Assembly (NCBI GenBank): GCA_041666545.1 | Contig: JBAYGS010000001.1 | Span: forward strand, 153,942-217,941 | Length of the DNA stretch: 64,000 bases | Origin: Minisyncoccota bacterium | GTDB taxonomy: Bacteria; Patescibacteriota; Minisyncoccia; Phycocordibacterales; JBAYGS01 | Direction of reading: 5' to 3' | Shown: one piece after another, positions 1 through 64,000 of the stretch | Numbering within the stretch: the first letter of the stretch is position 1 | Layout: every line of letters starts with the position of its first letter | Notes under the pieces: generated by a model | What the model was told of the DNA's origin: nothing | What the model saw: only the letters and a program-made list of their open reading frames with translations | Databases searched by the model: none | Position numbers and translations under genes: made by a program

Positions 1-48
1 AAAGCAGTTTGCTCACTCATCCCGAAAGTCTCCGCTTCGCTCCGCTTG

Positions 49-119
49 TCGGGATGCCGGGATTTGAACCCGGATCGTACGAACCCGAATCGTACATACT
101 ACCGTTATACTACATCCCG
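49..119 (-). tRNA. tRNA-Pro (anticodon CGG)
   Basis: Cloverleaf folded by hand on the minus strand. Acceptor stem is 7 bp, CGGGATG/CATCCCG, with C1:G72 and discriminator A, which is typical of bacterial tRNA-Pro. Anticodon stem is TACGA/TCGTA with loop TTCGGGT (U33, anticodon CGG, G37). T-arm is CCGGG-TTCAAAT-CCCGG. CCA is not encoded. The D-stem is weak, with two G-U pairs. Confidence 0.75.
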
Positions 120-176
120 TTTCTTTCTTCTCCTCCTTATTTTCTTAACTACCAATCCCGACGTCAGAAGTCGGGA

Positions 177-206
177 CCCCGACCTTTGTCAGACAAAGCG
201 TCGGGG
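177..206 (-). terminator. stem-loop immediately after the stop of the 211..618 gene
   Basis: A ~12 bp inverted repeat, ccccgacctttg / caaagcgtcgggg (one bulge), lies 5 nt after the TAA stop. It has no clear U-run. It sits between that gene and the tRNA-Pro. Confidence 0.4.
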
Positions 207-210
207 CTAG

Positions 211-618
211 TTAGAGTCCCTTACAATTTGCCGCCTTACTGTACCCGGCCTCCTCGGCGGCTGCCACCGAGTCAAACCAAATTTTATTGGCCTCACTAAT
301 CTGACTGGCCCCGGCGCACCACGGAAAGTGATATTTAGTGCCAGACTTAGATGCTACCACTTTTCCGGAGCCTTCGGCAACTGAAACGGCCGCCAGATTT
401 GACGCTTTGACCGAAACTTTGCCACTCAAATCAGCCTCTGGAACTGCCTCCGTACCGTCACTTAGCCTGACCTTAACCTCTGGCCGAGTATCGTAGATTT
501 TAGAGAGCCGACCAAGCCCAAAACTGCCAAAAGCCACCAGAATAATAAGAAGCGAGATGAAGATTTCCCGCCTTTCCCCCACCCCCTTGATTTTTAAAGC
601 CATTTCCTTTATACTCAC
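211..618 (-). CDS. membrane-anchored protein with a C-terminal Ada-like Zn-binding domain
   Basis: An N-terminal hydrophobic helix (ISLLIILVAFGSF) is followed by a C-terminal KYHFPWCAGASQISEANKIWFDSVAAAEEAGYSKAANC. This matches the Ada metal-binding-domain pattern kYHrpdC...N..fF.s.eeAeaaGYrpC. The start codon is unclear: GTG at 618 or ATG at 603. Confidence 0.55.
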   Translation of the reverse strand: MSIKEMALKIKGVGERREIFISLLIILVAFGSFGLGRLSKIYDTRPEVKVRLSDGTEAVPEADLSGKVSVKASNLAAVSVAEGSGKVVASKSGTKYHFPWCAGASQISEANKIWFDSVAAAEEAGYSKAANCKGL

Positions 619-702
619 CTGGTTATTATATCAGTAATTTAGTGATTATTTGTAGTCTTTTTCCTTACCACTCACTACAAACTACTCACTACCAACTTCC
701 CC

Positions 703-975
703 ATGGCACATAAAAAAGCCGCCGGTTCAACTAAAAATGGTCGCGATTCAAATCCACGCTTCTTGGGCGTGAAGCTTTATGCTGGCGAAAGAGCTAAAAT
801 CGGCTCGATCATTATTCGACAAAAGGGCCGAGACACTTTGGCCGGTAAAAATGTCGGCGTCGGCAAAGATCACACCCTCTTCGCTCTTAAGGATGGCACA
901 GTTTCTTTTGGTACCAAGCGCCAAACCAAATTTAACTCTGATGTTGTCACTAAGCGAGTAGTAAATGTAAACTAG
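703..975 (+). CDS. rpmA: 50S ribosomal protein L27
   Basis: Translation [24 protein letters not shown]...GDHTLFAL is the canonical L27 sequence. Confidence 0.95.
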
Positions 976-982
976 GTATAAA

Positions 983-1014
983 CAAAAAACTCCCCTAGGG
1001 GAGTTTTTTGTTTT
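983..1014. terminator. bidirectional rho-independent terminator between convergent rpmA and rplI
   Basis: Sequence aaaaaactcccctaggggagttttttg: a GC stem flanked by an A-run and a T-run. Confidence 0.8.
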
Positions 1015-1020
1015 CTGAAC

Positions 1021-1467
1021 TTAATTCTTCGGTGACACTTCAAGACTAAACTCCGCTTTCTTATCACCAACCGCAATTACCAATTTAAATTTTCCGACTT
1101 CCTTAATTGGCTTATCCAGCATCACATTCTCCGGCAAAAAGTCGACCTGCAAGTTATCTTTGAGAATTTTTACAATCTCCACCTTGTGAACCTGAGCAAA
1201 CAAGTGACCTTTCTCGTTGGCCTTCTCCTCAATTTTGATTGTCTGACCTTTAATTGAATTCAAGTCTTTGAGAAGCAAATTCTCCTGAATCTTTTTTTCA
1301 GTCTCACTCTCGGCCTTCATTGTCGCCAGACGCGCAAGTGCCTTGGGAGTAGCGGCCTCTGCCAACTGCTGTGGAATGAGCGAATTAATTGCAAAACCAT
1401 CGGCAACTGTTTTGACCTCAAACTTCTTTCCGACTTTCGGCACATCCTTCATTAAGATGACTTTCAT
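1021..1467 (-). CDS. rplI: 50S ribosomal protein L9
   Basis: MKVILMKDVPKVGKKFEVKTVADGFAINSLIPQQLAEAATPKAL... is the typical L9 N-terminal domain, and the C-terminal domain is also L9-like. Confidence 0.9.
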   Translation of the reverse strand: MKVILMKDVPKVGKKFEVKTVADGFAINSLIPQQLAEAATPKALARLATMKAESETEKKIQENLLLKDLNSIKGQTIKIEEKANEKGHLFAQVHKVEIVKILKDNLQVDFLPENVMLDKPIKEVGKFKLVIAVGDKKAEFSLEVSPKN

Positions 1468-1495
1468 TTTTTTAAATTAACTGCTGATAACTCTA

Positions 1496-2797
1496 TTAAT
1501 TGTTTAATAATTCAATCGCTTTATCCAACTGCACATCCTTGCCGGCCTTCACATCCTTCTCGGTCGGCTTGACCGCCACATCCGGTATCAAGCCATTTTC
1601 GGAAATTGATTTGCCGTTTGGAGTCAGCCACCTGGCAATCGTGACCTTAAACGAGGTGTCTGGAGTCAATTTTATCAATTCCTGAACTGACCCCTTACCA
1701 AAAGTTTGCTCGCCCACCAATTTGGCGACTCCATGCTCTTTTAGCGCCCCCGCCAAAATCTCGGCGGCTGAAGCCGAACCGCCATCAATCAAAATTGTCA
1801 TTTTCAGATTATCATTAAAGACATTGTAGCCTTTACTGCGATAAATTAGCGGTTCCTGCTTTTTGCCGAAATCTTCGCTTACTACCACCTTACCAACCGG
1901 TAAAAACCAGCTCGCCATATCTACCGCCGCCTCCAGGTAGCCGCCGGGATTGCCACGCAAATCAAGAACCAGTTTGTTGGTACCGGAGAGGGCGAACTCA
2001 CGAAGTGATTGGCGGAACAAATCGGCCGAATTAACCGAAAAATTGTAGAGTCGCAGAACAAAAACGCCATTTGCGAGAGTGCCGTTGCCTTGCGCATCAA
2101 CCGAGAGAGTACTTCTGACTTCGGTATCGACAGTTGGGATGTTGATGGTCTCGCGAGTAATTGAGAACTCCTTGGGACCGCCGTCGCCATTTCTCAAAAC
2201 CGTCAACTTTACGACCGTACCTTCTTTACCGCGAATAAGTTTAACTGCCTTCTCAACCGGAAAATCCGATGATAGTTGATTGTCAATTTTAATGATTTTA
2301 TCGCCCGGTTTTAGTCCGGCCCGCTCGGCAGGGCTACCTTTAAGTGGCGAAACTACCACCAGGACTCCCTCGCGAATTCCAACTTCCATACCAACGCCAG
2401 AGAAATTACCGTTAATTTCGCTTTCGAAAATTTTCGCGTCATCCGGCGGGAAAAAAACCGTATAAGGATCGCCCAAAGAGGAGGCCAAGCCCTGAATTGC
2501 ACCCCAAACCCGCTTTTGATTGCTGGTAGTCGTAGCCGCTTTACCCGTCGGCACAAATTTATCATCGATAGTTTTCCAGGCTTCCCAAAAAGGAGCGAAG
2601 TCGACAGCCTCCACCGAAGCTGAAGCCTCTTTGTTAATAACTGAATTAATTTGTGAAATTGCCGGCTGATTTTCCCGTCCAAGGTAAACTCCGGAGGCAA
2701 AGGAAATCCCTAATGCCCCGATTACAACTAAAGCAACAACAATTTTTTGCCAGTTTCGCATGGGCTCCATTATCTCAAAGCTAGTCGCCAGGAGCAA
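1496..2797 (-). CDS. C-terminal processing (tail-specific) peptidase, S41 family, with PDZ domain
   Basis: N-terminal signal-anchor. A PDZ-like region (LKPGDKIIKIDNQ) and the S41 core (LVLDLRGNPGGYLEAAV...ILIDGGSASAAEILAGAL) are present. Confidence 0.85.
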   Translation of the reverse strand: MLLATSFEIMEPMRNWQKIVVALVVIGALGISFASGVYLGRENQPAISQINSVINKEASASVEAVDFAPFWEAWKTIDDKFVPTGKAATTTSNQKRVWGAIQGLASSLGDPYTVFFPPDDAKIFESEINGNFSGVGMEVGIREGVLVVVSPLKGSPAERAGLKPGDKIIKIDNQLSSDFPVEKAVKLIRGKEGTVVKLTVLRNGDGGPKEFSITRETINIPTVDTEVRSTLSVDAQGNGTLANGVFVLRLYNFSVNSADLFRQSLREFALSGTNKLVLDLRGNPGGYLEAAVDMASWFLPVGKVVVSEDFGKKQEPLIYRSKGYNVFNDNLKMTILIDGGSASAAEILAGALKEHGVAKLVGEQTFGKGSVQELIKLTPDTSFKVTIARWLTPNGKSISENGLIPDVAVKPTEKDVKAGKDVQLDKAIELLNN

Positions 2798-2877
2798 GCT
2801 TTACGAACACTTGAAAGCCACATAAAAAAACCGCCACGACTTCAGTCGCAACGGTTTGGCTTTAACAAGAACTATAA

Positions 2878-4572
2878 CTATTCTGAGGACGGCAGACCTT
2901 GAGCCTTGCGAATTTTTAGATCAAGTCGATTCAAGGCACTTAAAATCGCCCTAATCGAAGCGTTTTCGCTGTTGGTATCCGTACCTGCTCCCCAGCAACG
3001 CCAACCTTTGGAATTTTCAATCTGAACATAGGCAATGGCCTCGGCACTCTCGCCGACACCCAGAGAATGTTCGTGGTAAGAGACAACAGTAAAATAATCC
3101 GCCAGGGCTTGAGTTAGCAGAGCTTGAACAAAGGCCGAGATGGGACCGTTGCCAGCACCGGTAACCCACTCCACTTTGTAGTCGTGAAGAATTTCGGCGT
3201 TGCAGACGCATTCGCCGTCACCTGTCGATTTAAACTTAACGAGCGACCAGGGATAATCGAGTGCAATGTATTCCTTATAAAACATCTCTCTCAATTCGGT
3301 CGGCGTCACTTCGCGCCCCAGAGAATCTACTTGGTCATTTGCGATGGGTCCAAACTCCCTCTGCATTTCCTTCGGCAAAAGTATGCCGAATTCTTTTTCC
3401 AAGAGGTAGGCAACCCCGCCTTTGCCGGATTGACTATTAACCCGAATGACTTCCCGATATTGCCGACCGATATCTTGCGGATCAATCGGTAAATACGGAA
3501 CATCCCAAACTATTCGACCATCCGCTTCGCGCTCCGCCAGGGCCTTTTTGATGGCGTCCTGATGAGAGCCACTGAAAGCCGTAAGTACCAGCTCACCCGA
3601 AAATGGCTGACGAGGCGGGACAAGCATGCCCGTACACTGTTCGCAAACCTGGCGAATCGCGCCAAGTTCACTGAAGTCCAAACCAGGGTCGATGCCGTGC
3701 ATCAAGAGGTTTAAGGCCAAGACCACAATGTCCAAATTGCCCGTCCGCTCGCCATTTCCGAAAAGCGTACCCTCGACTCTGTCGGCGCCTGCCAACAATC
3801 CCAACTCGGTAGCGGCAATACCCGTACCCCGATCATTATGTGTGTGCAAACTGATAATCAAAGACTCGCGCCATTTAATATTTGTGCACATCCACTCAAT
3901 CTGGTCGGCGTAAACATTCGGCATCGCAACCTCGACGGTCGACGGTAGGTTTAGAATCATCTTCCGCTCCGGTGTCGGCTGCCAAACATCCATGACCGCC
4001 TCAGCAATTTCTTTTGAGAATTCAACTTCAGTGGCTGAAAAACTTTCAGGAGAATACTGGAGCGTCACCTGGGTCCCAACAAGCAACCCCAACCGATTTT
4101 TTATCAGTTCTGCGCCATAGACAGCAAGCGCCTTGATTTCGGCCTTGGACTTGCAGAAAACAACCCGGCGCTGCGCCGGAGAAGTTGAGTTATACAGATG
4201 AATGATAACCCGCTTGGCCCCAACGAGCGCTTTGAAAGTGGCGTCAATCAAATCTTCGCGGGCCTGAACCAACACCTGAATGGTCACATCATCGGGGATA
4301 TGTCCGCCTTCGATTAGAAGCCGCGTGAAGCGATACTCGGTGTTCGAAGCAGATGGAAAACCGATTTCAATTTCTTTGAAACCAAGCCTAACGAGTAACT
4401 GAAACATCGCCAGTTTCTGGGCGACATTCATCGGCACCGGAAGAGCTTGATTGCCATCGCGCAGATCTACACTCGCCCAGATTGGCGCCCGTGTCAAAAC
4501 TCGGGACGGCCACTTGCGGTCAGGTAAGACAATAACAGGAAAAGACGCGTACTTGCCAGGTTTAATTTTCAT
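2878..4572 (-). CDS. leuA: 2-isopropylmalate synthase, long (LeuA1/actinobacterial-type) form
   Basis: RAPIWASVDLRDGNQAL, FPSASNTEYRF, HTHNDRGTGIAA and GNGERTGN match LeuA motifs and the C-terminal regulatory domain. Start is most likely the ATG at 4572 (MKIKPGKY). The ORF extends to a TTG at 4596. Confidence 0.85.
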   Translation of the reverse strand: MKIKPGKYASFPVIVLPDRKWPSRVLTRAPIWASVDLRDGNQALPVPMNVAQKLAMFQLLVRLGFKEIEIGFPSASNTEYRFTRLLIEGGHIPDDVTIQVLVQAREDLIDATFKALVGAKRVIIHLYNSTSPAQRRVVFCKSKAEIKALAVYGAELIKNRLGLLVGTQVTLQYSPESFSATEVEFSKEIAEAVMDVWQPTPERKMILNLPSTVEVAMPNVYADQIEWMCTNIKWRESLIISLHTHNDRGTGIAATELGLLAGADRVEGTLFGNGERTGNLDIVVLALNLLMHGIDPGLDFSELGAIRQVCEQCTGMLVPPRQPFSGELVLTAFSGSHQDAIKKALAEREADGRIVWDVPYLPIDPQDIGRQYREVIRVNSQSGKGGVAYLLEKEFGILLPKEMQREFGPIANDQVDSLGREVTPTELREMFYKEYIALDYPWSLVKFKSTGDGECVCNAEILHDYKVEWVTGAGNGPISAFVQALLTQALADYFTVVSYHEHSLGVGESAEAIAYVQIENSKGWRCWGAGTDTNSENASIRAILSALNRLDLKIRKAQGLPSSE

Positions 4573-4596
4573 AACAAGGAGTGGTTTCGGATACAA

Positions 4597-4906
4597 TTAT
4601 GTTGTTTTTCAAGGAACAGCCCCCCACTTTTTATCGAGACTCTAGTCTAGACAAAAATCAGCGTCTTCGGGTGAAGAGCTGACTTGTGTTCACAATCTAC
4701 CTTAATTCTCCTTGTCTACATTAACTAGATTTTGAATACGAGCAAACTCTCCACCGTAGGGAGGAGCAAGAGACCCGAGAGCAAACTCTTGTGACTCGTA
4801 TTATTCATAGCGACCATATTACTTCGACACTGAAACAATGTCAAGAAATCTGCAGCCAACTTCAATCGGACATAGCCTAACCTTAACGGGATGATATAAT
4901 ATTCCC
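4597..4906 (-). promoter_or_regulatory. ~310 nt leuA 5' leader with an attenuator-like hairpin plus U-run
   Basis: A long non-coding leader lies upstream of leuA. In mRNA sense there is a stem (cagcucuucacccgaagacgcug) followed by auuuuug about 90 nt before the start. Inverted repeats aatacgag/ctcgtatt and a direct repeat gagcaaactct are also present. Confidence 0.35.
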
Positions 4907-5827
4907 ATGATTAATATCTACACCTACAAAAAACTCAAATGGATTGACTTGGAGTCTCCGACCAAGGATGAAATTCGTTCGATTATGGAAGAGTACCGGA
5001 TTCACCCCCTAATCGCCGATGAATTGATCAATCCCAGCCTCAAGCAAAAGGTTGATCTCTATAAGGATTTCATTTATCTAATTCTCCACTTCCCCGCCCT
5101 GAAGCACAGTCACCAGAAAACTGCCGGCGCCAACCAGGAAATTGATTTCGTCATCGGCAAAGATGTCATTATCACCTCGCACTACGACACAGTCGACCCT
5201 CTCCATGAATTTGCAAAAATTTTCGAGGTCAACAGCATTCTCGACAAAAGTCATATTGGCGACCATGCCGGCTTCATTTTCTATCACATGATGAAAAGCA
5301 TCTATCGCGCCAGCACCAATGAGTTGGAGGCGATTGAAGACTCGCTCAAAGAAATCGAGACCCAGATTTTTGCCGGCGAAGAGCGCGCCATGGTTTTCGC
5401 TCTTTCCAAAATCAGCCGAAATTTGCTGAATTTCAAAACCACGATTTCACTCCATAACGACATTCTTCAATCCTTCGAAGCAGCCGGTAAAATATTTTTC
5501 GCTGGCGAATTTGAGCACTATCTTCAAGCAATCAGCAGTGAATATTTCAAAGTCGACAAGATTATCAAAAGCCACATCGAGGCTTTGGCCGAATTGCGCG
5601 AGACGAACAATTCCCTTCTTTCTACAAAGCAAAATGAAATTATGACAACCCTCACGGTCATGGCCTTCATCATCTTGCCTTTATCGTTCATTTCTTCGCT
5701 CTACAGCATGAACACCTCCTTTTGGCCCTTCGTTGGCGTGAAAAATGACTTCTGGATTATCTCCGGCACGATGGCAATAATCGGCATAATTATTTTCCTG
5801 GCCTTCAAGCGGAAACGCTGGCTGTAG
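4907..5827 (+). CDS. CorA-family divalent cation transporter (SMN in place of GMN)
   Basis: The C-terminus has two TM helices with YSMNTSFWPF between them, giving CorA topology. A TATAAT lies 6 nt upstream of the ATG, suggesting a leaderless-like transcript. Confidence 0.65.
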   Translation: MINIYTYKKLKWIDLESPTKDEIRSIMEEYRIHPLIADELINPSLKQKVDLYKDFIYLILHFPALKHSHQKTAGANQEIDFVIGKDVIITSHYDTVDPLHEFAKIFEVNSILDKSHIGDHAGFIFYHMMKSIYRASTNELEAIEDSLKEIETQIFAGEERAMVFALSKISRNLLNFKTTISLHNDILQSFEAAGKIFFAGEFEHYLQAISSEYFKVDKIIKSHIEALAELRETNNSLLSTKQNEIMTTLTVMAFIILPLSFISSLYSMNTSFWPFVGVKNDFWIISGTMAIIGIIIFLAFKRKRWL

Positions 5828-5901
5828 GCGCGAGGCGCGCCAGAATTAGGAATTGGAAATTATGAATTCAAATTCCTCACTTAATTCATAACCCATAATT
5901 C

Positions 5902-7275
5902 ATGATTCAACTCTACAACACTCTGACCAAGCAAAAGGAAAATTTCGCCCCGATAAAAGCAGGTGAAGTTTCGATGTATCACTGCGGACCGACGGTCTAC
6001 AACTATGCGCACCTGGGCAACTTACGCGCTTATGTTTTTGCCGATTTGCTGAGGCGAGTTTTCGAATATGAAAATTTCAAGGTTAAACAAGTCGTGAACA
6101 TCACCGATGTCGGCCAGCTTGTAAGTGACGCCGACTCCGGCGAGGATAAGATGACTAAAGCCCTGAAACGCGAAGGCAAGCCTCTGACCTTGGAGGCTAT
6201 GGCTGAATTGGCCAATTTTTACACCCAAGCCTTCGTCTCTGACCTCAGAGCTTTGAACATTCTCACTCCCGACTATCTGCCAAAAGCCAGCGAGCACATT
6301 AATGACGATATTGAGGTCATCAAAAAATTGGAGACTAAGGGCTTCACTTATAAAACCTCCGATGGAATTTATTTTGCTGTCGGCAAACTGCCAACTTACG
6401 GAAAGCTGGGTGGCTTAAATCAGGAAAATAAGCAGGCGCGAATTTCCGCCAATCTGGAAAAGCAGGACCAACGCGACTTCACCCTCTGGAAATTCGATGG
6501 CCAAATCGGGTGGGAAAGTCCTTGGGGCAAAGGCTTCCCCGGTTGGCACATCGAGTGCTCCGCCATGTCGGAAAAATATTTGGGGCAACCTTTTGACATT
6601 CACACCGGCGGCATCGACCACATTCCGGTTCACCACAATAACGAAATTGCTCAAAGCGAAGCGGCTAATGACAAACCACTCGCTAACTTTTGGTTGCACA
6701 GCGCTTTTCTCACCTTGGCTGCCGGCGAAAAGATGGCCAAGTCAGAAGATAATTTTTTAACTATCGATTCGCTCCTCAAGCTCAGGACCAGTCCCCTCGC
6801 CTACCGCTATCTGCTGCTTACCACTCACTATCGAAGTCCGCTAAATTTTTCTGTGCCGGTCGTAACAGCCTCCGAAGTTGCTCTCGGCCGTTTACGAAAT
6901 TTTGTCTCCGGGATCAAATCTGCCGGAAAAATTGAACCGAATTACCAAAAACAATTCAACGAATTTATTTCTGACGATTTAGACCTGCCAAAAGCTCTGG
7001 CCCTGGCTTGGGAATTAGTTAAAGATGACAAAATTTCTGCACCGGATAAAAAGGCCACCTTGCTTGATTTTGATCGAGTTTTTGGGCTCACTTTAGATAG
7101 AGTTGAAACTTTTGAGATCCCGACAGCTATAGCGGAGCTTGTCACAGAGAGACAAGCCGCGCGGGAGAAATCCGACTGGAGTTTGGCGGATCAATTGCGC
7201 AAGCAAATCGAGGATCAAGGTTTCGAAGTTTTGGACTCCAAATCCGGCCAGGAAATTAAAAAGGCCAATCGCTAG
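5902..7275 (+). CDS. cysS: cysteinyl-tRNA synthetase
   Basis: HCGPTVYNYAHLGN (HIGH-type motif), KMAKS (KMSKS motif) and the class I catalytic core are present. Confidence 0.95.
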   Translation: MIQLYNTLTKQKENFAPIKAGEVSMYHCGPTVYNYAHLGNLRAYVFADLLRRVFEYENFKVKQVVNITDVGQLVSDADSGEDKMTKALKREGKPLTLEAMAELANFYTQAFVSDLRALNILTPDYLPKASEHINDDIEVIKKLETKGFTYKTSDGIYFAVGKLPTYGKLGGLNQENKQARISANLEKQDQRDFTLWKFDGQIGWESPWGKGFPGWHIECSAMSEKYLGQPFDIHTGGIDHIPVHHNNEIAQSEAANDKPLANFWLHSAFLTLAAGEKMAKSEDNFLTIDSLLKLRTSPLAYRYLLLTTHYRSPLNFSVPVVTASEVALGRLRNFVSGIKSAGKIEPNYQKQFNEFISDDLDLPKALALAWELVKDDKISAPDKKATLLDFDRVFGLTLDRVETFEIPTAIAELVTERQAAREKSDWSLADQLRKQIEDQGFEVLDSKSGQEIKKANR

Positions 7276-7626
7276 ATCGGCCCTTAACTTACTCGCTTCT
7301 AGAGAACCTCCAAAGGATCAGGCTTTCTTGGCAGCTTGTGACCGGCGTGACGAACCTTGCGAAGTTCCAGACTCAACGCCTGCCAATCGGCCTGTTCTCG
7401 TAAGGCCTCGCTCGAGACCGCAAAACCACGTTTAGGTTTGGCTGTCCTACCAGTTAACCGCCTTTTGGGTTGTGAGCTCATTTTGGTCTCTCTTTCGTGG
7501 ACTGTTCTTCGCAAATAGTAGCACCCAGACCGCAGAGGTCAAGACAAAAAGCAATACACAGTTTGACCACAGTTTGTGCGATTTTTTGGATTGCGCAGTT
7601 TAAGGAACGCCCGTAGAATTAATCCA

Positions 7627-9021
7627 ATGCACGAGAATAATAAAAAATCTTTGCGAGTACCGCCACACAACCTCGAATCCGAGCAGGCGCTTTTGGGATC
7701 AGTAATGCTACGCCCGGATGCTCTAAACGAAGTTCTGGATCTCGTAAACGCCGAATCTTTTTACACCGAAAGACATCGTCTGATCTATGAGACCATGATC
7801 GAGCTCTGGGGCAAAGGCCAAGCCATCGACAGCCTAACTCTTTCCGCTCGTCTCAATGACAAGGGAGCTTTGGAGCAAGTCGGCGGTATGAGTTATCTTT
7901 CGGAACTCACCAACGCCGTCCCCTCATCCGTCAATGTCGAGCACTACGCCAAAATTGTTCAGAAAAAATATATGATGCGCCGGCTTATTCACGCCTCCGA
8001 GCAAATCGGCGCTTTAGGCTACAACGAGGAAAATGAGCTCGAAGAGATTATGGACGAAGCGGAAAAACATGTCTATGACATTTCCAACAACTCAAGCGTC
8101 CACAAATATATCACCATGGGGGATGCTCTCGATGAAGCTTGGGAGCGCCTCGACAAGCTTCATAAGTCCGGCAACGAACTGCGTGGCGTGCCAACCGGTT
8201 TTCCGGGTCTAGATGACAAATTAGCTGGCCTCCAAAAATCCGACCTGATTATTTTGGCCGCTCGACCGTCGATGGGTAAAACTTCGCTCGCTCTTGATAT
8301 TGCCCGCCAGGCCGCCATCACCCACAAAATTCCTGTGGCCATCTTTTCTTTGGAAATGAGCTCTCAGCAACTGGTCGACCGTATGCTCGCCGCCGAGTCC
8401 CGAGTCGACGCTTGGAAACTTCGCACCGGTAAGCTCTCCATGGAGCAAGACTTCGGCAAGATTCGAGATTCGCTCGCCAGCCTTTCCAAGGCCCCGATTT
8501 ACATCGATGACCAGGCCGGCAACAACATTTTGAAAATGCGCGCCATTGCGAGAAGACTTAAAAGCGAAAAGGGTCTCGGTCTCATTGTGGTCGACTACTT
8601 ACAACTCATGGTCCCGACCAACTCCCACAAGACCGACAACTTGGTCCAGCAAGTCACGGAAATCTCCCGTTCCCTTAAAAATTTGGCCCGCGAACTTGAT
8701 GTGCCGGTCCTAGCGCTTTCCCAGTTATCCCGTGCCGTCGAAGCTCGTGGCGGTAAACCTCGCCTCTCCGACCTCCGCGATTCCGGCTCCATCGAGCAGG
8801 ACGCCGATGTGGTTCTCTTCATTCATCGTGAACGCGAGGAAGACACTAGTAAGGGTAGCAAATCAAATGTGGCAGAAATTATGATCGAAAAACACCGCAA
8901 CGGGCCAACCGGCACAGTTCAACTTTACTTTGATGACCGCAAGTCCACCTTCCTAAGCGTCGAAAAATCTGACTTCGGCGATTTTGACACTGCCGGCGGA
9001 GAGGGTGCCTCAATTATATGA
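7627..9021 (+). CDS. dnaB: replicative DNA helicase DnaB
   Basis: N-terminal LESEQALLGSVM, Walker A ARPSMGKTSLAL, and DnaB C-terminal RecA-like domain motifs are present. The ORF extends upstream to 7576, but the ATG at 7627 fits better. Confidence 0.9.
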   Translation: MHENNKKSLRVPPHNLESEQALLGSVMLRPDALNEVLDLVNAESFYTERHRLIYETMIELWGKGQAIDSLTLSARLNDKGALEQVGGMSYLSELTNAVPSSVNVEHYAKIVQKKYMMRRLIHASEQIGALGYNEENELEEIMDEAEKHVYDISNNSSVHKYITMGDALDEAWERLDKLHKSGNELRGVPTGFPGLDDKLAGLQKSDLIILAARPSMGKTSLALDIARQAAITHKIPVAIFSLEMSSQQLVDRMLAAESRVDAWKLRTGKLSMEQDFGKIRDSLASLSKAPIYIDDQAGNNILKMRAIARRLKSEKGLGLIVVDYLQLMVPTNSHKTDNLVQQVTEISRSLKNLARELDVPVLALSQLSRAVEARGGKPRLSDLRDSGSIEQDADVVLFIHREREEDTSKGSKSNVAEIMIEKHRNGPTGTVQLYFDDRKSTFLSVEKSDFGDFDTAGGEGASII

Positions 9022-9629
9022 ACGCCATCGACAAATTAGTTGAAAAGTTTCGAAACTTTCCGGGAATTGGGCCCCGCCAGGCGCGTCGTTTCGCCTACTT
9101 CCTTTTAAGCCAACCGCCCACCGCCCTAAAAGAGCTCGCTTCACTAATCGCCGAACTAAGAGGCAACATTATCGCCTGTCAAAAATGTCAGCGTTATTTT
9201 GAAAAGGAGCGCGCAGGCAATCCAATCTGTAATATCTGCCGAGACAAAAATCGCGAAGCCGAAACTTTAATGATAGTCGCCCGAGATATTGATTTGGAAA
9301 GCATCGAGAAAGCCAACAGCTACCACGGCAACTATTTTATTCTTGGCGGCAACCTGCCGATTCTCGAACCGGAGCCCGAAAAGAAAATTCGTTTACAACT
9401 TTTGCTTAATCGAGTCGGATCCGAGCCGGCAATCAAGGAAATCATCTTGGCCATGAATTTAAACCCCGACGGCGAACACACCGGTGATTTTGTTGAGGCT
9501 GAATTGAGGAGAAACTTTGCCGACCGCGACATTAAAATTAGCCACCTAGGCCGTGGCCTCTCGACCGGTGCGGAACTCGAATACGCCGACCGAGAGACAA
9601 TCAAGAGCGCCCTCAAAAATCGCTTCTAG
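9018..9629 (+). CDS. recR: recombination protein RecR
   Basis: HhH N-terminus, C4 zinc finger (CQKCQRYF...CNIC) and Toprim domain. The start overlaps the dnaB stop as ATGA. Confidence 0.9.
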   Translation: MNAIDKLVEKFRNFPGIGPRQARRFAYFLLSQPPTALKELASLIAELRGNIIACQKCQRYFEKERAGNPICNICRDKNREAETLMIVARDIDLESIEKANSYHGNYFILGGNLPILEPEPEKKIRLQLLLNRVGSEPAIKEIILAMNLNPDGEHTGDFVEAELRRNFADRDIKISHLGRGLSTGAELEYADRETIKSALKNRF

Positions 9630-9705
9630 CTTTCGGTAGACAAGTCGATTGATTTTTCCAAGCGGGGTGATACTATTTTAGTAGAAATCTCAACAAAAGG
9701 ATGTT

Positions 9706-9864
9706 ATGCAAGCCCTGCTTAGCCTGCCCATCCTTTTAATCATTGGCTGGGCACTTTCGATTCACGATCCGAACAAGCCTGTAGTAGGCAAACTTCAGGA
9801 ACTGCTTTGGATTGCCGCCTCATGCGCCTTCGGTTTTGGCTTCGCCGCCATAATCTGCCACTAG
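9706..9864 (+). CDS. small hydrophobic protein (52 aa), unannotated
   Basis: Below the ORF-track cutoff. RBS aaaagg sits 5 nt before the ATG. Product MQALLSLPILLIIGWALS...FGFGFAAIICH has two hydrophobic segments. A hairpin plus T-run follows at 9907..9937. Confidence 0.4.
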   Translation: MQALLSLPILLIIGWALSIHDPNKPVVGKLQELLWIAASCAFGFGFAAIICH

Positions 9865-9906
9865 CCAGTACAAAGTGGCCAAGAGAAAAACCTCCGTCCC
9901 AACTGT

Positions 9907-9937
9907 ACCGCAAACCCTACCGGGCTTGCGGTTTTAG
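9907..9937 (+). terminator. hairpin plus T-run after the small ORF
   Basis: ccgcaa...ttgcgg stem followed by ttttag. Confidence 0.4.
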
Positions 9938-9943
9938 CTTAAT

Positions 9944-9977
9944 AAAAAAACCGACCCTAGTGGATCGGTTTTTTTAC
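9944..9977. terminator. bidirectional terminator (rplU 3' end)
   Basis: aaaaaaaccgaccctagtggatcggttttttt. Confidence 0.7.
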
Positions 9978-10327
9978 TTGAGCGCCGTAATCTTAACTTG
10001 GAAGAAATCTTGTCGGTGTCCGGCCTTTTTGTAGTATCGGCTCTTTTGCTTGTAGTGGATGACAGTCACCTTTGGCAATCGGCCAATCTTTTCAATTTCG
10101 GCCTCAACTTTGGCACCGGAAATGTAAGGGGTGCCGATAGTGGTATCTTGGCCATTATCAACCAAAAGCACCTTATCAAAGGAAACTTTGCCACCAACCT
10201 GGTGCTCGCCCTGAAGTTTCTCGATTCGCACTGATTCACCCACGGAAACCTTGTACTGTTTTCCGCCAGTAGCAATAACCGCAAATTCTTCAGTCTTATT
10301 TGGTTTTGCGCCTTTCTTGATTGGCAT
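9974..10327 (-). CDS. rplU: 50S ribosomal protein L21 (with N-terminal extension)
   Basis: FAVIATGGKQYKVSVGESVRIEKL...KVTVIHYKQKSRYYKK is the L21 core. Confidence 0.85.
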   Translation of the reverse strand: MPIKKGAKPNKTEEFAVIATGGKQYKVSVGESVRIEKLQGEHQVGGKVSFDKVLLVDNGQDTTIGTPYISGAKVEAEIEKIGRLPKVTVIHYKQKSRYYKKAGHRQDFFQVKITALK

Positions 10328-10367
10328 AATGGGACTATTTTACACAAAGCCAATTAAAAAGCAAGTG

Positions 10368-10404
10368 CACGAATAGCGAGACCACGAATACGCACACACG
10401 AATA
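10368..10404. promoter_or_regulatory. three direct repeats of CACGAATA spaced 15 and 14 bp, upstream of rplU
   Basis: Copies start at 10368, 10383 and 10397, in the rplU/rmuC intergenic region. Confidence 0.3.
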
Positions 10405-10447
10405 TAAAGATATGGAAAACCCCTAAGGTTGCGACGAACTCGCAAGA

Positions 10448-11545
10448 TTACCCCTCCAGTTCATCACTCTCCGGCTTAGCTAGGAGCGCCGGCTCAATTT
10501 TGGCCGAAACGCCGGTAATTTTTAGGATGTCTTTATCAATTTTTTTAAATTCCTTACCGGAAATATTGTACTGATTTACCGCCGTGGAGAGAGCGTTGCC
10601 AAGCTTATTGTGGTACTCATCATAGCTCTTTAAATGCTTCATTAGGCCATCAACATTCTTCACAATCTCTTTGGCCTGCTCCTCGATTTGCATCGCTTTT
10701 AGGCCCTGTAAAACGGTCTGCAGATAGGCCAAAAACGAGGTCGGCGAAACAATTATCACTTTGTACTTCCCCGCCGCCCGTTGAATTAGGTTTTCCGTAT
10801 CGTCGGCTAAAGCGCCGATTTTATTGATTAACAGATCATAGTAAATCGCCTCGTGCGGAATAAACATAAAAGCAAAGTCCATCGTCCCCTCGCCCGGCCT
10901 GATATATTTCGAAGTCTCAACAATTCGATTTTTTAAATCATTGACGAAAATTTTTTCCAGTTTTTCCTTTTCCGCCGGATTTCTCTCTTCAACTAAACGG
11001 TTGTAGTTTTCCAAGGAAAACTTTGAGTCAACCGGAATAATTTTATCCTTTACCCGCACAATCGCATCGACAATCTCGCCATTTTTAAAAGCATACTGCA
11101 TTTGATAATTCCCCGGAGGCAAAACATTTTTCAAAAGGGTTTCTAGATAGTACTCCCCCAAAATCCCCCGCTGTTTTGGATTTTTCAAAATATCTTGAAG
11201 CGACTGCAGTTGGTCAGCAAAAGTCACCATGTTTTTGCCGGTCTCCTCAACTCTCGCCACCTTGTCGGCGATGTTGGAAAGCTCCTTTAAAAATTGCCCT
11301 GTCACATTTCGGCTTTCACTTAATTGCATCTTTACAGAATCATTCATTTGCCTGGTCCCCTCGCCAATCTTGGCATCGACGGTGCGAGACAATTCGTTGA
11401 CCTGCTGAAGCAAAAGCTTCATACCATTAGTTTCCGCCTCCTCATTCGCACCCGCTCGGCTATTAAATTTCATAATTAAAAAAATAACCGCGCCAATTAG
11501 GATCGCGACCAAAACCGTAAGAATAATCAAAAGTGTGTCTGACAT
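10448..11545 (-). CDS. rmuC: DNA recombination protein RmuC
   Basis: N-terminal TM helix, long coiled-coil and RmuC C-terminal nuclease-like domain (FMFIPHEAIYYDL...IVSPTSFLAYLQTV). Confidence 0.75.
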   Translation of the reverse strand: MSDTLLIILTVLVAILIGAVIFLIMKFNSRAGANEEAETNGMKLLLQQVNELSRTVDAKIGEGTRQMNDSVKMQLSESRNVTGQFLKELSNIADKVARVEETGKNMVTFADQLQSLQDILKNPKQRGILGEYYLETLLKNVLPPGNYQMQYAFKNGEIVDAIVRVKDKIIPVDSKFSLENYNRLVEERNPAEKEKLEKIFVNDLKNRIVETSKYIRPGEGTMDFAFMFIPHEAIYYDLLINKIGALADDTENLIQRAAGKYKVIIVSPTSFLAYLQTVLQGLKAMQIEEQAKEIVKNVDGLMKHLKSYDEYHNKLGNALSTAVNQYNISGKEFKKIDKDILKITGVSAKIEPALLAKPESDELEG

Positions 11546-11569
11546 AAAAACATTATACTCCAGAAGACT

Positions 11570-11607
11570 GGAAAGTATAAGGTATCGGGTATATAGTATA
11601 TGGTATT
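11570..11607 (+). promoter_or_regulatory. conserved promoter-like motif, copy A (aagtataaGGTATCGGGTATATAGTATATGGTATT)
   Basis: Lies ~30 nt upstream of the yqeY ATG. Near-identical copies are at 59524..59559 and, inverted, at 43071..43106. It contains TATAGT and TATATG -10-like hexamers. Confidence 0.45.
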
Positions 11608-11633
11608 AAGACCAAATTTTTACTCACCTTACC

Positions 11634-12086
11634 ATGTCTCTACAAAACGATATTCGAAGCCAAGTCAAAGACGCTATGCTCAAACGCGAGGCGGTGCGTT
11701 TAGGAGTCTTGCGTGGCCTCCTGGCCGCTTTCACCAACGAATTGGTCGCCAAAGGCAAAAAGCCGGACCAAGAGTTAGCCGATGAAGATGTCCTCACGGT
11801 AATCAAACGCTCGGTCAAGCAACGAAAGGATTCAATCGAGCAATTCAAAGCCGGCAACCGTGACGATTTGGCTGAAAGTGAAGCTGCCGAATTGAAAATT
11901 CTAGAAACCTTTCTCCCTCAAATGATGAGCGAAGCCGACATCACAAAAGTCGCCGAGGCCAAAAAAAAGGAACTAGGAGTGACCGATAATAGCAAACTCG
12001 GTGTCTTAGTCGGAGCCGTGATGAAAGAGCTTAAAGGCCAAGCTGACGGCGCCACCGTTAAAAAAGTAGTGGAATCCTTGTTTTAA
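11634..12086 (+). CDS. yqeY: GatB/YqeY domain protein
   Basis: Full-length match to the YqeY/GatB C-terminal-like domain family (AMLKREAVRLGVLRGLLAAF...KVVESLF). Confidence 0.85.
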   Translation: MSLQNDIRSQVKDAMLKREAVRLGVLRGLLAAFTNELVAKGKKPDQELADEDVLTVIKRSVKQRKDSIEQFKAGNRDDLAESEAAELKILETFLPQMMSEADITKVAEAKKKELGVTDNSKLGVLVGAVMKELKGQADGATVKKVVESLF

Positions 12087-12089
12087 ATC

Positions 12090-12722
12090 ATGAGCCCACA
12101 AAGCAAAACCCGCGCTCTGATTATTTTATTCCGAACGATTTTACTAATCGCCATTATTACGGTGATTGTTTTTGCCGGGCGCAATAGCTCAAAAATCCTA
12201 GCCCGAAACGGTAGCTTGATCGGCCCCCAAACTGCCGGGCTTTTTGGCGGTTTTAAGTACAAAGCTTACGGTAATAGCGCCCTAAGTTATCAGCTGAGTT
12301 GCGAGGAATTTGCGGCCGCCGACATGCCTGTCGGAGATACCGTTATTAGCAAGAGTGTTCCCAAAAATCAGATTTTTGCTGACTCCCAAGAGTTGGCCGA
12401 TGAGATGGCCCTCGCTTTTCTTAAAAGCCAGGTCACTGACGAGCTAACCTGCTACAATTCGGACCAAGAATACATCGCCACCTGTGAACCTCCAACAGTT
12501 GGGGAATATACTGTCGTGGTTCCAGCATACAGCTTCAGCGGTAAACTTTATGACGCAGGTTATGCCACCTTACTGAACCCTGCAGGCACCATGGTTAATA
12601 GCATTTGTGTAAGCCCAAACTGTCGAGCTAGGGCTGCCGCCAAAATTGCCGCCTTAAAAGAGCTGAAGTGCGAACTGCCCGACACATCAGGCTATGTGCC
12701 CGCAGCCGATGGATCCATATAA
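12090..12722 (+). CDS. hypothetical secreted or membrane-anchored Cys-containing protein
   Basis: N-terminal TM helix followed by a soluble domain with 8 Cys. No recognisable family. Confidence 0.5.
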   Translation: MSPQSKTRALIILFRTILLIAIITVIVFAGRNSSKILARNGSLIGPQTAGLFGGFKYKAYGNSALSYQLSCEEFAAADMPVGDTVISKSVPKNQIFADSQELADEMALAFLKSQVTDELTCYNSDQEYIATCEPPTVGEYTVVVPAYSFSGKLYDAGYATLLNPAGTMVNSICVSPNCRARAAAKIAALKELKCELPDTSGYVPAADGSI

Positions 12723-12799
12723 GAAAACCGGGCTTTTCTTCTACTATTGACTTCTCCATATAAAGTATGGTAGTATGGCGGTAGATTGGAGAATAATTT

Positions 12800-13030
12800 A
12801 TGAAGACTGTTTCCGCTTCGAGGTGCCACGCGCTCCTCAACTTCGCTCGAACGATTGCTGACCGGCCCGAGTTGGCAGAAGTAATCGGCAATCGACCGGT
12901 ATCGCCTTTAAGCAAGGCTCAACAGGATCGCCTGAAACGGACCGAAAGCCCTTCTTTGAAAAGGCTCGCCCAAAGGGCCGCGTTAAGTCAGGACGCTGTG
13001 GCCGGACAAGGCCGACTCCCCTTGCCATAA
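12800..13030 (+). CDS. hypothetical small protein (76 aa)
   Basis: RBS ggaga sits 8 nt upstream. A hairpin plus T-run terminator follows directly. No recognisable family. Confidence 0.3.
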   Translation: MKTVSASRCHALLNFARTIADRPELAEVIGNRPVSPLSKAQQDRLKRTESPSLKRLAQRAALSQDAVAGQGRLPLP

Positions 13031-13041
13031 GGCTCGATCCT

Positions 13042-13068
13042 AAAACGGCGAACCCCTCGCCGTTTTTA
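13042..13068 (+). terminator. rho-independent terminator
   Basis: aacggcgaacccctcgccgtttttatatttt. Confidence 0.65.
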
Positions 13069-13126
13069 TATTTTCGTGTAGAATTAAAGCTGGATAGTCT
13101 TGTACCAACCTCAACCAAAGGCAGTT

Positions 13127-13360
13127 ATGGCAGTGATGATGTTCCGAGTCTCAGGCAGTTCTGGTATCGGCAGTGGTAGTCGCGGTCTCATTCCTTCAGG
13201 ATTGCGTTCGGGTTCCTTGTTTGGTGGTAGCATAGGCAGCCACGGCAAAACCCCCACAGCGTCCGAAGAAGCCCCGCCGCGAAAATCCTTCAAGCCCAAC
13301 CGGCACACCGAACGAGTGAAGCCCGAAACCAGAAAATGCCCGCCCCCTTGGCACCATTGA
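13127..13360 (+). CDS. possible Gly/Ser-rich small protein (77 aa)
   Basis: A TAGAAT -10-like hexamer lies at 13081, an aaagg RBS precedes the ATG, and a strong terminator follows at 13384. The composition is low-complexity (GSSGIGSGSRGLIPSGLRSGSLFGGSIGSHG). It could instead be non-coding. Confidence 0.2.
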   Translation: MAVMMFRVSGSSGIGSGSRGLIPSGLRSGSLFGGSIGSHGKTPTASEEAPPRKSFKPNRHTERVKPETRKCPPPWHH

Positions 13361-13383
13361 ACATCAGCAACTTTCACTATTAA

Positions 13384-13415
13384 GGCGCGGACTCTGTCCG
13401 CGCCTTTTCTTTTTG
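13384..13415 (+). terminator. rho-independent terminator
   Basis: ggcgcggactctgtccgcgccttttctttttg. Confidence 0.7.
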
Positions 13416-13426
13416 ATAAATTTAAA

Positions 13427-13458
13427 GGCGCGCGGTGAATTTTAATCACCCGCGCGCC
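13427..13458 (-). terminator. terminator of the minus-strand gene 13464..13736
   Basis: ggcgcgcggtga...tcacccgcgcgcc hairpin with an AT-rich run after it in minus sense. Confidence 0.55.
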
Positions 13459-13463
13459 ACTCT

Positions 13464-13736
13464 TCAAAATTCCAAAACCTCTTCGGGAGGAATGTCGATT
13501 TTATCTTGAAGGCAACAGCCGACATTTTGCCAAACCCCTTTGGTATACCGGACTCGAACCGGAGTCATCGGCACCGTGTCGTAATCGTCCACAATCCAAT
13601 AGGCCCAGGTGCCTTCTTGTTGCCAATCGGCAATCATGGTCCTAGTTCGGTCCACAATCATTCCGGTCATATTATTCATCATAAATTCCCTTTCTCGTTT
13701 CTGTCTTAAGACTACACATTTATGACAAGCTGTCAA
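13464..13736 (-). CDS. hypothetical protein
   Basis: 90-aa ORF with no recognisable motif. Terminators flank it on both sides. Confidence 0.4.
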   Translation of the reverse strand: MTACHKCVVLRQKREREFMMNNMTGMIVDRTRTMIADWQQEGTWAYWIVDDYDTVPMTPVRVRYTKGVWQNVGCCLQDKIDIPPEEVLEF

Positions 13737-13747
13737 ACCCGCACAAA

Positions 13748-13787
13748 CAAAAACCCCGCGAATCGCTTCGCGGGGTTTTTGTTTTTA
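13748..13787. terminator. bidirectional terminator (3' of uvrB)
   Basis: aaaaaccccgcgaatcgcttcgcggggtttttgttttt. Confidence 0.75.
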
Positions 13788-13797
13788 GCTTTAGCGA

Positions 13798-13864
13798 CAC
13801 CAGTCTGCGCTCTTTAGTTATTAGTTTTTAAATTAATTTTATAATGTAAGAGCGCAGGCTGGTG
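13798..13864. repeat. 17 bp inverted repeat (one mismatch) enclosing a 33 nt AT-rich loop
   Basis: caccagtctgcgctctt ... aagagcgcaggctggtg. The loop contains ttataat. The element lies between the uvrB 3' end and the upstream region of the 13464..13736 gene. Confidence 0.5.
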
Positions 13865-13927
13865 TGGCCCGAATTCAATGTTCATCTGTTAGAGTATAGC
13901 ATACGCCACCTTTTTTGTCAAGTATTT

Positions 13928-15994
13928 TCATTCTTTCTTCCTCCTGACCTTACTTTTTGACTTATTAGAGCCACTTTTGACTTTGATCGCCTCAATTTCA
14001 TCTCTCATTAAAGCGGCTGTCTCAAAGTCCAGCACCTTTACGGCTTCATTCATCTGCTTTTCTTTTTCTTTAATTAGTTTGCGGATATTCTTGCCGAACA
14101 ATTGGGTATCAATTTCAACGAGCGAGGCCACAGCTTTGTCATGCTCACTTCTCATCTCCTCGGTGATATCGTGAATCTTTTTAATAATCGTCTGCGGAGT
14201 TATACCGTGCTTTGTATTGTAAGCAACCTGGATCTCTCGTCGGCGATTAGTCTCGTCGAGCGCCCGCTTGATTGAACCGGTCACCACATCAGCATAAAGA
14301 ATCACCCGCCCGTGCACATTTCGCGCCGCTCGGCCGATAGTTTGAATGAGTGAAGTATCCGAACGCAAAAAGCCTTCCTTGTCGGCATCAAGAATTCCAA
14401 TAAGCTCGACTTCCGGCAAGTCCAAACCTTCACGCAAAAGGTTCACGCCGACAATACAATCGAATTTGCCGCGTCGGAATTCAGTTAGAATATCGATTCG
14501 ATCAATCGTCTTGATATCACTGTGTAAGTATTCAGCTTTGATGCCACGTTCTTTGAGAAATTCACTTAAATCCTCGGCCATCTTCTTGGTCAAAGTCGTG
14601 GCAATTACCCGACCGCCGTGTTTAATGGTTTTCTCGGCTTCTTCAATAAAATCCTTCACCTGACCCAAATATTCTTTACTCGAAACAACCGGCTTAATAT
14701 CCACAACCGGGTCAATAAGTCCGGTCGGACGAATCACCTGTTCAACAATCTGTTGACTCTTTTCCCTTTCGAAATTGCTCGGCGTGGCCGAAGTATAAAT
14801 TACCTGGCCGACTCGTTTTTCAAATTCATCAAACTTCAAAGGCCGGTTATCCTTCGCTGACGGCAAGCGAAAACCGAAATCAACCAAGGTTTTTTTCCGC
14901 GAGGCGTCGCCGGCATACATACCATTAAGTTGTGGCACGGTCACGTGCGATTCGTCGATGATAGTGAGAAAATCCGGTGAGCCGTCAGCCTTGTGCGGGA
15001 AATATGAAAGTAAGGTATCAGGCGCTTCGCCAGGCTTTTTACCGGAAAAATGGCGCGAGTAATTTTCGATACCATTGCAATAGCCAACTTCTCGAATAAG
15101 CGCTAGGTCATAATTGGTCCGACGCTTCAGACGCTCTACTTCGAGCACCTTGCCTTCCTTCTTCAAAACCTTCAACTGCTCTTCAAGCTCGAGTTTAATG
15201 TCGGCAATCGCGCGAGCCCGCTCTGCCTCCGGTGTCACGAAATGTTTGGCCGGAAAGATAAAAATCGAATCCAGCCCACCGATTTCGGAACGCGAAATCG
15301 CATCGATCTGCCGAATTTTCTCAATTATCTCCTCGCTAAATTCAAATCGGTAAATTACCTTCTCGTTGACAGGCATCACTTCGACCGTATTCCCCACTGC
15401 CCGAAATTTACCCGGCTCAAGATCGGCATTGGTGCGCTCGAAATAAATCCCAATCAATTTTCTAATCATTTCGGCACGAGAAATCTTGTCACCAATTTTT
15501 AACTTTAAATTCACTTTTTCGTATTCTTCCGGACTGCCCAAGCCATAAATACAGGAGACCGAGGCTACAATAATCACATCCTTGCGGGTGAGTAAGGCTT
15601 GAGTCGAAGCGTGACGCAGGCGCTCAATCTCCTCGTTAATCATCGCCTCCTTCTCAATATAAGTGTCGGAAACCGGCATATAGGCTTCCGGTTGATAGTA
15701 GTCGTAATAAGAGACAAAATAGTGAACGGCGTTCTCTGGAAAGAATTCCCGATACTCCTGGGCCAGTTGGGCCGCGAGAGTTTTGTTGTGAGCAATTACC
15801 AAAGTCGGCTTTTGGATTTGCTCAATCACATTAGCAACGGTAAAAGTCTTGCCCGAACCGGTCACGCCCAAAAGAGTCTGTTTGGTAAGGCCCTTTCTAA
15901 CCCCTGAAACCAGGGCCTTGATTGCCGTAGGTTGGTCTCCTGCTGGTTCATAACCAGTTCTTAGCTTAAATTCCATCGCAACACTATACAACAA
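13928..15994 (-). CDS. uvrB: excinuclease ABC subunit B
   Basis: GVTGSGKTFT Walker A, helicase motifs, UvrB beta-hairpin region and a C-terminal UVR-like coiled coil with a lysine-rich tail. Confidence 0.95.
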   Translation of the reverse strand: MLYSVAMEFKLRTGYEPAGDQPTAIKALVSGVRKGLTKQTLLGVTGSGKTFTVANVIEQIQKPTLVIAHNKTLAAQLAQEYREFFPENAVHYFVSYYDYYQPEAYMPVSDTYIEKEAMINEEIERLRHASTQALLTRKDVIIVASVSCIYGLGSPEEYEKVNLKLKIGDKISRAEMIRKLIGIYFERTNADLEPGKFRAVGNTVEVMPVNEKVIYRFEFSEEIIEKIRQIDAISRSEIGGLDSIFIFPAKHFVTPEAERARAIADIKLELEEQLKVLKKEGKVLEVERLKRRTNYDLALIREVGYCNGIENYSRHFSGKKPGEAPDTLLSYFPHKADGSPDFLTIIDESHVTVPQLNGMYAGDASRKKTLVDFGFRLPSAKDNRPLKFDEFEKRVGQVIYTSATPSNFEREKSQQIVEQVIRPTGLIDPVVDIKPVVSSKEYLGQVKDFIEEAEKTIKHGGRVIATTLTKKMAEDLSEFLKERGIKAEYLHSDIKTIDRIDILTEFRRGKFDCIVGVNLLREGLDLPEVELIGILDADKEGFLRSDTSLIQTIGRAARNVHGRVILYADVVTGSIKRALDETNRRREIQVAYNTKHGITPQTIIKKIHDITEEMRSEHDKAVASLVEIDTQLFGKNIRKLIKEKEKQMNEAVKVLDFETAALMRDEIEAIKVKSGSNKSKSKVRRKKE

Positions 15995-16097
15995 AATCCT
16001 TAACTTTAATACCTTTGTTTGTTGTAGGTTGTGGGCTATTAGTTGTCAGTTCCCAACTCTCGTTTTATTCGCATGCCCTATTTGTAAGGGTTCCCAA

Positions 16098-16128
16098 CAA
16101 AAAAGCCCCGGCATTATGCCGAGGCATT
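16098..16128 (-). terminator. rho-independent terminator of the 16158..16526 gene
   Basis: Minus sense reads gcctcggcataatgccggggcttttttg. Confidence 0.65.
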
Positions 16129-16157
16129 TGCAAACCCACCCAAAGATTGCTCAAGAA

Positions 16158-16526
16158 TTATCCCGGAGCATAACCCGCAAATGGAGACTGATTCTCCAGG
16201 CCTAGGCAATCTCGCTTCCGCTGTCTGGCCTGACATTCGGCTGTGGCCCGACTAACGAGCCAATCGTTCCTGCGCGCCAGCCGAATTTCCTCGCGCTTCG
16301 TCATGGTAATCCAGCTGTTATAGCCGTCTCGGTTCCAGAAGACAACTTTTTGAGTTGCTGGGACATTCGCGTCACCAACAACCCGATAACCCTCCTGACC
16401 GTGTCTGGGCATAGCGATTTTCCCGCAGGCCGGAGTTGTGTAAACTTCATCTCGCTTGAATTTGAATTGCGACAGTTCAGCGTAAACCGGTTCGTGCGAG
16501 GTCTTCATAACCATCTCGGGTGTCAT
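16158..16526 (-). CDS. hypothetical protein (122 aa), GC-richer
   Basis: The ATG at 16526 has an aaagg RBS 8 nt upstream. The ORF-track N-terminal extension to 16664 would run through a strong hairpin, so the shorter start is preferred. No recognised domain. Confidence 0.45.
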   Translation of the reverse strand: MTPEMVMKTSHEPVYAELSQFKFKRDEVYTTPACGKIAMPRHGQEGYRVVGDANVPATQKVVFWNRDGYNSWITMTKREEIRLARRNDWLVSRATAECQARQRKRDCLGLENQSPFAGYAPG

Positions 16527-16600
16527 TTTATACCTTTCTCTTTGTTGTGCTTTATTGAGTTTTACCGAAGGAACAATCCGCCTAGCATAAGCCAAACGAA

Positions 16601-16635
16601 GAGCCCTCAAGCTTTTGACTTGAGGGCTCGTTTTT
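16601..16635 (+). terminator. orphan intrinsic terminator-like hairpin (11 bp stem plus TTTTT), plus-strand oriented
   Basis: gagccctcaagcttttgacttgagggctcgttttt. No plus-strand gene lies upstream. It sits in the 5' region of the minus-strand gene. Confidence 0.5.
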
Positions 16636-16822
16636 AATGTTGAGATAAATTTTCTTAACACCAAGAACCAACCCTCAAATCTTCTGTGAGGACAGGCAAA
16701 TTCTTAATGGAAATGTAGGAATGAATTTTCATTGGTGTCGGTAAATCCTAGCAAAACCTGTGCATTTTGTCACCTCTTTTTAGCTTCTCCTGTGGATATC
16801 CGGCATTCTCTACACAGTTTCT

Positions 16823-16863
16823 CTACATAGGGCAGTCCTATGTCATAGGACTGCCCTATGTAG
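16823..16863. promoter_or_regulatory. perfect 41 bp palindrome (operator-like) overlapping a TAGAAT -10 hexamer
   Basis: ctacatagggcagtcctatg t cataggactgccctatgtag. It lies in the divergent intergenic region between 16158..16526 (-) and 16933..17535 (+). It is preceded by the direct repeat tctctaca. Confidence 0.6.
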
Positions 16864-16932
16864 AATCACTTGCAAAATAGTCAGGAACGAGTAGGATGAT
16901 TTGAGGAAAACTTGTTTAAAAGAAAGGACTAT

Positions 16933-17535
16933 ATGGCGACCAACCTAAAATCACTTAGGAAGGATCAATTAATGGTTCTCCTGGTCGAAGCAGTAGTGGA
17001 GAAAAGAACCGATGACATCACGGCATTCAGCAATGAACTGCTTGATCGGATACCTCCGGAGGCTGAGCCCGGATTGGTGCTTGATGTCGAACTCCAGGAG
17101 CTTGGCGCGGCAGATACTCTGGAGCTTCAAGCACCTGAACCGCCGGTAGAGCATCCGATATGCCCGACCTGCAAGACTGTGAGGACTTGGGTCCGAGACC
17201 ACTTCACCTGCACATATTGCAATCAACAACTGTGTCCCGACGGCGGAAGCAACCCGATACCCGGCAAATTTGTTGAAGCGGACGGAGGCGGAGTAGCGTT
17301 TCAACACGGTGTTGTGCCGGACGGTGGTGATCAAAGGAGAATTACCGGTGGCAATCCTCCGGAATGCCCGAAATGTGGTGGCGGAATGATGCCGGATGAA
17401 TCAGTTTACCGATGCATTACTTGCGGTCACGCGGTTGGCAATCCGCCAACGTGTTCAGATTGCGGCACATTGACCACACCTGACGGTGCAGTTTACAAAT
17501 GTTTAAACTGCGGACATGTCATGGGCGACCACTAG
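16933..17535 (+). CDS. hypothetical protein with an acidic N-terminal region and three C-terminal zinc-ribbon (CxxC...CxxC) repeats
   Basis: An aaagaaagga RBS precedes the ATG at 16933. Cys pairs are CPTC/CTYC, CPKC/CITCGH and CSDC/CLNCGH. The gene is GC-richer than its neighbours. A terminator follows. Confidence 0.55.
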   Translation: MATNLKSLRKDQLMVLLVEAVVEKRTDDITAFSNELLDRIPPEAEPGLVLDVELQELGAADTLELQAPEPPVEHPICPTCKTVRTWVRDHFTCTYCNQQLCPDGGSNPIPGKFVEADGGGVAFQHGVVPDGGDQRRITGGNPPECPKCGGGMMPDESVYRCITCGHAVGNPPTCSDCGTLTTPDGAVYKCLNCGHVMGDH

Positions 17536-17549
17536 CCTGCCGGAAAAAT

Positions 17550-17578
17550 CAAAGCGAGACCTGAGTCTCGCTTTTTTA
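17550..17578. terminator. bidirectional terminator
   Basis: aaagcgagacctgagtctcgctttttt. Confidence 0.7.
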
Positions 17579-18823
17579 CTTGTAGGTTTTTAGAAAGCTA
17601 TTCTTAAATTCTTCGAAATTACCGTCGAGAATTGACTGACGGATTTTATCTACCAAATTAACCAAAAAATACAGGTTATGAATTGAAGCCAGTGGATGAA
17701 AAGTTAATTCGTGGGCACGGTGAAGAAAGGAGAGATACGCGACTGAATAATTTTTACAGGTATAACAGCCACAGCCTTTTTCAATCGGGCCCAGATCTTC
17801 CCGATACTGATTATTTTCAATGTGAATTCTCCCCTCTTTGGTATAAAGCGTGCCATTTCTTGCAGTGCGAGTTGGAGCCACGCAGTCAAAAGTGTCACAA
17901 CCATTTTCAATCGCCAAAAACATATCTTCCGGTTCGCCGATACCCAAAAGGTGTCGCGGTTTTTCTTCAGGCAAAATTTTGTTGACCAAACCAACTGAAA
18001 GACCGATATCGGTCTTATCAAATGAGCCACCGATGCCGAAACCGTCAAAATCCATCTTCCCTATTACTTCGGCGCTTTCTTTTCTTAAATCTTGAAATCT
18101 ACCACCTTGCACGATACCAAATAGGGCTTGTTTTCTGTTTCCCTCTCCAACTTTCAACTTTTCACTTTCAGCTTGCAACTCGCGATGCCTTTCCAGGCTT
18201 CGCGCTGCCCATCTATGCGTTCGTTCCATCGCCTCCTTTTGATATTTTTTGTCGGCTGTCGGCGAGGTGCATTCGTCAAAGGCAAAAATAATATCGGCGC
18301 CAAGATTGCGTTGGATCTCCATCGATTTTTCCGGCGTAAAAAAATGCTTACTGCCATCGCGGTAGGATTTAAACTCCACACCGTCCTCGGTAATTTTTGC
18401 GAGTGGCTCCTGGTCGGTACTACGAGCAAAATTTTTGGTCGAATCGGCCGCTTCAGTCTCGCCTTTTGAAAGTTTGGTGATTGTCGTACCGAAAGCCACA
18501 CCAAGCGAAAAAGCCTGGAATCCGCCGGAGTCGGTGAAGGTTGGGCCTTGCCAATTCATCATTTTAGGAAAACCCCCGGCCTTTTTCACCAACTCATCGC
18601 CCGGTTCCAAATATAAGTGGTAGGTATTCGCCAAAACCGCTTGCGCGCCCAAACCTTTGACCTGCTCAACCGTCAGTGATTTCACATTGGCTTTAGTGGC
18701 AACCACAATAAAAGCCGGCGTTTTGATTTCGCCGTGGGGAGTTTGGATTACACCCGCTCGTCCCAAACCATTCGCAAGTTTTTTCTCAATTTTAAAACCA
18801 AATTCCTTAGTCATGTCAATCAA
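17576..18823 (-). CDS. tgt: queuine tRNA-ribosyltransferase
   Basis: TIM-barrel Tgt motifs (FTDSGGFQ, DECT) and Zn site CGCYTCKNYSVAYLSFLHRAHE. Confidence 0.9.
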   Translation of the reverse strand: MIDMTKEFGFKIEKKLANGLGRAGVIQTPHGEIKTPAFIVVATKANVKSLTVEQVKGLGAQAVLANTYHLYLEPGDELVKKAGGFPKMMNWQGPTFTDSGGFQAFSLGVAFGTTITKLSKGETEAADSTKNFARSTDQEPLAKITEDGVEFKSYRDGSKHFFTPEKSMEIQRNLGADIIFAFDECTSPTADKKYQKEAMERTHRWAARSLERHRELQAESEKLKVGEGNRKQALFGIVQGGRFQDLRKESAEVIGKMDFDGFGIGGSFDKTDIGLSVGLVNKILPEEKPRHLLGIGEPEDMFLAIENGCDTFDCVAPTRTARNGTLYTKEGRIHIENNQYREDLGPIEKGCGCYTCKNYSVAYLSFLHRAHELTFHPLASIHNLYFLVNLVDKIRQSILDGNFEEFKNSFLKTYK

Positions 18824-18853
18824 AATTAACAGAGAAATTCAAGATAAGCAAAC

Positions 18854-18891
18854 GGCCCGCCGAATTTTGCGGAGCAAAAATTCGGCGGGCC
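18854..18891 (-). terminator. terminator after the FKBP gene
   Basis: ggcccgccgaatttt...aaaattcggcgggcc: a 15 bp stem. Confidence 0.6.
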
Positions 18892-18914
18892 CAATCTGCT
18901 TTCATCAAATTAGA

Positions 18915-19385
18915 TTACTTTACATCGAGCATTTCAACCTCGAAGACCAGAGTGGAATTGGCCGGAATTGGGCCAACTTGCTGGCTACCATAAGCCTCAC
19001 TCGGTGGCACGGTAATCACCCGCTTACCGCCAACTTTCATTCCAGCTAGACCCTTATCAAAACCCGGAATAACTTGTCCGGAGCCCAGTACGAAGCCGAA
19101 AGGCGCTTTTCCAAGATTCGTGTCAAAAACTTGGCCATCGGTAAATTTGCCGGTGTAGTTTACACTCACCGTCTTGCCGGCCACAGCTTCTACACCTGTG
19201 CCGATTAGCACATCGTCGACGACGATCGCCTCCGAGCCGGAGTCCTGAACGACCGGCGCGGCCGTTTGTGCTTTGTTGGTGAAATTGATTCCTGAGCCAA
19301 TAGGATTTTCGAATAAAACCAGTGCGAGGAGGATTACGATTGCAACAGCGACTGCAATCGCCTCTTTAGTCGAAAGTGATTTCAT
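18915..19385 (-). CDS. FKBP-type peptidyl-prolyl cis-trans isomerase, membrane-anchored
   Basis: N-terminal TM helix. FKBP core is VSVNYTGKFTDGQVFDTN...GFVLGSGQVIPGFDKGLAGMKVGGKRVITVPP. Confidence 0.85.
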   Translation of the reverse strand: MKSLSTKEAIAVAVAIVILLALVLFENPIGSGINFTNKAQTAAPVVQDSGSEAIVVDDVLIGTGVEAVAGKTVSVNYTGKFTDGQVFDTNLGKAPFGFVLGSGQVIPGFDKGLAGMKVGGKRVITVPPSEAYGSQQVGPIPANSTLVFEVEMLDVK

Positions 19386-19530
19386 AATAATTTAAACTAA
19401 ATTAAAACCGCGTTAATAGTTCCTCTATTATAGTACGAAAGCCAAGCTCAACAAAGCACTCTTCCACAGATTAATAGCTTGCCCCGACTCTTGCCCTAGC
19501 GTACAATTGCCCTAATTAAACTTAAAAAAT

Positions 19531-20256
19531 ATGCAAGACGATAAAGAGCGCAAGAATATTAATATCCCGGACTTCCAATTAAACCGAATCCCTCACACAA
19601 TCGATGACATTGTGGCCAGTCTCGGCCCCAAAGAACAGCACCGCCTATCAGTAATCCTACAGGAATTTGTCGATGGATTTTCTTTTATTCGTAAATACCC
19701 CAAGTCGGTCACCTTCTTCGGTTCAGCCCGCTTCCCGGAAGGCAATGTCCACTACGAAAAAGCTAAAAAGGTTGCTTCGGAAATTGTTAAGAAACTCGAC
19801 TATGCCATTATCACCGGCGGCGGTCCGGGAATCATGGAGGGCGCCAATCGTGGCGCCAAAGACGCCAACGGCAAATCGGTGGGGCTTTTGATCCAACTAC
19901 CCGAGGAGCAGGTTGCTAATCCTTATGTCAATGAATCCTTATCTTTTTATTATTTTTTCGTCCGAAAAGTCGTCCTGTCATTTTCCGCCGAAGCTTTTTT
20001 ATTTTTCCCAGGCGGATTCGGAACCTTTGACGAATTGTTTGAAATTTTAACCTTAATTCAAACACATAAAATCCCTTGGGCGCCGGTTATTCTCGTAGGC
20101 CAAGACTACTGGGCACCTATCGATAAAATGATCAAATCAGTCATGCTACATGAACATAAAACTATCGACGAACCGGATACCAGACTTTACACGATTACCG
20201 ACAGTGTGGATGAAATTTTGGAAATTATAAAGAGAGCTCCGTTAAGCCGAGTCTAG
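19531..20256 (+). CDS. LOG-family (TIGR00730-type) nucleotide-binding Rossmann protein
   Basis: Motifs GGGPGIMEGANRGA and PGGFGTFDELFE. Confidence 0.85.
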   Translation: MQDDKERKNINIPDFQLNRIPHTIDDIVASLGPKEQHRLSVILQEFVDGFSFIRKYPKSVTFFGSARFPEGNVHYEKAKKVASEIVKKLDYAIITGGGPGIMEGANRGAKDANGKSVGLLIQLPEEQVANPYVNESLSFYYFFVRKVVLSFSAEAFLFFPGGFGTFDELFEILTLIQTHKIPWAPVILVGQDYWAPIDKMIKSVMLHEHKTIDEPDTRLYTITDSVDEILEIIKRAPLSRV

Positions 20257-20265
20257 AACGCGGAA

Positions 20266-20307
20266 AACAAAACAGCCCCGCCTTGTCGCAAGGCGGGGCT
20301 GTTTTTC
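20266..20307. terminator. bidirectional terminator between the LOG and DoxX genes
   Basis: aaacagccccgccttgtcgcaaggcggggctgtttttc. Confidence 0.75.
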
Positions 20308-20308
20308 T

Positions 20309-20704
20309 TTAACGCCCAATAATTTTCTTAACCGTATAAATCCCCGGACCAACCGTGGCAATCGATAAAGCGCAGAGCAGAAGCACAAAGTCATACTCCC
20401 AACCGCCGACAAAGCCCTTGCCAAGCTTAAAGAGTATAATGGCAAAAAGCATATTGATGGCCAGAAGCACACCGGTCCAATAAGTCCAGACTCCCAGAAG
20501 CATCGTGATTCCTCCAACAAACTCGACCAGCGCCACTACATAAGCCCAAAAACCCGCGACACCAACCATCGATTCGAAAAAGCTAACAGTCCCGGACATG
20601 TCGGTAAGCTTGAGCCAACCATGAATTATGAAGACAACCGCCAAAGCCAACCGCACCAAGAATAAGCCGAGATCTTGATTTTTGTATTGATTTAATTTCC
20701 GCAT
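20309..20704 (-). CDS. DoxX-family membrane protein
   Basis: Four TM helices and a DoxX-like N-terminus (GLFLVRLALAVVFIIHGWLKL). Confidence 0.7.
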   Translation of the reverse strand: MRKLNQYKNQDLGLFLVRLALAVVFIIHGWLKLTDMSGTVSFFESMVGVAGFWAYVVALVEFVGGITMLLGVWTYWTGVLLAINMLFAIILFKLGKGFVGGWEYDFVLLLCALSIATVGPGIYTVKKIIGR

Positions 20705-20805
20705 TTAAAATTAAAATTAATGATAACCAACAAATTATACTAACTCCAACACTTTGCCACAACTGGCAAGCTGGAGCAGGCGGAGTTATAATTGAACCTC
20801 ATTAA

Positions 20806-22101
<1,296 letters not shown>

Positions 22102-22110
22102 AAGAAGAAT

Positions 22111-22139
22111 GCCCCGCGATCGGAATCGCGGGGCGTTTT
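22111..22139 (+). terminator. eno terminator
   Basis: gccccgcgatcggaatcgcggggcgtttt. Confidence 0.75.
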
Positions 22140-22145
22140 GTAAAT

Positions 22146-22178
22146 TAAAACCCCCCTCAACTTCCGTCGAGGGGGGTG
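22146..22178 (-). terminator. terminator of the minus gene 22196..22789
   Basis: aaaacccccctcaacttccgtcgaggggggtg. A T-run follows in minus sense. Confidence 0.7.
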
Positions 22179-22195
22179 AATCGGCGTCGTCAGCT

Positions 22196-22789
22196 TTAGC
22201 GAGTGGTGGCTGAACAGCGTTCTTTGCGTTCGTCCCACCAGTTCATTATGCAGCTGGCTAAACCGCAGAAAATGGCGACCGAAATGACGGTACCGATAAA
22301 AATTGCCACATCCACAAGTACCCCCACCAGTAAACCTCCGACCACAGCAACAGCCGTACTGCGTTTGTCGAAACTGACATCCCAGCTAACCTTGCCACCA
22401 CCGAGGTACTTGAAATTGCTGGTGGAGACCACAAGTGCTTCAGGAGCATAACTGCGACTAGCTTGCAGCATAACCGCCCCTTGGCAGTTCCTGTATACAG
22501 CCTCATACTCCGAGATATAGACCAGGTACTGCCCGTCAAGTTCCTTGAACTTTCCGAACTCGATCGTGTCTCTGCCAAAGCGGAACAGGCAACCGTTGGT
22601 AGAGGCTTTGTCCCATTCAGAATAATTCGTAAAGACCTTTGAATTTTCCGGAAGCCAGAAGTGGCCCTCAACTTTTCCTTTCTCCGCCAGGTGCTGACTT
22701 TTACTGATCAGCTTCCAGATGCAATAGGCCGGGCAAGCAATCGCAACGATCAAAGCAATAGTCAAACCGATATTTTTCAGAGTCTTCAC
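22196..22789 (-). CDS. hypothetical membrane protein (N- and C-terminal TM segments)
   Basis: No recognisable family. Adjacent to the IS30 element. Confidence 0.45.
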   Translation of the reverse strand: MKTLKNIGLTIALIVAIACPAYCIWKLISKSQHLAEKGKVEGHFWLPENSKVFTNYSEWDKASTNGCLFRFGRDTIEFGKFKELDGQYLVYISEYEAVYRNCQGAVMLQASRSYAPEALVVSTSNFKYLGGGKVSWDVSFDKRSTAVAVVGGLLVGVLVDVAIFIGTVISVAIFCGLASCIMNWWDERKERCSATTR

Positions 22790-22849
22790 TTGAGTTCCTT
22801 TCTTTTTTTGTTGTTTTTCCCCCAGATACCTTTGAAGTAGGACAGTTAG

Positions 22850-23880
22850 AATTAATGGACTAGCAATTAATCAACTGTCATATGAAATATCATCATTTGT
22901 CTTTTGAGGAGAGGTTTGCGATTGAGAAAATGTATCGCGCCGGTTCGGCTGTTCGTCAAATTGCCGAGTTTCTCGGTCGGAGCGCGAATACAATCAGCCG
23001 AGAAATACAGAAACACAGTGTTAATGGCATATATGATGCGACCAAAGCCAAACAGCGGGTTTCAATGAAAAGGTGACGAGCCAAGCGACAATGTTTGAAG
23101 GTGGCACTCTCAAGTTTCCTGTGTCTGTTTGTCGAAGAAAGACTGGAGAAGAAATGGTCACCCAAGCAAATCAGCGGGTACTTGAAAAGAGAGCTCGGAA
23201 TCAGTTGTTCTGCCAAGGCCATCTACAAATTTGCCGAGTCGAGAGGCCTGGAACACCTGCTCTTTTGGGGCTGGAACAATCACAAGGGCGGACGGAAACG
23301 GGGGCGGTGGAAAACCTTGAAAGACGGCCGGAAATATATCGATTCCCGCCCTGTCCGGAACGGACCGGGACACCTCGAGCTCGACTTCATTGTGTCAAAA
23401 GAAAGCTCGTGGGTACTTTTGGTCGCGGTGGACTTCGTGGCCAAGAAAACTTGGGTCAGGAAATTGCCCAACAGAAAACGCGACACGATTCGTGCCGCGC
23501 TTTCCGGTCTGTTCCACGGTGTTGCCTTGAGAAGTATCACCACGGACAATGACCTGGCTTTCACCTGCTGGAGAGAATTGGAAGCCCTCCTGCAGGTACC
23601 AATATATTTTACACACCCTTACCATTCTTGGGAAAAGGGCTTGGTTGAGAATACCAACCGTTGGATCAGATGTTTTGTGCCCAAAAGAAGAGACATCGGG
23701 TCAGTGACTGAGGAAGAGTTGCAGGAAATACAGTCCTTCCTAAACGACCGACCGAGAGAAATCATTGGTTTCCAGACACCTTCGGAGTATTATTACAAAC
23801 TTAACGAGTGTCCTACTTGAGGGGTAGCGGGAGGTTACTTGTTCTCCACTTATTATATCATACTTCGTAGCTAAATGTCA
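22850..23880 (+). mobile_element. IS30-family insertion sequence (boundaries approximate)
   Basis: Contains the IS30-type transposase gene. No clean terminal inverted repeats could be defined by eye. GC is locally higher. Confidence 0.5.
22882..23820 (+). pseudogene. IS30-family DDE transposase interrupted by an in-frame TGA at 23074..23076
   Basis: The N-terminal HTH (ORF 22882..23076) and the DDE catalytic core (ORF 23095..23820; LELDFIV, ITTDND, ENTNRWIR) are in the same frame, separated only by one TGA. TGA is a genuine stop elsewhere in this window. Confidence 0.7.
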
Positions 23881-23895
23881 AGCGGTCGCGGTAAA

Positions 23896-23931
23896 TTAAA
23901 AAACCGCCGAAGCTTACGCCTAGGCGGTTTG
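23896..23931 (-). terminator. terminator after the 23955..24398 gene
   Basis: aaaaaaccgccgaagcttacgcctaggcggttt. Confidence 0.5.
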
Positions 23932-23954
23932 AGAGAACAAATCCACAACCCCTT

Positions 23955-24398
23955 TTAATGAAGACCCTCACCCAGTTCCTGCACAAAATAGTCCGTGATC
24001 TTTACGCAAGGAGATTCAAACATCCCCGAACCTGGACCGTCCCACAACCAATGGGTCCAGTACGTAAACTGCGTATCCCGGGGCCGAACCGCGGTCGAAC
24101 ACGCCACAATCTCAACCCAGGTTCTCGGAGAAGGCGCATCCTCATCTCCGACATGTGGTCCAACGGAAACTGTGCGACCATGCCGACAAATCGCGGCTTC
24201 CAACTCAAACTCCTTCTGCCGCTCGGCCTCAATCTCTCTGTCATCACCCCAAATGCTGGACACTGTCCAAACGAGATCCATTTCCCGAGGGTCAAAAGCC
24301 TGACCGAGCCTGGGGATAATCGCACCCTCAAGACTGAGAAGCATCTTCAGCAACTCCGGCAAGATTGACCCGTGTCGGACTCTTAGAACAAGGTTCAT
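23955..24398 (-). CDS. hypothetical protein, GC-rich, next to the IS30 element
   Basis: 147-aa ORF with no recognised motif. Many overlapping antisense ORFs indicate locally elevated GC. Confidence 0.4.
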   Translation of the reverse strand: MNLVLRVRHGSILPELLKMLLSLEGAIIPRLGQAFDPREMDLVWTVSSIWGDDREIEAERQKEFELEAAICRHGRTVSVGPHVGDEDAPSPRTWVEIVACSTAVRPRDTQFTYWTHWLWDGPGSGMFESPCVKITDYFVQELGEGLH

Positions 24399-24529
24399 TT
24401 TTTTCTCCTACTTGTATGGGCTGTATTTGTTGAATACGGTCCAGGTTTTCTTTTATCCTTATATCACATATCCATACAAAATATCAAGCCCTAGAAACCG
24501 GCCTCAAAATAGGCTAAAATATAGGCTCT

Positions 24530-26038
24530 ATGAACAAATCTAAACAAGTTGCTTTAATCGTCCTCGACGGCTGGGGTTATCGAGAGGACCCAAAAGATAA
24601 TGCCATCGCGGCCTCTAAAAAGCCGTTCTTCGACTCCCTTTGGCGAGATTACCCACACTCCCTACTTAAGGCTTCTGGCAACGCCGTGGGCCTCCCGGAA
24701 GGTCAGATGGGCAACAGCGAAGTCGGACATACCACGATCGGCGCCGGAAAAATTTGCGATACCGAACTTGTACGAATCGGCAAGTCAATTGAATCTGGCG
24801 AGTTTGATAAAAATCCAGCCTTCACTTCCCTATTCGAGCATGTCAAAAAACATGACTCGGTCCTGCATGCTCAAGGTCTGGTTTCTTCCGGCGGGGTCCA
24901 CAGCCACCAAGAGCATCTTTATGCTTTCCTGCGTCTAGCCAAAAAAGTTGGAATTAAAAAAGTTGCTATTCATGTTTTCACTGACGGCCGAGATACTGCC
25001 CCGCAAAGTGGCGCCGGTTATTTGAAAGACCTGGAAAAAGTTGTTGCCGAAGTTGGCAACGCTTTTATCGCCTCAATCTCCGGACGATTTTATGCCATGG
25101 ACCGAGATCAAAACTGGGACCGTCTGAAAAAAGCCGAAGAGGCAATTTTTGAATGCAAGGGTAATGTTTGCAGCATCAAGCCCTCCGCTTACCTTGAATC
25201 ACTTTATAAACAAAATCTTAAAGACGAACTCTTAGAACCAATTGTCTGCTTGGACGAAAAAGGTCAGGGTTGCGCTATCAGCAAAAATGACGGCGTGCTT
25301 TTCTTCAACTTCCGAGCTGACCGTGCCCGAATGCTCACCGAGAAAATTTTGGAGCGCCAAAAAGCCGACAATTTGGCGGTGGTCACTTTTTGCGAATACG
25401 ACCCGGATTACAAATGCCTGGTCGCCTTCCCGCCAATCAAAATCGAAACGACCTTGGCCGCTGAAATTTCCAAAGCCGGACTCACTCAAGCCCACATCGC
25501 CGAGACAGAAAAATTCCCTCACGCCACTTACTTTTTAAATGGCGGACGAGAAGAACCCTACAAAAACGAAAAGCACATTATGCTGCCGAGTCGCAAGGAT
25601 ATTAAGACTCACGACCAGGCTCCGAAAATGCGGGCCGAAGGAATTGCCGATAAGGCCGTTGAGGAAATCAAGGCCGGCGATGATTTTATTTTCATCAACT
25701 TTGCCAACCCAGACATGGTCGGCCACACCGCGAATGTCCCGGCAATTGTCGAGGCTATCGAGGAGACTGATCGGCAACTCAAGCGAGTTATCGAAGCCCT
25801 CACGGCTGCAGGCGGAGTCGCTTTTATCACAGCTGACCACGGTAATGCCGAAATCAATGTTGACCAGCAGACTGGAATCCCTCACACCTCGCACACCACG
25901 AACCCGGTCCCGGCCATTTTGACTTCTCACGATTACAAATTGAAAGATGGCGGACTCGCCGATATTGCCCCAACAATTTTGCAACTTTTAAATCTCGGGG
26001 CGCCGAAGAGTATGCTTGGCCAGAGTCTGATTAGCTAG
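24530..26038 (+). CDS. gpmI: 2,3-bisphosphoglycerate-independent phosphoglycerate mutase
   Basis: Full-length iPGM (LIVLDGWG, metal-binding Ser/His/Asp motifs). Confidence 0.9.
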   Translation: MNKSKQVALIVLDGWGYREDPKDNAIAASKKPFFDSLWRDYPHSLLKASGNAVGLPEGQMGNSEVGHTTIGAGKICDTELVRIGKSIESGEFDKNPAFTSLFEHVKKHDSVLHAQGLVSSGGVHSHQEHLYAFLRLAKKVGIKKVAIHVFTDGRDTAPQSGAGYLKDLEKVVAEVGNAFIASISGRFYAMDRDQNWDRLKKAEEAIFECKGNVCSIKPSAYLESLYKQNLKDELLEPIVCLDEKGQGCAISKNDGVLFFNFRADRARMLTEKILERQKADNLAVVTFCEYDPDYKCLVAFPPIKIETTLAAEISKAGLTQAHIAETEKFPHATYFLNGGREEPYKNEKHIMLPSRKDIKTHDQAPKMRAEGIADKAVEEIKAGDDFIFINFANPDMVGHTANVPAIVEAIEETDRQLKRVIEALTAAGGVAFITADHGNAEINVDQQTGIPHTSHTTNPVPAILTSHDYKLKDGGLADIAPTILQLLNLGAPKSMLGQSLIS

Positions 26039-26044
26039 CTACTC

Positions 26045-26524
26045 CTAAAAAGCAAAAACCAGAAAAAGCGTTATAAAGGTGACAACAATCACCAGGTTTA
26101 TGATTATGCCCGCCAAAGTCCCGATAAGACTGCCCGTGGCCGCTTTTAGGGCCGATTTTGGCCCCCTACGACCATAAATCTCCCCTATTAGCACTCCCAG
26201 AAATAGGCCGGCCAAAGGCCCGAAAGGTAGCAAAAATGAGCCCACTAGGGCACCTATCAGGCCCCAAAGCATAGCCTGGCGGGAAGCTCCGCCATATCGC
26301 GCTCCTAAAAGTCCGGAAAATGAATCAACCAGAATTGAGATGAGCCAAAGCAAACCAAGAACACCCAACTCTTTGAAAGTTAAGGCCTTGAAGGAGCCGA
26401 GCGCGCTGAAAATTAAAGACACCAAAACCAGATAAGGCAGAGTCGGGGCAAAGGGAATAAAAACCAAACCCAAGGCTGGTAGCATCAAAACTGCAAAACC
26501 AATAATTAAAATTGTTTCAGTCAT
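26045..26524 (-). CDS. small multi-pass membrane protein (DUF456-like)
   Basis: Four or five hydrophobic helices. Gly-rich GLIGALVGSF / GLFLGVLIGE pattern. Confidence 0.5.
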   Translation of the reverse strand: MTETILIIGFAVLMLPALGLVFIPFAPTLPYLVLVSLIFSALGSFKALTFKELGVLGLLWLISILVDSFSGLLGARYGGASRQAMLWGLIGALVGSFLLPFGPLAGLFLGVLIGEIYGRRGPKSALKAATGSLIGTLAGIIINLVIVVTFITLFLVFAF

Positions 26525-27158
26525 TGTATTCTTCGGGAGTATTCTCGTCTAACCAACGATCGATTTTGTTATGAACAAAAATATAACTGGCCACACCCAA
26601 GATAAACATTACAAAAACGAAAATTCCATGTCGAACATTTTCAAATTTTGAAACCAGGACCAAAAATTGGCTATGGAAAATATAGCCGATGCCGGCATAA
26701 AGCAGAGTGTAAAGAACAATTGCGAAAAGATTGTAAATTTGAAATAGGTACGGTTTCATTTTCAGAGTACCGGCCATAATCGGGCCAACGAAACGGAAGA
26801 GAGGCAAAAACTTGGCCACGAAAACAAATTTCTTGAGGTGGGCGCGGACAAACTCCAGATTGCGGGTAATTTTTACCTTACCGGCATAGTAGCGAAGGGT
26901 CTTGATATGCTTATTGTTGCGCCTAGCCAAGCCGAACAAAATCGTATCGCTCAAAATCATTGCCACGACACAGACCAAGACTGCCGCGTAAAGGTTGAGT
27001 GAGCCGGTACTACTCACATAGCCCGCCGTAATTAGAACAATCTCCTCCGGGAAGAAAGTAATACCGCCCGAAAAAATCGCACTCAAAAAGATACCTAAGT
27101 AAGAAAGGTGTCCGGCGAAGGTTCCAATATCCGATAACTGTTCCGGCCCAAAACTCAT
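26517..27158 (-). CDS. DedA/VTT (SNARE-associated) family membrane protein
   Basis: DedA-type topology and motif (GGITFFPEE...AGYV; FLPLFRFVGPIMAG). Confidence 0.7.
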   Translation of the reverse strand: MSFGPEQLSDIGTFAGHLSYLGIFLSAIFSGGITFFPEEIVLITAGYVSSTGSLNLYAAVLVCVVAMILSDTILFGLARRNNKHIKTLRYYAGKVKITRNLEFVRAHLKKFVFVAKFLPLFRFVGPIMAGTLKMKPYLFQIYNLFAIVLYTLLYAGIGYIFHSQFLVLVSKFENVRHGIFVFVMFILGVASYIFVHNKIDRWLDENTPEEYND

Positions 27159-27164
27159 AGGCTA

Positions 27165-27285
27165 TTATGATAGCATCCCGTTAGAGATAGGTCATCCCGG
27201 ATGACCGTCACGTGGGGATAACCACTTTATTTTGAGAGAGTATGTAAAATTTGGAGCCGCAATAATGTACAGAACAAAAATATCT
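27165..27285 (+). repeat. MITE-like element, copy 1
   Basis: Perfect 15 bp terminal inverted repeats ATCCCGTTAGAGATA / TATCTCTAACGGGAT. Subterminal palindrome GGTCATCCcGGATGACC. Confidence 0.7.
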
Positions 27286-27323
27286 CTAACGGGATAGCAC
27301 ATTCGAACCCTACCCTGTCCGCA

Positions 27324-28508
27324 TCAGCTTAAATGCTCAATTCGCAGACCGACTAGACGAATCGGCTGACCGTATTTATTTTCTCTTTTGTCCAAAAACA
27401 TCAAAAGAGTCTTAACTGCCCACTTTTCGAGCGCCTCTTCAGAATCAGTTGGAACAGTGAAAGTTTTTGATCTGGTCTTAGTTGTAAAATCCGAAAAACG
27501 CACCGTAAGCACCGCGGTTTTAAAACTCTGAAAACCGCCGGTTTTTAATCTGACACAAATCTTCCTGGCCATTTCTTCGATTCTCGGCAATAACTGACCA
27601 AGCTCATTCGAATCCTCCGGCAAGGTCTCGTGCTGGCCGATCGATTTGGCCGCCTCGACAACTTCAATCGGCCGGAGGTCAATCCCCCTCAATCTTCCGA
27701 ACAGCTCGTGGCCAAATTTGCCGAAAATATCAATCATTTCCGCTAAAGATAGCTCTCTGGCCTTGGCAACACTTGAAATCCGTCTTTTTTTGAAGGCCAA
27801 ATCAGCTTTCGGCCCGATTCCTGGAATCGAACGCAGGGGCACTTGTTCGATAAACTTTCCCGCCTCGCCAGTTTCGACTACCGTCAAACCATCAGGTTTT
27901 TTAAAATCGGAGGCAATTTTGGCAATCAATTTGTTGGGGCCAAGGCCAATCGAGCAAGTCAGTTTTTCCTGTTTTTTAATTTCCAACTTAATCGCAGTGG
28001 CAATTTTTCGAGCTTTGGCGAAACTGCCGGCAAAACTTAAATCAAGATACATCTCGTCAATTCCGGCACTCTCAAGAATTGGCTCTCGACTATCAGCCCC
28101 ATTTTTAAGTAGGGTGGCCAAGGCTAAGGCACCAATCCTCTCCGAAGTAGTTTCGTAAGCGTGAAAGTTGGTCGAAAGAAAAATCACCTCCGGCTCACCG
28201 CGCTTTTTGGCCTCCTTGGCCAACTGCCAAGCGCGAGAAATTGGAATGGCCGAGCGAATCCCATATTTTCGGGCCAAATAATTGGCGGTTGAAACCACTC
28301 CCCGACCTCGACCACCGTTTGGATCCGAGCCAACCACAATTGGTCGACCAGAAAGATACGGTCGGTCTCTTTCTTCAACCGAAGCGAAAAAAGCATCCAT
28401 ATCAAGATGGGCGATGATTCTTTTCGGATTATTTTTTAGTTCCGGCAGGATTGGCTCGAAAAGAGTTTTCTGCTGGCGATTTTTTCTGACTCCTCGGCTT
28501 TTGACCAT
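27324..28508 (-). CDS. dinB: DNA polymerase IV (Y-family)
   Basis: IAHLDMDAFFASVEERDRPYLSGRPIVVG and the Y-family palm/fingers motifs. Confidence 0.9.
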   Translation of the reverse strand: MVKSRGVRKNRQQKTLFEPILPELKNNPKRIIAHLDMDAFFASVEERDRPYLSGRPIVVGSDPNGGRGRGVVSTANYLARKYGIRSAIPISRAWQLAKEAKKRGEPEVIFLSTNFHAYETTSERIGALALATLLKNGADSREPILESAGIDEMYLDLSFAGSFAKARKIATAIKLEIKKQEKLTCSIGLGPNKLIAKIASDFKKPDGLTVVETGEAGKFIEQVPLRSIPGIGPKADLAFKKRRISSVAKARELSLAEMIDIFGKFGHELFGRLRGIDLRPIEVVEAAKSIGQHETLPEDSNELGQLLPRIEEMARKICVRLKTGGFQSFKTAVLTVRFSDFTTKTRSKTFTVPTDSEEALEKWAVKTLLMFLDKRENKYGQPIRLVGLRIEHLS

Positions 28509-28577
28509 ACTGTCATTTTACACCAATCAGATTATCGCAGTGAATACAAAAAACCGGCGCCCGCCGGTTTTTGGTGA

Positions 28578-29864
28578 CTAATTTTTTGGCTCAACAATTT
28601 CGATGTTGATTCGATTTTCCTCGTCCGGCAAATTACTCTTCCAGAAAGGTCGGACTGAGACCGAAGCATCTTTAATGCCAGGATAGTTGGCAAAGACTCG
28701 GCTAGTGTCAGACTTTACCAAGCCGACCAAATCGGTTTTCAAGGCCTTAGTATCAACACTCCACACGATTATCGGCTGACCCTTCAAAGTAAAGGTTAGG
28801 GCCTGATCACTCCCGGTCTTGCCGGCACCTTGGCTAACCAGGGCGAATTTCAGGTCGGCTAGATTGGCGATTTCGACGGGTTTCTTATCGAATGTAGCCA
28901 GAGTCGATTCCGCCACAGCCCGAGCCAAGCGACCAGACTCGATAATCACAGCTTTAAGTTCACCGGTTTCGCCGACTGACGCCGTATTTTTATCAACCGT
29001 AGCAATCGGGGTTGGCGTAAAACCAATCTTGATGGTCTCATTGAAAATTGTGAAGCCTTGAGGAATAGATTTTTTTACCTCGGCGCGCAAAGCCTCATTA
29101 AGGCGAGCCTCAACTTTGGCAAGGGCGGCAATTCGATCGGCCTCCTCAACTTTTTTCACCGTGCCAACAAAACCGCCGATCATAGTAGTCTTGGAACGGG
29201 CATAAAAACCCTGATACCTTGGATCACCCTTGAAGCCCGGGATTGTAAAATCAACCAGGCCGAGATTGTATTTCTCTCCGGCTTCATCAGCATAAACAGT
29301 TGTCTCCACACTGCCCGGCACATAAACTCCGCCACTCTTGGTTCGACCCGGCACAGTCACCGAATCATGGATGCGATAGACTAGACCTTCGGCAGTCTGG
29401 AAGCGGGTATTTTTAATTAGCCTCTGTGTTGCCCCACTGTAGTTGTTGTAAATGATGATCTGACCGGAGGCACTTTGCGAAACCGCTTCCTCGCCGTTGG
29501 CCTTGACTTCCTCGCTATCGCTTTTTTTCAGTGACAACTCTTGGTAGATTAAATTACTATCGCTCACTGATTCCGGATAGGCCACAAAAGAAGCGTCTAG
29601 ATTTGCCGTCGCTGATTTTGGATTGATACTAATTTTCGCGCTTGAGAATAAGGACATGAAAGCGGCCGCGGCAAAAATCACGGCCAAGCCGGCCAAACCC
29701 CAAAGCACTTTACGAGCTAGTCCAGAATGTCGGTCGTCATCGGGCATCTGCAGGCGGTCACTGCGCTTCATTACCGGTCGAACTTTCCGGCCGTTAGGCA
29801 GAGGAATCTTGCGAATACTTCGCTCATTTGGTGGCAAAACATCTTGTAAAATATTTTTAGGCAT
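28578..29864 (-). CDS. hypothetical bitopic membrane protein (short cytoplasmic N-terminus, one TM, large extracytoplasmic domain)
   Basis: TM at residues ~55-75. Co-directional and immediately downstream of the actin-like ATPase gene, so a PilN/PilO-like role is possible but unproven. Confidence 0.45.
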   Translation of the reverse strand: MPKNILQDVLPPNERSIRKIPLPNGRKVRPVMKRSDRLQMPDDDRHSGLARKVLWGLAGLAVIFAAAAFMSLFSSAKISINPKSATANLDASFVAYPESVSDSNLIYQELSLKKSDSEEVKANGEEAVSQSASGQIIIYNNYSGATQRLIKNTRFQTAEGLVYRIHDSVTVPGRTKSGGVYVPGSVETTVYADEAGEKYNLGLVDFTIPGFKGDPRYQGFYARSKTTMIGGFVGTVKKVEEADRIAALAKVEARLNEALRAEVKKSIPQGFTIFNETIKIGFTPTPIATVDKNTASVGETGELKAVIIESGRLARAVAESTLATFDKKPVEIANLADLKFALVSQGAGKTGSDQALTFTLKGQPIIVWSVDTKALKTDLVGLVKSDTSRVFANYPGIKDASVSVRPFWKSNLPDEENRINIEIVEPKN

Positions 29865-29943
29865 AATTAAAATGGCAAAAGAGGTTATTTCCTAAATTTT
29901 AACACAGGTCTAGATAATTCTCGCCTGTGCATAAGTCGCACCC

Positions 29944-31167
29944 CTAAAGACTATTTAGAAAAATGGTATGTAGGATTGAAAACGGGTCGATTTGGGCCTT
30001 TTTGCCGAGTCGACAAAATTGCCGAAGATCGGCAACCGAGACAACCTTGACCGAGAAAGTCTGCTCGAGTGCGGCAAACTGAGTAAACTTGGCACTCTTA
30101 ACCCATAGAACTAAAGTTTCCATAAATTCCTCGTGGGTAATCAAAAAAAGTTTTTCCGGCAAAACTTCGTTGGCACCGAGCCGTTTCAGGGCCGAATCAA
30201 ACTGCCTGAGCCATGCCAATTTAGTTTCTTCGTTGGCTTCTTTAAGGGCAAGCGGTGTTTTGACTTCTTCAGTCGGCGAATTGACCAAGCGTTCTTGGTG
30301 CATTTTGATTGACGAAATTGCCACCGAGTTCGGCGCTCCGGCCGCCTTGGCCACCGCCCGAACTAGAGAGTTACCGCCAAGCGGATATGAGACCGCCTCA
30401 TGCAAAATTCCATCCCGAACCAACCAGATTTCAGTGACTTCACCACCAATCTCAACCAAAAGAAAATCGGTTTCGGAATGAAAAATATTTCGGAGGGCCG
30501 AAAAGCTAGACAAAGTGAAGGTGTGAAATTTAGGTAAGACACCGAGAAACTCTCGCGCCACCATCTCCTGAATTTTTTGGAGTAAATCAGCCGGAGCCAC
30601 ACTCAAGAAAAGTGTTAGAGCCAATTCATCCGCTTCTTTCCCGTATGGCTTGGCGGTTTCGTAGCCGTTGAGCTTCAATTGGATGACGTGTTTTTCCAGC
30701 TTCACCATTTGCCGACCACCGTGCTCGCCAAAATCACTCGCCTCCTCCACGGTCAAAAACCGGCTCTCCTCACCCTCTATCAATTTGGCGACCAGATTTG
30801 GCGTAACTTCAAAAGGTTTGTCTTGTCGCATCACTAGTCTTTTCGTTTCTGAAGCAAACCACGGTGAGGATAAAATGCAGTGAGCTTGCCTAATCTTCCC
30901 AGCACCAAAACGAGTAAAATGCAGGTGCTCCAGGCCCTCTCTAGAAATTCTTTTTAAAACACGATTCAAGGTCTCGAGCGTCAATATCGCAAAACGCTTT
31001 GGGTCCCGATTTGGCTCGATTGGAATCGGCTCTCGATAAGTGTAGACAACCTCCGGCCGGTCAATTTTAGAAATTTTTGAAATGGTGGCCGCGATACTTG
31101 AACTGCCAATTTCCAAAATCAAATTAACTTCTTCCTTTGGCTGTCTTCTGAAAGGGAAAAAATTCAT
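29944..31167 (-). CDS. actin-like (ASKHA) ATPase, PilM/FtsA-like
   Basis: Phosphate-1 motif LILEIGSSSIAATI. Phosphate-2 motif LLVEIGGEVTEIWLV followed by GGNSLVRAVA. Ppx/GppA cannot be fully excluded. Confidence 0.5.
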   Translation of the reverse strand: MNFFPFRRQPKEEVNLILEIGSSSIAATISKISKIDRPEVVYTYREPIPIEPNRDPKRFAILTLETLNRVLKRISREGLEHLHFTRFGAGKIRQAHCILSSPWFASETKRLVMRQDKPFEVTPNLVAKLIEGEESRFLTVEEASDFGEHGGRQMVKLEKHVIQLKLNGYETAKPYGKEADELALTLFLSVAPADLLQKIQEMVAREFLGVLPKFHTFTLSSFSALRNIFHSETDFLLVEIGGEVTEIWLVRDGILHEAVSYPLGGNSLVRAVAKAAGAPNSVAISSIKMHQERLVNSPTEEVKTPLALKEANEETKLAWLRQFDSALKRLGANEVLPEKLFLITHEEFMETLVLWVKSAKFTQFAALEQTFSVKVVSVADLRQFCRLGKKAQIDPFSILHTIFLNSL

Positions 31168-31240
31168 TTATAAATTATAACATGAAGACTGGCGGTTGAA
31201 CTGTGAATACTTGTCGCCACCTACGACTAACTTGTGATGT

Positions 31241-31268
31241 TTGACAAATTTCCTTAATTATGTATTAT
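31241..31268 (+). promoter_or_regulatory. sigma70-like promoter (TTGACA-16-TATTAT)
   Basis: Consensus-like hexamers upstream of the 31315 gene, which has a gagga RBS. Confidence 0.5.
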
Positions 31269-31314
31269 TTAGAGAGCAGCTCCTTGAGAAAAACAATCAA
31301 AAAATGAGGAAATT

Positions 31315-32151
31315 ATGACAAGCATTCAAAAGCGGTTTCTGTTTTGTGCGTGCGGTGGAGCGATTGGCGCCACTCTGGCGTTTGAGTTTCAAGCCTGGTG
31401 GTGGCTCATTTCGGCCATCTCCGCCTTGACCGGCTGGATTTCGGCGGATTATGCTGGCTTCCTCGTCGGCTGTCGGCAGACCTACGGCAAGGCCAAGTCG
31501 GAAATCTCGGCCAAATTTAAGAATTGTTTCGGCCACACCATGCCGAACAGCAACGCAGAAATGCGGTCTCTGAAAATCCGCGATTACACTCTTGGGGCCG
31601 CATTCATCACCATTCTCGTGCCGCAGGTATTCCTAGCAACTTTTCTTGTGTGCACAACAATCGACTTAACAGTCTTCCATCGCGCTGGCCAGGTGTTCCT
31701 TCTGTCGCCACTCCAAGCTCTTGCTAATGCAACTATCACCGGCCTACAATTCGGTTTTGGGTTGGGGATTACCGTTGCGGTACTCTCCGCCCATGGGCTC
31801 CGCAACGAATCTAAGGAGTACTTTGAGAAAGACATCGCCCAGATTAGTTCCGGGTTCAAATACCTGAACCCCTTATTCTGGGTCCCCTTCATTCCTCTGA
31901 CTGTCGTGAAATTCACAGCTCGCCACCTGAAAAACCTGATTCGTCTTGTCCACAGTGATGAGCGGGCCGTTTATGCGATCTGCTTTACCGCCGGCACCAT
32001 CGCCGGATTTATCGCCGGCCGTTCGCTTGAATTGCCTCACCTTGGCCGGCTGACGGCCACCTTGGTTGGCGCCCTCACCGGCTTTGGTTTGGCCTGGCTC
32101 GATTGGAAAATTCTTTCCCTCAGGCTCGGCTGGCGAACCATCAAATCTTGA
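31315..32151 (+). CDS. hypothetical polytopic membrane protein
   Basis: Multiple hydrophobic helices. No recognised family. Confidence 0.5.
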   Translation: MTSIQKRFLFCACGGAIGATLAFEFQAWWWLISAISALTGWISADYAGFLVGCRQTYGKAKSEISAKFKNCFGHTMPNSNAEMRSLKIRDYTLGAAFITILVPQVFLATFLVCTTIDLTVFHRAGQVFLLSPLQALANATITGLQFGFGLGITVAVLSAHGLRNESKEYFEKDIAQISSGFKYLNPLFWVPFIPLTVVKFTARHLKNLIRLVHSDERAVYAICFTAGTIAGFIAGRSLELPHLGRLTATLVGALTGFGLAWLDWKILSLRLGWRTIKS

Positions 32152-32168
32152 GCTGACTTAATTCGCTC

Positions 32169-32200
32169 ACACCTCACTCTTCCCAGGGTGAGGTTTTTTC
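32169..32200 (+). terminator. rho-independent terminator
   Basis: cctcactcttcccagggtgaggttttttc. Confidence 0.7.
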
Positions 32201-32476
32201 AATCCCAGGAAACCCCGTCCGACTCTTCCCTCTCTAGGGCGGGGCTGAGTGGGCAACGGCTTAGCGCATTCTGATGTGCTAAGCCGTAATCATTCTGATG
32301 CCTTGAAAGGAAACCTCGGTCGTAGCGGAGCGGAGGCCGGGGAGGAGGTCATTAATTTATCTAAAAATTCGAACCGCAGTCCAATACCCGACCAACACCT
32401 TGCAACAAGCCTTCCCCCTATCCCCTCATCATTATCCCCATACAAATTACTCGCGGTCGTGTATAATTTGTATGTT

Positions 32477-33049
32477 ATGGGAAAGGCTGAAGAACAATCA
32501 GGAAAACGGGAGCAGAGGGAGAAAATCAAGGAGACACTTCTGCTGGCTGTAAAAGCGGCCGGGGTGTTGTCCGTTGCCCTGCTCGCACCCAACGCTCTAA
32601 AAATGTTTCGATCTCTAAATTCAAAAAGCCCAAACCTAACATCACGGGTAAATCGGTCACGAAATCGACTTATTAAGCAGGGTCTTCTTAAGTGGCAAGC
32701 CGGTGGTTATCTACGACTAACCGACAAAGGCGAACAGTTTTTGAGAATATCAGAGGCTAAAAGCTATGCGCTTAAGCGGCCTAACCGATGGGACAAAAAA
32801 TGGCGAATCTTGGTTTTTGATATTCCGGAGTATCGGCACAGTTTGCGGGATAAAATCAGAAATATTTTAGGCAGTATCGGCTTCATTCGACTCCAGAATA
32901 GTGTCTGGGTTTATCCCTACGATTGTGAAGATTTCATCACCTTATTAAAGGCCGACCTAAAGGTCGGTAAAGATTTGCTATATGTGATTGCTGACTCCAT
33001 TGAAAACGATCGCCAAATTCGCACCAAATTTGGCTTGACCAATGACTAG
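32477..33049 (+). CDS. winged-helix plus Cas2/VapD-like fold protein (PaaX-like architecture)
   Basis: The C-terminal WRILVFDIPEYRHSLRDKIRNILGSIGFIRLQNSVWVYP resembles the Cas2/PaaX-C pattern (vYDi...R..l...L...G.r.Q.SVf). A TATAAT lies 9 nt upstream of the ATG at 32477. The ORF-track start at 32249 is considered untranslated leader. Confidence 0.5.
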   Translation: MGKAEEQSGKREQREKIKETLLLAVKAAGVLSVALLAPNALKMFRSLNSKSPNLTSRVNRSRNRLIKQGLLKWQAGGYLRLTDKGEQFLRISEAKSYALKRPNRWDKKWRILVFDIPEYRHSLRDKIRNILGSIGFIRLQNSVWVYPYDCEDFITLLKADLKVGKDLLYVIADSIENDRQIRTKFGLTND

Positions 33050-33338
33050 CAACCATTGACCCTTTTGCCTTCAAAATTTTATCAGTCCCAAATTCTAAGG
33101 TGGCGACAGACCTGAAAATATTGTCACCATTTAGTTCCGGAAAATCATTCCAATCCCACGGCAGATCCTCGCCAGCCCACCTTGCCTCCTCATACATTTT
33201 TTCCACGACCGCGATAAAAATGTATGAGGAACAGCTAAAGAAAACCTGTAGGAAAAGCTACAGAGCACACACATGTGGCGGTTTATCTTAGATTGGAAAA
33301 AGAGTGCCTGCGTGGCGAAAAATTCTAGGCTGACACAA

Positions 33339-35156
33339 TTATAACTCGAGTACAGCTTTAATACGCCGCACGCCAGCTGAAACCGCTTCTTCTTTTTGGA
33401 TTCTAAAGTGACCGAGCTCGGAAGTATTTTTCACATGAGGCCCGCCACAAAATTCTTTTGAGTAGGCTGAGCTTAAATCATTGCCGATATAGTGAACTGA
33501 AACCGTCTCGCCGTATTTGTCACCAAAGAAATGCAGGGCGCCAGACTTTTCCGCTTCAGCTTTTGGCAATTCGACTCGATGAACATCGAGTTCGGCCTGA
33601 ATTTTCTCATTTACAATCGCTTCGACTTTTTTCTTCTCTTCATCGGTCATTTTTTGCGGATGAGTAAAATCAAAACGCAATCTCTCCGGCGTGATATTAC
33701 TGCCTTTTTGAGAAACGTGGTTACCTAGAACATCTCGAAGCGTCTGGTGAAGCAGGTGGGTTGCCGTGTGGTACTTAACCGACATTTCTGATGTGTCCCC
33801 TAGCCCGCCTTTAAATTTCTTCTCGGCACCGGCGCGAGAAATCTCTTTATGCTTTTCGATCTCATCTCGGAATCCAGCAACATCGACCGAAAGGCCACGC
33901 TTTTTAGCAAAATCTACTATCATATCTATAGGTAGACCGTAGGACGAGAACAGCAAGAAAGCATCTGCACCTGAGATGTCTGAATTTGCGTTTTTTTCCA
34001 ATTTACTCAAACCGTGCTGCAAAGCCTTACCAAACTGGACGACTTCATGAAAAATCACCGAGATAATCTCCTCTTTCCGATTATCAATTTCTTTGTAAGT
34101 ATCGCTGTAGACAAAAGCAACCATTTCAACAATCGATTTTATTTCTAATTCCGAAATCGTCTTGTTTGGGATAACAGAGACTGCCCTACGAATCAAACGG
34201 CGCAAAAAATATCCACGATCAACATTTGACGGAAGCACGCCGTCGACAATCAAGAATATCGCTGAACGCAAGTGATCTGCAATTATTCTGAGCGATCTCA
34301 GGTCATCGCCAAGAACAGAAGTTATTGCTCTGACTACCGAAAGGCCATCCTGTTCAAACACACTCCCGGTCAAAATGTCTGGGTCGTAATTCGTCGCTGC
34401 AGTTATTCGCTCAAGCCCTCCACCAAAGTCTACATTTCTCTGGGCTAATTTTTTAAAGCTTCCATCGGCCTGTTTTTGATATTCCATGAAGACCGAATTA
34501 CCGATTTCCATAAAACGTCCGCAGTCACAATTCTGATGACATTTATCAGCTTTCCATTGTGAACCAGCATGAGTTCCCTTTTCATCATCAGGATCAAAAT
34601 CAAAGAACACTTCAGAGTCCGGACCTCCTGGTTCTCCCGCTGGCATATTTTCCGGCACCCCAGAACGTGACCACCAGTTTTTCGTGGCACCGTAAAATCT
34701 AATGTGACTATCTTCGATCCCTAATTTTCGCCAAATTTCCGCCGATTCAGTATCCTTGGGAAGTCCGAGCTTTTTGTCACCTTCAAAACAGCTCACCCAA
34801 AGTCTTCTAGAATCAAGTTTGATCTCCTTAACTAAAAACTCGTACAAATAGCTGAGTTGCTCTTCCTTCCAGTAATCCCCCAGCGACCAATTACCCAACA
34901 TCTCAAAGAAAGTCGTATGACGATTGTCACCAACTTCTTCAATATCTTCGCTCCGGAAACACTTCTGTGAATCGGCCAAGCGCGTGCCTGCCGAATGCTT
35001 TTGGCCCAAAAGATACGGCACCAGGGGTTGCATACCTGAACCGGTAAAAAGTGTCGTCGAATCGTTTTCTGGAATCAAAGAGGCCGAAGGGATTATCTTG
35101 TGTCCCTTGCTTTTGAAAAATTTTAGGTATTTTGTCCTAACATCATTTAGCTTCAT
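33339..35156 (-). CDS. alaS: alanyl-tRNA synthetase, short form lacking the C-terminal C-Ala domain
   Basis: Class II catalytic core (FTGSGMQP..., FEMLGNWSLGDY), tRNA-recognition domain and editing domain (HTATHLLH...CGGPHV). It ends after the editing domain. Start is likely the ATG at 35156 (MKLNDV) with a ggag RBS. Confidence 0.85.
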   Translation of the reverse strand: MKLNDVRTKYLKFFKSKGHKIIPSASLIPENDSTTLFTGSGMQPLVPYLLGQKHSAGTRLADSQKCFRSEDIEEVGDNRHTTFFEMLGNWSLGDYWKEEQLSYLYEFLVKEIKLDSRRLWVSCFEGDKKLGLPKDTESAEIWRKLGIEDSHIRFYGATKNWWSRSGVPENMPAGEPGGPDSEVFFDFDPDDEKGTHAGSQWKADKCHQNCDCGRFMEIGNSVFMEYQKQADGSFKKLAQRNVDFGGGLERITAATNYDPDILTGSVFEQDGLSVVRAITSVLGDDLRSLRIIADHLRSAIFLIVDGVLPSNVDRGYFLRRLIRRAVSVIPNKTISELEIKSIVEMVAFVYSDTYKEIDNRKEEIISVIFHEVVQFGKALQHGLSKLEKNANSDISGADAFLLFSSYGLPIDMIVDFAKKRGLSVDVAGFRDEIEKHKEISRAGAEKKFKGGLGDTSEMSVKYHTATHLLHQTLRDVLGNHVSQKGSNITPERLRFDFTHPQKMTDEEKKKVEAIVNEKIQAELDVHRVELPKAEAEKSGALHFFGDKYGETVSVHYIGNDLSSAYSKEFCGGPHVKNTSELGHFRIQKEEAVSAGVRRIKAVLEL

Positions 35157-35166
35157 AGGCTCCACT

Positions 35167-36927
35167 TTACCGCTTTTTGAGGAGCGACTCAAGCCGGTCG
35201 ATGTTTTTCGAGACCGATCTCAAGCCCTCAACAAAGAAAGCCGGATCAGATACATCAATACCAATTGACCGGAAAATGTCTTCAGGACTTTGACTGCCAC
35301 CGGCGCTTAGGAACTGTTTAATCTTGGCCAGGTAGCCTTTATCGGCCCGGTATCTTTCGTAGAGCGCTTTGCTGACCAACTGGCCGAAAGCGTAGGAGTA
35401 AACATAGAAAAAGCGTCTGATATGGGACCAATAGACGAAGAAGTAGCCGTCGTCCTCGGTAAGCTCGACCGCCGAACCCAAATATTTTTTCATTTCTGAA
35501 TTCATTAGAGCCGCAATCTCTTCTTTAGTTAAAGCGCCCTTCGCCCTAATCTGATTATGAAGCGCCAATTCAAAATTGAAACAGGCAATCTGACGCCAAA
35601 TAGTTTGAATGTCATCGTTGATCCGATCATGTAAGGCGATAACCTTCTCAGCCTCGGTCAAACGGCTGAAGATTTCCTCAAAAGCCAGATTTTCAAAAAA
35701 GGTGCTGGCAACTTCAGCCGAGGCAATCGTGTAATCGCGATAAAGTGGTGGTTGGTTTTTACGGCTGTATTCACCGTGAATTGCATGACCCATCTCGTGT
35801 GCCAAGGTCATCACCGAGTCGGCCGTGTCCACATGATTAAGGAGCACGAAAGTCGGACCGATTTGGTTGCTCGAGCAATAGGCTCCGCCAGTTTTGCCGA
35901 CTTTAGGAAAAACATCAATTTGCCCGGCTTCAAGATAATCCGAAAAAATTCTGGCAAACTCCGGATCCGCCGCGCCAAAAGATTTCTTAATCAAGTCCAC
36001 CCCATCGGCAAATGCAAATTTATGGTTAATGTGGCCGATTGAAACATTGCGGTCGGCATAAGTCAGTTTTTTAGCCTTCAATAGTTTGGCCTTTAAGCGA
36101 TAAAAGCGATGACTAATTGAAGCGTGGTCATTTACGGCCGCCACTAAGGATTCTACGGTTTTCTCCTCATTTTCATAGGAGAGAAGCGTACCTGAATAAG
36201 GTTTTTTAAAGTGGCGCAATTCATCGTTAATTTTCTTATCGATGACAATCGCGTTGAGTTCGGCCTCGGCAAAGCTACTCAAATCTTTCAGTCTGGCCAT
36301 AATCTCGCGGTGCAGGAGCACTCTTTCACCTCCTGGCAAATCGGCCACCAAATTTATGGCCTGGCCGATCGACAATTTCTTTTTGCCGAAGGTGATTGAA
36401 TTCCTGCCCAAAATTTTCTCATTGCCGGCTACCCACAGACTCTGACTCGGCTGGGCTTTTAGACTGAGAATTTTTTCCTCCGGCTCGGAGAGATGATGCT
36501 TGGACCATCGGAAAACTGTTTTGAGATAATACTTGAATGGGGCGAGCTGTTTTGATTTCAAAAACTGCTTTTGTAGGGTCGGAGAAATATTCTCCAGTGC
36601 CAACCGGAAAAATAAAAGCGAGTTGTCAGCTTTGGTCAGGCGGTCCAGCAAAAGATTGGACTTGGCCTCTGCCTCATGGTCGTGAGCATTTAGATCCTGG
36701 CGATAACCCAAATAGTTTAAAGCCCAAGAAGATCGCAAACTGTCAAAAAGATACCCGTAATCGGTCAGTGCTTTAAAGAGCTCACCTTCGTCAGTTGTAT
36801 ATGATTTGCTATTTCTATATTTCTTAGCAAAAAGGCCGTAGGCCCTTTCCAGAGCTTTAATATCTTGTTCAATTTTCGGGTCCAAGATGGATTTGTATAG
36901 CAAATCAAGATTCCAAGTGGTTTTCAT
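35167..36927 (-). CDS. pepF: oligoendopeptidase F (M3 family)
   Basis: HEMGHAIH zinc motif and M3B family-wide similarity. Confidence 0.85.
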   Translation of the reverse strand: MKTTWNLDLLYKSILDPKIEQDIKALERAYGLFAKKYRNSKSYTTDEGELFKALTDYGYLFDSLRSSWALNYLGYRQDLNAHDHEAEAKSNLLLDRLTKADNSLLFFRLALENISPTLQKQFLKSKQLAPFKYYLKTVFRWSKHHLSEPEEKILSLKAQPSQSLWVAGNEKILGRNSITFGKKKLSIGQAINLVADLPGGERVLLHREIMARLKDLSSFAEAELNAIVIDKKINDELRHFKKPYSGTLLSYENEEKTVESLVAAVNDHASISHRFYRLKAKLLKAKKLTYADRNVSIGHINHKFAFADGVDLIKKSFGAADPEFARIFSDYLEAGQIDVFPKVGKTGGAYCSSNQIGPTFVLLNHVDTADSVMTLAHEMGHAIHGEYSRKNQPPLYRDYTIASAEVASTFFENLAFEEIFSRLTEAEKVIALHDRINDDIQTIWRQIACFNFELALHNQIRAKGALTKEEIAALMNSEMKKYLGSAVELTEDDGYFFVYWSHIRRFFYVYSYAFGQLVSKALYERYRADKGYLAKIKQFLSAGGSQSPEDIFRSIGIDVSDPAFFVEGLRSVSKNIDRLESLLKKR

Positions 36928-37042
36928 CCCGTTAGAAATTTTTAGTTAATAACTTAGTGTTACTTAGTCTAGCAGATTCACTCGCAAAGGCCACCATAAT
37001 TTAAAGTATTACGGTCATTCTCTATGACCTATTTCTAACGGA
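36925..37042 (-). repeat. MITE-like element, copy 2 (inverted orientation, slightly diverged termini)
   Basis: Termini CATCCCGTTAGAAAT / ATTTCTAACGGAA. Palindrome GGTCATTCtCTATGACC next to the right end. The element abuts or overlaps the pepF start codon. Confidence 0.6.
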
Positions 37043-37091
37043 ATTCATCCTCTAAATATAACAGCTATTAATATTTTTAAAAGCCAATCTT

Positions 37092-37131
37092 GCAAACAAA
37101 AATATCGCCAGACCTATTCAGGCCTGGCGAT
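37092..37131 (-). terminator. terminator of the 37137..37508 gene
   Basis: tatcgccagacctattcaggcctggcgata preceded by an A-run (T-run in minus sense). Confidence 0.6.
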
Positions 37132-37136
37132 AACCT

Positions 37137-37508
37137 CTAGCCCCGCATAATCGACATTAATCCAGTTCGATTCCTTGTGTTGTACCTAACAATGTAACTG
37201 CCAAAGGAATCTTGGAAGTTCAATCTCACAAACCGACCCCGAAGGATAAAATCCTCTCCAGAATCACCCACCCAGGTAAAACTGTTCACGCAACCAAACA
37301 GTGCTACGGTAGTTCGCTCAGCAAGCCACTTCGGATCATTGTTTGCGACAAAACGAAACCTAGGAAGATGTCGATTTGGTACATCAAGAGCAAACTCTAC
37401 TCCAGGACGATGCCCGGGCAGTCCGCCAACAGCGTCTCTCAAAAGCTCCCTTGATGGGCCGTCTGTGACTTTAAAGGTCCCGACTCTAACTCTGGTTTGT
37501 TGTGCCAT
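37137..37508 (-). CDS. hypothetical protein (123 aa), GC-richer
   Basis: Perfect RBS aaaggag 7 nt upstream of the ATG. No recognised family. Confidence 0.5.
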   Translation of the reverse strand: MAQQTRVRVGTFKVTDGPSRELLRDAVGGLPGHRPGVEFALDVPNRHLPRFRFVANNDPKWLAERTTVALFGCVNSFTWVGDSGEDFILRGRFVRLNFQDSFGSYIVRYNTRNRTGLMSIMRG

Positions 37509-37650
37509 ACAGCACTCCTTTCTTAGTGAACAATCCGTTTAGGGCACGGATATAGCCCCTTATTCCCCACCTTGTGGTGCAGAGAACGACTTAGCCATAC
37601 AGCTAAGTATCTTTTTTCAGATTAACATTTTTTGTATTTCTTGTCAATAC

Positions 37651-38244
37651 CTACTTAACTTTGCTTAGAATTTTAAAATCCTCCTTCAATTCAGGCAATT
37701 TAGTCCGGTTGTAAATCGCCACACACGGATGATAGAGGGCTACGATATGGATATCGCCGTAGCTCGCTTTGGCTGGATATTTTTTACCATGAGCCTTGCC
37801 TATCGGCTCCATTTCAAAATCCAAATCGAATTTTTTCATAATGTAGCCGTAGGAATACCGGCCAAGTGCCGCAATAATTTTTGGTTGAATAATTTCAATC
37901 TGACGATCCAAAAAAGGCCCATAAATTTCTATTTCCTCGGGTGAAGGGTCGCGATTTTCCTGCGGACGATCTTTGACGATATTGGTTATATAAACTTCGG
38001 TGCGAGGAATTTTTACTGAATCCAAAAGCTCATCCAAAATTTTTCCCGCCGCGCCACAAAATGGCCGGCCAGTTTTGGCTTCATTTCGGCCTGGCGCTTC
38101 ACCAACGAACATTATCCTCGAGTCATGGCTTCCCTCCCCGATTACCGGGAAATAATTGTTTGAAATCCGATATTCGTAAAGCGGAGAACTTTTTAACGCC
38201 AAAACCTCCTCCTTAATTATTCGCATTAAATCTGTCTTGACCAT
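37651..38244 (-). CDS. uracil-DNA glycosylase, family 4
   Basis: GEAPGRNEAKTGRPFCGAAGKILDELL motif and a Cys cluster. Confidence 0.85.
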   Translation of the reverse strand: MVKTDLMRIIKEEVLALKSSPLYEYRISNNYFPVIGEGSHDSRIMFVGEAPGRNEAKTGRPFCGAAGKILDELLDSVKIPRTEVYITNIVKDRPQENRDPSPEEIEIYGPFLDRQIEIIQPKIIAALGRYSYGYIMKKFDLDFEMEPIGKAHGKKYPAKASYGDIHIVALYHPCVAIYNRTKLPELKEDFKILSKVK

Positions 38245-38245
38245 C

Positions 38246-38821
38246 TTATTTGTTACGATTCACCCACCAAGAACTATTCTTGTCGCCGAACCACCAATCG
38301 GTCGATTCCGACTTCATAATCTCCGCCGCCACATCCTCCGCCACTTTGGTCTTAAGCCGTTGCAGAGCAGAATTAATCCAATCCTTGGCCCTGGTATTAC
38401 CGATATCAACTTGCTCCTTCAAGGAAATAATCCATTCCAAATTGTCGGCATCTTTGGCCAAAATCGATTCCGGAGTTTTGCGCTCTTCATATTCATGAAT
38501 GGTCTCTAAAATATCTTTTCCGAAAGGCAAGGTATGAGTCAAATCATCCACTGCCTTAGCCTCTTTTCGTTCAACATACTTTTGGTGGACATAATTCAAA
38601 TCTGAAACTCTGGCCTCGGCCAAGTCATGAAATAGACACATTTTAATCACTTTCGAGGCGTCAACTTTGCCGTCGAGTTTCGCCAAGGTGTAGCCGATGT
38701 AAACCGCCCGATTGACATGCTCGGCCACGCTCTGATCGCCGGTACCCAAGAAATGAAAACCGCTTCTCGGTGTCTTGGACAGGATTCCTATTTCAAAGAG
38801 AAAGTTGGCGATGTTTTTCAT
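38246..38821 (-). CDS. HD-domain phosphohydrolase (YfbR-like)
   Basis: Motifs H...HD...D (AEHVNRAVYIGY...LFHDLAEARVSD). Confidence 0.7.
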   Translation of the reverse strand: MKNIANFLFEIGILSKTPRSGFHFLGTGDQSVAEHVNRAVYIGYTLAKLDGKVDASKVIKMCLFHDLAEARVSDLNYVHQKYVERKEAKAVDDLTHTLPFGKDILETIHEYEERKTPESILAKDADNLEWIISLKEQVDIGNTRAKDWINSALQRLKTKVAEDVAAEIMKSESTDWWFGDKNSSWWVNRNK

Positions 38822-38850
38822 AAGCTTAGGAAAGATGGCTAAATAGATTT

Positions 38851-39468
38851 CTAGTATATCAGAGGCACAAAACTAAATCCCGGAAACTCCTCGGTCTCGA
38901 TTTCGGTCTCGGAAGTCTTTCTGATTTGCACGAGTTCATGGTTGACCGGCATTACCATTATCCCGCCAATCTTAAGCTGATTTAGCAGTTCCTCGGAGAT
39001 TAACTCAGCCTCGGCCGAAACCAGAATCCGATTATAAGGTGCCTCTTCCGGGAAACCAATCTCAAGATCCTTGCCGCTTATGATTTTAGCCTGAGGCAAT
39101 TTATACTTGGCCAAATTGGTTTGGCCGAATTTTACCAATTCCGGCACAATTTCCACACCGATTACCTTTCCGGATTTGCCAACGACGTGAGAGAGCAACG
39201 CCGTAGAGAAGCCGGAGCCCGAACCAACATCCAAGACCCAATCACCATTTTTAGGCTCCAGAAGCTCCAACATAAAAGCGACCGTCGACGGTTGAGACAT
39301 AGTCTGTCCAAAACCCAGTGGCAAGGCGTAATCCTCGTAGGCTTCGATCTGATAATCTGCCGGCACAAAATCGGCTCGGTCAATCGCCCGAAAAGCTTTC
39401 TCAATGGCTTCATTCTGAAATACCTTAGTCCCCTCTTTTAGATGAGTCAGAAACTGTTCTTTATCCAT
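38851..39468 (-). CDS. pcm: protein-L-isoaspartate O-methyltransferase
   Basis: SAM motif VLDVGSGSGFSTALLS and Pcm N-terminal region. Confidence 0.85.
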   Translation of the reverse strand: MDKEQFLTHLKEGTKVFQNEAIEKAFRAIDRADFVPADYQIEAYEDYALPLGFGQTMSQPSTVAFMLELLEPKNGDWVLDVGSGSGFSTALLSHVVGKSGKVIGVEIVPELVKFGQTNLAKYKLPQAKIISGKDLEIGFPEEAPYNRILVSAEAELISEELLNQLKIGGIMVMPVNHELVQIRKTSETEIETEEFPGFSFVPLIY

Positions 39469-39477
39469 TTTAATTAT

Positions 39478-39777
39478 TCAAACAAATTTAAATTTTTCCG
39501 CTTTTAAAATTCGCCTTTTACGAGCCGGGCCGCGGTTGTAACCCCCGAGCGTGCCGTCGCTCTTTATCACTCGATGACAAGGGATGTGTGGATCGAAATT
39601 GGTTTTTAAAATCGATCCCACAGCACGACACCAGAGCGGATGCCCAGACAACTTGGCGACCTGCTGGTAGGTCATAACTTGGCCAGCCGGAATTTTGGCG
39701 ACCACCCTTAGAACTTGAGATCTAAAAGAGGGTTTTCCCTTCACCGACTTCTTTGACTTTGGCTTTTTTCGCTTCAT
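39478..39777 (-). CDS. ogt: methylated-DNA--protein-cysteine methyltransferase, DNA-binding/catalytic domain only
   Basis: PCHRVI active-site motif. Start at MKRKKPKSKK (39777) overlaps the upstream nuclease 3' end by ~55 nt. Confidence 0.75.
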   Translation of the reverse strand: MKRKKPKSKKSVKGKPSFRSQVLRVVAKIPAGQVMTYQQVAKLSGHPLWCRAVGSILKTNFDPHIPCHRVIKSDGTLGGYNRGPARKRRILKAEKFKFV

Positions 39778-40533
39778 TAGCTTTATATAATTCTCTAATT
39801 GAAAGTCCGACCGCCTCGCGATAAGGACAAAACTCACAGTCAGCGCCGGCCTTCGGAAGTTCGGCCGAGTCCAAACACTCCTTAATTTTGAGCAAGATGC
39901 CGTCTACCCAATCGGTTTTGCCGAGGTGAGGGATCAAAGTGATATCGAAATCCAATCGACCATCAAACGCCTCCCGATCCTTTTTGCCGTTTACATAAAC
40001 AAAATAACCGGTATCAGAAACCTTAAAACCCATGTTCCTCAAGAGCCACTGATAAATTTCCATTTGCCTCTTGTATTGAGCCTCCCACTTAGTATCCGAC
40101 AAAGCGTCCATTTTGCCGTCTTTGGCGGTCGCTTTGTAATCAACCACAATGAGCTCCTTAGCCGGATTAACCCAGAGATCGTCAATCGCACCAGAGACGG
40201 TAAAACCGGTCGGCTGGTGATAAAAAGACAGGCCTTGGAAATTATCGCGCCACAGATCAATATCTTTATGCTGAAACGGTACCGCCTCAACCCCATAGCG
40301 CTTCAAGAGTGGATGCTGGGTCGCTTTCGCACGGTGAATGTCAAACTCTTTTTTCAGAAGTGCATCGACGGCAAGATTCAGAGTGAAAGACGGCCCCCTT
40401 GGACGAGAAACGCCGATTTTGTTATCTAAATAAAAGCACCTCTCACACTCGGTAAAGAGGTCAATTTTTGACCGCGATAAACGCCACCTTTCCCCGCCAT
40501 AATTCCAATTGGCGCTCCTTTTGGTCTTTTTTT
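39722..40533 (-). CDS. PD-(D/E)XK nuclease with a Cas4/AddB-like Fe-S cysteine cluster
   Basis: One N-terminal Cys (FTECERCFYLD) and three C-terminal Cys (C...CEFCPY). Motif IVVDYKA is present. The true start is the ATG at 40533 (MAYEKK); the longer ORF-track start overlaps the upstream gene. Confidence 0.6.
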
Positions 40534-40631
40534 CGTAGGCCATGCAATCAGTATAAGGTATAAAGTTGAAAGTATAAAGTATGGGACTTTGGGCATTTAA
40601 AAACCGCCAGCGAACCGGCGGTTTGGAATAT

Positions 40632-41417
40632 TTAGAATCTTTTTCTCTTGGCCAGCCAGGAAATCCGTTTGCGATTGTTTTTGGCCCACTCCAAAAGATC
40701 TGAGGTTTCACCAATCTGACTGGACTCACCACGAATTTCACTAAGCTCCGGGTGCGTCTTGAGCTTTCGTTCGACGCGCCGAAGGATTGCGCCAACATTG
40801 CTGCCGGTCACCCCGAACTTTTGTCCAATTTCCGCCATGGTCACATCGCCGAAATAGTACAACTGGAACATTTGAGCACTCCGCCAGTCAAAATGCTTTT
40901 TGATAAAAGCTGAGACGATTTCCCACTTTTCATTGTTAGTGGCCTCTTCGGCCGGAGACGGGGGCGCCTCGAGTTGATGCGCAAAATGACCTTGCGCGAG
41001 TTCAAGCAACTGGCTTGGTGATACCTTTCGATCAATCACTATCAATCGAGCCCGACCAAGAAACAACTCACTACGAACTTCTTCAGGGAAAAGCTCGTCA
41101 ATCGTTTGGCCAGTGAGCTTCATCAGCTTCTCCTCCAAAATTCCAGCCTTCCTGGCAACAGCCTTACGACTAGCCCGATGTTTGGAAAAAACTAGTGGTG
41201 GCAGGCGCTTCATTGCCAAAACCTCATAGAGCACTCCTTTTTGAAGTCCAAGAAATTCCGCCGCTTGCCCTACAGTCCAGCCCCGCTTTCTAATCGCGTT
41301 ATAGAGAGCGCCGTGCTTCATCCTGGCGACAATGGTGATATCAAAACCGGACTTTTCGAGATCACCCACAGCCCCTCCTTGAGACGGGTCATAGACTGGG
41401 TCAAACAAAGTTGTCAT
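40632..41417 (-). CDS. sigma-70 region-4-like HTH protein with an additional N-terminal HTH
   Basis: C-terminal MFQLYYFGDVTMAEIGQKFGVTGSNVGAILRRVERKL matches sigma region 4.2. No region 2 was recognised. Confidence 0.5.
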   Translation of the reverse strand: MTTLFDPVYDPSQGGAVGDLEKSGFDITIVARMKHGALYNAIRKRGWTVGQAAEFLGLQKGVLYEVLAMKRLPPLVFSKHRASRKAVARKAGILEEKLMKLTGQTIDELFPEEVRSELFLGRARLIVIDRKVSPSQLLELAQGHFAHQLEAPPSPAEEATNNEKWEIVSAFIKKHFDWRSAQMFQLYYFGDVTMAEIGQKFGVTGSNVGAILRRVERKLKTHPELSEIRGESSQIGETSDLLEWAKNNRKRISWLAKRKRF

Positions 41418-41483
41418 TTAGTTCCTTTTTGATGATTCTGTTCTTTCCTGACACTAACACAGATATACAACAAAAGCAACAGA

Positions 41484-41524
41484 AAACCGCCCTTCACCTG
41501 CGACAGGTGAAGGGCGGTTTTAAA
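41484..41524. terminator. bidirectional terminator
   Basis: aaaaccgcccttcacctgcgacaggtgaagggcggtttta. Confidence 0.75.
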
Positions 41525-41528
41525 TCTT

Positions 41529-42017
41529 TTATTCAGCTAGAGTATTGAAGATGGCCCAAACCGGCTGGCCAACATCATCGATTAATGGCAAATCTTTTTT
41601 AGGATCAAAGGCTCGATCTCCGTCTTCGGTATGGATCATGGCATAATAAGTTTTGGCCGGCAACATACCGCGCAAAAGCTCTACTGAACCGGAGTGCTCA
41701 CCGGCTTCGAAAAGCTGCGCCCCCAAAATGTTTCCTGGTGCGCCGTTATTGTCTTCATGAATCGCCACCCAAGAAGTCTTCTCGACTTTCACCGAATCAA
41801 TGCTCGCAGAAATCCCTGCAACCTGGTCGCCGACCACAATTGAATTGCCGGTAATTTCTAGACCGGTTTTATTTTCAACCTTGCCGGAAGTTTTGTCACC
41901 AACGATTGCGACTCCGGCTGGAGATTTAGTGAGCCACAACCAGGCACTGCCAAAGCCGACCAAGAAGGCGACTACTGCGATGACCACATACTTACCGTTT
42001 GATTTCTTCTCGTCCAT
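41529..42017 (-). CDS. hypothetical secreted or membrane-anchored protein
   Basis: N-terminal TM helix. No recognised family. Confidence 0.45.
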   Translation of the reverse strand: MDEKKSNGKYVVIAVVAFLVGFGSAWLWLTKSPAGVAIVGDKTSGKVENKTGLEITGNSIVVGDQVAGISASIDSVKVEKTSWVAIHEDNNGAPGNILGAQLFEAGEHSGSVELLRGMLPAKTYYAMIHTEDGDRAFDPKKDLPLIDDVGQPVWAIFNTLAE

Positions 42018-42162
42018 ATTTCTTAATAAGTTAAATTATATAGCTACAGTCTAGCTAAAATTACCCCAATGTAAACCCACAGAGTTTATTGGAAACCAAA
42101 AAAGCCAGCCGTCAATCCTTGAGAGCTTTCAAACACCAAACTGCCCCCAAAAACCCTTGATT

Positions 42163-43017
42163 TTAGGCCAGATGTGTCGGCAGAGCCGGTCGCTCGGAAC
42201 GACACAACATCTCGGCCTCGGCTAAAACCTTTTCGACCTCGAGATCAGAAAACCCAAGCGATGACAATACTTCAGGTTTACCGGCAACATCTCGGCAAAG
42301 CACTAAACCGTTGCCCAACAAAATATCTTTTTCACTTTTCGTGAGATGAGTCATACAAGTAATCGGGTGCAAACCGGAAGCTTCAACCATGTCTTGCAAA
42401 TTACCTTTGGACGGATAGTTCCAACCGACAACTTTCAAACCAATACACTTGGCATACTGAATCGCACTACTTGAGAATTTGGTATTAGTAATCAACCAAA
42501 AATCATCCATCTTTCGCTTGTGACCATAATTAAATTCCGCATTACTCAAATCATCTTTTCGGGATTTGATGTAGAGAGCCACTTTGGCATCAGTCTTCGT
42601 ACCGGGTTCATTATGAAATTTAGCTTCAATCATTATCAGCTTCTCATTGTTATAGGCCACCACATCAAGCTCATGAGTGATGCAGTGCCCGCTTACAATT
42701 TGGTCAGTAAGCGCGGTATAGCCGTGCTCAATCATCAAATCGGCCAAGAATTTTTCAAAAGGAAATCCGGACGGCCCGAAACTCAAAAGGGCCCGTCTTA
42801 AAGAATAGCGGGAAGCAATCGGTCGTTCATATTTTTTTAGCAAATCAAAAGCCAGCCGGTAAAGCTCGCTGGTTGTCATGCCATGCTTCAGCCTGGGCTT
42901 AATTTGGACAACAATCTTGTCGATAAGAGCATCCGGCGCGCCGGCGCGTGTCAAAGAATTGCGAAACTTGCCTTCATCAAACACTTCCCTTTCACCGTCC
43001 GCTTTGATTAAATCCAT
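42163..43017 (-). CDS. ATP-cone domain fused to an Mrr-like restriction endonuclease domain
   Basis: N-terminus MDLIKADGEREVFDEGKFRNSL...SELYRLAFDLL fits the ATP-cone. C-terminus ELDVVAYNNEKLIMIEAKFH fits the Mrr_cat PD-(D/E)XK core. Confidence 0.6.
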   Translation of the reverse strand: MDLIKADGEREVFDEGKFRNSLTRAGAPDALIDKIVVQIKPRLKHGMTTSELYRLAFDLLKKYERPIASRYSLRRALLSFGPSGFPFEKFLADLMIEHGYTALTDQIVSGHCITHELDVVAYNNEKLIMIEAKFHNEPGTKTDAKVALYIKSRKDDLSNAEFNYGHKRKMDDFWLITNTKFSSSAIQYAKCIGLKVVGWNYPSKGNLQDMVEASGLHPITCMTHLTKSEKDILLGNGLVLCRDVAGKPEVLSSLGFSDLEVEKVLAEAEMLCRSERPALPTHLA

Positions 43018-43070
43018 GATATTAAATTAAAATGTAAATCTCAAAAATTAAAAATCGGGAGATTATTTTT

Positions 43071-43106
43071 ATAATACCATATACCTAATACCATATACTA
43101 TCTACC
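43071..43106 (-). promoter_or_regulatory. conserved promoter-like motif, copy B (inverted; contains ATAGTATATGGTATT twice, partially)
   Basis: The reverse complement is ggtagatagtatatggtattaggtatatggtattat. It lies ~55 nt upstream of the ATP-cone/Mrr gene start. Confidence 0.45.
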
Positions 43107-44293
43107 TAGTTTACAACTCCGCCACCGAGGCATTCATTATTTTTGTAAAATACCACCGATTGGCCCGAGGCCACAAGCTGCGGCAGCGAAAAATGAATAA
43201 CGGCTTTCGTACCACTAAGTTTGGAAATCTCTGCGCCTATCATTTCACCGTGATACCTGATTTGCACTTCGCACTTAACAGAATCTTTCGGTGGTTTTGA
43301 GATCCAGTTTACTTTCGATAGTCGGTACTCTTGTTTGGGTCCAACTTCAGTATCTTTTGGATTGTTGGAGACCGTAATGGTGTTATTTCTCAAATTTTTG
43401 GTGACGACATACAACCTCTCGCTCTCGGGAGTTTTCTTAGAAATCTGGAAACCGTGTCTTTCTCCAAGAGTGTAAAAAACGACACCATCATGAGAACCGA
43501 TTACTTCACCTTTGACATTCAAGGCTTTTCCGGGTTTCTCTTTGATAAATCTTTTGAGAAAATCCTTCATATCCACCCTCCCAATAAAACAAAGTCCTTG
43601 ACTGTCTTTCTTGGTTGCCGTGATTAAGTCAAACTTTTCTGCCAATTTTCTAACTTCACTTTTCTGTAAATGACCGATTGGGAAAAGTGTTTTAGCCAAT
43701 TGCTTCTGCGTCAATGTCCACAAAAAATAGCTTTGCTCCTTAGCTGTATCCTCGGCAGTGAGTAGTGAGTGGTGGGTAGCGAGTAGTTTAGAATTTTTCT
43801 TTCCAGTTTTGTTTGGAGCTTGGATATTGGAATTTGGAATTTCCCGAGTCACGCTCGGAGCGACTCGAGCGTAGTGTCCCGTCGCCACATAATCTGCACC
43901 CTGCTTCATCGCCCAGTTGAAAAAGGCACCAAATTTTATTTGCTGGTTGCACATCACATCAGGATTCGGGGTTCGACCAGCTTTGTATTCTCGAATCATA
44001 CAATCAACCACTTCCCTTTTATATTCCTTTTCCAAATCCAAGGTTTTGAAAGGAATTCTTAATTTAGCGCAAACCCGCATCGCATCAAGTCGATCTTCTT
44101 TCCAGGTACACCTTATGAAATCCGGCGACCAGACTTTGATGAAAACTCCGGTCACGTCAAAACCGGCCTTTTTGAGTAAGGCGGCCGAAACGGACGAGTC
44201 AACCCCGCCGGAAAGGCCGACACAGACAGACGATCGAGAACATTTGACATTTGACCTTGGACCTTTGACTTTCATAGATACGCATGGTATCAC
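43106..44293 (-). CDS. mnmA: tRNA-specific 2-thiouridylase
   Basis: PP-loop SGGVDSSV, catalytic cysteines and the MnmA C-terminal domain. A ~45 aa low-complexity insertion sits mid-protein. Confidence 0.85.
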   Translation of the reverse strand: MIPCVSMKVKGPRSNVKCSRSSVCVGLSGGVDSSVSAALLKKAGFDVTGVFIKVWSPDFIRCTWKEDRLDAMRVCAKLRIPFKTLDLEKEYKREVVDCMIREYKAGRTPNPDVMCNQQIKFGAFFNWAMKQGADYVATGHYARVAPSVTREIPNSNIQAPNKTGKKNSKLLATHHSLLTAEDTAKEQSYFLWTLTQKQLAKTLFPIGHLQKSEVRKLAEKFDLITATKKDSQGLCFIGRVDMKDFLKRFIKEKPGKALNVKGEVIGSHDGVVFYTLGERHGFQISKKTPESERLYVVTKNLRNNTITVSNNPKDTEVGPKQEYRLSKVNWISKPPKDSVKCEVQIRYHGEMIGAEISKLSGTKAVIHFSLPQLVASGQSVVFYKNNECLGGGVVN

Positions 44294-44327
44294 TTTAGAT
44301 AGAAAACCTCAACTGAAGAGGCTCTTT

Positions 44328-44501
44328 ATGAAACTGAGAAAAGCAGTTCGAGCAGTTATTATCTCCGGAAGTGCAATGGTTATTGCCATTATTTTCGCAA
44401 GACAAGGTGGAATATCAATAGAAGGGGCAGTCGGCTTTTCCGCCCTGACGGTCGCCATCTGTTATGAAGTCAGTTTTGAAATCGACCCGTCCAAACCGTA
44501 G
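44328..44501 (+). CDS. possible small membrane protein (57 aa)
   Basis: The ATG has a gaagagg RBS. Product MKLRKAVRAVIISGSAMVIAIIFARQGG... contains a hydrophobic helix. Confidence 0.25.
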   Translation: MKLRKAVRAVIISGSAMVIAIIFARQGGISIEGAVGFSALTVAICYEVSFEIDPSKP

Positions 44502-44524
44502 AGACCGCAACCCCAATAGAGACA

Positions 44525-44752
44525 ATGAGAAAAAGACCCCAAGCACTTGCGAACCTCAAGTGGCTAATCCGCGACAGTATCCTGAATTTTGACACACTGC
44601 AGAGATTCGATTGCGCTGATGCCCTGAAGAGGGATCGTGGCCGGAGACTAATCCTCAGCCTTCTCAGCGACGCTAAAATCAAGATAACCCAGGGCCAGCT
44701 TAACCGCTTAGCCAAATCTCTTCAGAAATATTACCGGAAAAAGTATCCCTGA
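44525..44752 (+). CDS. possible small basic protein (75 aa)
   Basis: The ORF is followed by a strong terminator at 44770. No recognised family. Confidence 0.3.
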   Translation: MRKRPQALANLKWLIRDSILNFDTLQRFDCADALKRDRGRRLILSLLSDAKIKITQGQLNRLAKSLQKYYRKKYP

Positions 44753-44769
44753 ATAGCCCCCACCCACCC

Positions 44770-44797
44770 ACCGAGCGCGCCCCGCGCTCGGTTTTTA
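44770..44797 (+). terminator. rho-independent terminator
   Basis: ccgagcgcgccccgcgctcggttttt. Confidence 0.75.
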
Positions 44798-44817
44798 ATT
44801 TTCCCCACCCATTCCCC

Positions 44818-44857
44818 ACATACACTACAATTTCCGTACGGAAATTGTAGTGTATGT
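44818..44857. repeat. perfect 40 bp palindrome
   Basis: acatacactacaatttccgt|acggaaattgtagtgtatgt. It lies between the terminator and the mltG 3' end. Confidence 0.7.
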
Positions 44858-44907
44858 TGGATTTTCAATTCTTGATTCCTAAATCCTAATTCATGATTCC
44901 AAAACCT

Positions 44908-45909
44908 CTACTTCAGGTAGAGGTTTTTGTTGGCTACATGCTCATCGTGCGTCACGGCATAATGCATCACGCCGTCTTTGTCAGTAAGATAATAGTAATA
45001 CTTGGTGGCAACTGGATTGATAGTCGCCTTAATCGCATCAAGGCCGGGGTTTGCGATTGGACCTGGTGGCAGACCTTTATATAAATAGGTATTGTAGGGT
45101 GAATCAATTTTTAAATCGTCCAAATAAACTTTTGGCAAAGCCTGACCATTGATATAAGAGAAGGGCGCGTCAACTTGGAGCAACATCCCCTCTTTTAAGC
45201 GCTTCCATAAAATTCCGGCAATAGTTTGCCTAGTTTCCATAATCCTCGCCTCTTCTTCAATGATTGAGGCCATTATTATCACATCATTAAGTGGTTTGCC
45301 GAATTTTTGGATTTGATCAGTAATTGAAATAATTTGCTTATCGAAATTGTCCGACATTGCTGAAATAATTTCCGCACCTGAAACATTTGGTAAAAACCAG
45401 TAAGTGTCCGGAAAAAGATAGCCCTCCTTGCTTTTAGCTAAATTCAGAAATTCCTTAGAATTAAAACGCGGCAGGTTCACGGAAAATATTTTTGCCACTT
45501 CAAGATTGGACAGGCCTTCGGGAATCGTGACTTTAATCTGCTTCAAGTTGTAAACTCCGCGCGCAATTCGGTCAGCCACCACAAAAATATTTTGCGGTAT
45601 ATCAAAATTGTAATCCCCCGCTTGTGCACCGCGACTTCCGCCAGAAATCACCACCAATCCTTTAAACCAAAACTCTGAACGAATAATATGTGCGGCTTTC
45701 AAAGTTTTAGCAATCGAAGATAGACCTTGCCCCTTAGAAACCGCAATCAAAGTACTTTTGGGGAAATTGGCCGGTGCCTGCCACCAGGTAGCCGCTACAA
45801 AGCCGATTATAAGCGCCACACCAAAAGCCATAATCCGCCTCCGTGATTTCGTACCACGCAGACCGGACCGCGCATAATCCGGCAATTTTTTTTCGACAAA
45901 CAAATCCAT
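44908..45909 (-). CDS. mltG: endolytic murein transglycosylase MltG (YceG family)
   Basis: N-terminal TM helix and YceG-like domain (NIFVVADRIARG..., PYNTYLYKGLPPGPIANPG). Confidence 0.85.
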   Translation of the reverse strand: MDLFVEKKLPDYARSGLRGTKSRRRIMAFGVALIIGFVAATWWQAPANFPKSTLIAVSKGQGLSSIAKTLKAAHIIRSEFWFKGLVVISGGSRGAQAGDYNFDIPQNIFVVADRIARGVYNLKQIKVTIPEGLSNLEVAKIFSVNLPRFNSKEFLNLAKSKEGYLFPDTYWFLPNVSGAEIISAMSDNFDKQIISITDQIQKFGKPLNDVIIMASIIEEEARIMETRQTIAGILWKRLKEGMLLQVDAPFSYINGQALPKVYLDDLKIDSPYNTYLYKGLPPGPIANPGLDAIKATINPVATKYYYYLTDKDGVMHYAVTHDEHVANKNLYLK

Positions 45910-45921
45910 AGGAACCGTAGA

Positions 45922-47268
45922 CTAGGTTGGCAAATTAGATGGCGGTTCAGACTTTTTGGACATAATTCGGGCAAAGGTTGGGGTCGCCGCCACACCACCT
46001 GGGAAGTGGTAGATGGTCGCAATCTCCTCGGTTGTCAGGATAAACGGTTTATTACGATAATTTTTGTACGGTGGCTGGAAGAAAGCCCGGCGGCGGTAAG
46101 CGTCGAGGTAATGCCTCTCCAGACGCGTACGGCGCACTCGCCCCGGGTCGAGCCACCAATAGTCATAGTCGGTAAATTTACCGAGTTTGAATCCGTTGAA
46201 AAAGTTTGAGCTATATTGGCGAACACTGCCGATCAGGCCAGAAATGCCACCCGCATCAAATTCACTTGGGTCCCAGAAAAACATGCCTCGCATCATCGTG
46301 TCGAATGGGAACTTACCCAAACTTCTTTCAATCGAACCGATTTGTTCAATTTGACCCTTGGTCGGATTAGGAAAAGCTGTCACATCAGGGCCACGATCCG
46401 GAGTCGCCTCTTTTCTAATCTCCTCAATTTTGGATTTCGCTTCCTTCACCCAATCTCGCCCAAAACTAAAAGTGGCGTCGTCAGTAAAGGTGCTCTTGCG
46501 GTGAGCTTGAATCAGAATTTGAATCCAGGCCATTTGACCCTTTTTTAAGGAACCTAAATATTCCAAAACTGAAGTAATCGGGTCAATTTTAAATTCTTCC
46601 TTCGGGTCTTTATCCAAACCGTAGTCAACATAAGTCTTGATCGGAAAAACATCATCCTTGGTCAACTTGTAATGAGTCGCCCAAAATGGATATCGTGAAA
46701 TGTCATAAGGTATGCCAGCGGCATAATCTGGCACTTCATAAATCTCAACATTTGGATATTGAGCATAAATCTGCGCCTCAATAATGTTTCGCCACTTAAG
46801 TTGAGTCCAAATGAAAAAATGGACTTCGCCATCGAAAGAGGCCAACTCGAGCGAAAACCAGGGGCGCACCTTACCCTTCCAAAAAGTGTCAACATAACTC
46901 GAAGAGCCGGTCTGAAAAAGCGCAGTCAAAAAAATCTCCATCGCGAGTGGTGACTTGTTAGTCTCTTTAGGAATTTTTAGCTCCAAAAGCACCGAACCTT
47001 GCTTCCGAATAAAGTCAGAGCGGATATAGTCAAACCAGACTTTCCAAAAAATACGCAAAAGGATAAGGGGCACATAAACCGGAGCTAACGCCAAAATTAG
47101 CTGCCAACTTGGAGCAAAATACTCCGGATGAAATTGGAAAGCTTTTTGCCACCACCAAATAAGCCCAACCACGCTTAAAGCAAAAAAGAAACTGCGGAAG
47201 TACCTCTCTCGCTCCAAGGTTGCGAGCGCATAAAAGAGATCGAGGAATTTGATCAAAAGATCCTTCAT
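45922..47268 (-). CDS. hypothetical membrane-anchored protein (448 aa)
   Basis: Two N-terminal TM helices and a large Trp/Tyr-rich soluble domain. No recognised family. Confidence 0.5.
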   Translation of the reverse strand: MKDLLIKFLDLFYALATLERERYFRSFFFALSVVGLIWWWQKAFQFHPEYFAPSWQLILALAPVYVPLILLRIFWKVWFDYIRSDFIRKQGSVLLELKIPKETNKSPLAMEIFLTALFQTGSSSYVDTFWKGKVRPWFSLELASFDGEVHFFIWTQLKWRNIIEAQIYAQYPNVEIYEVPDYAAGIPYDISRYPFWATHYKLTKDDVFPIKTYVDYGLDKDPKEEFKIDPITSVLEYLGSLKKGQMAWIQILIQAHRKSTFTDDATFSFGRDWVKEAKSKIEEIRKEATPDRGPDVTAFPNPTKGQIEQIGSIERSLGKFPFDTMMRGMFFWDPSEFDAGGISGLIGSVRQYSSNFFNGFKLGKFTDYDYWWLDPGRVRRTRLERHYLDAYRRRAFFQPPYKNYRNKPFILTTEEIATIYHFPGGVAATPTFARIMSKKSEPPSNLPT

Positions 47269-47352
47269 TCCCTATATCATACCCCACTCTTTGGTTTGTT
47301 TCTAGCCATCTTTGGGGAAAGATTTATCTAGGATAGCTAAACGAATGCCCTT

Positions 47353-47386
47353 AAAAGCCAAAACCCCTTCCGGGGTTTTGGCTTTT
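47353..47386. terminator. bidirectional terminator
   Basis: aaaagccaaaaccccttccggggttttggctttt. Confidence 0.8.
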
Positions 47387-47404
47387 CAAATCTTTGATTT
47401 AGAT

Positions 47405-48433
47405 TTACGCAACTGCGTACCTGCCCTCCTTATCTTTCTTAAAATACTTAGGGTTTTGCAGATTGACTACAATCGTATTCTCTTTAACATAGCGTTCCTT
47501 CAAAACCTTATCAATAACATCCTTTTTAACCATCGGGCCGTTCTTTTCGATAACCGCTCGAATCACATCTCGGACAACTCCCGGAGCATAACCCCACTCC
47601 TTGAGAGCATACAGACCTCGTCCAACCAAAACAAATCGTGGGTCCTTAATTAGTTCGTTGTGAGTAGTTGCCACATGAGCCTTCTTGCTGAAAATATTGC
47701 CAATCTGCTTGGCGACCTCACGGAAATGGATTGGGGAACCGTGCCTACGCAAAACTAGGTAGGCATAGTCTCGAATACCCTTAGCTTTGATGTTTGAGGA
47801 GGAAGCCTTACCCCATTCACCTAAAGGATTTCGGCCAATATTTTTTGATAGGGCCAACCAGCGCTTAATCACCTCCTCATCTTTGTACTTATCAGAAACA
47901 TCCTTCAAGTGCTCAAGAAAAGTCTCGACAAAATCCGACTCCGGAACAATGTCTTCATCGGAAAGAGATTTGTAAAGTTTTCGCAGAGATTCATGAATTT
48001 TCTTGGAAAGTTCATGATCGACATGCCAACGATGCTGAAATTCCTCGTCTTCCTTCTCCTTAAAGAAAGCATCGCCCAAGACCAACATAAAGTGAATTTG
48101 GTTTTGAATGCTCTTGTCCTTGGCGACATGATTCAAAAGGTCTTTTTCGGAAATAATCCCACCGAGCGAGTGGACCAAATCTGACAGCTGAGCAAAAGAG
48201 TCGGCCTCGTCTTTGTAATTCTTAGACTTCTTAATCTGCGCCAAAGCGTAGTTTTCGATCTGTCGAACCCGCTCGCGAGTGATGCCGTATTTCTTACCAA
48301 TGGCCTCAAGGGTCATTTTTTCGAAATCCTTGCCCAAGCCAAAACGACTGGTAATAATATCCCGGCCCCGTTCAGGAAGAGCGGTGATTAGATGCTTGAC
48401 GACCTGTTTTGATTTGAAATTAATGCTTGACAT
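47405..48433 (-). CDS. DNA-binding protein with an N-terminal sigma-70 region-4-type HTH and a C-terminal HARE-HTH-like winged helix
   Basis: N-terminus LPERGRDIITSRFGL...LEAIGKKYGITRERVRQIENYAL matches region 4.2. The C-terminus (HFREVAKQIGN...FVLVGRGLYALKEWGY) is HARE-HTH-like. Confidence 0.55.
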   Translation of the reverse strand: MSSINFKSKQVVKHLITALPERGRDIITSRFGLGKDFEKMTLEAIGKKYGITRERVRQIENYALAQIKKSKNYKDEADSFAQLSDLVHSLGGIISEKDLLNHVAKDKSIQNQIHFMLVLGDAFFKEKEDEEFQHRWHVDHELSKKIHESLRKLYKSLSDEDIVPESDFVETFLEHLKDVSDKYKDEEVIKRWLALSKNIGRNPLGEWGKASSSNIKAKGIRDYAYLVLRRHGSPIHFREVAKQIGNIFSKKAHVATTHNELIKDPRFVLVGRGLYALKEWGYAPGVVRDVIRAVIEKNGPMVKKDVIDKVLKERYVKENTIVVNLQNPKYFKKDKEGRYAVA

Positions 48434-48543
48434 GTTTGTCGATACGCTTTGACGCGATTAATAAATTAATAAATAAATACTTGGTAAATGACACTATATG
48501 TTAATAGTGTTTTATTGTCAAATTTCGGCCTTATTACTATGCA

Positions 48544-51500
48544 CTATACAATATCACTAACTACAAAATTAAGCAAGCGACCCTTTACATAAATGGTTTT
48601 AATCAGTTTCTTACCATTTAACCACTTAGAAACCTCGCTCATTTGCCTGGCCTTTTGCTCAATCTCAGCCTGGTTTGCCCCTATATCGATTTCCAAAATC
48701 GCCCGAGTTTTCCCGCTGATTTGGATGGCAATTTTGGCGGTTGAGTCCTGAATTTTCGCCGGATCAAAAGTCGGCCACGCTTCAAGGTGGATGGATTTCT
48801 TACTTGCCCGACTGCGTCCTCGCGGATTAGGGCTTACCAAATTAGACCACAGCTCTTCCGTGATGTGTGGCGCAAACGGAGCCAAAAGTTTTAATAAGAT
48901 CTTGAAATAATCTTCACCCAACTTCCCTACTGCTTCAATTTCATTAAGCAAAATCATCAGTGAGCTAATAGCAGTGTTGAATTTCATTTCGGAAATGTCT
49001 TCTGAAACCTTTTTGATTGTTTGATTAAATAGAATTTCCAGTTTCCCCTGTTGTTGGTTGTCAGTTGTAAGTTTGTACTGTAACCGCCAGACTCGCTCCA
49101 AAAATCGGCGTGAGCCGGCAATTCCTTCGGTACTCCAAGCAATCGCTTGATCAAAAGGCCCCAGAAACATCTCGTACAGACGCAAAGTGTCGGCGCCGAC
49201 TTTTTCAGAGATATCATCAGGGTTAACCACATTACCCCAACGCTTGCTCATCTTCCGTCCGTCCTCGCCCATAATCAAGCCGACTGTTTGAAGTCTAGTG
49301 AAAGGTTCAACTGTCGAAACGGCGCCAATATCAAGCAGGAACTTATGCCAAAAACGAGCATAGATTAAATGTCGGGTCGCATGCTCAGCCCCGCCAACAT
49401 AGAAATCTACCGGAAGCCAGTATTTAATTTTATTTTGAATATTGTTGCTTGAAATTTGTTTGGTTATTGTTTCTTGCGATTTGAGATTTTCGCTTATGCA
49501 ATAAGCGATATAGTACCAACTTGAGCCGGCCCATTGTGGCATCGTATTCGTCTCGCGCTTTGCCGGACCCTTGCACTTCGGACATTTCACATTCACCCAC
49601 TTAGAAATCGCGGCAAGCGGTGACTCACCTGTGCCAGTCGGCTCGTAAGATTTAACCTTGGGCAATTTGACCGGTAGATCTTTTTCCGGCACCGGTACGG
49701 CCACGGTGACCGGTTCAATCTCCCAGGCTACCAAACCATTCTGCTTAATCTTTTCGACATAATTAGCTCCAAAAGCACTGTAGGCAATCTCCAATTCTTT
49801 CGCCGATCGAAAATTCTTTTTGCTTAATTGCGACAAAATAGATTTATCTTTAAAAACCTCGTCAAAATTCTTATAGACTCTAGATGATTTGACTCGATAA
49901 ACCAGTTCCTCCCTAACTTTCCTAGTTTTTTGGTCCTTGCGGCTGAAAAGCAACAAATCACCAACCTTGAAATCGCCAAAATATCTCCCTTTTTCTTCAG
50001 GGTTAAGGGCACGAGTTTCTACAGTTTTGACTCCTGACTTCAAATCTCGCCAAACCGGCTCATAATAAAAGTTAAGAGTAGTTTTCGCCTTTGCCCGATC
50101 AGTCTCAAGGGCACATTGGGCACAGTGCACAAGTGGAATCGGTTCGCCCCAATACCTTTGACGCGAGAAGACCCAATCTCGGAGTTTGTACTTGGTAATC
50201 ATTTTCCCGCCGGCAAATTCAGTAATTTCTTTTTTGGCCAATGCCGACTCAGTGTCATTAAATTTACTTGAATTAATTAAAACACCGTGTCCAACAAAAG
50301 CCTGCTCTTTATCAAAGAGGCCCCAGGCGTATTGATTATTAGGCAGGTTAAGGAATTCTGGCATCTTGGCGCGCTCAATCCAGACCGGAGAATGTTTGGC
50401 CTTTTCAGATTCAGAGACTTCATCTTGCTCGCCATCCACTAGCTCAAAATAAAGTGTGTGGCCCAGGGAATATCTATTTACATCTTTATGACCGGCAAAG
50501 TAGTGGCTGTGAACTTCTCCTCCGACCCGACGAATAAACTTGGCATTCTTAAAGCCGGTCTCCTCATGGATTTCACGCTTGGCGGTTTCCGTGACATCTT
50601 CGCCGTCTTCAACCCCGCCGATAATAAAGGAGTGCCAATTAAATTTTTGCCAGTCCAAACACAAAAACTTATCTTCTTGCCAATGCTTCAGGATCACGTA
50701 AACCGTTTTCCGCTTTTCTGTCTTTTTGTCGGCACGAACAGCATCCGGTCCGGAAACAGTTTTAAAGTATGGAGCAATAACTTCCTTAATCGGCAAATTA
50801 TATTTCTTAGCAAAAGCAAAATCGCGCTCATCGTGGGCCGGCACGGCCATTACTGCGCCGGTGCCGTAGTCAGCCAAAACATAATCGGCCACCCAGATTG
50901 ACACTTCCTCGTTATTGGCCGGATTAATCGCCTTAATACCTTTCAGCTCGACTCCGGTTTTCTCTTTATTTTCGGCTGTGCGCTCGATTTCGGTTTTATT
51001 CTTCGATAGTACGATATATCGTACTATCTCGTCCCAGTTTTGAATTTTTGGTTTTAAGTCTTGGAGTAATTTTGATTCCGGCGCCAACACCACATAAGTG
51101 ACGCCGAAAAGCGTATCGGCTCTGGTCGTAAACACTCTAATCTCCTCCTCAACTTGAAACTTTAAACTTGAAACTTTAAAACTAATCTCCGATCCTTCCG
51201 ACTTCCCAATCCAATTTTTCTGAAGCTCGATAATCGAATTCGGCCAGTTTAAAATCGGCCCGCCAGTTTTATCCTTCGCGTCCAAATCGGCAAGCAGTCT
51301 TTCGGCATAATCAGTAATTCTCAAAACCCACTGACGCATCGGCTTTTTCTCAACCACACTGCTACAGCGTTCGCAAAGGCCATCTTCCACATCCTCATTC
51401 GCCAAACCGGTCTTGCAAGACGGGCACCAGTTGATCGGTTCAAAGGATTCATAAGCCAAACCTTTTTCAAAAAGTTTTAAGAAAATCCACTGCGTCCACT

Positions 51501-51918
51501 TGTAATAGGCCGGGTCGGTCGTGTTTACTTCCCGACTCCAATCATAATCAAAACCAAAAATCTCCAACTGCTTTTTATAGCGTTTAACATTCTTGGCGAC
51601 CGCAATCGCCGGATTAGTCTTGGTTTTGATGGCATAGTTCTCAGCCGGTAAACCGAACGCATCAAAGCCCATCGGGTGAAGCACCGAGTGGCCCTGCATT
51701 CTTTTCATTCGCGAAATTATATCGGTTGCGATATAGCCCTTGGGATGCCCAACATGAAGCCCTTCACCGGATGGATACGGGAACATGTCCAAAATATAAA
51801 ACTTTTTTTTATTTGAATCTTCCTTAGTGGCATAAATTTTCTGCTTTGCCCAAATCTTCTGCCACTTCGATTCAATTTTGCGATGATTATAGTCTTTGCT
51901 GTGCATAGGCAAAATCAT
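48544..51918 (-). CDS. leuS: leucyl-tRNA synthetase with two inserted extra domains (Nudix-like and ASCH/PUA-like)
   Basis: HIGH-type motif GLHVGHPKGY, CP1 editing motif YGTGAVMAVPAHDERDFAFA, KMSKR. The protein is 1124 aa, against a typical ~800-860 aa. Details are in the findings. Confidence 0.9.
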   Translation of the reverse strand: MILPMHSKDYNHRKIESKWQKIWAKQKIYATKEDSNKKKFYILDMFPYPSGEGLHVGHPKGYIATDIISRMKRMQGHSVLHPMGFDAFGLPAENYAIKTKTNPAIAVAKNVKRYKKQLEIFGFDYDWSREVNTTDPAYYKWTQWIFLKLFEKGLAYESFEPINWCPSCKTGLANEDVEDGLCERCSSVVEKKPMRQWVLRITDYAERLLADLDAKDKTGGPILNWPNSIIELQKNWIGKSEGSEISFKVSSLKFQVEEEIRVFTTRADTLFGVTYVVLAPESKLLQDLKPKIQNWDEIVRYIVLSKNKTEIERTAENKEKTGVELKGIKAINPANNEEVSIWVADYVLADYGTGAVMAVPAHDERDFAFAKKYNLPIKEVIAPYFKTVSGPDAVRADKKTEKRKTVYVILKHWQEDKFLCLDWQKFNWHSFIIGGVEDGEDVTETAKREIHEETGFKNAKFIRRVGGEVHSHYFAGHKDVNRYSLGHTLYFELVDGEQDEVSESEKAKHSPVWIERAKMPEFLNLPNNQYAWGLFDKEQAFVGHGVLINSSKFNDTESALAKKEITEFAGGKMITKYKLRDWVFSRQRYWGEPIPLVHCAQCALETDRAKAKTTLNFYYEPVWRDLKSGVKTVETRALNPEEKGRYFGDFKVGDLLLFSRKDQKTRKVREELVYRVKSSRVYKNFDEVFKDKSILSQLSKKNFRSAKELEIAYSAFGANYVEKIKQNGLVAWEIEPVTVAVPVPEKDLPVKLPKVKSYEPTGTGESPLAAISKWVNVKCPKCKGPAKRETNTMPQWAGSSWYYIAYCISENLKSQETITKQISSNNIQNKIKYWLPVDFYVGGAEHATRHLIYARFWHKFLLDIGAVSTVEPFTRLQTVGLIMGEDGRKMSKRWGNVVNPDDISEKVGADTLRLYEMFLGPFDQAIAWSTEGIAGSRRFLERVWRLQYKLTTDNQQQGKLEILFNQTIKKVSEDISEMKFNTAISSLMILLNEIEAVGKLGEDYFKILLKLLAPFAPHITEELWSNLVSPNPRGRSRASKKSIHLEAWPTFDPAKIQDSTAKIAIQISGKTRAILEIDIGANQAEIEQKARQMSEVSKWLNGKKLIKTIYVKGRLLNFVVSDIV

Positions 51919-51943
51919 ACAACCATTAGTGTTTTTTTCAAAG

Positions 51944-51980
51944 AGAAAAGCCGGCTCGTCTGACGAGCCGGCTTTTTAAA
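51944..51980. terminator. bidirectional terminator
   Basis: aaagccggctcgtctgacgagccggcttttt. Confidence 0.8.
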
Positions 51981-51983
51981 TTT

Positions 51984-52949
51984 TTAGTAACCCATCGGCA
52001 CAGTCCTCACATTTACCGGATAGCGGTCCTTGTCAATCGTTCTGGCAAAACAGAAATCTCCAGCCGAGTGTTGCCAATTCTCATTGGTTCCATAGCTGTA
52101 ATCATTGGCCCTGCGGGTGTCTTTGGAATTATCCAGGGCAAACTTGCCGCACAACTTGAAATTCAGACTCTCCGAACCGTTAACGCCAAAACTATAGTCA
52201 ACCTTGGTCTCTGGATCCTTTGGCGCTTTCCAGCCGGAAATTGAATCCTCAAGATCAGTTAGAGCCGTCGGCAACCGCCCCTTGCTCTGCCAATAGCTAA
52301 TCACTTGCCACTGAATATTTTGTAGGTCACTTACCCTTTGATCATCGAATCGGGCCTGGCGAGCCGTCATTGGCGAACCGACCGCAAGGAAGGCAACGAC
52401 AATGGAAACCAGCACAATTGCCGCCGTGCCCCACTTGTAAGCATTGCGGACCAGCCTGTCACCAGCACTACCTTTTCGTAAATCGTAGAGATAGTAGGAG
52501 AAAATCAGAGCGCCAACAATCAAAATCACCAGAGCTTTTAGGATAAATCTGGTGGCGATTTCACCGGAAAGAAAAACATTAATCACGGCAATCAGATCTC
52601 CGATGATAAGTCCGCCCGCCAAAAACAATGTCAGATACACAATCACTTTGTGAATTCCGACTTCACGCTTCTCTGGATGCAGGTCGGCATCCTTACGAAT
52701 CAAGGTCATGAGCCAAAGATAAACCGGGAAAAGCACAATGAGCGAAGAAATCGCAAAACGCATCCCACCAGTAAAACCGTAGCTGTAATAATTGACAGTA
52801 TCAATCAGCCAATAATCGATAGTTGAAAACAAAAGAGCGATTAAACTGCCCGCGGAGACATACATCACGATTGCCGCCGCCACATTTAGAAAGAAATCCT
52901 TTGGCCCCATTTTTGGCTTAGCAATCGAAACAACTGAATTTGGATCCAT
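51984..52949 (-). CDS. hypothetical polytopic membrane protein with a C-terminal soluble domain
   Basis: About 5 TM helices. No recognised family. Confidence 0.5.
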   Translation of the reverse strand: MDPNSVVSIAKPKMGPKDFFLNVAAAIVMYVSAGSLIALLFSTIDYWLIDTVNYYSYGFTGGMRFAISSLIVLFPVYLWLMTLIRKDADLHPEKREVGIHKVIVYLTLFLAGGLIIGDLIAVINVFLSGEIATRFILKALVILIVGALIFSYYLYDLRKGSAGDRLVRNAYKWGTAAIVLVSIVVAFLAVGSPMTARQARFDDQRVSDLQNIQWQVISYWQSKGRLPTALTDLEDSISGWKAPKDPETKVDYSFGVNGSESLNFKLCGKFALDNSKDTRRANDYSYGTNENWQHSAGDFCFARTIDKDRYPVNVRTVPMGY

Positions 52950-53057
52950 GTTAATAATTAGATTATTTTTAATACCGTTAATTTTACATTATAAAACCCG
53001 CTCTGACGAGAGCGGTTTAAGAAAGCGAGAACCCCATAAAACAGAATCTCGGCCTCC

Positions 53058-53085
53058 TTGACATCAGAAATATTTTATGTAAAAT
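53058..53085 (+). promoter_or_regulatory. consensus sigma70-like promoter (TTGACA-16-TAAAAT)
   Basis: Lies upstream of the pilin-like gene. RBS aaaagga sits 5 nt before the ATG at 53106. Confidence 0.6.
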
Positions 53086-53105
53086 GCAAAGCAGAAAAGG
53101 ACCGT

Positions 53106-53513
53106 ATGAAAATTAAAACCAGAAACAAGAGAGCATTCGTCTTCGTTGAGTTATTGGTGATACTGGCAATTATTGGGATAATGGCAGCCATGCTCCTACC
53201 TGCCATCGTCAAGGCCAAGAAAAGGGCCGCGGAAAACCAACTTAAGGAGGAAGTGGCCAAGACTTCGATTATCGAACTTCCCGCCGGCATCACCGGCAAG
53301 GTTTTCAAAGTCCACTGTGTTTACACCAACAATCTTGCGAAGGTCATGCTCGTCGGTGAAACTGCAGGTGGCCCCAAGAGCATGAGCTTTATCACCTCCG
53401 TGCCACCGAAATCACCTATCCCGATGGCCGGCAAATTTTACACAGCAACCGATAGTGGTTTGGCTGAGGTCGTCGGGTCGGCAACCGATCCCTCGCCCAC
53501 CGGTCAACACTAG
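53106..53513 (+). CDS. type IV pilin-like protein (prepilin-type N-terminal domain, non-canonical cleavage site)
   Basis: The N-terminus MKIKTRNKRAFVFVELLVILAIIGIMAAMLLPAI resembles the pilin N-terminal helix with Glu at +5, but has Ala instead of Gly at -1. Confidence 0.6.
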   Translation: MKIKTRNKRAFVFVELLVILAIIGIMAAMLLPAIVKAKKRAAENQLKEEVAKTSIIELPAGITGKVFKVHCVYTNNLAKVMLVGETAGGPKSMSFITSVPPKSPIPMAGKFYTATDSGLAEVVGSATDPSPTGQH

Positions 53514-53529
53514 GGCAACATCACCCTTA

Positions 53530-53557
53530 CGCCGAAGCGCTCCGCGCTTCGGCTTTT
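53530..53557 (+). terminator. terminator of the pilin-like gene
   Basis: gccgaagcgctccgcgcttcggcttttt. Confidence 0.8.
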
Positions 53558-53562
53558 TCAAT

Positions 53563-53612
53563 TAAAAACCCGCCATCTCGTGACAGAGGGTTCTGTTTTG
53601 AGATGGCGGGTT
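53563..53612 (-). terminator. terminator of the 53618..53914 gene
   Basis: 12 bp stem acccgccatctc/gagatggcgggt, with a T-run in minus sense. Confidence 0.65.
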
Positions 53613-53617
53613 GTAAA

Positions 53618-53914
53618 TTACTTTTTCTTCTTCCGACTCGCGTTAACCGCCGCGATAATTAAATCGGCAGTAGCTCGACTGGGAGCTTCTACCACCAAAT
53701 CACCAAAACGGTCTAGAATGGCAAAGTTGTTTCTCCCGATGCCTCGATCCTGAATACCAAGCTTCCATGGCCCAGGGGCAGGTTCGAAGTAGCCCTTCCT
53801 TTCCAAGGAAGCCATAGCTTCCATAAAGGTACCCCCCTCAAGCGCCGCCGCTTCATGGAAGGTCGGACGCCGTGAATTGAGATAAGATTTCGGCGGTTTC
53901 TTCATATCCTTCAT
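53618..53914 (-). CDS. hypothetical protein (98 aa)
   Basis: RBS gaaagg upstream. Lys-rich C-terminus. Confidence 0.45.
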   Translation of the reverse strand: MKDMKKPPKSYLNSRRPTFHEAAALEGGTFMEAMASLERKGYFEPAPGPWKLGIQDRGIGRNNFAILDRFGDLVVEAPSRATADLIIAAVNASRKKKK

Positions 53915-54016
53915 ATTCTCAGCCTTTCTTTTTTGAAGTACGAAAATGGCTCTAATCCGAAACTATCATATAAACCGCCTCTTGTCAACACTAGTAGACC
54001 CGCCATTGTGCCTCGC

Positions 54017-54044
54017 TTGACAATTTATACAGCTATGATATAAT
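54017..54044 (+). promoter_or_regulatory. perfect consensus sigma70 promoter (TTGACA-16-TATAAT)
   Basis: Located 34 nt upstream of the ATG at 54078, which has an aaagga RBS. Confidence 0.65.
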
Positions 54045-54077
54045 AGCCTCAGATTCGTTTTCAACAGAAAGGAAAAT

Positions 54078-54368
54078 ATGCGAGCGACGATTAAGTTAAT
54101 TTTGGAGGAGGTAACAGCCGAGCTTTGTGAACAGCAGGACTTCGAGGCCGCCGCGACAGTCCGCAATTTGAAGCGACTGGTAGACCCTGAAGGAATATGG
54201 CGGCTTAGCCGGCTTGAAGAGGAAGCTGCCAGGAAATTTCTTAAGGTCTTGATTGGCGCACGAGTTACAACCGTCAAAAACAGTGCGTTCAGGAGCGAGC
54301 GCCATAAGAAATTGGCGGCATTAAGTGCCACGAAACCGAAAAGTCGGCACCAAAACAAGCGCCGGTAG
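54078..54368 (+). CDS. hypothetical small protein (96 aa) with consensus promoter, RBS and terminator
   Basis: Product MRATIKLILEEVTAELCEQQDFEAAATVRNLKRLVDPEG... with a basic C-terminus. No recognised family. Confidence 0.55.
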   Translation: MRATIKLILEEVTAELCEQQDFEAAATVRNLKRLVDPEGIWRLSRLEEEAARKFLKVLIGARVTTVKNSAFRSERHKKLAALSATKPKSRHQNKRR

Positions 54369-54431
54369 CACAGAATCTGAAGGTAAGGCGAGCGGAACAA
54401 TCCTTTGCGAAAGCCTCGACCCCAACTTCAG

Positions 54432-54468
54432 CCCGCCAAGGCGTCAGTCTTGGTGGGTTTTTATTTTT
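54432..54468 (+). terminator. rho-independent terminator
   Basis: cccgccaaggcgtcagtcttggtgggtttttattttt. Confidence 0.7.
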
Positions 54469-54564
54469 CAACAACTGCTGACACGGGGGCCTATTCATCC
54501 TCTTTTAGCCCCTTGTTCATTAGACAATCTTATGTGATAATTCCGAGTGAAAGGGTTCTTATCT

Positions 54565-54771
54565 ATGAAAGCCAAAGAAATCACTCCCACTGAAGCTCGG
54601 TGCGGTGTCGGCCCCTGTCCAGCCGTCTTCAAGACCGACCGCAACACACTCATCATCATCGGGTCAGTCCCTGCCGGTAGCGAACTCCCCCGCAACATCC
54701 GAAGAAAAATGGGCAAGGGCGAAACCGCCATCGAGGTCCCCGCGAATGTTCTGCCCCCAAGCCCCAAGTAA
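54565..54771 (+). CDS. hypothetical small protein (68 aa)
   Basis: An extended -10-like tgtgataat lies upstream. A terminator follows at 54795. Product MKAKEITPTEARCGVGPCPAVFK... Confidence 0.4.
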   Translation: MKAKEITPTEARCGVGPCPAVFKTDRNTLIIIGSVPAGSELPRNIRRKMGKGETAIEVPANVLPPSPK

Positions 54772-54794
54772 GTTCCGACCGGCGACCAGTCTCG

Positions 54795-54822
54795 GCCATC
54801 ATTTCGGTGATGGCCTTTTATC
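54795..54822 (+). terminator. rho-independent terminator
   Basis: ggccatcatttcggtgatggcctttta. Confidence 0.7.
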
Positions 54823-54946
54823 TATATTCTAAACTCTATCGCACTACCATCTTTCATTTTTTTAGAAGTTTGATAATATTAATATATTCGTAGCGAGAAC
54901 ACTGACCAATCTCCTACTTCTCCGAAAGGGGCGACGCGAATTGGTT

Positions 54947-55019
54947 ATCACAGAAATTTGGGAGCGTTGCTAGTCAACCAGGCGATTCCCTGAGACTCCT
55001 AAATTTCTGTGATTTTTTC
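54947..55019 (+). terminator. long hairpin (18 bp stem, ~31 nt loop) plus T-run, next to the ychF stop
   Basis: atcacagaaatttgggag ... ctcctaaatttctgtgat tttttct. It is plus-oriented with no plus-strand gene upstream, so it may be a small RNA 3' end or a bidirectional terminator. Confidence 0.45.
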
Positions 55020-55023
55020 TTGC

Positions 55024-56121
55024 CTAAATCTTAAACTCAATCACATCCCCACCTTTGACGATATACTCCTTCCCTTCCGTCCTCAACATACCTTTTTCGC
55101 GGGCGTTGCTGTAAGAGCCTGCAGAGAGCAGTTTGTCCCACTCAATCACCTCGGCCTTAACAAATTTTTCTTTGAAATCACCATGAATCGCCGTGCCGGC
55201 CTCCGGCGCGGTCCAACCTTTTTTGATGGTCCAACCACGAGTTTCATCCTCGCCGGTTGTGAAATAAGTAATCAAATCCAAAGTCTCATAACCTTTTTTA
55301 ATTAAGTCGTTGATACCATCGTCTTTCACGCCAAGGCCTTCACGCATTTCTTTCTTATCCGTATCCCCCATATCTTTGAGCTCTTGTTCAAACCCAGCAT
55401 CCACCGCCACCCACTTGGCATTATTTTGTTTGAAAAATTCCAAAAGCTTCTGATACCTTTCGTCATTAAGATCATCCAAATTCTTGCCGCCGGCCTTTTT
55501 ATTCAAAACATAAATAATCGGTTTGGCTGAAATCAGACAGAGCTGTTTCAACATTGGTTTCTCAAAATCATCGGCCGGAACGGTCGAAGCCAACTTCCCT
55601 GCCTCAAGCGCGATTTTCAATTTGGCCAAAAGTCCTTCTTCAATTTTTGCCTCTTTTTTGCCGGCCTTCACATCTCTCCCGATATTCGTAATTCTTTTTG
55701 AGACCGTCTGCAAGTCGGCCAAAATCAATTCCAGATTAATTACCTCAATATCGCTAAGGGGATTAATTTTGCCGTCAACATGAATAATATTGTCATCTTC
55801 AAAAATTCGCACCACTTCGGCAATGGCGTCCGTCTCACGAATATTGGTCAGGAATTGATTGCCCAAACCTTCACCAACCGAAGCCCCTTTCACTAGTCCC
55901 GCAATGTCAACAAATTCAACCGCCGCTGGCACGGTTTTGGCCGATTTGGAAAAGTCAGAAAGCTTTTGCAAGCGCTCATCCGGAACCGCCACCACCCCCA
56001 CCGACGGATCAATCGTGGCAAAAGGATAATTCGCCACCAAGACACTCTTGCGAGTCAGAGCGTTAAAAAGAGTGGACTTCCCAACATTAGGCAGACCGAC
56101 GATACCAATACTTAGAGACAT
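55024..56121 (-). CDS. ychF: ribosome-binding ATPase YchF (Obg-family GTPase)
   Basis: GIVGLPNVGKSTLFNALT P-loop, TGS domain and YchF C-terminus. Confidence 0.95.
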   Translation of the reverse strand: MSLSIGIVGLPNVGKSTLFNALTRKSVLVANYPFATIDPSVGVVAVPDERLQKLSDFSKSAKTVPAAVEFVDIAGLVKGASVGEGLGNQFLTNIRETDAIAEVVRIFEDDNIIHVDGKINPLSDIEVINLELILADLQTVSKRITNIGRDVKAGKKEAKIEEGLLAKLKIALEAGKLASTVPADDFEKPMLKQLCLISAKPIIYVLNKKAGGKNLDDLNDERYQKLLEFFKQNNAKWVAVDAGFEQELKDMGDTDKKEMREGLGVKDDGINDLIKKGYETLDLITYFTTGEDETRGWTIKKGWTAPEAGTAIHGDFKEKFVKAEVIEWDKLLSAGSYSNAREKGMLRTEGKEYIVKGGDVIEFKI

Positions 56122-56173
56122 GCTCCAAAAGATATCACAAATCGTCCGAAATACGAAAACTGATTATTTCACT

Positions 56174-56261
56174 GACTCACTAAAGCATTTTCACCAACTG
56201 CACTAAATTCTGCGATAGCAGAATTTAGTGCAGTTTGAAAAACTTTAAAAATTAGTGAGTC
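56174..56261. promoter_or_regulatory. nested inverted repeats in the ychF upstream region
   Basis: Outer pair gactcactaa/ttagtgagtc. Inner 18 bp stem aactgcactaaattctgc GATA gcagaatttagtgcagtt. Confidence 0.5.
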
Positions 56262-56280
56262 TGGAACAGATAATTTAGAT

Positions 56281-56541
56281 TTACAGAATTCCGCTAAGCT
56301 CCTTTTGGTATTTAGAAACCACCTCCTTAACCGCTTCCATTTTATCCTTGCCCGAGTCGGTCAAAACTTTAGCCTCCTCGGCAATTTTTTTAAATAAATC
56401 CGGATTTTTTTCAATCATGGCAATCAAGCGGTCTTGCTCCGCCTCCGGCACACCCTTTAACTGGGTCGACAGCATTTTTTTAAGTAAAAATTTTTGAAAC
56501 ATCTGAATATGATACCAGAATAACCAGGAACCAAGAAACAA
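56281..56541 (-). CDS. hypothetical small protein
   Basis: 86-aa ORF. No recognised family. Confidence 0.35.
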   Translation of the reverse strand: MFLGSWLFWYHIQMFQKFLLKKMLSTQLKGVPEAEQDRLIAMIEKNPDLFKKIAEEAKVLTDSGKDKMEAVKEVVSKYQKELSGIL

Positions 56542-56551
56542 TAACCAAACG

Positions 56552-57391
56552 CTATTTCACGGCCGGTAATTTAATAGCGAATGTTGCCCCTTTCCCAACT
56601 CCTTCCGAAAAAACTTCGATTTGGCCGCCGTTTTTTTCAACAATTTTTTTAGCCATAAACAGGCCGATACCAACGCCACCACTGTCGATTTGTTTGGCCT
56701 TGGCGCCACGGAAGAATTTGGAAAACATCGCTGACAGTTCTTCCCTGGAAATGCCGACTCCAGAATCCTTGACCGCAATCGAGACCAGCTTGTCACTTTG
56801 GGAAACCGTAATGCCGATCGAGCCGCCGGCCGGCGTATACATGACGGCGTTTTCCACGACAATCCCAAGAGCAAAAGTGAGGCGACGAAAATCGCCAACA
56901 ATTCGAGAGGTGACGAGTTCACGAATATGCAAATCGATTTTTTTCTTTTTAATTTGGTAATCCAGTGTCCCCAAAACACTATCGATTAACTTTCGTGGCT
57001 CAATTTTTTCTGATTTATAAAAATAGGAAGCGCCATTCGCCATCGATAAATCTGAAAGTGCATTCGTGAGTTCCACCAAGCGAGCATTGGCGGTCAAAAT
57101 CTCATCAACCGCCCTTTTGCGTTCGGCCGGGTCATTGGAAAGAGCCAAATTTTCGGCCGACCATTTGATATATGTGAGCGGAGTTCGAAATTTGTGAGCC
57201 ACCACAGTGATAAACTCATATTTCAAGAGATCAGCTTTTTTCTGGCGATGCCAAATCAGCAAACTGATGACGGTCGTTAAAACTAGCGCCAGTGGCAATG
57301 CCAACCAGCTTGAAAAATCTCTCCAGTAATCGGCAGAGGCGACTGTGGCCAATAGCTCATTCCCGTTTTTGATTAAAAAATCTAGTCCCAT
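56552..57391 (-). CDS. sensor histidine kinase (orphan; no adjacent response regulator)
   Basis: N-terminal TM region, HisKA H-box FITVVAHKFRTPLTYIKW, and HATPase_c N/G boxes (NAVMYTPAGG, GVGIGL). Confidence 0.8.
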   Translation of the reverse strand: MGLDFLIKNGNELLATVASADYWRDFSSWLALPLALVLTTVISLLIWHRQKKADLLKYEFITVVAHKFRTPLTYIKWSAENLALSNDPAERKRAVDEILTANARLVELTNALSDLSMANGASYFYKSEKIEPRKLIDSVLGTLDYQIKKKKIDLHIRELVTSRIVGDFRRLTFALGIVVENAVMYTPAGGSIGITVSQSDKLVSIAVKDSGVGISREELSAMFSKFFRGAKAKQIDSGGVGIGLFMAKKIVEKNGGQIEVFSEGVGKGATFAIKLPAVK

Positions 57392-57411
57392 GAAGTTTTT
57401 AAAAGAACCGC

Positions 57412-57606
57412 TTAGTTGTCACCTTTACCGGCCGGAGAATCGTCGGATATCCCTCGACTGGCCAAACGACCGATTGATTCGTGCTTACCGTCAGCACACT
57501 TACATTCCATTAATGGCTTGCCGGTTTTTTCGCAACTAGAAGAATCGCAGATACCGGGCAAAACCGACTCGCTTCCACAGAGACCCTTACACACATAATG
57601 AGTCAT
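57412..57606 (-). CDS. possible Cys-rich small protein (64 aa)
   Basis: 8 Cys (YVCKGLCGSE...CDSSSCEKTGKPLMECKCADGKHE). No clear RBS. Lies immediately upstream of the histidine kinase. Confidence 0.2.
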   Translation of the reverse strand: MTHYVCKGLCGSESVLPGICDSSSCEKTGKPLMECKCADGKHESIGRLASRGISDDSPAGKGDN

Positions 57607-57642
57607 AAACTAAAACTAAGTTTGTAATGAAAATATTATATC

Positions 57643-57761
57643 ATCCCGTTAGAGATTGGTCATTCAGAATGACCAGGAATGTCCAACCGCAATGACACGA
57701 TAAAAATAGTGCGCAGGCGAAGAATATTGACGAGTGACAAAACAACAGATCTCTAACGGGA
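57643..57761 (+). repeat. MITE-like element, copy 3
   Basis: Termini TCCCGTTAGAGAT / ATCTCTAACGGGA. Palindrome GGTCATTCaGAATGACC. Confidence 0.7.
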
Positions 57762-57772
57762 CAGGCTTCAGG

Positions 57773-58492
57773 TTATTGTTTTGGTTGATTCGTTATTTGG
57801 TTATTGGTACTCATGGCTACCCAATCGAGAAGCATTTTGATGGACGGCGCCCGATCGCTCAGATAATTCTTGGCTTGTAAAATCGCCGATAAAGTTTTTT
57901 GGTTTTTGACTACCGACTCCCCCGCCAAATTCTCTTCCAGCAAATTCAAAAATCTGATCGCCAACTGGGCATCTTTTTGCTCAGCCATTTTTTTACTAAT
58001 CTCAAATTTCTGAGCCAAATTGGCTTTCAGAAATTTTTGGACTTCGGGCGACAAATCTTCATCCTTCGTGCCCACGAAAGGCACAATCATCAATCTGGAC
58101 TTAAAGGTTGGCAGCAATCTTTCGACTGAAGGCAAAATCAGAAAAAAATGGGTTTCCCGTGTCGGCTCCTCGAAAACCTTTAGAAGCGCGCTCTGCCCCT
58201 CCCAAGTAATCGACGGGGTTTTCACAATAATTATTTTCTTACCGCCGCCGGCCGATTTTAACAGTTGCCGATTGATGAGCTCCCGACTTTCCTCCACACC
58301 AAAACTCTCGAAATCGGCCTGCCAAAAATCCGGGTTGCCAACTGTCTCGATTTTTAATTCTCCCTCCAAAAATAGTTTGAGATTCTCAAAAATTTCCGGA
58401 GCCGGACCATAAAGGCAGTAGGCGTGGTGAAGCGGTAGGTCCAAAACCAGCCGGGACTTAACCGATTTGTTCGATTGGTTTCGGTTTGTCAT
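57773..58492 (-). CDS. holB: DNA polymerase III delta-prime-like subunit (short; Walker A degenerate)
   Basis: HHAYCLYGPA, LLKVFEEPTRETHFFLIL and SRLMIV motifs. Start chosen at the ATG at 58492 (MTNRNQ). The longer ORF-track start overlaps mreB. Confidence 0.65.
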   Translation of the reverse strand: MTNRNQSNKSVKSRLVLDLPLHHAYCLYGPAPEIFENLKLFLEGELKIETVGNPDFWQADFESFGVEESRELINRQLLKSAGGGKKIIIVKTPSITWEGQSALLKVFEEPTRETHFFLILPSVERLLPTFKSRLMIVPFVGTKDEDLSPEVQKFLKANLAQKFEISKKMAEQKDAQLAIRFLNLLEENLAGESVVKNQKTLSAILQAKNYLSDRAPSIKMLLDWVAMSTNNQITNQPKQ

Positions 58493-58502
58493 TTTCAAAG
58501 AA

Positions 58503-59516
58503 TTAGCGCTTGGCGATAATCGATTTCTTGTAGGTATCCAGGTGTTCGAGCGCAATACCGGTGCCTTTGGCAACGCAGTAGAGTGCGTCGTCGGCCAAAA
58601 TGGCCTTCACGCCAGTTCGGCGAAAAACCAGCTCCGGCAAATTGCGTAATTGCGAAGACCCGCCGGTCATAATAATGCCCCGGTCGATAATGTCAGCAGC
58701 AAGTTCCGGCGGAGTCTCCTGCAACACATCCTTGATAGCCTTAATCATGTCGCGCAGTTCCTTGGCAATCGCTTTCACGATTTCATTCGTCTTAATTTCC
58801 GTCGAACGAGGCAGGCCCGAAAGAAAATCTCGGCCTTTGATGACAAGGGCGAGCTCCTCCTCAACCAAAACTGCCGAGCCAATTTTAATTTTAATATCTT
58901 CAGCCGTCTGATCACCGATGGCCAAATTGAAAGTTTTTTTAATGTAGTCGGTGATGGCGTAGTCGATTCGGTTGCCGGCACACTTGACCGAAGTTGAGGA
59001 CACGATGCCACCAAGAGAGATCACCGCCACATCAGTGGTGCCTCCACCAATATCAACAATCATGTGGCCGATTGGTTCGTAAATTGGAATTCCCGCCCCG
59101 ATTGCCGCCAAAATCGGCTCCTTCACAACATAAGCATTTTTGGCGCCAGCTTTAATTGCCGCTTCAATAACCGCGCGCCTTTCAGTCGAGGTGACACCAG
59201 CCGGCACAGAGACCATTACTTCCGGTCGGAAAAAGTTGAAGGGGCCGAGAGCTTTGTCGATAAAATAACGGAGCATCGCTTCTGTCACGCGATAATCGGC
59301 AATCACACCATCTTTCATTGGTCGGTAAGCAATAATCGACTCCGGAGTTTTGCCGATCATATTTTTGGCCTCAACTCCGACCGCCAAAATTTTATTATCT
59401 TGCTCCGAAACCGCCACTACCGACGGCTCCATTAGCACAATCCCTTTGCCCGGCACAAAAACCAAGGTGTTGGCTGTACCCAAGTCAATTCCAAGTTTTT
59501 TGGAGAAAAATGACAC
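58503..59516 (-). CDS. mreB: rod shape-determining protein MreB
   Basis: LGIDLGTANTLVF, DIGGGTTDVAVISLGG and the actin-fold MreB family. Confidence 0.95.
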   Translation of the reverse strand: MSFFSKKLGIDLGTANTLVFVPGKGIVLMEPSVVAVSEQDNKILAVGVEAKNMIGKTPESIIAYRPMKDGVIADYRVTEAMLRYFIDKALGPFNFFRPEVMVSVPAGVTSTERRAVIEAAIKAGAKNAYVVKEPILAAIGAGIPIYEPIGHMIVDIGGGTTDVAVISLGGIVSSTSVKCAGNRIDYAITDYIKKTFNLAIGDQTAEDIKIKIGSAVLVEEELALVIKGRDFLSGLPRSTEIKTNEIVKAIAKELRDMIKAIKDVLQETPPELAADIIDRGIIMTGGSSQLRNLPELVFRRTGVKAILADDALYCVAKGTGIALEHLDTYKKSIIAKR

Positions 59517-59523
59517 GAGAAAA

Positions 59524-59559
59524 AAGTATTAGGTATACGGTATATAGTATATGGTATAC
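59524..59559 (+). promoter_or_regulatory. conserved promoter-like motif, copy C (aagtattaGGTATACGGTATATAGTATATGGTATA)
   Basis: Matches the copy at 11570..11607 at about 34 of 38 positions. Plus-oriented toward MITE copy 4 and ORF 59758..60237. Confidence 0.45.
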
Positions 59560-59577
59560 AGAGAATTTTAATACTTG

Positions 59578-59699
59578 ACCCCGTTAGAGATAGGTCGTCT
59601 TCTAAAGACGACCGTGGCTACTCTCAGCATCTATCAAACTGTGTAAAGACTTTAATTACCCAGCCACGGCCATTCCTAACAACAAATCTCTAACGGGGT
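59578..59699 (+). repeat. MITE-like element, copy 4
   Basis: 14 bp termini ACCCCGTTAGAGAT / ATCTCTAACGGGGT. Palindrome GGTCGTCTTctaAAGACGACC. An internal second inverted repeat ccgtggct/agccacgg is also present. Confidence 0.7.
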
Positions 59700-59757
59700 T
59701 GACAACGGCCCGCAAATATCGATAATCGCTTTAGACAACCTGAACCAAAGGAAGCTT

Positions 59758-60237
59758 ATGACAGAAATAGCGCCGCGATCCCGACTGTTCGGTATACCAA
59801 TCTGGCACCACCTCCATAGTGGTAAATGCCAAGTCAAAACTCTTGACTTGGCAAACAAACAGCTGGTCATTGAGGCCAGCGTCGCCAACTTAACAATTCG
59901 ACTTCGCCCTGATGCCACCCCAGCTTACCGTTGGCTGGTCACTTGGCTGGTCAGGCACAGTCGGGAGGAATTTGACACTGGCACCCGAATTTTCAGTGAC
60001 AAAGACATGAAGGGGGCATTTTTGACGGACGGTCAGATAGAATTCGGCGAAATGCTCATCACCGAGCACGGAGGCAGTTCCGCCCACCAAGGGCATTACC
60101 TGCGTTTCAGAAAGTACCTCAATATTCCGGGTCCCGGCACCGGATATGACGGGGACCCGAACATTTCGATCGAAGTGGATGAAGCCATCAAGTCTGCTGT
60201 CCAACAGCTACTCGAAAGTGCCCGCCCAAAACAGTAA
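59758..60237 (+). CDS. hypothetical protein (159 aa), GC-richer
   Basis: Followed by a terminator. No recognised family. Confidence 0.45.
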   Translation: MTEIAPRSRLFGIPIWHHLHSGKCQVKTLDLANKQLVIEASVANLTIRLRPDATPAYRWLVTWLVRHSREEFDTGTRIFSDKDMKGAFLTDGQIEFGEMLITEHGGSSAHQGHYLRFRKYLNIPGPGTGYDGDPNISIEVDEAIKSAVQQLLESARPKQ

Positions 60238-60243
60238 GCCCCC

Positions 60244-60272
60244 AGCCGCGCTCGCAACGAGCGCGGCTTTTA
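60244..60272 (+). terminator. rho-independent terminator
   Basis: agccgcgctcgcaacgagcgcggctttt. Confidence 0.7.
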
Positions 60273-60343
60273 AATTGCTTGACATAAAATTTTAATCTGG
60301 TAAATTGTATTCGGACAGCCGTAAACCCTAACCAAGGCAAATT

Positions 60344-60550
60344 ATGATGAATAAAATCATCTTTTGGCCGATTATATTCCTGGCAATACTCATGATGGGT
60401 GGGGCGTTCTGGTTCTTCGAGGTCCCGACCTATGTGGTCGTGATCATGGTAGGCGCCACCCTGGCAATCCTCATCGCCGCTTTCCTGAAAGGGCGACGCG
60501 AAGGTCAGGACTCCCCAACTCCATGGGAAGTGCCCATCAAAAAATTGTAG
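60344..60550 (+). CDS. small membrane protein (68 aa)
   Basis: Two hydrophobic helices (IIFWPIIFLAILMMGGAFWFF / VVVIMVGATLAILIAAF). A terminator follows. The antisense ORF 60188..60838 is judged spurious. Confidence 0.45.
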   Translation: MMNKIIFWPIIFLAILMMGGAFWFFEVPTYVVVIMVGATLAILIAAFLKGRREGQDSPTPWEVPIKKL

Positions 60551-60560
60551 CAAGTCCCCA

Positions 60561-60591
60561 AGCCCTCCCCACCCGGAGGGCTTTTCTTTTT
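60561..60591 (+). terminator. rho-independent terminator
   Basis: agccctccccacccggagggcttttctttttc. Confidence 0.7.
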
Positions 60592-60663
60592 CCCCAATTT
60601 TTACCCCTATAATTAATATAGCGTCTATGCTATATTGTATGTATAAAACATTAGACATAAAAC

Positions 60664-62190
60664 ATGAAACATCAGAAAAAAGATAAAACCCTGGCCTCCT
60701 TAGGAAAATTGATTCAAAACCTGCGAGAAGAGCGGGGCATTTCCCAGGAAGAGCTGGCTCAGAAAATTGGCACCACCCAGAGTGCCATCGCCAGACTCGA
60801 ATCCGGCTCGCAAAACATTTCGGCCGGAACACTTTCAAAAATTAGTGCCGCTTTGGAACGAAATTTAATTGAGCTATCGAAGGGGCGACTTGATGTCCAA
60901 ATTCAAGGCGCTTCTCCCCTTTCCGGCACCATCCAAACTAAAACCTCTAAAAATGCGGCCGTCGGTTTGCTCTGCGCTTCCCTCTTAAACCGCGGCAAGA
61001 CAACCTTGAGAAATGTCCCAAAAATTGAGGAGGTCAACCGCATTATCGAAGTACTCACCAGCCTTGATATTAAAGTTCGTTGGCAAAACAGTGATTTGGA
61101 AATTGAGCCGCCACAGAATTTCAATATCAAAAATTTTGATATCGAGGCCGGCACCAAGACCCGGAGCATTATTATGCTCATCGGCCCACTCATCCACTTT
61201 TTGAAGAAATTCTCCTTGCCTCACGTTGGCGGTTGCCGTTTGGGCGCCCGCACCATCGCGCCTCATGTTTTCGCCCTGGAAAAACTTGGTGTGAAAATCG
61301 AGACAAAATCAAAAGAGTACCGAATCAGTCAGAAAAAGTTGAAGCCCAATTATATCGTTCTCTACGAGACCGGCGATACGGTGACTGAAAATGTTTTAAT
61401 GGCGGCCGCGCTCATTCCCAGCAAAACCACGATTCGGTTCGCCTCGGCCAACTATCAAGTCCAGGATGTTTGCTTTTTCCTGCAGGCCCTCGGGGTCAAA
61501 GTCGAAGGTATCGGCACCTCGACTCTGATTGTGCACGGTCTCAAGGAAATCAAAAAGGATGTCGAGTATTCGATTAGTGAGGACCCGATTGACTCAATGT
61601 TCTTTATCGCGGCCGCCGCTACCACCAAATCGAATATCACAATTACCCGCGCCCCGATCGACTTTTTGGAAATTGAGCTTCTGAAACTCGAAAAAATGGG
61701 TTTTCGCTTTAAAATCTCCAAACGCTACAAGGCCCGAAATGGTGAGACTGATTTAGTTGATATCACCACCTATCCATCAAAATTGACCGCCCCGCCCGAC
61801 AAAATTGAGGCCCGACCTTATCCTGGGCTCAACATCGACAACTTGCCATTTTTCGCCGTCATCGCGACCCAAGCGAGGGGTCAGACCTTGATTCACGACT
61901 GGGTCTACGAGGAGCGCGCCATCTATTACAAGGAGCTCGACAAATTGCGTGCTGATACAATTTTGGCCGACCCGCATCGACTTTTTGTGAATGGACCGAC
62001 CAAATTGAAAGCAGCTGAAGTAGTCTGTCCGCCGGCGCTTCGTCCGGCCGCCATTATCCTAATCGGCATGCTCGCCGCCGAAGGTACTTCGATTTTACGA
62101 AACATTTACAGCATCAATCGTGGCTATGAAGACATCGTCAAGCGACTGCAAAGCCTCGGCGCAAAAATAAAAATTTTGAGAGAGATCTAA
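60664..62190 (+). CDS. murA: UDP-N-acetylglucosamine 1-carboxyvinyltransferase with an N-terminal XRE-family HTH domain fused
   Basis: Residues ~10-75 are LASLGKLIQNLREERGISQEELAQKIGTTQSAIARLESGSQNISAGTLSKISAAL, a Cro/C1-type HTH. The remainder is a full MurA (KNAAVGLLCASLL..., catalytic-loop GGCRLGARTI). Confidence 0.85.
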   Translation: MKHQKKDKTLASLGKLIQNLREERGISQEELAQKIGTTQSAIARLESGSQNISAGTLSKISAALERNLIELSKGRLDVQIQGASPLSGTIQTKTSKNAAVGLLCASLLNRGKTTLRNVPKIEEVNRIIEVLTSLDIKVRWQNSDLEIEPPQNFNIKNFDIEAGTKTRSIIMLIGPLIHFLKKFSLPHVGGCRLGARTIAPHVFALEKLGVKIETKSKEYRISQKKLKPNYIVLYETGDTVTENVLMAAALIPSKTTIRFASANYQVQDVCFFLQALGVKVEGIGTSTLIVHGLKEIKKDVEYSISEDPIDSMFFIAAAATTKSNITITRAPIDFLEIELLKLEKMGFRFKISKRYKARNGETDLVDITTYPSKLTAPPDKIEARPYPGLNIDNLPFFAVIATQARGQTLIHDWVYEERAIYYKELDKLRADTILADPHRLFVNGPTKLKAAEVVCPPALRPAAIILIGMLAAEGTSILRNIYSINRGYEDIVKRLQSLGAKIKILREI

Positions 62191-62191
62191 T

Positions 62192-62260
62192 ATCAAGGCT
62201 CAACCTCGCTTAGCGAGGTTGAGCCTTGATAAAAAAGCCCGGCCACAAGAGTGGCCGGGC
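62192..62260. terminator. two tandem stable hairpins after murA
   Basis: The first is a 17 bp perfect stem, atcaaggctcaacctcg ctta gcgaggttgagccttgat. Then aaaaaa, then gcccggccacaagagtggccgggc. Confidence 0.6.
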
Positions 62261-62525
62261 AAACAAATCCTAGAACGCGGTTCACGAACTTCCTCCACAC
62301 TTTCCCTAAGCTCAAAGCTGGCAACTTGCCCGTCGCAATGTTCACAGCAGAGGCAAAATTCATCATGGTAGGCCCTAAGTTGCATCACCAGAACCAGTTT
62401 TCCTAAAACCGGGCAATCGTGGAGAGGCCGATGGTAAACTTTAATCATAGTCATAAGCAAGTCCTTCTGTTATTAGAATATCCCAAGAAGTTGAAATCAG
62501 TCAATATTTCTGCGACTATAGTGCC

Positions 62526-64000
62526 ATGGACCAAACAGAATCAGTCGGGCTCAAATTGATCAAGGTCATACCCATCTCCAAAACGACCGGCCTTGAGGCG
62601 CTCTCCTATTTCACCTCCAAGGACTTGACTGTCGGCACAATCGTTTCTGTCCCTCTTCGCAAAAAGCTAATACCAGCCATCGTTGCCGAGGTTGAGAACG
62701 CGAGTGACGCGAGAGCTGAACTGCGCTCGGCTGGATTTGAAATTAAAAAACTGGCAAAAATCGGAGCCAAAGGTGGTCTGCCGGAAGCTTTTATCAAGGC
62801 CAGCAAAGCCGTGGCGACCGATCTTTCCGCGACAACCGGTTCGGTTTTAAACACCGCCGTCGCGCCAATTATTTTGGAAAAGCTAGTTAAAGATAAGGCC
62901 AAAGGAAAAATCGGCGCTTCGACCAACAAGTCTCGTCCACACACAGAACAGCTCGTCATTCAAGCGGATGATGAAGAAAGACTTTCGCACTATAAAAGTT
63001 TGATTCGCGAGGAATTCGCCAAAAAATCTTCAGTTTTTCTTTGCTTACCCACCAGCTTCGAGGCCCAGGCTCTTTATGACATTCTCGAAAGGGGCATTAA
63101 GAATTTTGTCTTTTTGCTGCACTCCGGATTACCCAAAAAAGACTTACTGGAGACTTGGAACAAACTTGAGGCCGAAGCCCATTCAGTTTTAATTATCGGC
63201 ACCGCCAACTTTCTAGCCGTACCCAGAGACGATATCGGCACTATCATTTTTGAAAAGGAAAGCTCCAAATCATATATGTCGCAGGCCCGACCCTACTTGG
63301 ATTTTCGCTTGTTAGCCGAAGCTTTCGCCAAGGAAAATAAGACTCGCTTGATTCTCGGCGACTCGCTGCTCCGAATCGAAACTATTTGGCGCACCAAGGG
63401 CGGCGAACTCGTTGAGTATACACCGCTCAAATTTCGCTCACTTTCCACTGCCAGCACGAAATTAGTCAACCTTAAGCGCCAGGGCGATGGCACGGAAAAG
63501 ACTTTTTCTGTTCTTGGTGATGAGCTAATTGATCTCGTCAACCGGAGTCGCAACAATAACGACCGGCTTTTTATTTTTTCTGCTCGGCGAGGCTTGGCGC
63601 CACAAACGGTTTGTAGCGACTGTGGCACAACCGTGATGTGCGAGCACTGCCAAGCTCCGGTAATCCTTTATTCATCGGCCAGAAGCAATTTCTTCCTTTG
63701 TCATCGTTGCGGAACAAAGCGCAGTGCTGAAGAAACATGCAAAAATTGCAGCAGCTGGCGTCTCAAACCACTTGGCATCGGAGTCGACCGGGTCGAAGCC
63801 GAAATCACCGCCCACTTCCCAGATGCCAATATTTTCAAGATTAGCAAAGACAAGACCAAGACCCAGAAGCAGGCCGCCGAAGTGGCCAAAAAATTTTACG
63901 CTTCGCCCGGCAGTATTCTTTTGGGCACAGAGATGGCACTGACCTATCTCGACCAGAAAATCGAAAACTGTGCGGTAGCTTCGCTTGACGCCTTATTTGC
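62526..64000 (+). CDS. priA: primosomal protein N' (PriA)-like, partial at the window end, with degenerate ATPase motifs
   Basis: N-terminal 3'-DNA-binding-like region. The helicase-core layout is present but Walker A and DExH are not conserved (IIFEKESSKSYMSQ where IVDEEHDxSYKQ is expected). A Cys-rich Zn-binding insert is present (CSDCGTTVMCEHC...CHRCG...CKNC). The ORF runs off the window. Confidence 0.6.
   Translation, partial: MDQTESVGLKLIKVIPISKTTGLEALSYFTSKDLTVGTIVSVPLRKKLIPAIVAEVENASDARAELRSAGFEIKKLAKIGAKGGLPEAFIKASKAVATDLSATTGSVLNTAVAPIILEKLVKDKAKGKIGASTNKSRPHTEQLVIQADDEERLSHYKSLIREEFAKKSSVFLCLPTSFEAQALYDILERGIKNFVFLLHSGLPKKDLLETWNKLEAEAHSVLIIGTANFLAVPRDDIGTIIFEKESSKSYMSQARPYLDFRLLAEAFAKENKTRLILGDSLLRIETIWRTKGGELVEYTPLKFRSLSTASTKLVNLKRQGDGTEKTFSVLGDELIDLVNRSRNNNDRLFIFSARRGLAPQTVCSDCGTTVMCEHCQAPVILYSSARSNFFLCHRCGTKRSAEETCKNCSSWRLKPLGIGVDRVEAEITAHFPDANIFKISKDKTKTQKQAAEVAKKFYASPGSILLGTEMALTYLDQKIENCAVASLDALF

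Follow-up and report, generated by a model that had tools for sequence, protein, structure and literature searches.

We consider it likely that the four short inverted-repeat elements found in the window (the whole 64-kb stretch of DNA analysed here) are MITEs derived from a mobile element of about 275 bp, which encodes a GIY-YIG nuclease, inserts at start codons and is spread over several phyla. The members of this family share one architecture, duplicate a short piece of target DNA, lie at start or stop codons with a bias in orientation and occur as near-identical copies at many loci, and the nuclease gene of the long form shows purifying selection.

Four elements with inverted termini in the window

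We scanned the window with the terminal motif CCGTTAGARAT, allowing at most one mismatch and using 100 shuffled windows as a control. This gave eight matches, all of them exact and arranged as four inverted pairs with a spacing of 113-116 bp, against a mean of 2.0 matches in the shuffled windows, none of which (0/100) reached eight. The four elements with inverted termini that an earlier note had described were thereby recovered, and a looser scan of the window (up to three mismatches per terminus) yielded no extra credible terminus pair. The elements and their associated features are as follows.

Element c1, 27176-27294, forward (ORF-equivalent) on the minus strand: 119 bp, between the dinB stop and the dedA start
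c1 subterminal hairpin, 27190-27206: GGTCATCC c GGATGACC, 1 nt inside the repeat, which is the family-wide position
c1 flanking direct repeat TAGCA, 27171-27175 (left) and 27295-27299 (right): 5 bp, atypical against the family norm of 4 bp
Element c2, 36927-37043, forward on the plus strand: 117 bp, abutting the pepF ATG (36927-36925, minus strand)
c2 subterminal hairpin, 37013-37029: GGTCAT tctct ATGACC, at the right end
c2 target-site duplication TTCA (TGAA on the pepF strand), 36923-36926 and 37044-37047: 4 bp
Element c3, 57644-57761, forward on the minus strand: 118 bp, beginning 11 nt past the stop codon of the holB-like gene
c3 subterminal hairpin, 57658-57674: GGTCATTC a GAATGACC
Element c4, 59579-59698, forward on the minus strand: 120 bp, with CC/GG-type ends
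c4 subterminal hairpin, 59593-59613: GGTCGTCTT cta AAGACGACC
c4 target-site duplication TTGA, 59575-59578 and 59699-59702: 4 bp

Terminal inverted repeats (YCCCGTTAGARAT...ATYTCTAACGGGR) are present in all four copies and measure 13-14 bp, with one mismatch in c2, so that the 13-15 bp given before are slightly reduced; those of c1 read TCCCGTTAGAGAT (27176-27188) and ATCTCTAACGGGA (27282-27294). The limits of c2 to c4 are close to those first proposed, and c1, which had been placed at 27165-27285, lies about 10 nt higher. Each copy contains a stem-loop with arms of 6-9 bp that begins 1-2 nt inside one terminus; all four palindromes of the earlier note are found at the positions listed above, and c2 is inverted as it had said, its hairpin being at the right end. 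The A-rich tract reported before the right terminus is seen in the four window copies and is not general in the family. The interiors of the copies had been called unrelated, and indeed they do not align to one another. At 117-120 bp the elements are short, and c1, c2 and c4 are interrupted in all reading frames. The neighbouring genes are those named previously, encoding DedA/VTT, DinB (DNA polymerase IV), PepF, a histidine kinase, a HolB-like protein and MreB.

When folded as single strands, all four copies (4/4) formed a terminal stem plus the hairpin, with z-scores from -2.6 to -7.3. Searches against Rfam in gathering mode detected tRNA only, and at E <= 1 there was no match over all four copies; as no copy matched a covariance model, a known Rfam RNA family was discarded as an identity for the elements. 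The sole RNA gene that Rfam and ARAGORN identified in the window is a tRNA-Pro (anticodon CGG; 48-119, minus strand). Neither a GIY-YIG gene nor a full-length element was detected in the 64-kb window, where tblastn gave a chance match in rmuC (10766-10945). The homologies that the earlier note had named as grounds for rejecting a repeat family, to a coding fragment or a known non-coding RNA, did not appear: none of the four window copies (0/4) carries a GIY-YIG remnant, and Rfam matched none of them.

The termini recur in two size classes across several phyla

The termini were then sought in other genomes, as had been proposed, and recur in hundreds of them. A scan of one genome per species for CCGTTAGARAT-N85-115-ATYTCTAACGG returned short elements of about 115 bp at 120 loci or more, and a scan of metagenomes for the same termini 240-270 bp apart returned long elements of about 275 bp, likewise at no fewer than 120 loci. 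Among 80 titles listed from the genome scan, 47 were Patescibacteria (including 16 Saccharibacteria), 8 Omnitrophota, 8 Planctomycetota, 3 Deltaproteobacteria/Thermodesulfobacteriota/Syntrophorhabdus, 1 Elusimicrobia and 1 Clostridia. Over the 246 loci collected (1.58 Mb), the spacing of adjacent termini is bimodal, with 135 pairs at 100-150 bp and 114 pairs at 250-300 bp, these peaks being the two size classes for which the scans had searched. An additional 34 pairs lie 50-100 bp apart in the same loci, so still shorter derivatives or nested fragments exist as well. Terminus pairs more than 320 bp apart number only four, and all of these enclose ordinary host genes. Short and long copies share a contig at three loci (L007, L053 and L105). 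No match to either form was obtained in 2.9 million viral contigs, and a tblastn search with the nuclease protein described below found no match in plasmid and phage collections.

Short elements may also be clustered locally, as in a Planctomycetota locus (L030) with copies at 1137-1257 and 1329-1445, 71 bp apart, and in a Wolfebacteria contig (L006) with three copies within 2.5 kb (3803-3918, 5900-6016 and 6161-6277). One short subfamily has extended terminal pairing, CCGTTAGAAATCGCGGACGC...GCGTCCGCG-TCCT-ATTTCTAACGG; its members (L014, L028, L037, L042, L070, L087, L096 and similar loci) come mostly from Saccharibacteria and other Patescibacteria. In this subfamily the interior motif ATAGGGTTCGG is conserved, and some short interiors are therefore not free to vary.

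Insertion duplicates four base pairs

With the element limits set at YC-CCGTTAG...CTAACGG-GR, the outer 4 bp were identical at both ends in 84 of 125 short elements, whereas shuffling of partners gave 11.8 on average and never more than 21. After removal of duplicate loci, exact 4-bp direct repeats flanked 88 of 129 short elements (control 11.8) and 46 of 114 long elements (control 8.7). Other registers or lengths of the flanking repeat gave almost nothing in the short elements, and inverted flanking 4-mers were not enriched. The target-site duplications for which the earlier note had suggested a search are hence strongly enriched across the family. Their spectrum is led by TGAA/TTCA (38), TAAA/TTTA (14), TGGA/TCCA (9) and TGAG/CTCA (7), with numerous rare 4-mers behind them; since the rare ones also match on both sides, the repeats represent a true target duplication and not a fixed motif. 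In the window the duplication is 4 bp at c2 and c4 and 5 bp at c1; c3 has none, its flanks reading ATCA and CAGG.

The long copies with CC/GG-type ends mostly lack a clean duplication (exact in 14 of 58). One CC/GG-end subfamily occupies various sites within the 3' ends of ORF6N-type genes (...FDAIRQLM..PE..KKRIGF...), namely at L146, L162, L166, L176, L185, L187, L190, L197, L204, L217, L221, L223, L230 and L239. The flanks of this subfamily are not simple duplications, with TTTA or TTCA often on the left and TGAA or TAAA on the right, and look remodelled; three of its loci (L187, L190 and L230) hold remnants of additional insertions in the same ORF6N-type gene.

The long form encodes a GIY-YIG nuclease framed by the repeats

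The first coding copies came to light at L053 and L105, where termini 274-276 bp apart surround an ORF that matches PF01541 (GIY-YIG) with E = 1e-16 and 61.5 bits against a cut-off of 22.6. An ORF with the GIY-YIG motif is present in 100 of 118 long elements. It is the only gene of the long element and encodes a nuclease of 86-95 aa of the UPF0213 type, whose nearest relatives among solved structures are 1zg2 and 1ywl, both UPF0213 proteins, at low identity (E = 3e-5). Conservation is seen at Y, YTG, R, H and YYE, columns that include the catalytic residues (two Tyr, Arg, His and Glu).

Where long elements end in TC/GA, the left repeat (CCC GTT AGA GAT) and the duplicated host ATG both share the reading frame of the ORF, so that the nuclease begins M-N-P-V-R-D (MNPVRD...). 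The ORF crosses the right repeat (TCT CTA ACG GGA) and stops at the TGA of the downstream duplication, which overlaps the rebuilt ATG of the host gene. Both ends of the protein, PVRD/N at its start and LSLTG at its close, are consequently encoded by the repeats. Of the 38 long TC/GA-type elements (out of 43) in which a host ORF of at least 60 aa runs from the rebuilt codon, 25 also have the captured start in frame. At L134, L158, L193, L203 and L236 the captured ATG is the only one in the ORF, and the captured start alone can therefore initiate. The same ends recur among protein relatives: in the best 120 of 4,295 clusters, 85 are exactly 95 aa long, 80 start with M-x-PVR-D/N and 94 end with FLSLTG. 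At L244, the nuclease gene (2501-2788) and the next gene (2785-) share an ATGA overlap.

The protein family comprises 8,916 clusters (50% identity) at E <= 1e-3 and 1,139 at E <= 1e-10. Since most nuclease clusters are singletons at 90% identity, the element may, in many lineages, be seldom active or have been active only long ago. In one 118-aa protein (P0257) the GIY-YIG ORF is broken in frame by a stretch reading PVRGRSPRGGRSCAFGEVASNGV, which is a miniature element nested within a coding element.

Elements are placed at gene boundaries and rebuild start codons

Reconstructed empty sites have the form xxxA/TGAA/xxx (slashes set off the duplicated bases), in which A/TG is a start codon. After insertion, the host gene regains an ATG or GTG, made up of the last base of the element (A or G) and the TG of the duplication. 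In 73 of 125 short elements this rebuilt start leads into an ORF of at least 60 aa, and in a second count, of the 121 short elements with sufficient flank, 72 abut a start codon. A long incoming ORF ends within a few bases of 61 of these 121, with peaks where the first three bases of the duplication supply the stop (15) and at a TAG inside the left repeat (17). Only 24 of the 121 abut neither kind of codon, the other 97 lying against a start codon or the stop of an incoming ORF.

Long TC/GA-type elements show the orientation bias most strongly: a host ORF of at least 60 aa runs from the rebuilt codon in 38 of 43, and all 38 are co-oriented with the element (38/38), none being divergent. The bias is weaker in short elements at start codons, where 43 are forward and 14, including c2, are reversed. 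Among 38 forward short elements, the mini-ORF running from the captured ATG is open throughout in 14, against 4.0 expected from shuffled interiors, and 12 of these 14 stop at a TAA inside the right repeat, 4 nt ahead of the host ATG. Going by these reading frames, the excess of open mini-ORFs would reflect selection for translational coupling. At L053, the longest ORF of a glycosyl/sugar-transferase-like host gene (4166-5473, minus strand) starts MISNGM..., its first five residues coming from the repeat of the element, and insertions can therefore mislead the annotation of start codons.

In the window, the A of the pepF ATG is base 36927, the terminal base of c2; as c2 is forward on the plus strand and pepF lies on the minus strand, the element is reversed relative to the gene. 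PepF orthologues across Paceibacterota start MKTTWNL, identical to the start of PepF in the window, and judged by this N-terminus c2 sits on the authentic pepF start. The reconstructed empty site of c2 reads ...TTTAGAGGA/TGAA/AACCACT, giving the empty pepF junction TATTTAGAGGATGAAAACCACT. An actual empty site, which the earlier note had hoped to see in relatives, was not found for c2: the three contigs encoding an identical PepF all carry it (3/3) in the same orientation, the c2 locus being identical in the three assemblies, and the nearest other PepF orthologue is just 57% identical.

Element c1 precedes the dedA ATG by 18 nt. When c1 and one copy of its 5-bp repeat are removed, a 7-codon mini-ORF (27153-27175 plus 27295-27302, minus strand) is obtained that reads ATG TGC TAT CAT AAT AGC CTA TGA and whose TGA overlaps the dedA ATG. 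As its removal restores this mini-ORF, c1 may also have inserted just past a start codon, here that of a putative leader peptide. The intergenic region that contains c4 separates mreB (minus strand) from a divergent ORF at 59758 (plus strand). A promoter-like sequence, TTGACA-16 nt-GATAAT (11/12 matches), occupies 59699-59726 on the plus strand, and its first four bases are the right-hand c4 duplication. The insertion split the region directly upstream of the -35 box and left the box intact; because the right TTGA copy begins the TTGACA box, the promoter-like site is intact despite c4. The longest ORF of the holB-like gene near c3 (57773-58573, minus strand) overlaps the 3' end of mreB (58503-59516, minus strand) by 71 nt, and the TTG start of this longest ORF is probably too far upstream.

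Short inverted repeats around some 100 bp, located just upstream of genes and seen in both orientations, are also what would be expected of invertible promoter switches or of recombination sites (invertons, attC-like) acted on by a site-specific recombinase. Such a nature is very improbable here: the motifs run GTTAGAG...CTCTAAC, in the opposite order to RYYYAAC...GTTRRRY of attC sites, the copies lie dispersed and form no arrays, 4-bp direct repeats flank them, a nuclease-coding version exists, and c2 has the same orientation on all three contigs. Integron attC sites in particular were ruled out by motif order, dispersal and target duplications.

Dispersed copies, selection on the nuclease and no transposase between the termini at the loci scanned

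Within one subfamily, 14 long copies share 88-97% identity over 253 nt and have unrelated flanks, and the short copies at L078, L079, L089 and L113 are likewise near-identical to one another in unrelated flanks. Across the ORFs of the 14 long copies, the median dN/dS is 0.155, with a dS of 0.41; by this measure the nuclease ORF is shown to be under purifying selection in dispersed copies. We did not find one individual nuclease, P0029, in several contexts; all contigs read had a single conserved context.

The earlier note had left the choice between a non-autonomous transposable element and a REP-like element. The recurrent termini, the enriched 4-bp duplications, the coding version and the near-identical copies in unrelated flanks together uphold the mobile-element (MITE) reading, and the features of REP/BIME sequences are lacking. 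Between the termini, no transposase-bearing unit was present in the 1.58 Mb of loci (246 loci, and not genome-wide), and within these loci a classical IS with a DDE, HUH, serine or tyrosine transposase was accordingly rejected.

The short elements could still be MITEs moved by an unlinked classical transposase, for example of the DDE type, with the GIY-YIG gene being a passenger or a homing-type settler. This would account for the terminal repeats and the duplication of fixed length, generally regarded as a classical DDE signature, and would be compatible both with DNA joining not being known for GIY-YIG enzymes and with the lack of a GIY-YIG element in the 64-kb window. Yet we judge it unlikely, given that the termini fall into two spacing classes with just four pairs beyond 320 bp, none of them enclosing a transposase (1.58 Mb), that the N- and C-termini of the nuclease are encoded by the repeats, so that the ORF is built into them, and that the nuclease is under purifying selection in dispersed copies.

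The hairpin as a probable link between the short and the long form

An exact 6-bp stem located 1 nt from the repeat core is present in 62 of 130 short elements (control 3.7) and has 22 distinct arm sequences. As read from the arms, the hairpin is maintained by compensatory change. Both arms can be found in the long element about 170 nt apart: at L105, the proximal arm ACGGAAACGACTTAAG codes for the conserved DLRKRLK segment and the distal arm CTTAAGTCGTTTTCT for NRLSRFL, directly before the right repeat. Given this distance between the arms, the short form corresponds to the long form minus the loop of a long-range stem. Two short elements (L034 and L054) still code for the GIY-YIG N-terminus. 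These are the only coding remnants in 126 short interiors, the other 124 being devoid of any GIY-YIG trace, so that an origin by deletion rests on the termini, the position of the hairpin and these two intermediates.

The strong covariation of the stem, folds that are more stable than those of shuffled sequences, a location in transcribed gene junctions and the enrichment of open upstream mini-ORFs, which suggests an effect at the mRNA level, would also suit elements that are primarily structured RNAs (5'-UTR cis-regulators or small RNAs) with the DNA repeats as a by-product. We hold this to be quite improbable, however, since target-site duplication is a signature of DNA insertion, in the closing helix both arms keep their sequence and do not covary, the elements occur in both orientations to genes (43 forward, 14 reverse), a protein-coding version exists and Rfam gave no match even at E <= 1. 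An RNA role may well exist in addition to mobility, which would not explain the origin of the elements.

Comparison with known systems

The Correia elements of Neisseria, the enterobacterial ERIC/IRU sequences and the palindromic elements of Rickettsia are non-coding, multi-copy MITEs of 100-150 bp. Bacterial MITEs have terminal inverted repeats and a short target duplication and are located at gene boundaries or in transcripts, and their repeats can fold into a long stem. The window copies resemble them in size, non-coding state, terminal repeats, duplication and location at gene boundaries, and can be classed as MITEs on a working definition. To our knowledge, known MITEs derive from insertion sequences with DDE or other classical transposases and are confined to one genus or family, whereas here the sole coding relative is a GIY-YIG element and the termini are common to several phyla. 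A further difference from bacterial MITEs is the preference for start and stop codons as targets, the start codon being rebuilt by the element itself.

With the T4 seg and I-TevI-type genes, the long form has in common a small selfish GIY-YIG gene between or at the ends of host genes. GIY-YIG homing genes have no terminal repeats or duplication, are directed to a single cognate allele via recombinational repair and possess a DNA-binding domain, while the ORF described here encodes nothing but the catalytic domain (about 90 aa), is bounded by repeats and is found at many unrelated loci with 4-bp duplications. A free-standing homing endonuclease gene was ruled out by these terminal repeats, duplications and unrelated loci. 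In size and single-domain build the nuclease is like the UPF0213 / YhbQ-YazA proteins (1zg2, 1ywl), which, as far as we know, have been described merely as hypothetical and in no repeat-bounded mobile context.

REP/BIME sequences with RAYT (TnpA-REP) offer a parallel as short palindromic extragenic repeats that are spread by a small dedicated nuclease-type enzyme and in which structure outweighs interior sequence. They differ from the present element in being single palindromes of 20-40 nt that carry a GTAG head and lack terminal repeats and duplications, and RAYT is an HUH/Y1 enzyme. A REP/BIME identity was rejected on account of the pair of terminal repeats 115 bp apart with a separate hairpin, and of GIY-YIG as the sole associated protein. 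Finally, in rRNA genes of CPR bacteria, GIY-YIG ORFs were described in non-intron insertions and judged to lie outside homing spread (PMC11270868). These insertions resemble the present family in host clade and in having GIY-YIG ORFs outside introns; the parts of that report considered here describe for them no terminal repeats, duplications, start-codon targeting or miniature derivatives.

Full-text searches of the literature yielded no description of the parent element of about 275 bp, even when queried with the terminal sequences themselves, and the parent GIY-YIG element seems to be undescribed.

A proposed mechanism of insertion and expression

Insertion duplicates a 4-bp target, with a preference for TGAA within ATGAA, which makes the element land on a start codon. 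We propose that the nuclease ORF is then started by the upstream copy of the host ATG and uses the expression signals of the host gene. The ATG or GTG of that gene is rebuilt from the A or G that ends the element and from the downstream TG. The nuclease stop, either the TGA of the duplication or a TAA in the right repeat, overlaps or abuts the host start and would thereby allow translation of the host gene by coupling; we infer that such coupling operates at the junction of element and host. Short copies retain only the parts taken to act in cis, namely both terminal repeats and the stem beside the right-hand repeat, a stem that in the long form closes the distal two-thirds of the ORF, and they were presumably moved in trans.

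The GIY-YIG nuclease itself would, by this model, perform or trigger insertion. Taken to its full extent, the proposal is that the 86-95 aa protein is the mobilising enzyme of an autonomous element of about 275 bp and that the element represents a new mechanistic class of transposon, which we put forward tentatively and with rather less than even confidence. GIY-YIG nucleases are, as far as we know, hydrolytic enzymes for which no DNA-joining activity is known, and a complete transposase of about 90 aa would be unprecedented. Joining could possibly be achieved by a 4-nt staggered cut followed by host ligation, or by repair copying primed on 4-5-bp microhomology. Because the UPF0213 proteins are related to the Slx1 nuclease domain, of which we take them to be the bacterial relatives, structure-specific cleavage of an extruded cruciform might, by analogy, be a third route.

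Implications

If the nuclease drives movement, a GIY-YIG enzyme would join the short list of enzymes that move DNA transposons, and the element would be the smallest self-mobilising DNA element known in bacteria, lowering the known minimum size of autonomous elements. It would be a start-codon specialist that borrows the promoter, ribosome-binding site and ATG of its host gene and returns translation through the overlap of stop and start. Capture of the start codon together with the ATGA overlap would be a compact way to express a selfish gene harmlessly in tiny, gene-dense genomes. Thousands of Patescibacteria proteins annotated as "GIY-YIG nuclease family protein" and having the ends MNPVRD... 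and ...FLSLTG would be revealed as mobile elements, and the start codons of host genes beside the elements could be annotated correctly. The elements would, moreover, mark gene flow among Patescibacteria, Omnitrophota and Planctomycetota.

Follow-up and report, generated by a model that had tools for sequence, protein, structure and literature searches.

The closest described relative of the ATP-cone nuclease reported here is the Archaeoglobus fulgidus protein AF1548 (PDB 1Y88), which stems from structural genomics and has been predicted to act as a restriction-endonuclease-like enzyme; to our knowledge, no function has been defined for it by experiment. Its predicted catalytic residues are D38, E51 and K53 (PMC1821046). 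The CARF-PD-(D/E)XK effectors have a similar outline, in which a nuclease of restriction-endonuclease fold comes after a domain that senses a small ligand. The ATP-cones of NrdR and ribonucleotide reductase are allosteric sensors of ATP and dATP, and are joined to a Zn-ribbon in the former and to a reductase in the latter. A second nuclease of the locus can be compared with Cas4, AddB, AdnA and EXO5, all of which have the motifs D...D-x-K and QxxxY.

The window analysed is a stretch of 64,000 nucleotides from a Paceibacteria (Patescibacteria/CPR) chromosome. Eight minus-strand ORFs at 37651-43017, all co-directional, lie essentially where the initial annotation had placed them (Table 1), except that the end it gave for the PD-(D/E)XK nuclease (40533) is out of frame. 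We consider it likely, with a probability of about 0.75, that they belong to a vertically inherited housekeeping block and are neither a single operon nor a defence or phage cassette.

Table 1. Positions of genes and predicted signals in and around the eight-gene block.
Feature	Position	Strand	Remarks
ORF, 123 aa	37103..37508	-	No family match; separate downstream unit with its own predicted terminator
Family-4 UDG	37651..38244	-	UDG PF03167 7.5e-32; TIGR00758 178.9 bits (cut-off 125.3); last of five-gene unit
HD phosphohydrolase	38246..38821	-	HD_3 / YfbR-like 5'-deoxynucleotidase type; HD_3 6.7e-29; YfbR-like 2.3e-7
Pcm, protein-L-isoaspartate O-methyltransferase	38851..39468	-	PCMT 3.1e-53; TIGR00080 161.1 bits (cut-off 159.05)
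Ogt, short	39478..39777	-	C-terminal methyltransferase domain only; PCHRV active site in translation
RecB/Cas4/Exo5-class PD-(D/E)XK nuclease	39722..40543	-	Lys-rich C-terminal tail, last residues TLF
Promoter-like site	40550..40578	-	TTTATA-17-TATACT; ends 6 nt 5' of nuclease start codon
Terminator-like hairpin	40596..40624	-	10-bp stem and UUUUU; directly 3' of HTH gene
HTH protein, 261 aa	40632..41417	-	Sigma-70 region-4-like C-terminal HTH; no region 2
Predicted intrinsic terminator	41483..41521	-	18-bp stem, then U-rich tail; 3' of DUF7282 gene
DUF7282 protein	41529..42017	-	Pfam DUF7282 1.3e-10; N-terminal membrane anchor or signal sequence
ATP-cone nuclease	42163..43017	-	ATP-cone aa 1-80; AF1548-type PD-(D/E)XK aa ~85-200; AF1548-like C-terminal helical domain aa ~207-272
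Tandem 14-mer (candidate promoter)	43071..43098	-	GTATATGGTATTA twice, ending in extended -10-like TGGTATTAT; motif copy B of the initial annotation

The ATP-cone nuclease is the only unusual part of the stretch. The fusion of an ATP-cone with an Mrr-like domain, recognised earlier from the sequence, is confirmed by Pfam, where both domains exceed their gathering thresholds (ATP-cone, E 2.6e-8, 34.7 bits against GA 25.8; Mrr_cat, E 5.9e-5, 23.6 bits against GA 21). An AF1548-like_C domain follows (E 3.6e-4), and 1Y88 matches aa 90-270 at E 4.4e-34, a span that takes in the nuclease core as well as the helical domain at the C-terminus. The AF2 model (pLDDT 89) also finds 1Y88 in Foldseek (E 1.7e-15, TMt 0.76), and D118, E131 and K133 correspond to the three residues of AF1548 named above. 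The protein is thus an AF1548 family member with an added ATP-cone: none is present in the 199-aa AF1548 chain of the solved structure, whereas here some 80 extra N-terminal residues form one. This N-terminal domain matches the NrdR ATP-cone in Foldseek (TMt 0.41-0.46) and superposes on that of E. coli NrdR (79-82 aligned columns, rmsd 1.8-3.1 A). Its motif K-x-x-G-x-x-E-x-F-x-x-x-K-L lines up with the NrdR counterpart, the profile match being weak by sequence (E 0.018); the fusion partner is here a nuclease.

The family is widely conserved, with 4594 relatives; those with E<=1e-30 fall into 438 clusters at 50% identity. The top 120 relatives are 50-82% identical and all belong to Patescibacteria where the source gives a name. 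Across 142 representatives drawn from 50%-identity clusters, the ATP-cone residues K5, G8 and K17 are at least 96% conserved, and E116, D118, E131 and K133 at least 99%.

We infer a chromosomal DNA-maintenance endonuclease. DNA would be acted on by the intact E-D-ExK active site together with the C-terminal helical domain, and regulation of the nuclease by nucleotides through its ATP-cone is plausible by analogy, bound ATP or dATP setting the enzyme's activity or oligomeric state as in NrdR and ribonucleotide reductase. A different reading is that the protein is mainly a nucleotide-sensing, NrdR-like DNA-binding repressor whose nuclease fold and C-terminal helical domain serve DNA binding only, its proximity to repair genes being inherited synteny without functional meaning. 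The ATP-cone does align best with NrdR by both fold and profile, gene neighbours are completely different between lineages, and restriction-endonuclease folds are re-used elsewhere as DNA-binding modules. This reading is nevertheless unlikely: the near-invariance of the four active-site residues argues for retained catalysis over binding alone.

The likeness of this endonuclease to other restriction-like enzymes is more distant. Its core matches Mrr_cat just above the threshold, and its fold matches include MspJI and AspBHI, but unlike Mrr-type type IV restriction endonucleases it has no Mrr_N winged-helix domain, and its gene, neither patchy nor mobile, keeps a fixed place in a housekeeping block. 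We know of no modification-dependent activity in the family. The nuclease domain also resembles Can2, the Can2-related VC1899 and Cdn1 (Foldseek E 3e-4 to 1e-3, identity 11-17%), and these model-based matches to CARF-gated nucleases may point to a signalling or defence-like mechanism. However, CARF effectors sense through a CARF domain, while the window protein has a putative ATP-cone sensor and lies outside any CRISPR or CBASS context.

The genomic setting was compared in 80 retrieved species-representative loci. A single housekeeping backbone, LeuRS–Sigma70_r4 protein–DUF8128–YceG–MnmA–ATP-cone nuclease–[variable slot]–AlaRS, is shared by 41 of them (Paceibacteria). MnmA lies directly upstream of the ATP-cone nuclease in 33 of 38 loci (estimated median gap ~40 nt; 3 nt in L001), a placement that marks the nuclease gene as not accessory; in Paceibacteria it belongs to the conserved core. 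The slot itself varies. Of the 37 species-representative loci carrying both anchors (the ATP-cone nuclease and AlaRS), 26 have UDG in the slot, 15 PepF, 13 the PD-(D/E)XK nuclease, 11 Ogt, 3 DUF7282 and 2 HD; neither the HTH gene nor Pcm lies there in any of them. Gene order is therefore conserved in the backbone and variable in the slot. The 39 more distant loci have none of these neighbours in common. A second group of loci, mostly Levybacteria, has the ATP-cone nuclease near DinB (22/38) or a LexA-like S24 peptidase (5/38). Repair-gene neighbours thus differ between lineages and are missing in the Chloroflexota loci, so that they argue only weakly for a repair role of the ATP-cone nuclease; conserved gene order among relatives may be due to common descent alone.

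The second nuclease was originally described as Cas4/AddB-like, with a 1+3 cysteine Fe-S signature. The PD-(D/E)XK domain is borne out (PDDEXK_1, E 3.6e-11), whereas the scores for Cas_Cas4 (18.2 bits against GA 22.7) and TIGR00372 (32.6 bits against a cut-off of 65) fall short. C33, C36, C236 and C239 are invariant in 20 orthologues and 39 homologues and C223 varies, giving a 2+2 layout (CxxC...CxxC) in place of the C...CxxCx5C of Cas4 and AddB; the 1+3 pattern was rejected. D121, D122, D135-Y-K137 and Q160xxxY164 are invariant too, so that the two motifs common to Cas4, AddB, AdnA and EXO5 are retained. The AF2 model (pLDDT 86) has its best PDB fold matches in the AdnA nuclease domain, RecE, Cas4, EXO5 and MGME1 (E 5e-6 to 1e-4). 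There are at least 7999 relatives, and half of the close homologues terminate in [TSK]LF. Unlike Cas4, this nuclease has no cas genes or arrays nearby and is linked to UDG and Ogt: UDG follows it in most nuclease-bearing loci, with or without an intervening Ogt, and in L013 the two are fused in frame. The enzyme would probably act after base excision, on ends or flaps of DNA that it processes.

The HTH protein had been described as a sigma-like double-HTH protein. Its C-terminal HTH is a Sigma70_r4 match (E 9.6e-7, aa 179-220), with TIGR02937 below its cut-off (38.7 against 42.9 bits); the second, N-terminal HTH gives weak matches (HTH_8/HTH_17, E 0.03-0.07). The protein and the conserved 342-aa Sigma70_r4 protein encoded nearby are not close paralogues. 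Only five relatives were found among 5.8e9 proteins, and the gene occupies the corresponding position in the related locus L087.

The domesticated phage-derived cassette suggested by the initial annotation, a phage- or mobile-element-derived insertion in the chromosome, would draw on this lineage-restricted, insertion-like HTH gene and on several PHROG matches: those of the PD-(D/E)XK nuclease are moderate (phrog_31195 at 7e-16, a Cas4-like family at 9e-11), the HTH protein matches a phage sigma family (2e-5), and the HD protein weakly matches a dATP triphosphohydrolase (9e-9). Against this, the ATP-cone nuclease had no match in PHROG or in tblastn against 50,697 phage records, and its matches among viral protein folds were remote and confined to single domains. 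GC content and skew continue unbroken into the flanks, no integrase, repeats or tRNA were found at the block borders, and flanking and internal genes keep their positions over dozens of species. We regard such a cassette as very improbable; the single HTH gene could at most be a recent acquisition.

The contiguous, co-directional genes had been taken for one operon, and the initial annotation suggested a nucleotide-regulated DNA-damage or defence module. In its full form this model has eight translationally coupled genes acting against DNA damage or phages, with the two nucleases as effectors and the HTH protein as regulator. Several gene ends were said to overlap. This applies to Ogt and the PD-(D/E)XK nuclease alone, which overlap by 24-116 nt depending on the start codon chosen; HD/UDG, Ogt/Pcm and Pcm/HD are separated by 1, 9 and 29 nt, and the remaining four junctions are of 88, 111, 145 and 88 nt. 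RNA folding predicts terminators on either side of the HTH gene. The one 3' of the DUF7282 gene has dG -33.8 kcal/mol and z -7.7, with 0 of 200 shuffles folding as well, and the hairpin 3' of the HTH gene has dG -15.5 kcal/mol and z -2.7. Both are kept in L087, the former with sequence changes, and L001, which has no HTH gene, still has a terminator and a TATAAT box between DUF7282 and the nuclease gene. Since predicted internal terminators bracket the HTH gene, a single eight-gene operon is contradicted; read-through past them is possible.

The module also fares poorly on other grounds. Domain assignments largely hold and catalytic motifs are intact in both nucleases; the fold of the ATP-cone nuclease resembles the ligand-gated defence nucleases noted above, and PADLOC gives domain-level matches, one generic and Cas4-like (2e-9), the other a weak CARF_PDDEXK match (9e-5). 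However, PADLOC returned no system, no CRISPR array was found within the window and no cas genes were found, the HTH gene is all but private to its lineage, and the ATP-cone nuclease is fixed after MnmA in the backbone and has entirely different neighbours in distant loci. Comparative data have already largely refuted the module, and we give it very little credence.

The housekeeping block most likely splits, to judge from these sequence signals, into at least four transcription units. The first would be the ATP-cone nuclease gene, for which the tandem 14-mer is a candidate promoter by consensus resemblance only; a 13-mer of this repeat recurs 25 nt ahead of the gene at 11634. The second would be the membrane-anchored DUF7282 gene, closed by the strong predicted terminator, and the third the lineage-restricted HTH gene, which appears to be a unit of its own. 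The fourth would be a compact repair operon of the RecB/Cas4-class exonuclease, Ogt, Pcm, HD nucleotidase and family-4 UDG, among which no terminator was predicted. The site at 40550..40578 is its candidate promoter, a leaderless transcript being possible, and a TATAAT box lies ~9 nt 5' of the orthologous nuclease ATG in both L087 and L001. Beyond UDG, the 123-aa ORF follows a 142-nt gap with a TTGACA-like promoter and is closed by a predicted terminator at 37132..37103 (dG -24.1 kcal/mol, z -5.3).

The names given earlier to Ogt, Pcm, the HD phosphohydrolase and family-4 UDG all agree with Pfam and NCBIfam matches (Table 1; for Ogt, DNA_binding_1 E 1.1e-27 and TIGR00589 73.5 bits against a cut-off of 46.4). 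The start of Ogt is uncertain (GTG 39837, ATG 39777 or GTG 39745), all options overlapping the nuclease 3' end; orthologues have 82-100 aa and the overlap recurs in L003. The operon would group enzymes that deal with spontaneous chemical damage by reversing or removing it (O6-alkylguanine, protein isoaspartyl residues and DNA uracil), together with (deoxy)nucleotide turnover. Overall this is an ordinary neighbourhood of repair and housekeeping genes, in which the ATP-cone nuclease family merits biochemical study.

Nothing evident connects the DUF7282 protein, whose translated N-terminus is hydrophobic, with DNA metabolism, and both it and Pcm fit poorly with a DNA-repair theme.

We put at roughly three in four the probability that the region at 37651-43017 forms part of a conserved housekeeping block, containing a variable slot that has gathered enzymes acting on spontaneous damage. 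The initial annotation described the same genes as a single minus-strand operon, possibly forming a DNA-damage or defence module or a phage-derived cassette. Eight co-directional ORFs are present on this strand, and nearly all of the domain assignments made for them were upheld by Pfam and NCBIfam. One gene start required correction: position 40533, proposed for the PD-(D/E)XK nuclease, is out of frame, and the ATG is at 40543. The genes are mostly of ordinary, known kinds. They have recognisable repair and housekeeping functions, share a neighbourhood that is conserved, and were mistakenly joined into a defence-like operon.

Features of the region in window positions. The last column gives the number of loci with the gene in the slot between the ATP-cone nuclease gene and AlaRS, among the 37 loci having both of these anchor genes.
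Feature	Position	Strand	Profile match or description	Slot (of 37 loci)
Family-4 UDG	37651-38244	-	TIGR00758, 178.9 bits (cut-off 125.3)	26
HD_3/YfbR-like phosphohydrolase	38246-38821	-	6.7e-29	2
Pcm	38851-39468	-	PCMT, 3.1e-53	0
Short Ogt with PCHRV	39478-39837	-	DNA_binding_1, 1.1e-27	11
PD-(D/E)XK nuclease	39722-40543	-	PDDEXK_1, 3.6e-11	13
Protein with one clear sigma-70 region-4 HTH	40632-41417	-	9.6e-7	0
DUF7282 protein, membrane-anchored	41529-42017	-	1.3e-10	3
ATP-cone + Mrr_cat + AF1548-like_C protein	42163-43017	-	2.6e-8, 5.9e-5, 3.6e-4	
PepF				15
123-aa ORF				0
Predicted terminator after DUF7282 gene	41521..41483	-	18-bp hairpin, U-rich tail; dG -33.8 kcal/mol, z -7.7	
Predicted terminator after HTH gene	40624..40596	-	10-bp hairpin + UUUUU; dG -15.5, z -2.7	
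Promoter-like TTTATA-17-TATACT	box within 40543-40555	-	ends 6 nt before nuclease ATG	
GTATATGGTATTA, tandem copies	43072-43098	-	upstream of ATP-cone nuclease gene	
GTATATGGTATTA, single copy	11596-11608	+	25 nt upstream of gene at 11634	
Gap between UDG and 123-aa ORF	37509-37650	-	142 nt	
LeuRS	48544-51918	-	1124 aa	

The window proteins were compared by tblastn with contigs of close and distant relatives and with 80 species-representative loci. A co-directional backbone occurs in 41 of the 80, in the order LeuRS, a 342-aa Sigma70_r4 protein, DUF8128, YceG, MnmA, the ATP-cone nuclease, the slot and AlaRS. In 33 of 38 loci the ATP-cone nuclease gene has MnmA immediately before it, at an estimated median gap of about 40 nt (3 nt in L001, the closest relative), and this arrangement makes it probable that in relatives the nuclease gene is co-transcribed with the tRNA-modification gene. 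In this comparison the ATP-cone nuclease, fixed in its place in the backbone, behaves as a core gene passed on by vertical descent and unlike an accessory gene for defence. The order of all eight genes is not conserved. The content of the slot varies from locus to locus, and neither the HTH gene nor Pcm was found there in any of the loci.

The enzymes gathered in the slot would deal with alkylation (Ogt), uracil (UDG) and isoaspartyl protein damage (Pcm). An HD nucleotidase and a RecB-class nuclease complete the set, all five genes would form one compact operon, and the three genes upstream, including the core ATP-cone nuclease gene, would be transcribed independently.

The other 39 loci, which are 37-46% identical, are labelled mostly as Levybacteria or, for many, as 'uncultured Gammaproteobacteria', with a few Chloroflexota. 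None of the window's neighbour genes was found by tblastn in these distant loci. Other genes adjoin the ATP-cone nuclease in this group (L047-L086): a DUF2079/LPG-synthase-like membrane protein precedes it in 30 of 38, a DinB-type Y-family polymerase (IMS domain) is near it in 22 of 38, and five of 38 have a LexA-like S24 peptidase in the vicinity. This is a second, independent proximity of the ATP-cone nuclease to DNA-damage genes. In the Chloroflexota, inspection by eye of neighbours from noisy ORF calling gave no theme and no obvious repair or defence genes.

The arrangement of the genes within the window also argues against a single operon. Only one pair of the eight overlaps (Ogt and the PD-(D/E)XK nuclease), and the spacers are short between HD and UDG (1 nt), Ogt and Pcm (9 nt) and Pcm and HD (29 nt). 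The remaining junctions are long, being 88 nt for nuclease/HTH, 111 nt for HTH/DUF7282, 145 nt for DUF7282/ATP-cone nuclease and 88 nt for ATP-cone nuclease/MnmA. Predicted terminators follow both the DUF7282 gene, where none of 200 shuffled sequences folded as well as the native hairpin, and the HTH gene; a third lies 3' of the downstream 123-aa ORF. Both hairpins are kept, with sequence changes, in the related locus L087, which has the DUF7282, HTH and nuclease genes in identical order (80%, 72% and 86% identity respectively). In L001 the HTH gene is missing, and a terminator and a TATAAT box still lie between the DUF7282 and nuclease genes. On the basis of the terminators, the spacers and the layout kept in relatives, the region is best read as four predicted transcription units: the ATP-cone nuclease gene, the DUF7282 gene, the HTH gene, and a five-gene nuclease-Ogt-Pcm-HD-UDG operon. 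A -10-like box ends 6-9 nt before the nuclease ATG in the window, in L087 (about 1570-1585) and in L001 (about 9478-9492), which suggests that the mRNA of the last of these units may be leaderless or near-leaderless.

Rfam at gathering thresholds gives a single tRNA match across the window, and so no riboswitch or sRNA in the intergenic gaps. An exact 13-mer, GTATATGGTATTA, precedes the ATP-cone nuclease gene as a tandem pair, with one further copy elsewhere in the window. With two mismatches allowed there are six matches, compared to 0.68 expected, and this could be an extended -10 promoter element that the sites share (TGGTATTAT/A). The gap that follows UDG contains a TTGACA-type promoter-like site directly after the UDG stop, with a leader of around 100 nt and no Rfam match; the 123-aa ORF beyond the gap is without a family match.

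In the ATP-cone nuclease, the ATP-cone (PF03477) scores 34.7 bits against a GA of 25.8 over aa 4-76. Confidence in the protein's AF2 model is high (pLDDT 89, pTM 0.83, with pLDDT 86-96 over aa 1-70), and its N-terminal four-helix/β-hairpin fold superposes on the ATP-cone of NrdR with an rmsd of 1.8-3.1 Å over 79-82 aligned columns (Foldseek probability 1.00). The ATP-cones of RNR are also matched by this domain in Foldseek. At the sequence level, the K-x-x-G-x-x-E-x-F-x-x-x-K-L motif of the family profile aligns weakly with that of E. coli NrdR (E 0.018), and a single-sequence phmmer search of PDB sequences with the ATP-cone alone returned nothing relevant.

The rest of the protein resembles AF1548 (PDB 1Y88), which matches aa 90-270 with E 4.4e-34 from the single sequence and 9.6e-41 with a profile, the homology spanning both the nuclease core and the C-terminal domain. 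AF1548 was predicted to be a restriction-type nuclease with catalytic residues D38, E51 and K53 (2007 analysis, PMC1821046), corresponding to D118, E131 and K133 here. Foldseek also ranks 1Y88 first (1.7e-15), followed by the nuclease domains of Can2, the Can2-related VC1899, Cdn1 and MspJI (3e-4 to 5e-3). The description 'Mrr-like' in the initial annotation holds for the catalytic domain, since Mrr_cat passes marginally (23.6 bits, GA 21), and goes no further: Pfam finds no Mrr_N winged helix, the N-terminus being the ATP-cone, and the distribution is not patchy. Membership of the Mrr type IV enzymes is ruled out by this architecture and distribution.

There are 4594 relatives at E<=1e-3; clustered at 90% identity, the family numbers over 4,500 clusters. 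The best 120 of the 4594 are 50-82% identical, come from Patescibacteria wherever a source is named, and are labelled 'ATP cone domain-containing protein' or 'restriction endonuclease'. At E<=1e-30 there are 438 clusters at 50% identity. Among 142 representatives of 50%-identity clusters the E-D-ExK catalytic residues of the restriction-endonuclease fold, E116, D118, E131 and K133, are at least 99% conserved, and the ATP-cone residues K5, G8 and K17 at least 96% (T49, 92%), implying that both domains are under strong constraint. The combination of ATP-cone, AF1548-type nuclease and helical domain is an uncharacterised but catalogued family, widespread and of fixed architecture, and embedded in the housekeeping operons of Patescibacteria.

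From these sequences we infer that the protein would be a nuclease with working catalysis, and that adenine nucleotides would affect its activity or its assembly. That it is instead a regulator, and not a nuclease, we consider unlikely. A more specific proposal is that the family is a housekeeping endonuclease of the CPR and some Chloroflexota, in which DNA cleavage is gated by the ATP/dATP balance via the ATP-cone. We put this forward tentatively, as less likely than not. If true, it would be the first case in which the ATP-cone, as allosteric sensor, governs a nuclease and not the synthesis of nucleotides, and the regulatory principle of RNR and NrdR would extend to DNA processing. It would also link the dNTP supply with DNA repair or processing, where the protein would act beside UDG, the RecB-class nuclease and DinB, in organisms dependent on scavenged nucleotides. 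The literature searched yielded no functional study of such a fusion, the sole relevant item being the 2007 prediction for AF1548.

The PD-(D/E)XK nuclease has at least 7999 relatives, which make up a very large family in Patescibacteria; the best 120 are 59-100% identical. Its RecB-type motifs are invariant (D121/D122, D135-Y-K137 and the QxxxY motif Q160...Y164), as are the cysteine pairs C33-x2-C36 and C236-x2-C239, with C223 in 17 of 20. For the AF2 model (pLDDT 86), similarity to the AdnA nuclease domain, RecE, Cas4, EXO5 and MGME1 reaches only E 5e-6 to 1e-4. The name 'Cas4-like' holds for the nuclease motifs. The protein falls below the Cas4 cut-offs (TIGR00372, 32.6 bits against 65; PF01930, 18.2 against 22.7), the pattern CxxC...CxxC is not the proposed Cas4/AddB 1+3 Fe-S signature (C...CxxCx5C), and no cas domain is listed for neighbours with a Pfam annotation in the related loci studied.

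In most nuclease-bearing loci the nuclease is followed by UDG, with or without an intervening Ogt. In L013 (CAZXUM010000021.1), at about 5190-6600, a single ORF fuses the two in frame. This Rosetta-stone-type hint, a single occurrence and possibly an assembly error, suggests that nuclease and UDG may function jointly. The C-terminus (39722-39790, minus strand) has a Lys-rich linker and a [TSK]LF tail in 60 of 120 close homologues, including …GEGKTLF in the window, which we take to resemble a β-clamp (sliding-clamp)-binding motif, as a putative lead. The CxxC…CxxC pattern, this tail, the linkage to UDG and Ogt and the UDG fusion together suggest that this RecB-class family is a dedicated repair nuclease of reduced genomes, where repair pathways are poorly known. 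Both this UDG-linked nuclease and the ATP-cone nuclease are reasonable targets for biochemistry.

Of its neighbours, the short Ogt matches DNA_binding_1 at 96.1 bits and carries the PCHRV acceptor-cysteine motif (IPCHRVI in the translation), and lacks the N-terminal domain. Classical family-4 UDGs have a four-Cys Fe-S site. The UDG here has on inspection only two cysteines, without an N-terminal CxxC, and probably does not bind the Fe-S cluster of the classical enzymes.

The HTH protein was annotated as a sigma-70-like double-HTH protein. A region 4 HTH is present (Sigma70_r4, 28.7 bits, GA 24.1, aa 179-220), but only one is clear. Sigma70_r2, the region for core binding and -10 recognition, has no match, and TIGR02937 reaches 38.7 bits against a cut-off of 42.9, over profile positions 85-163 only. 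The protein is a near-orphan, having five relatives among 5.8 billion proteins, one of them the window's own. Nor is paralogy with the 342-aa Sigma70_r4 protein of the backbone supported, BLASTP between the two giving only E 0.011 over 54 residues.

The two readings offered initially were also examined directly. PADLOC (PADLOC-DB v2) found no system among all nine proteins, its matches being limited to generic Cas4-like and methyltransferase domains and a weak CARF_PDDEXK one, and the 64-kb window contains no CRISPR-like array by TRF. The region does not correspond to a known anti-phage defence system and, with the ATP-cone nuclease fixed after MnmA, a defence module is very improbable. We give equally little credence to a phage cassette: the region does not stand out from its flanks in GC content or skew. 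For the ATP-cone nuclease, PHROGs gave no match, tblastn gave none in 50,697 phage records, and Foldseek against BFVD gave remote fold matches to single domains only, on which a phage origin of this gene is rejected.

It is worth adding that the LeuRS of the backbone is 1124 aa long in the window and 830 aa in L001. A NUDIX domain (PF00293, 2.4e-10) occupies aa 425-519, inserted directly after the editing domain; it is unusual for LeuRS to contain a NUDIX insertion.

Follow-up and report, generated by a model that had tools for sequence, protein, structure and literature searches.

A leucyl-tRNA synthetase interrupted by two in-frame inserts

The window, i.e. the whole 64,000-nucleotide stretch of DNA that was analysed, carries on its reverse strand a leuS gene whose 1124 aa product is a bacterial-type leucyl-tRNA synthetase (LeuRS) containing two additional domains. 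The features of the locus are given below in the order in which they are read along the protein, with Tth standing for the LeuRS of Thermus thermophilus (1h3n).

48544..51918, reverse strand: leuS open reading frame, 1124 aa plus stop, bacterial-type leucyl-tRNA synthetase
51220..51918, reverse strand, aa 1-233: N-terminal half of the catalytic Rossmann core, including the first zinc module, from the 1h3n alignment
51745-51756, reverse strand, aa 55-58: HIGH motif, HVGH
50773..51219, reverse strand, aa 234-382: first part of the CP1 editing domain (PF13603 positions 1-146 on aa 234-387)
51112-51129, reverse strand, aa 264: T-rich motif TTRADT in CP1
50821-50835, reverse strand, aa 362: editing-site HDERD in CP1
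50308..50772, reverse strand, aa 383-537: insert 1, Nudix hydrolase domain, in the place of Tth LeuRS 364-373
50551..50619, reverse strand, aa 434-456: Nudix box GGVEDGEDVTETAKREIHEETGF, an exact fit to GX5EX7REUXEEXGU
50110..50307, reverse strand, aa 538-603: end of CP1 and re-entry into the catalytic core, aligned with Tth 374-443
50113-50124, reverse strand: first knuckle of the second zinc module, CAQC, aligned with Tth C439 and C442
49702..50109, reverse strand, aa 604-739: insert 2, an ASCH domain (PUA-like beta-barrel) separating the two knuckles of the second zinc module
50011..50034, reverse strand, aa 629-636: ASCH octapeptide GVKTVETR (K631, E634, R636), GxKxxExR, GKER type
49267..49701, reverse strand, aa 740-884: second half of the catalytic core, aligned with Tth 444-579
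49573-49584, reverse strand: second knuckle of the second zinc module, CPKC, aligned with Tth C484 and C487
48544..49266, reverse strand, aa 885-1124: KMSKS loop, anticodon-binding and C-terminal domains (PF08264 at aa 964-1082)
49240-49254, reverse strand, aa 889: KMSKS motif, KMSKR

The whole protein reaches 953.4 bits against the TIGR00396 leuS_bact model (cutoff 548.4), which places it within this equivalog family, and it matches T. thermophilus LeuRS 1h3n at E = 4e-192 (phmmer). The HIGH, KMSKS, T-rich and conserved-Asp CP1 editing motifs are all intact. When compared to bacterial LeuRS from T. thermophilus (1H3N/2BYT) and Escherichia coli (4AQ7), the window enzyme has the same core with HIGH and KMSKS and the same CP1 with its T-rich and Asp motifs, and also retains the two zinc modules, with four CxxC knuckles in all, as well as the anticodon-binding and C-terminal domains; while it displays an additional 155 aa in a CP1 loop and 136 aa in the second zinc hairpin, and lacks the leucine-specific domain, the alignment with 1h3n skipping from Tth 579 to Tth 638. 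An ordinary lineage-specific extension of CP1 or of the leucine-specific domain was considered for the extra residues and rejected, the latter domain being missing altogether.

The original prediction of a 1124 aa LeuS with two inserts is thus borne out by one open reading frame with 0 internal stops and by two clean insertions relative to 1h3n, and the coordinates then proposed for the inserts (50299-50766 and 49699-50121) fall within a few codons of the aligned boundaries. The NCBI start of leuS lies 4 codons later and yields a 1120 aa protein, MFA6536014.1. At present such proteins bear no more specific annotation than 'class I tRNA ligase family protein'.

The unusual length of the protein could also reflect an artefact or a selfish element, be it a chimeric assembly, a gene fusion created by a frameshift, or an intein or mobile insertion removed from the mature protein, and the G+C of insert 2 is slightly lower than that of the gene (0.402 versus 0.441); the values are similar overall, with 0.458 for insert 1 and 0.464 for the window. 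Against such an origin, both inserts start and end in frame at conserved junctions (FDK|EQAF at the end of insert 1; CAQCA|LETD...VTV|AVPVP for insert 2), the reading frame is uninterrupted, no Hint or intein match was found in the whole protein with Pfam, and neither insert carries a Hint domain or the splice-junction residues of an intein. Moreover, over 100 independent protein clusters, drawn from NCBI, JGI, ENA and Logan assemblies, show the same nested layout, as do about 60 GTDB species. This explanation, to which we attach next to no probability, is effectively refuted; likewise, the check for a frameshift or intron-like element that had been advised at the outset revealed none, given the stop-free frame and the lack of any intein-like domain match.

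A Nudix hydrolase domain is nested inside the CP1 editing domain

Insert 1 matches the Nudix family PF00293 with 41.0 bits in the context of the whole protein and 44.2 bits as an isolated insert (Pfam cutoff 21.1), and together with the exact box this substantiates the Nudix box-like signature first noticed in the sequence. The placement proposed at the time, between the end of CP1 and the KYKLRDW segment, has to be corrected. PF13603 positions 1-146 correspond to aa 234-387, and the match is taken up again some 15 residues past the insert, with positions 152-183 falling roughly at aa 537-568; as the profile match flanks the insert on both sides, the Nudix domain is nested inside CP1 and does not follow it.

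A homologous insert occupies this site (site 1) in 116 of 121 related LeuRS sequences, 102 of these 116 having a strict Nudix box, and the family alignment shows no variation at the catalytic-box residues G53, E58, R66, E67, E70, E71 and G73 (numbered within the insert). The site-1 Nudix is probably ancestral in this LeuRS clade. Some relatives contain extra Nudix copies, one class of which shows a degenerate box (E to Q, R to A).

When the Nudix family profile was compared with PDB, the best matches were the Ap4A hydrolases of lupin (6e-8) and Aquifex (5e-7), followed by Dcp2, NUDT12 and RppH, the aligned part being for the most part the Nudix box and the N-terminal half of the domain. Of 33 family members, 30 give weak matches to NCBIfam RppH models. 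No equivalog-level assignment was reached for insert 1, which scores about 25 bits against NCBIfam Nudix equivalogs with cutoffs above 100, the best being RppH with 24.9 bits versus a cutoff of 116; its likeness to RppH and Ap4A hydrolases is taken here as a resemblance only. With the Nudix domains of Ap4A hydrolases, RppH (NudH) and Dcp2 it has in common a perfect Nudix box and the best profile matches, while it differs from them in falling far below every NCBIfam equivalog cutoff, in having conserved motifs of its own (HK..NR, H...W) that follow the box, and in sitting within another domain when those are free-standing.

Because the domain is near-universal in the LeuRS clade and its catalytic box is kept, insert 1 is most likely an active enzyme. 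Its predicted substrates, judged from the nearest characterised relatives (Ap4A hydrolases, RppH and Dcp2), are probably Ap4A-like dinucleotides or RNA 5' ends, that is dinucleoside polyphosphates or 5'-polyphosphate/capped RNA. Ap4A is a side product of aminoacyl-tRNA synthetases.

An ASCH domain is inserted in the second zinc hairpin

Insert 2 is placed exactly between Tth 443 and 444 in the 1h3n alignment. In direct scans, the window sequence of this insert gave no meaningful Pfam or NCBIfam match, and none to Pfam ASCH (PF04266) at E <= 1. Nevertheless, ASCH is matched by 20 of the 47 members of the insert 2 family in Pfam, and free-standing relatives exceed the PF04266 cutoff of 21.2 bits (P0165, 27.3 bits; P0163, 26.9; P0139, 26.7; P0140, 21.3). 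The family profile also matches the PDB ASCH structures 2z0t, 1s04 and 1xne over the full length with E values from 1e-11 to 6e-7. An alignment-based AlphaFold model adopts the ASCH beta-barrel fold and was used in preference to a single-sequence model, which had a pLDDT of 41 and was set aside; YTH domains are found among the weaker fold matches. The suggestion that this insert is ASCH/PUA-like hence stands through family profile, intermediates and fold, while the window sequence itself does not pass the Pfam threshold. Within the octapeptide, K and R are invariant in the 47 family members and E is conserved in at least 90% of them.

To our knowledge, characterised ASCH proteins are all free-standing or terminal domains. 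When compared to the ASCH ac4C hydrolases (E. coli YqfB 9KYF, T. thermophilus 2DP9, human EOLA1/TRIP4, Pyrococcus PH0355/PF0455), the domain described here differs in lying within a class Ia synthetase as an internal insert. It represents a distinct subfamily of CPR/DPANN genomes, marked by an extra helical segment and by the signature KTxETRALNPEEPxRYFG. A recent preprint reports that all 19 ASCH proteins tested deacetylate ac4C in tRNA, and that in the GKER-type tRNA deacetylases Lys and Glu are essential and form the catalytic dyad; the same study describes binding to tRNA and/or DNA for some ASCH proteins, proposes the free nucleoside as primary substrate of YqfB, and cautions that the deacetylase activity could be an evolutionary remnant in some proteins (preprint 10.64898/2026.02.27.708502). 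A further preprint, by its title, attributes to EOLA1 a role in nucleotide salvage by deacetylating free N4-acetylcytidine (preprint 10.64898/2026.08.01.741249). Insert 2 keeps the Lys/Glu(/Arg) catalytic motif and is probably an N4-acylcytidine amidohydrolase.

Distribution of the inserts among synthetases

A search with the whole protein returned an identical database protein and hundreds of relatives, and the idea that the inserts are orphans was rejected on this ground. The Nudix domain is present in all 120 best LeuRS relatives (Paceibacteria), in one to three copies each. The window LeuRS comes from a Candidatus Paceibacterota (CPR/Patescibacteria) bacterium, and since 120 out of 120 closest relatives share this Nudix-bearing build, it most likely serves there as the housekeeping enzyme. 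ASCH is found in only 13 of the 120 and these are scattered on a rough neighbour-joining tree, so that the domain is dispensable for leucylation; the same rough tree hints at repeated lateral insertion rather than at one ancient insertion with losses. As a measure of constraint, identity among homologs is 46% for ASCH, equal to the 47% of the C-terminal anticodon-binding region, and lower, at 38%, for Nudix.

This ASCH subfamily is confined to CPR and DPANN genomes. Among 73 host ORFs in GTDB genomes, 51 encode LeuRS and 12 ValRS (together 63, about 86%); the LeuRS hosts share one insertion point, and in ValRS the domain occupies the homologous one. Because LeuRS and ValRS are almost the only hosts of the subfamily, and the site is conserved, its target is most likely tRNA, from which ac4C would be removed, or on which it would be read, on or near the synthetase. 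Free-standing ASCH relatives exist, and a combination of Nudix with ASCH is seen beyond LeuRS too (P0131 and P0164). Other hydrolases are inserted as well: some LeuRS relatives carry HAD (HAD_2) or serine-hydrolase (Ser_hydrolase) domains at the same or other sites, and a cobC-like histidine phosphatase is inserted in ValRS. The architecture had been considered unusual and not previously described. Indeed, no description of Nudix or ASCH in LeuRS or in CPR synthetases was found in the searchable literature, from which subscription journals are mostly absent; yet the arrangement is not unique and recurs across a large clade.

Possible roles of the two domains

From the domain identities, insertion points, motif conservation and distribution, we infer catalytic competence, substrates and any coupling to aminoacylation along the following lines. 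The synthetase and its editing machinery are intact, with two hydrolase domains spliced into surface loops. The CP1-nested Nudix domain would hydrolyse dinucleoside polyphosphates or 5'-polyphosphate/capped RNA ends, while the ASCH domain, at the tip of the second zinc hairpin, would remove or read ac4C of the synthetase-associated tRNA. We consider it reasonably probable that the protein is such an intact LeuRS with two independently folding, spliced-in hydrolase domains, a Nudix and a GKER-type ASCH, having these functions. The unrelated hydrolases of relatives (HAD, serine hydrolase and histidine phosphatase, in the same loops or elsewhere) speak against this model; as relatives carry them, a generic 'platform' fits as well as a tRNA-specific role. 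The sub-threshold Pfam score of the window ASCH, the failure of the Nudix to reach any equivalog, the scattered presence of ASCH in 13 of 120 relatives and the caution about remnant deacetylase activity (preprint 10.64898/2026.02.27.708502) weigh on the same side.

A bolder proposal has class Ia LeuRS and ValRS of CPR and of some DPANN-labelled genomes serving as platforms for tRNA demodification or repair, where ASCH would erase ac4C or other N-acyl groups from the tRNA being charged and Nudix would clear Ap4A or Np4A/NAD-type 5' caps. N-acetylated aminoacyl-tRNA produced by GNAT toxins would be an alternative N-acyl target. This extended proposal is unlikely in our view; if true, it would describe the first synthetase with a built-in RNA-modification eraser, in which the modification state of tRNA is coupled to aminoacylation.

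The inserts might instead be active without any mechanistic link to aminoacylation, as nucleotide house-cleaning or salvage modules lodged in permissive loops. The modules would comprise a Nudix pyrophosphatase, an ASCH acting on free ac4C, and HAD or histidine-phosphatase nucleotidases; their host gene would be essential and constitutively expressed, in genomes dependent on scavenged nucleotides. The variety of hydrolases in the loops of relatives (HAD_2, Ser_hydrolase, one to three Nudix, the cobC-like phosphatase of ValRS), the patchy presence of ASCH on the LeuRS tree, the free-standing ASCH relatives and the free nucleosides put forward for YqfB (preprint 10.64898/2026.02.27.708502) and, by title, for EOLA1 (preprint 10.64898/2026.08.01.741249) are all consistent with this. 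However, retention of the site-1 Nudix in 116 of 121 LeuRS sequences argues otherwise, and the restriction of ASCH to LeuRS and ValRS in 63 of 73 GTDB host ORFs, at a conserved or homologous site, is hard to reconcile with any well-expressed permissive host; we regard salvage as possible, though rather unlikely. It is more doubtful still, and in our opinion quite improbable, that the inserts are mainly non-catalytic modules with RNA-binding or structural roles, for instance making tRNA contacts that replace the missing leucine-specific domain or reading a modified base for tRNA discrimination. The absence of that domain would suit such a role, as would the RNA binding of PUA-like folds (ASCH, YTH), YTH being one of the weaker fold matches, the binding of tRNA, DNA or both by some ASCH proteins (preprint 10.64898/2026.02.27.708502), and the degenerate box of one class of extra Nudix copies. 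But the leucine-specific domain is equally missing from relatives that have no ASCH, in which the segment aligned with window aa 740-884 measures about 134 aa, and the window protein keeps all catalytic residues of its Nudix box and ASCH octapeptide, which are strongly conserved in the family.

Precedents and significance

Bacterial aminoacyl-tRNA synthetases are usually considered architecturally conservative. The LeuRS of this CPR clade nests one to three Nudix domains, a single ASCH domain, or HAD or serine hydrolases, and the ASCH module is also found inside ValRS. A second catalytic domain is a principle shared with class Ia synthetases having accessory enzymes, such as IleRS with GNAT (NCBIfam NF040702), and a hydrolase in a core loop is already exemplified by CP1, a hydrolytic insert in the Rossmann fold. 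The present case differs in that CP1 itself hosts an insert, a domain within a domain within a domain, and in that the chemistries would be those of a pyrophosphatase and an amidohydrolase, not aminoacyl-ester editing. In a large 2026 survey, PF13603 appears as insertion-only, with zero host events (PMC13114784).

A role in erasing ac4C from tRNA has recently been proposed for ASCH proteins (preprint 10.64898/2026.02.27.708502). An eraser-type domain fixed in two specific synthetases offers a natural and testable case of targeting to particular tRNAs. It also bears on how several activities are packed into essential proteins of ultra-small genomes, and flags proteins whose annotation stops at the level of class I tRNA ligase.

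The window leuS encodes a full-length synthetase with two insertions

The leuS gene is one uninterrupted ORF of 1124 codons (window 48544..51918, (-)) with zero internal stops and no frameshift, and its product reaches 953 bits with TIGR00396, the bacterial LeuRS equivalog (cutoff 548). Because solved bacterial LeuRS chains measure 877–880 aa and the TIGR00396 profile has 843 positions, the 1124-aa protein, also called longer than typical in the original prediction, is about 250–280 residues too long, and this excess stands despite a missing leucine-specific domain. Alignment with T. thermophilus LeuRS (Tth; structure 1h3n, E = 4e-192) falls into four blocks, and the gaps separating them define two clean insertions whose boundaries lie within a few codons of those first proposed. 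Immediately ahead of KMSKR the alignment also goes straight from Tth 579 to Tth 638, skipping the leucine-specific domain (Tth ~580–637); relatives of the window LeuRS likewise have a short core segment at this position. The features placed by the 1h3n alignment are:

50308-50772, (-), aa 383-537: insert 1, in place of Tth residues 364-373
49702-50109, (-), aa 604-739: insert 2, exactly between Tth G443 and V444
49240-49270, (-), aa 884-890: gap at the leucine-specific domain

The synthetase motifs HVGH and KMSKR and the editing motifs TTRADT (T-rich) and HDERD are intact, four of four CxxC knuckles are kept, and in G+C inserts 1 (0.458) and 2 (0.402) differ little from the gene (0.441). An artefact or intein origin of the inserts is effectively excluded.

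The first insert: a Nudix domain within CP1

As predicted, the first insert carries a Nudix-like domain. PF00293 matches LeuRS aa 425–519 directly with 41 bits, and the insert alone with 44 bits (Pfam cutoff 21.1), while every position of the Nudix box GGVEDGEDVTETAKREIHEETGF (aa 434–456) fits GX5EX7REUXEEXGU. Its predicted placement between the CP1 editing domain and the core did not hold: the insert splits the Pfam editing-domain model PF13603, with profile positions 1–146 before it and 152–183 after it, and the Nudix domain is therefore nested within a CP1 loop, ~20 residues C-terminal to the editing-site Asp. The solved proteins closest to the Nudix family profile are lupin Ap4A hydrolase (1f3y, 6e-8) and an E. 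faecalis Nudix protein (2azw, 1.5e-7), followed by Aquifex Ap4A hydrolase (3i7u, 5e-7) and then Dcp2, NUDT12 and RppH. NCBIfam RppH models are weakly matched by 30 of the 33 Nudix family members, every score lying far under cutoff, so that "Ap4A hydrolase/RppH-like" describes resemblance and not membership, and insert 1 is given no substrate class.

The second insert: an ASCH domain

Direct scans of the insert 2 sequence against Pfam and NCBIfam gave no match, and the ASCH/PUA-like domain foreseen here was recovered only through relatives and the family profile. HMMER, run exhaustively over 1.84 billion representative proteins, returned 44 relatives, free-standing proteins of 115–135 aa among them. 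Four (P0165, P0163, P0139 and P0140) reach the Pfam ASCH gathering score, and ASCH is matched by 20 of the 47 members of A1, a broad alignment of the family. End to end, the A1 profile matches the Pyrococcus ASCH-fold structures PH0355/2z0t (1e-11), PF0455/1s04 (3e-10) and 1xne (6e-7). With A1 as alignment, AlphaFold2 predicts an ASCH fold for insert 2 (pLDDT 93.3, pTM 0.83), and the best 12 Foldseek matches of this model are ASCH-fold proteins throughout. The ASCH octapeptide GxKxxExR is kept in the family (K and R invariant, E in at least 90%); the window version, GVKTVETR (aa 629–636), is nearly identical to the GIKTVETR of EOLA1, read from primer sequences. By family profile and predicted structure, insert 2 is thus an ASCH domain sited in the second zinc hairpin. 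Word-index homology searches with the isolated inserts missed a 100%-identical protein, and negatives of this search type are unreliable for short, divergent queries.

Nudix inserts are widespread in LeuRS relatives

Searching with the whole window LeuRS retrieved an identical protein, P0002 (NCBI MFA6536014.1, Candidatus Paceibacterota, annotated 'class I tRNA ligase family protein'), and, among the best relatives, 119 further LeuRS clusters of 939–1558 aa. Nudix is present in all of these (precomputed PF00293 match, 119/119), ASCH in 13 of 120. Mapping of domains to the core resolved at least four insertion sites, the coordinates of representative inserts being verified with Pfam:

Site 0, core/CP1 junction: 0-2 Nudix copies and/or a serine hydrolase
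Site 1, CP1 loop, occupied also in the window LeuRS: Nudix (116 of 121 sequences)
Site 2, second zinc hairpin: ASCH (13 of 120) or a serine hydrolase (~197 aa)
Site 3, past the second knuckle: HAD_2, ~212 aa

The strict Nudix box is found in 102 of the 116 site-1 inserts. Many relatives (P0003–P0111) have two or three Nudix domains, with the extra copies at site 0; one class of these shows a degenerate box, GG.E.GQ....AA.AEI.EETGY, and could be a pseudo-dimer partner. Other hydrolase inserts (HAD_2, Ser_hydrolase/alpha-beta hydrolase) occur in P0007 (aa 997-1151), P0022 (aa 643-802), P0014 (aa 595-760) and P0050 (aa 286-392), that of P0022 occupying the zinc hairpin that is the ASCH site in the window. 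In a rough NJ tree of the LeuRS core, drawn without support values, ASCH-bearing LeuRSs are dispersed among ASCH-free ones; this hints, no more than that, at an ancestral site-1 Nudix, with domains gained and lost dynamically at the remaining sites.

The ASCH module resides mostly in LeuRS and ValRS

A pattern scan of 185,579 GTDB species genomes gave 84 ASCH loci, by record title mostly Patescibacteria/CPR with a few DPANN archaea; some MAGs bear Gammaproteobacteria or Bdellovibrionales labels. The 73 host ORFs comprise 51 LeuRS (18 also with Nudix), 12 ValRS, 7 small ORFs, some of which may be UGA recoding artefacts, and 3 others. Judged from these host sequences, the module is bound up with class Ia synthetases. 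The LeuRS junctions are constant: a conserved 15-residue stretch and ~8 aa, ASCH, then VPVPEKDLPVxLP. ValRS proteins bearing this ASCH subfamily (P0133, P0135, P0137, P0141, P0148, P0154; loci L046-L074) use two sites, one homologous to that of LeuRS, after ISRQIWFGHRIPVWY and before DEDTLDTWFSS, and one at the start of CP1, between YIKYPL and ITVATTRPETMLGDTA; a cobC-like histidine phosphatase insert often accompanies ASCH in these hosts. Fusions of ASCH with GNAT acetyltransferases (P0139, P0156) and with Nudix (P0131) also occur, and in the fragment P0164 ASCH directly follows a LeuRS-type Nudix. Mean identity among homologs with both inserts is 38% for Nudix, 46% for ASCH, ~65% for the catalytic core and 47% for the C-terminal region; ASCH is therefore constrained to about the degree of a normal LeuRS domain, Nudix somewhat less so.

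Bacterial-type LeuRSs with ASCH at the same site also occur in Nanoarchaeota/Woesearchaeota/Pacearchaeota-labelled MAGs (L033, L034, L039, L049), reflecting either CPR-DPANN gene transfer or mis-binning. P0162 (1676 aa) has five ASCH-like stretches, and locus L060, from a 'Limisphaerales' MAG, carries the module (aa 326-451) in a 1141-aa non-synthetase host.

Possible functions of the inserts

YqfB is an N4-acetylcytidine amidohydrolase (PMC6972931). A preprint of February 2026 (10.64898/2026.02.27.708502) reports ac4C deacetylation in tRNA for all 19 ASCH proteins that it assayed, with the octapeptide Lys and Glu forming the essential dyad in the GKER subgroup; some members are reported also to strip ac4C12 from the eukaryotic tRNA D-stem. 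The window ASCH carries exactly this Lys and Glu. The inserts have a defined domain identity, nested topology, conserved catalytic motifs, a conserved insertion site and a restricted phyletic distribution. Both would be active hydrolases: ASCH a putative N4-acylcytidine amidohydrolase, most likely with tRNA as its substrate, on or close to the synthetase, and Nudix an enzyme whose substrates may be Ap4A-type dinucleotides or RNA 5' ends.

The main competing view takes both to be nucleotide house-cleaning or salvage enzymes, uncoupled from aminoacylation and lodged in an essential gene at permissive loops. The variety of other hydrolase inserts in relatives favours this view, and a second preprint assigning EOLA1 to free ac4C salvage supports it; however, the near-exclusive hosting of ASCH by LeuRS and ValRS, at a conserved site, speaks against it. 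A non-catalytic RNA-binding role is less likely.

The original prediction treated this architecture as not known to be described, and full-text searches of a literature collection with few subscription-journal papers found no description of Nudix or ASCH in LeuRS or CPR synthetases. In a 2026 domain-insertion survey (PMC13114784) the editing domain of LeuRS is classed as insertion-exclusive, zero host events being reported for it; the nested-insert clade contradicts this. Public databases already contain the proteins with automatic Pfam matches; the novelty is in recognising and characterising the architecture and in linking it to ASCH chemistry, whereas neither fold nor family is new.

Neighbourhood of leuS

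The sole tRNA gene within the 64,000-nt window is tRNA-Pro (CGG; 48-119, (-)), with no tRNA-Leu near leuS. ORFs of 448 aa (45922-47268, (-)) and 151 aa (53058-53513, (+); N-terminus hydrophobic, pilin-like) have no Pfam match. A 147-aa antisense ORF overlapping the Nudix-coding region (50458-50901, (+)) is a mechanical ORF within a well-supported gene and most likely no gene itself. Upstream of leuS lies a DUF5671 membrane protein (51984-52949, (-)), and downstream a 342-aa protein of unusual sigma-like architecture (47405-48433, (-)), combining Sigma70 region 4 (E = 7e-16) with a HARE-HTH domain.
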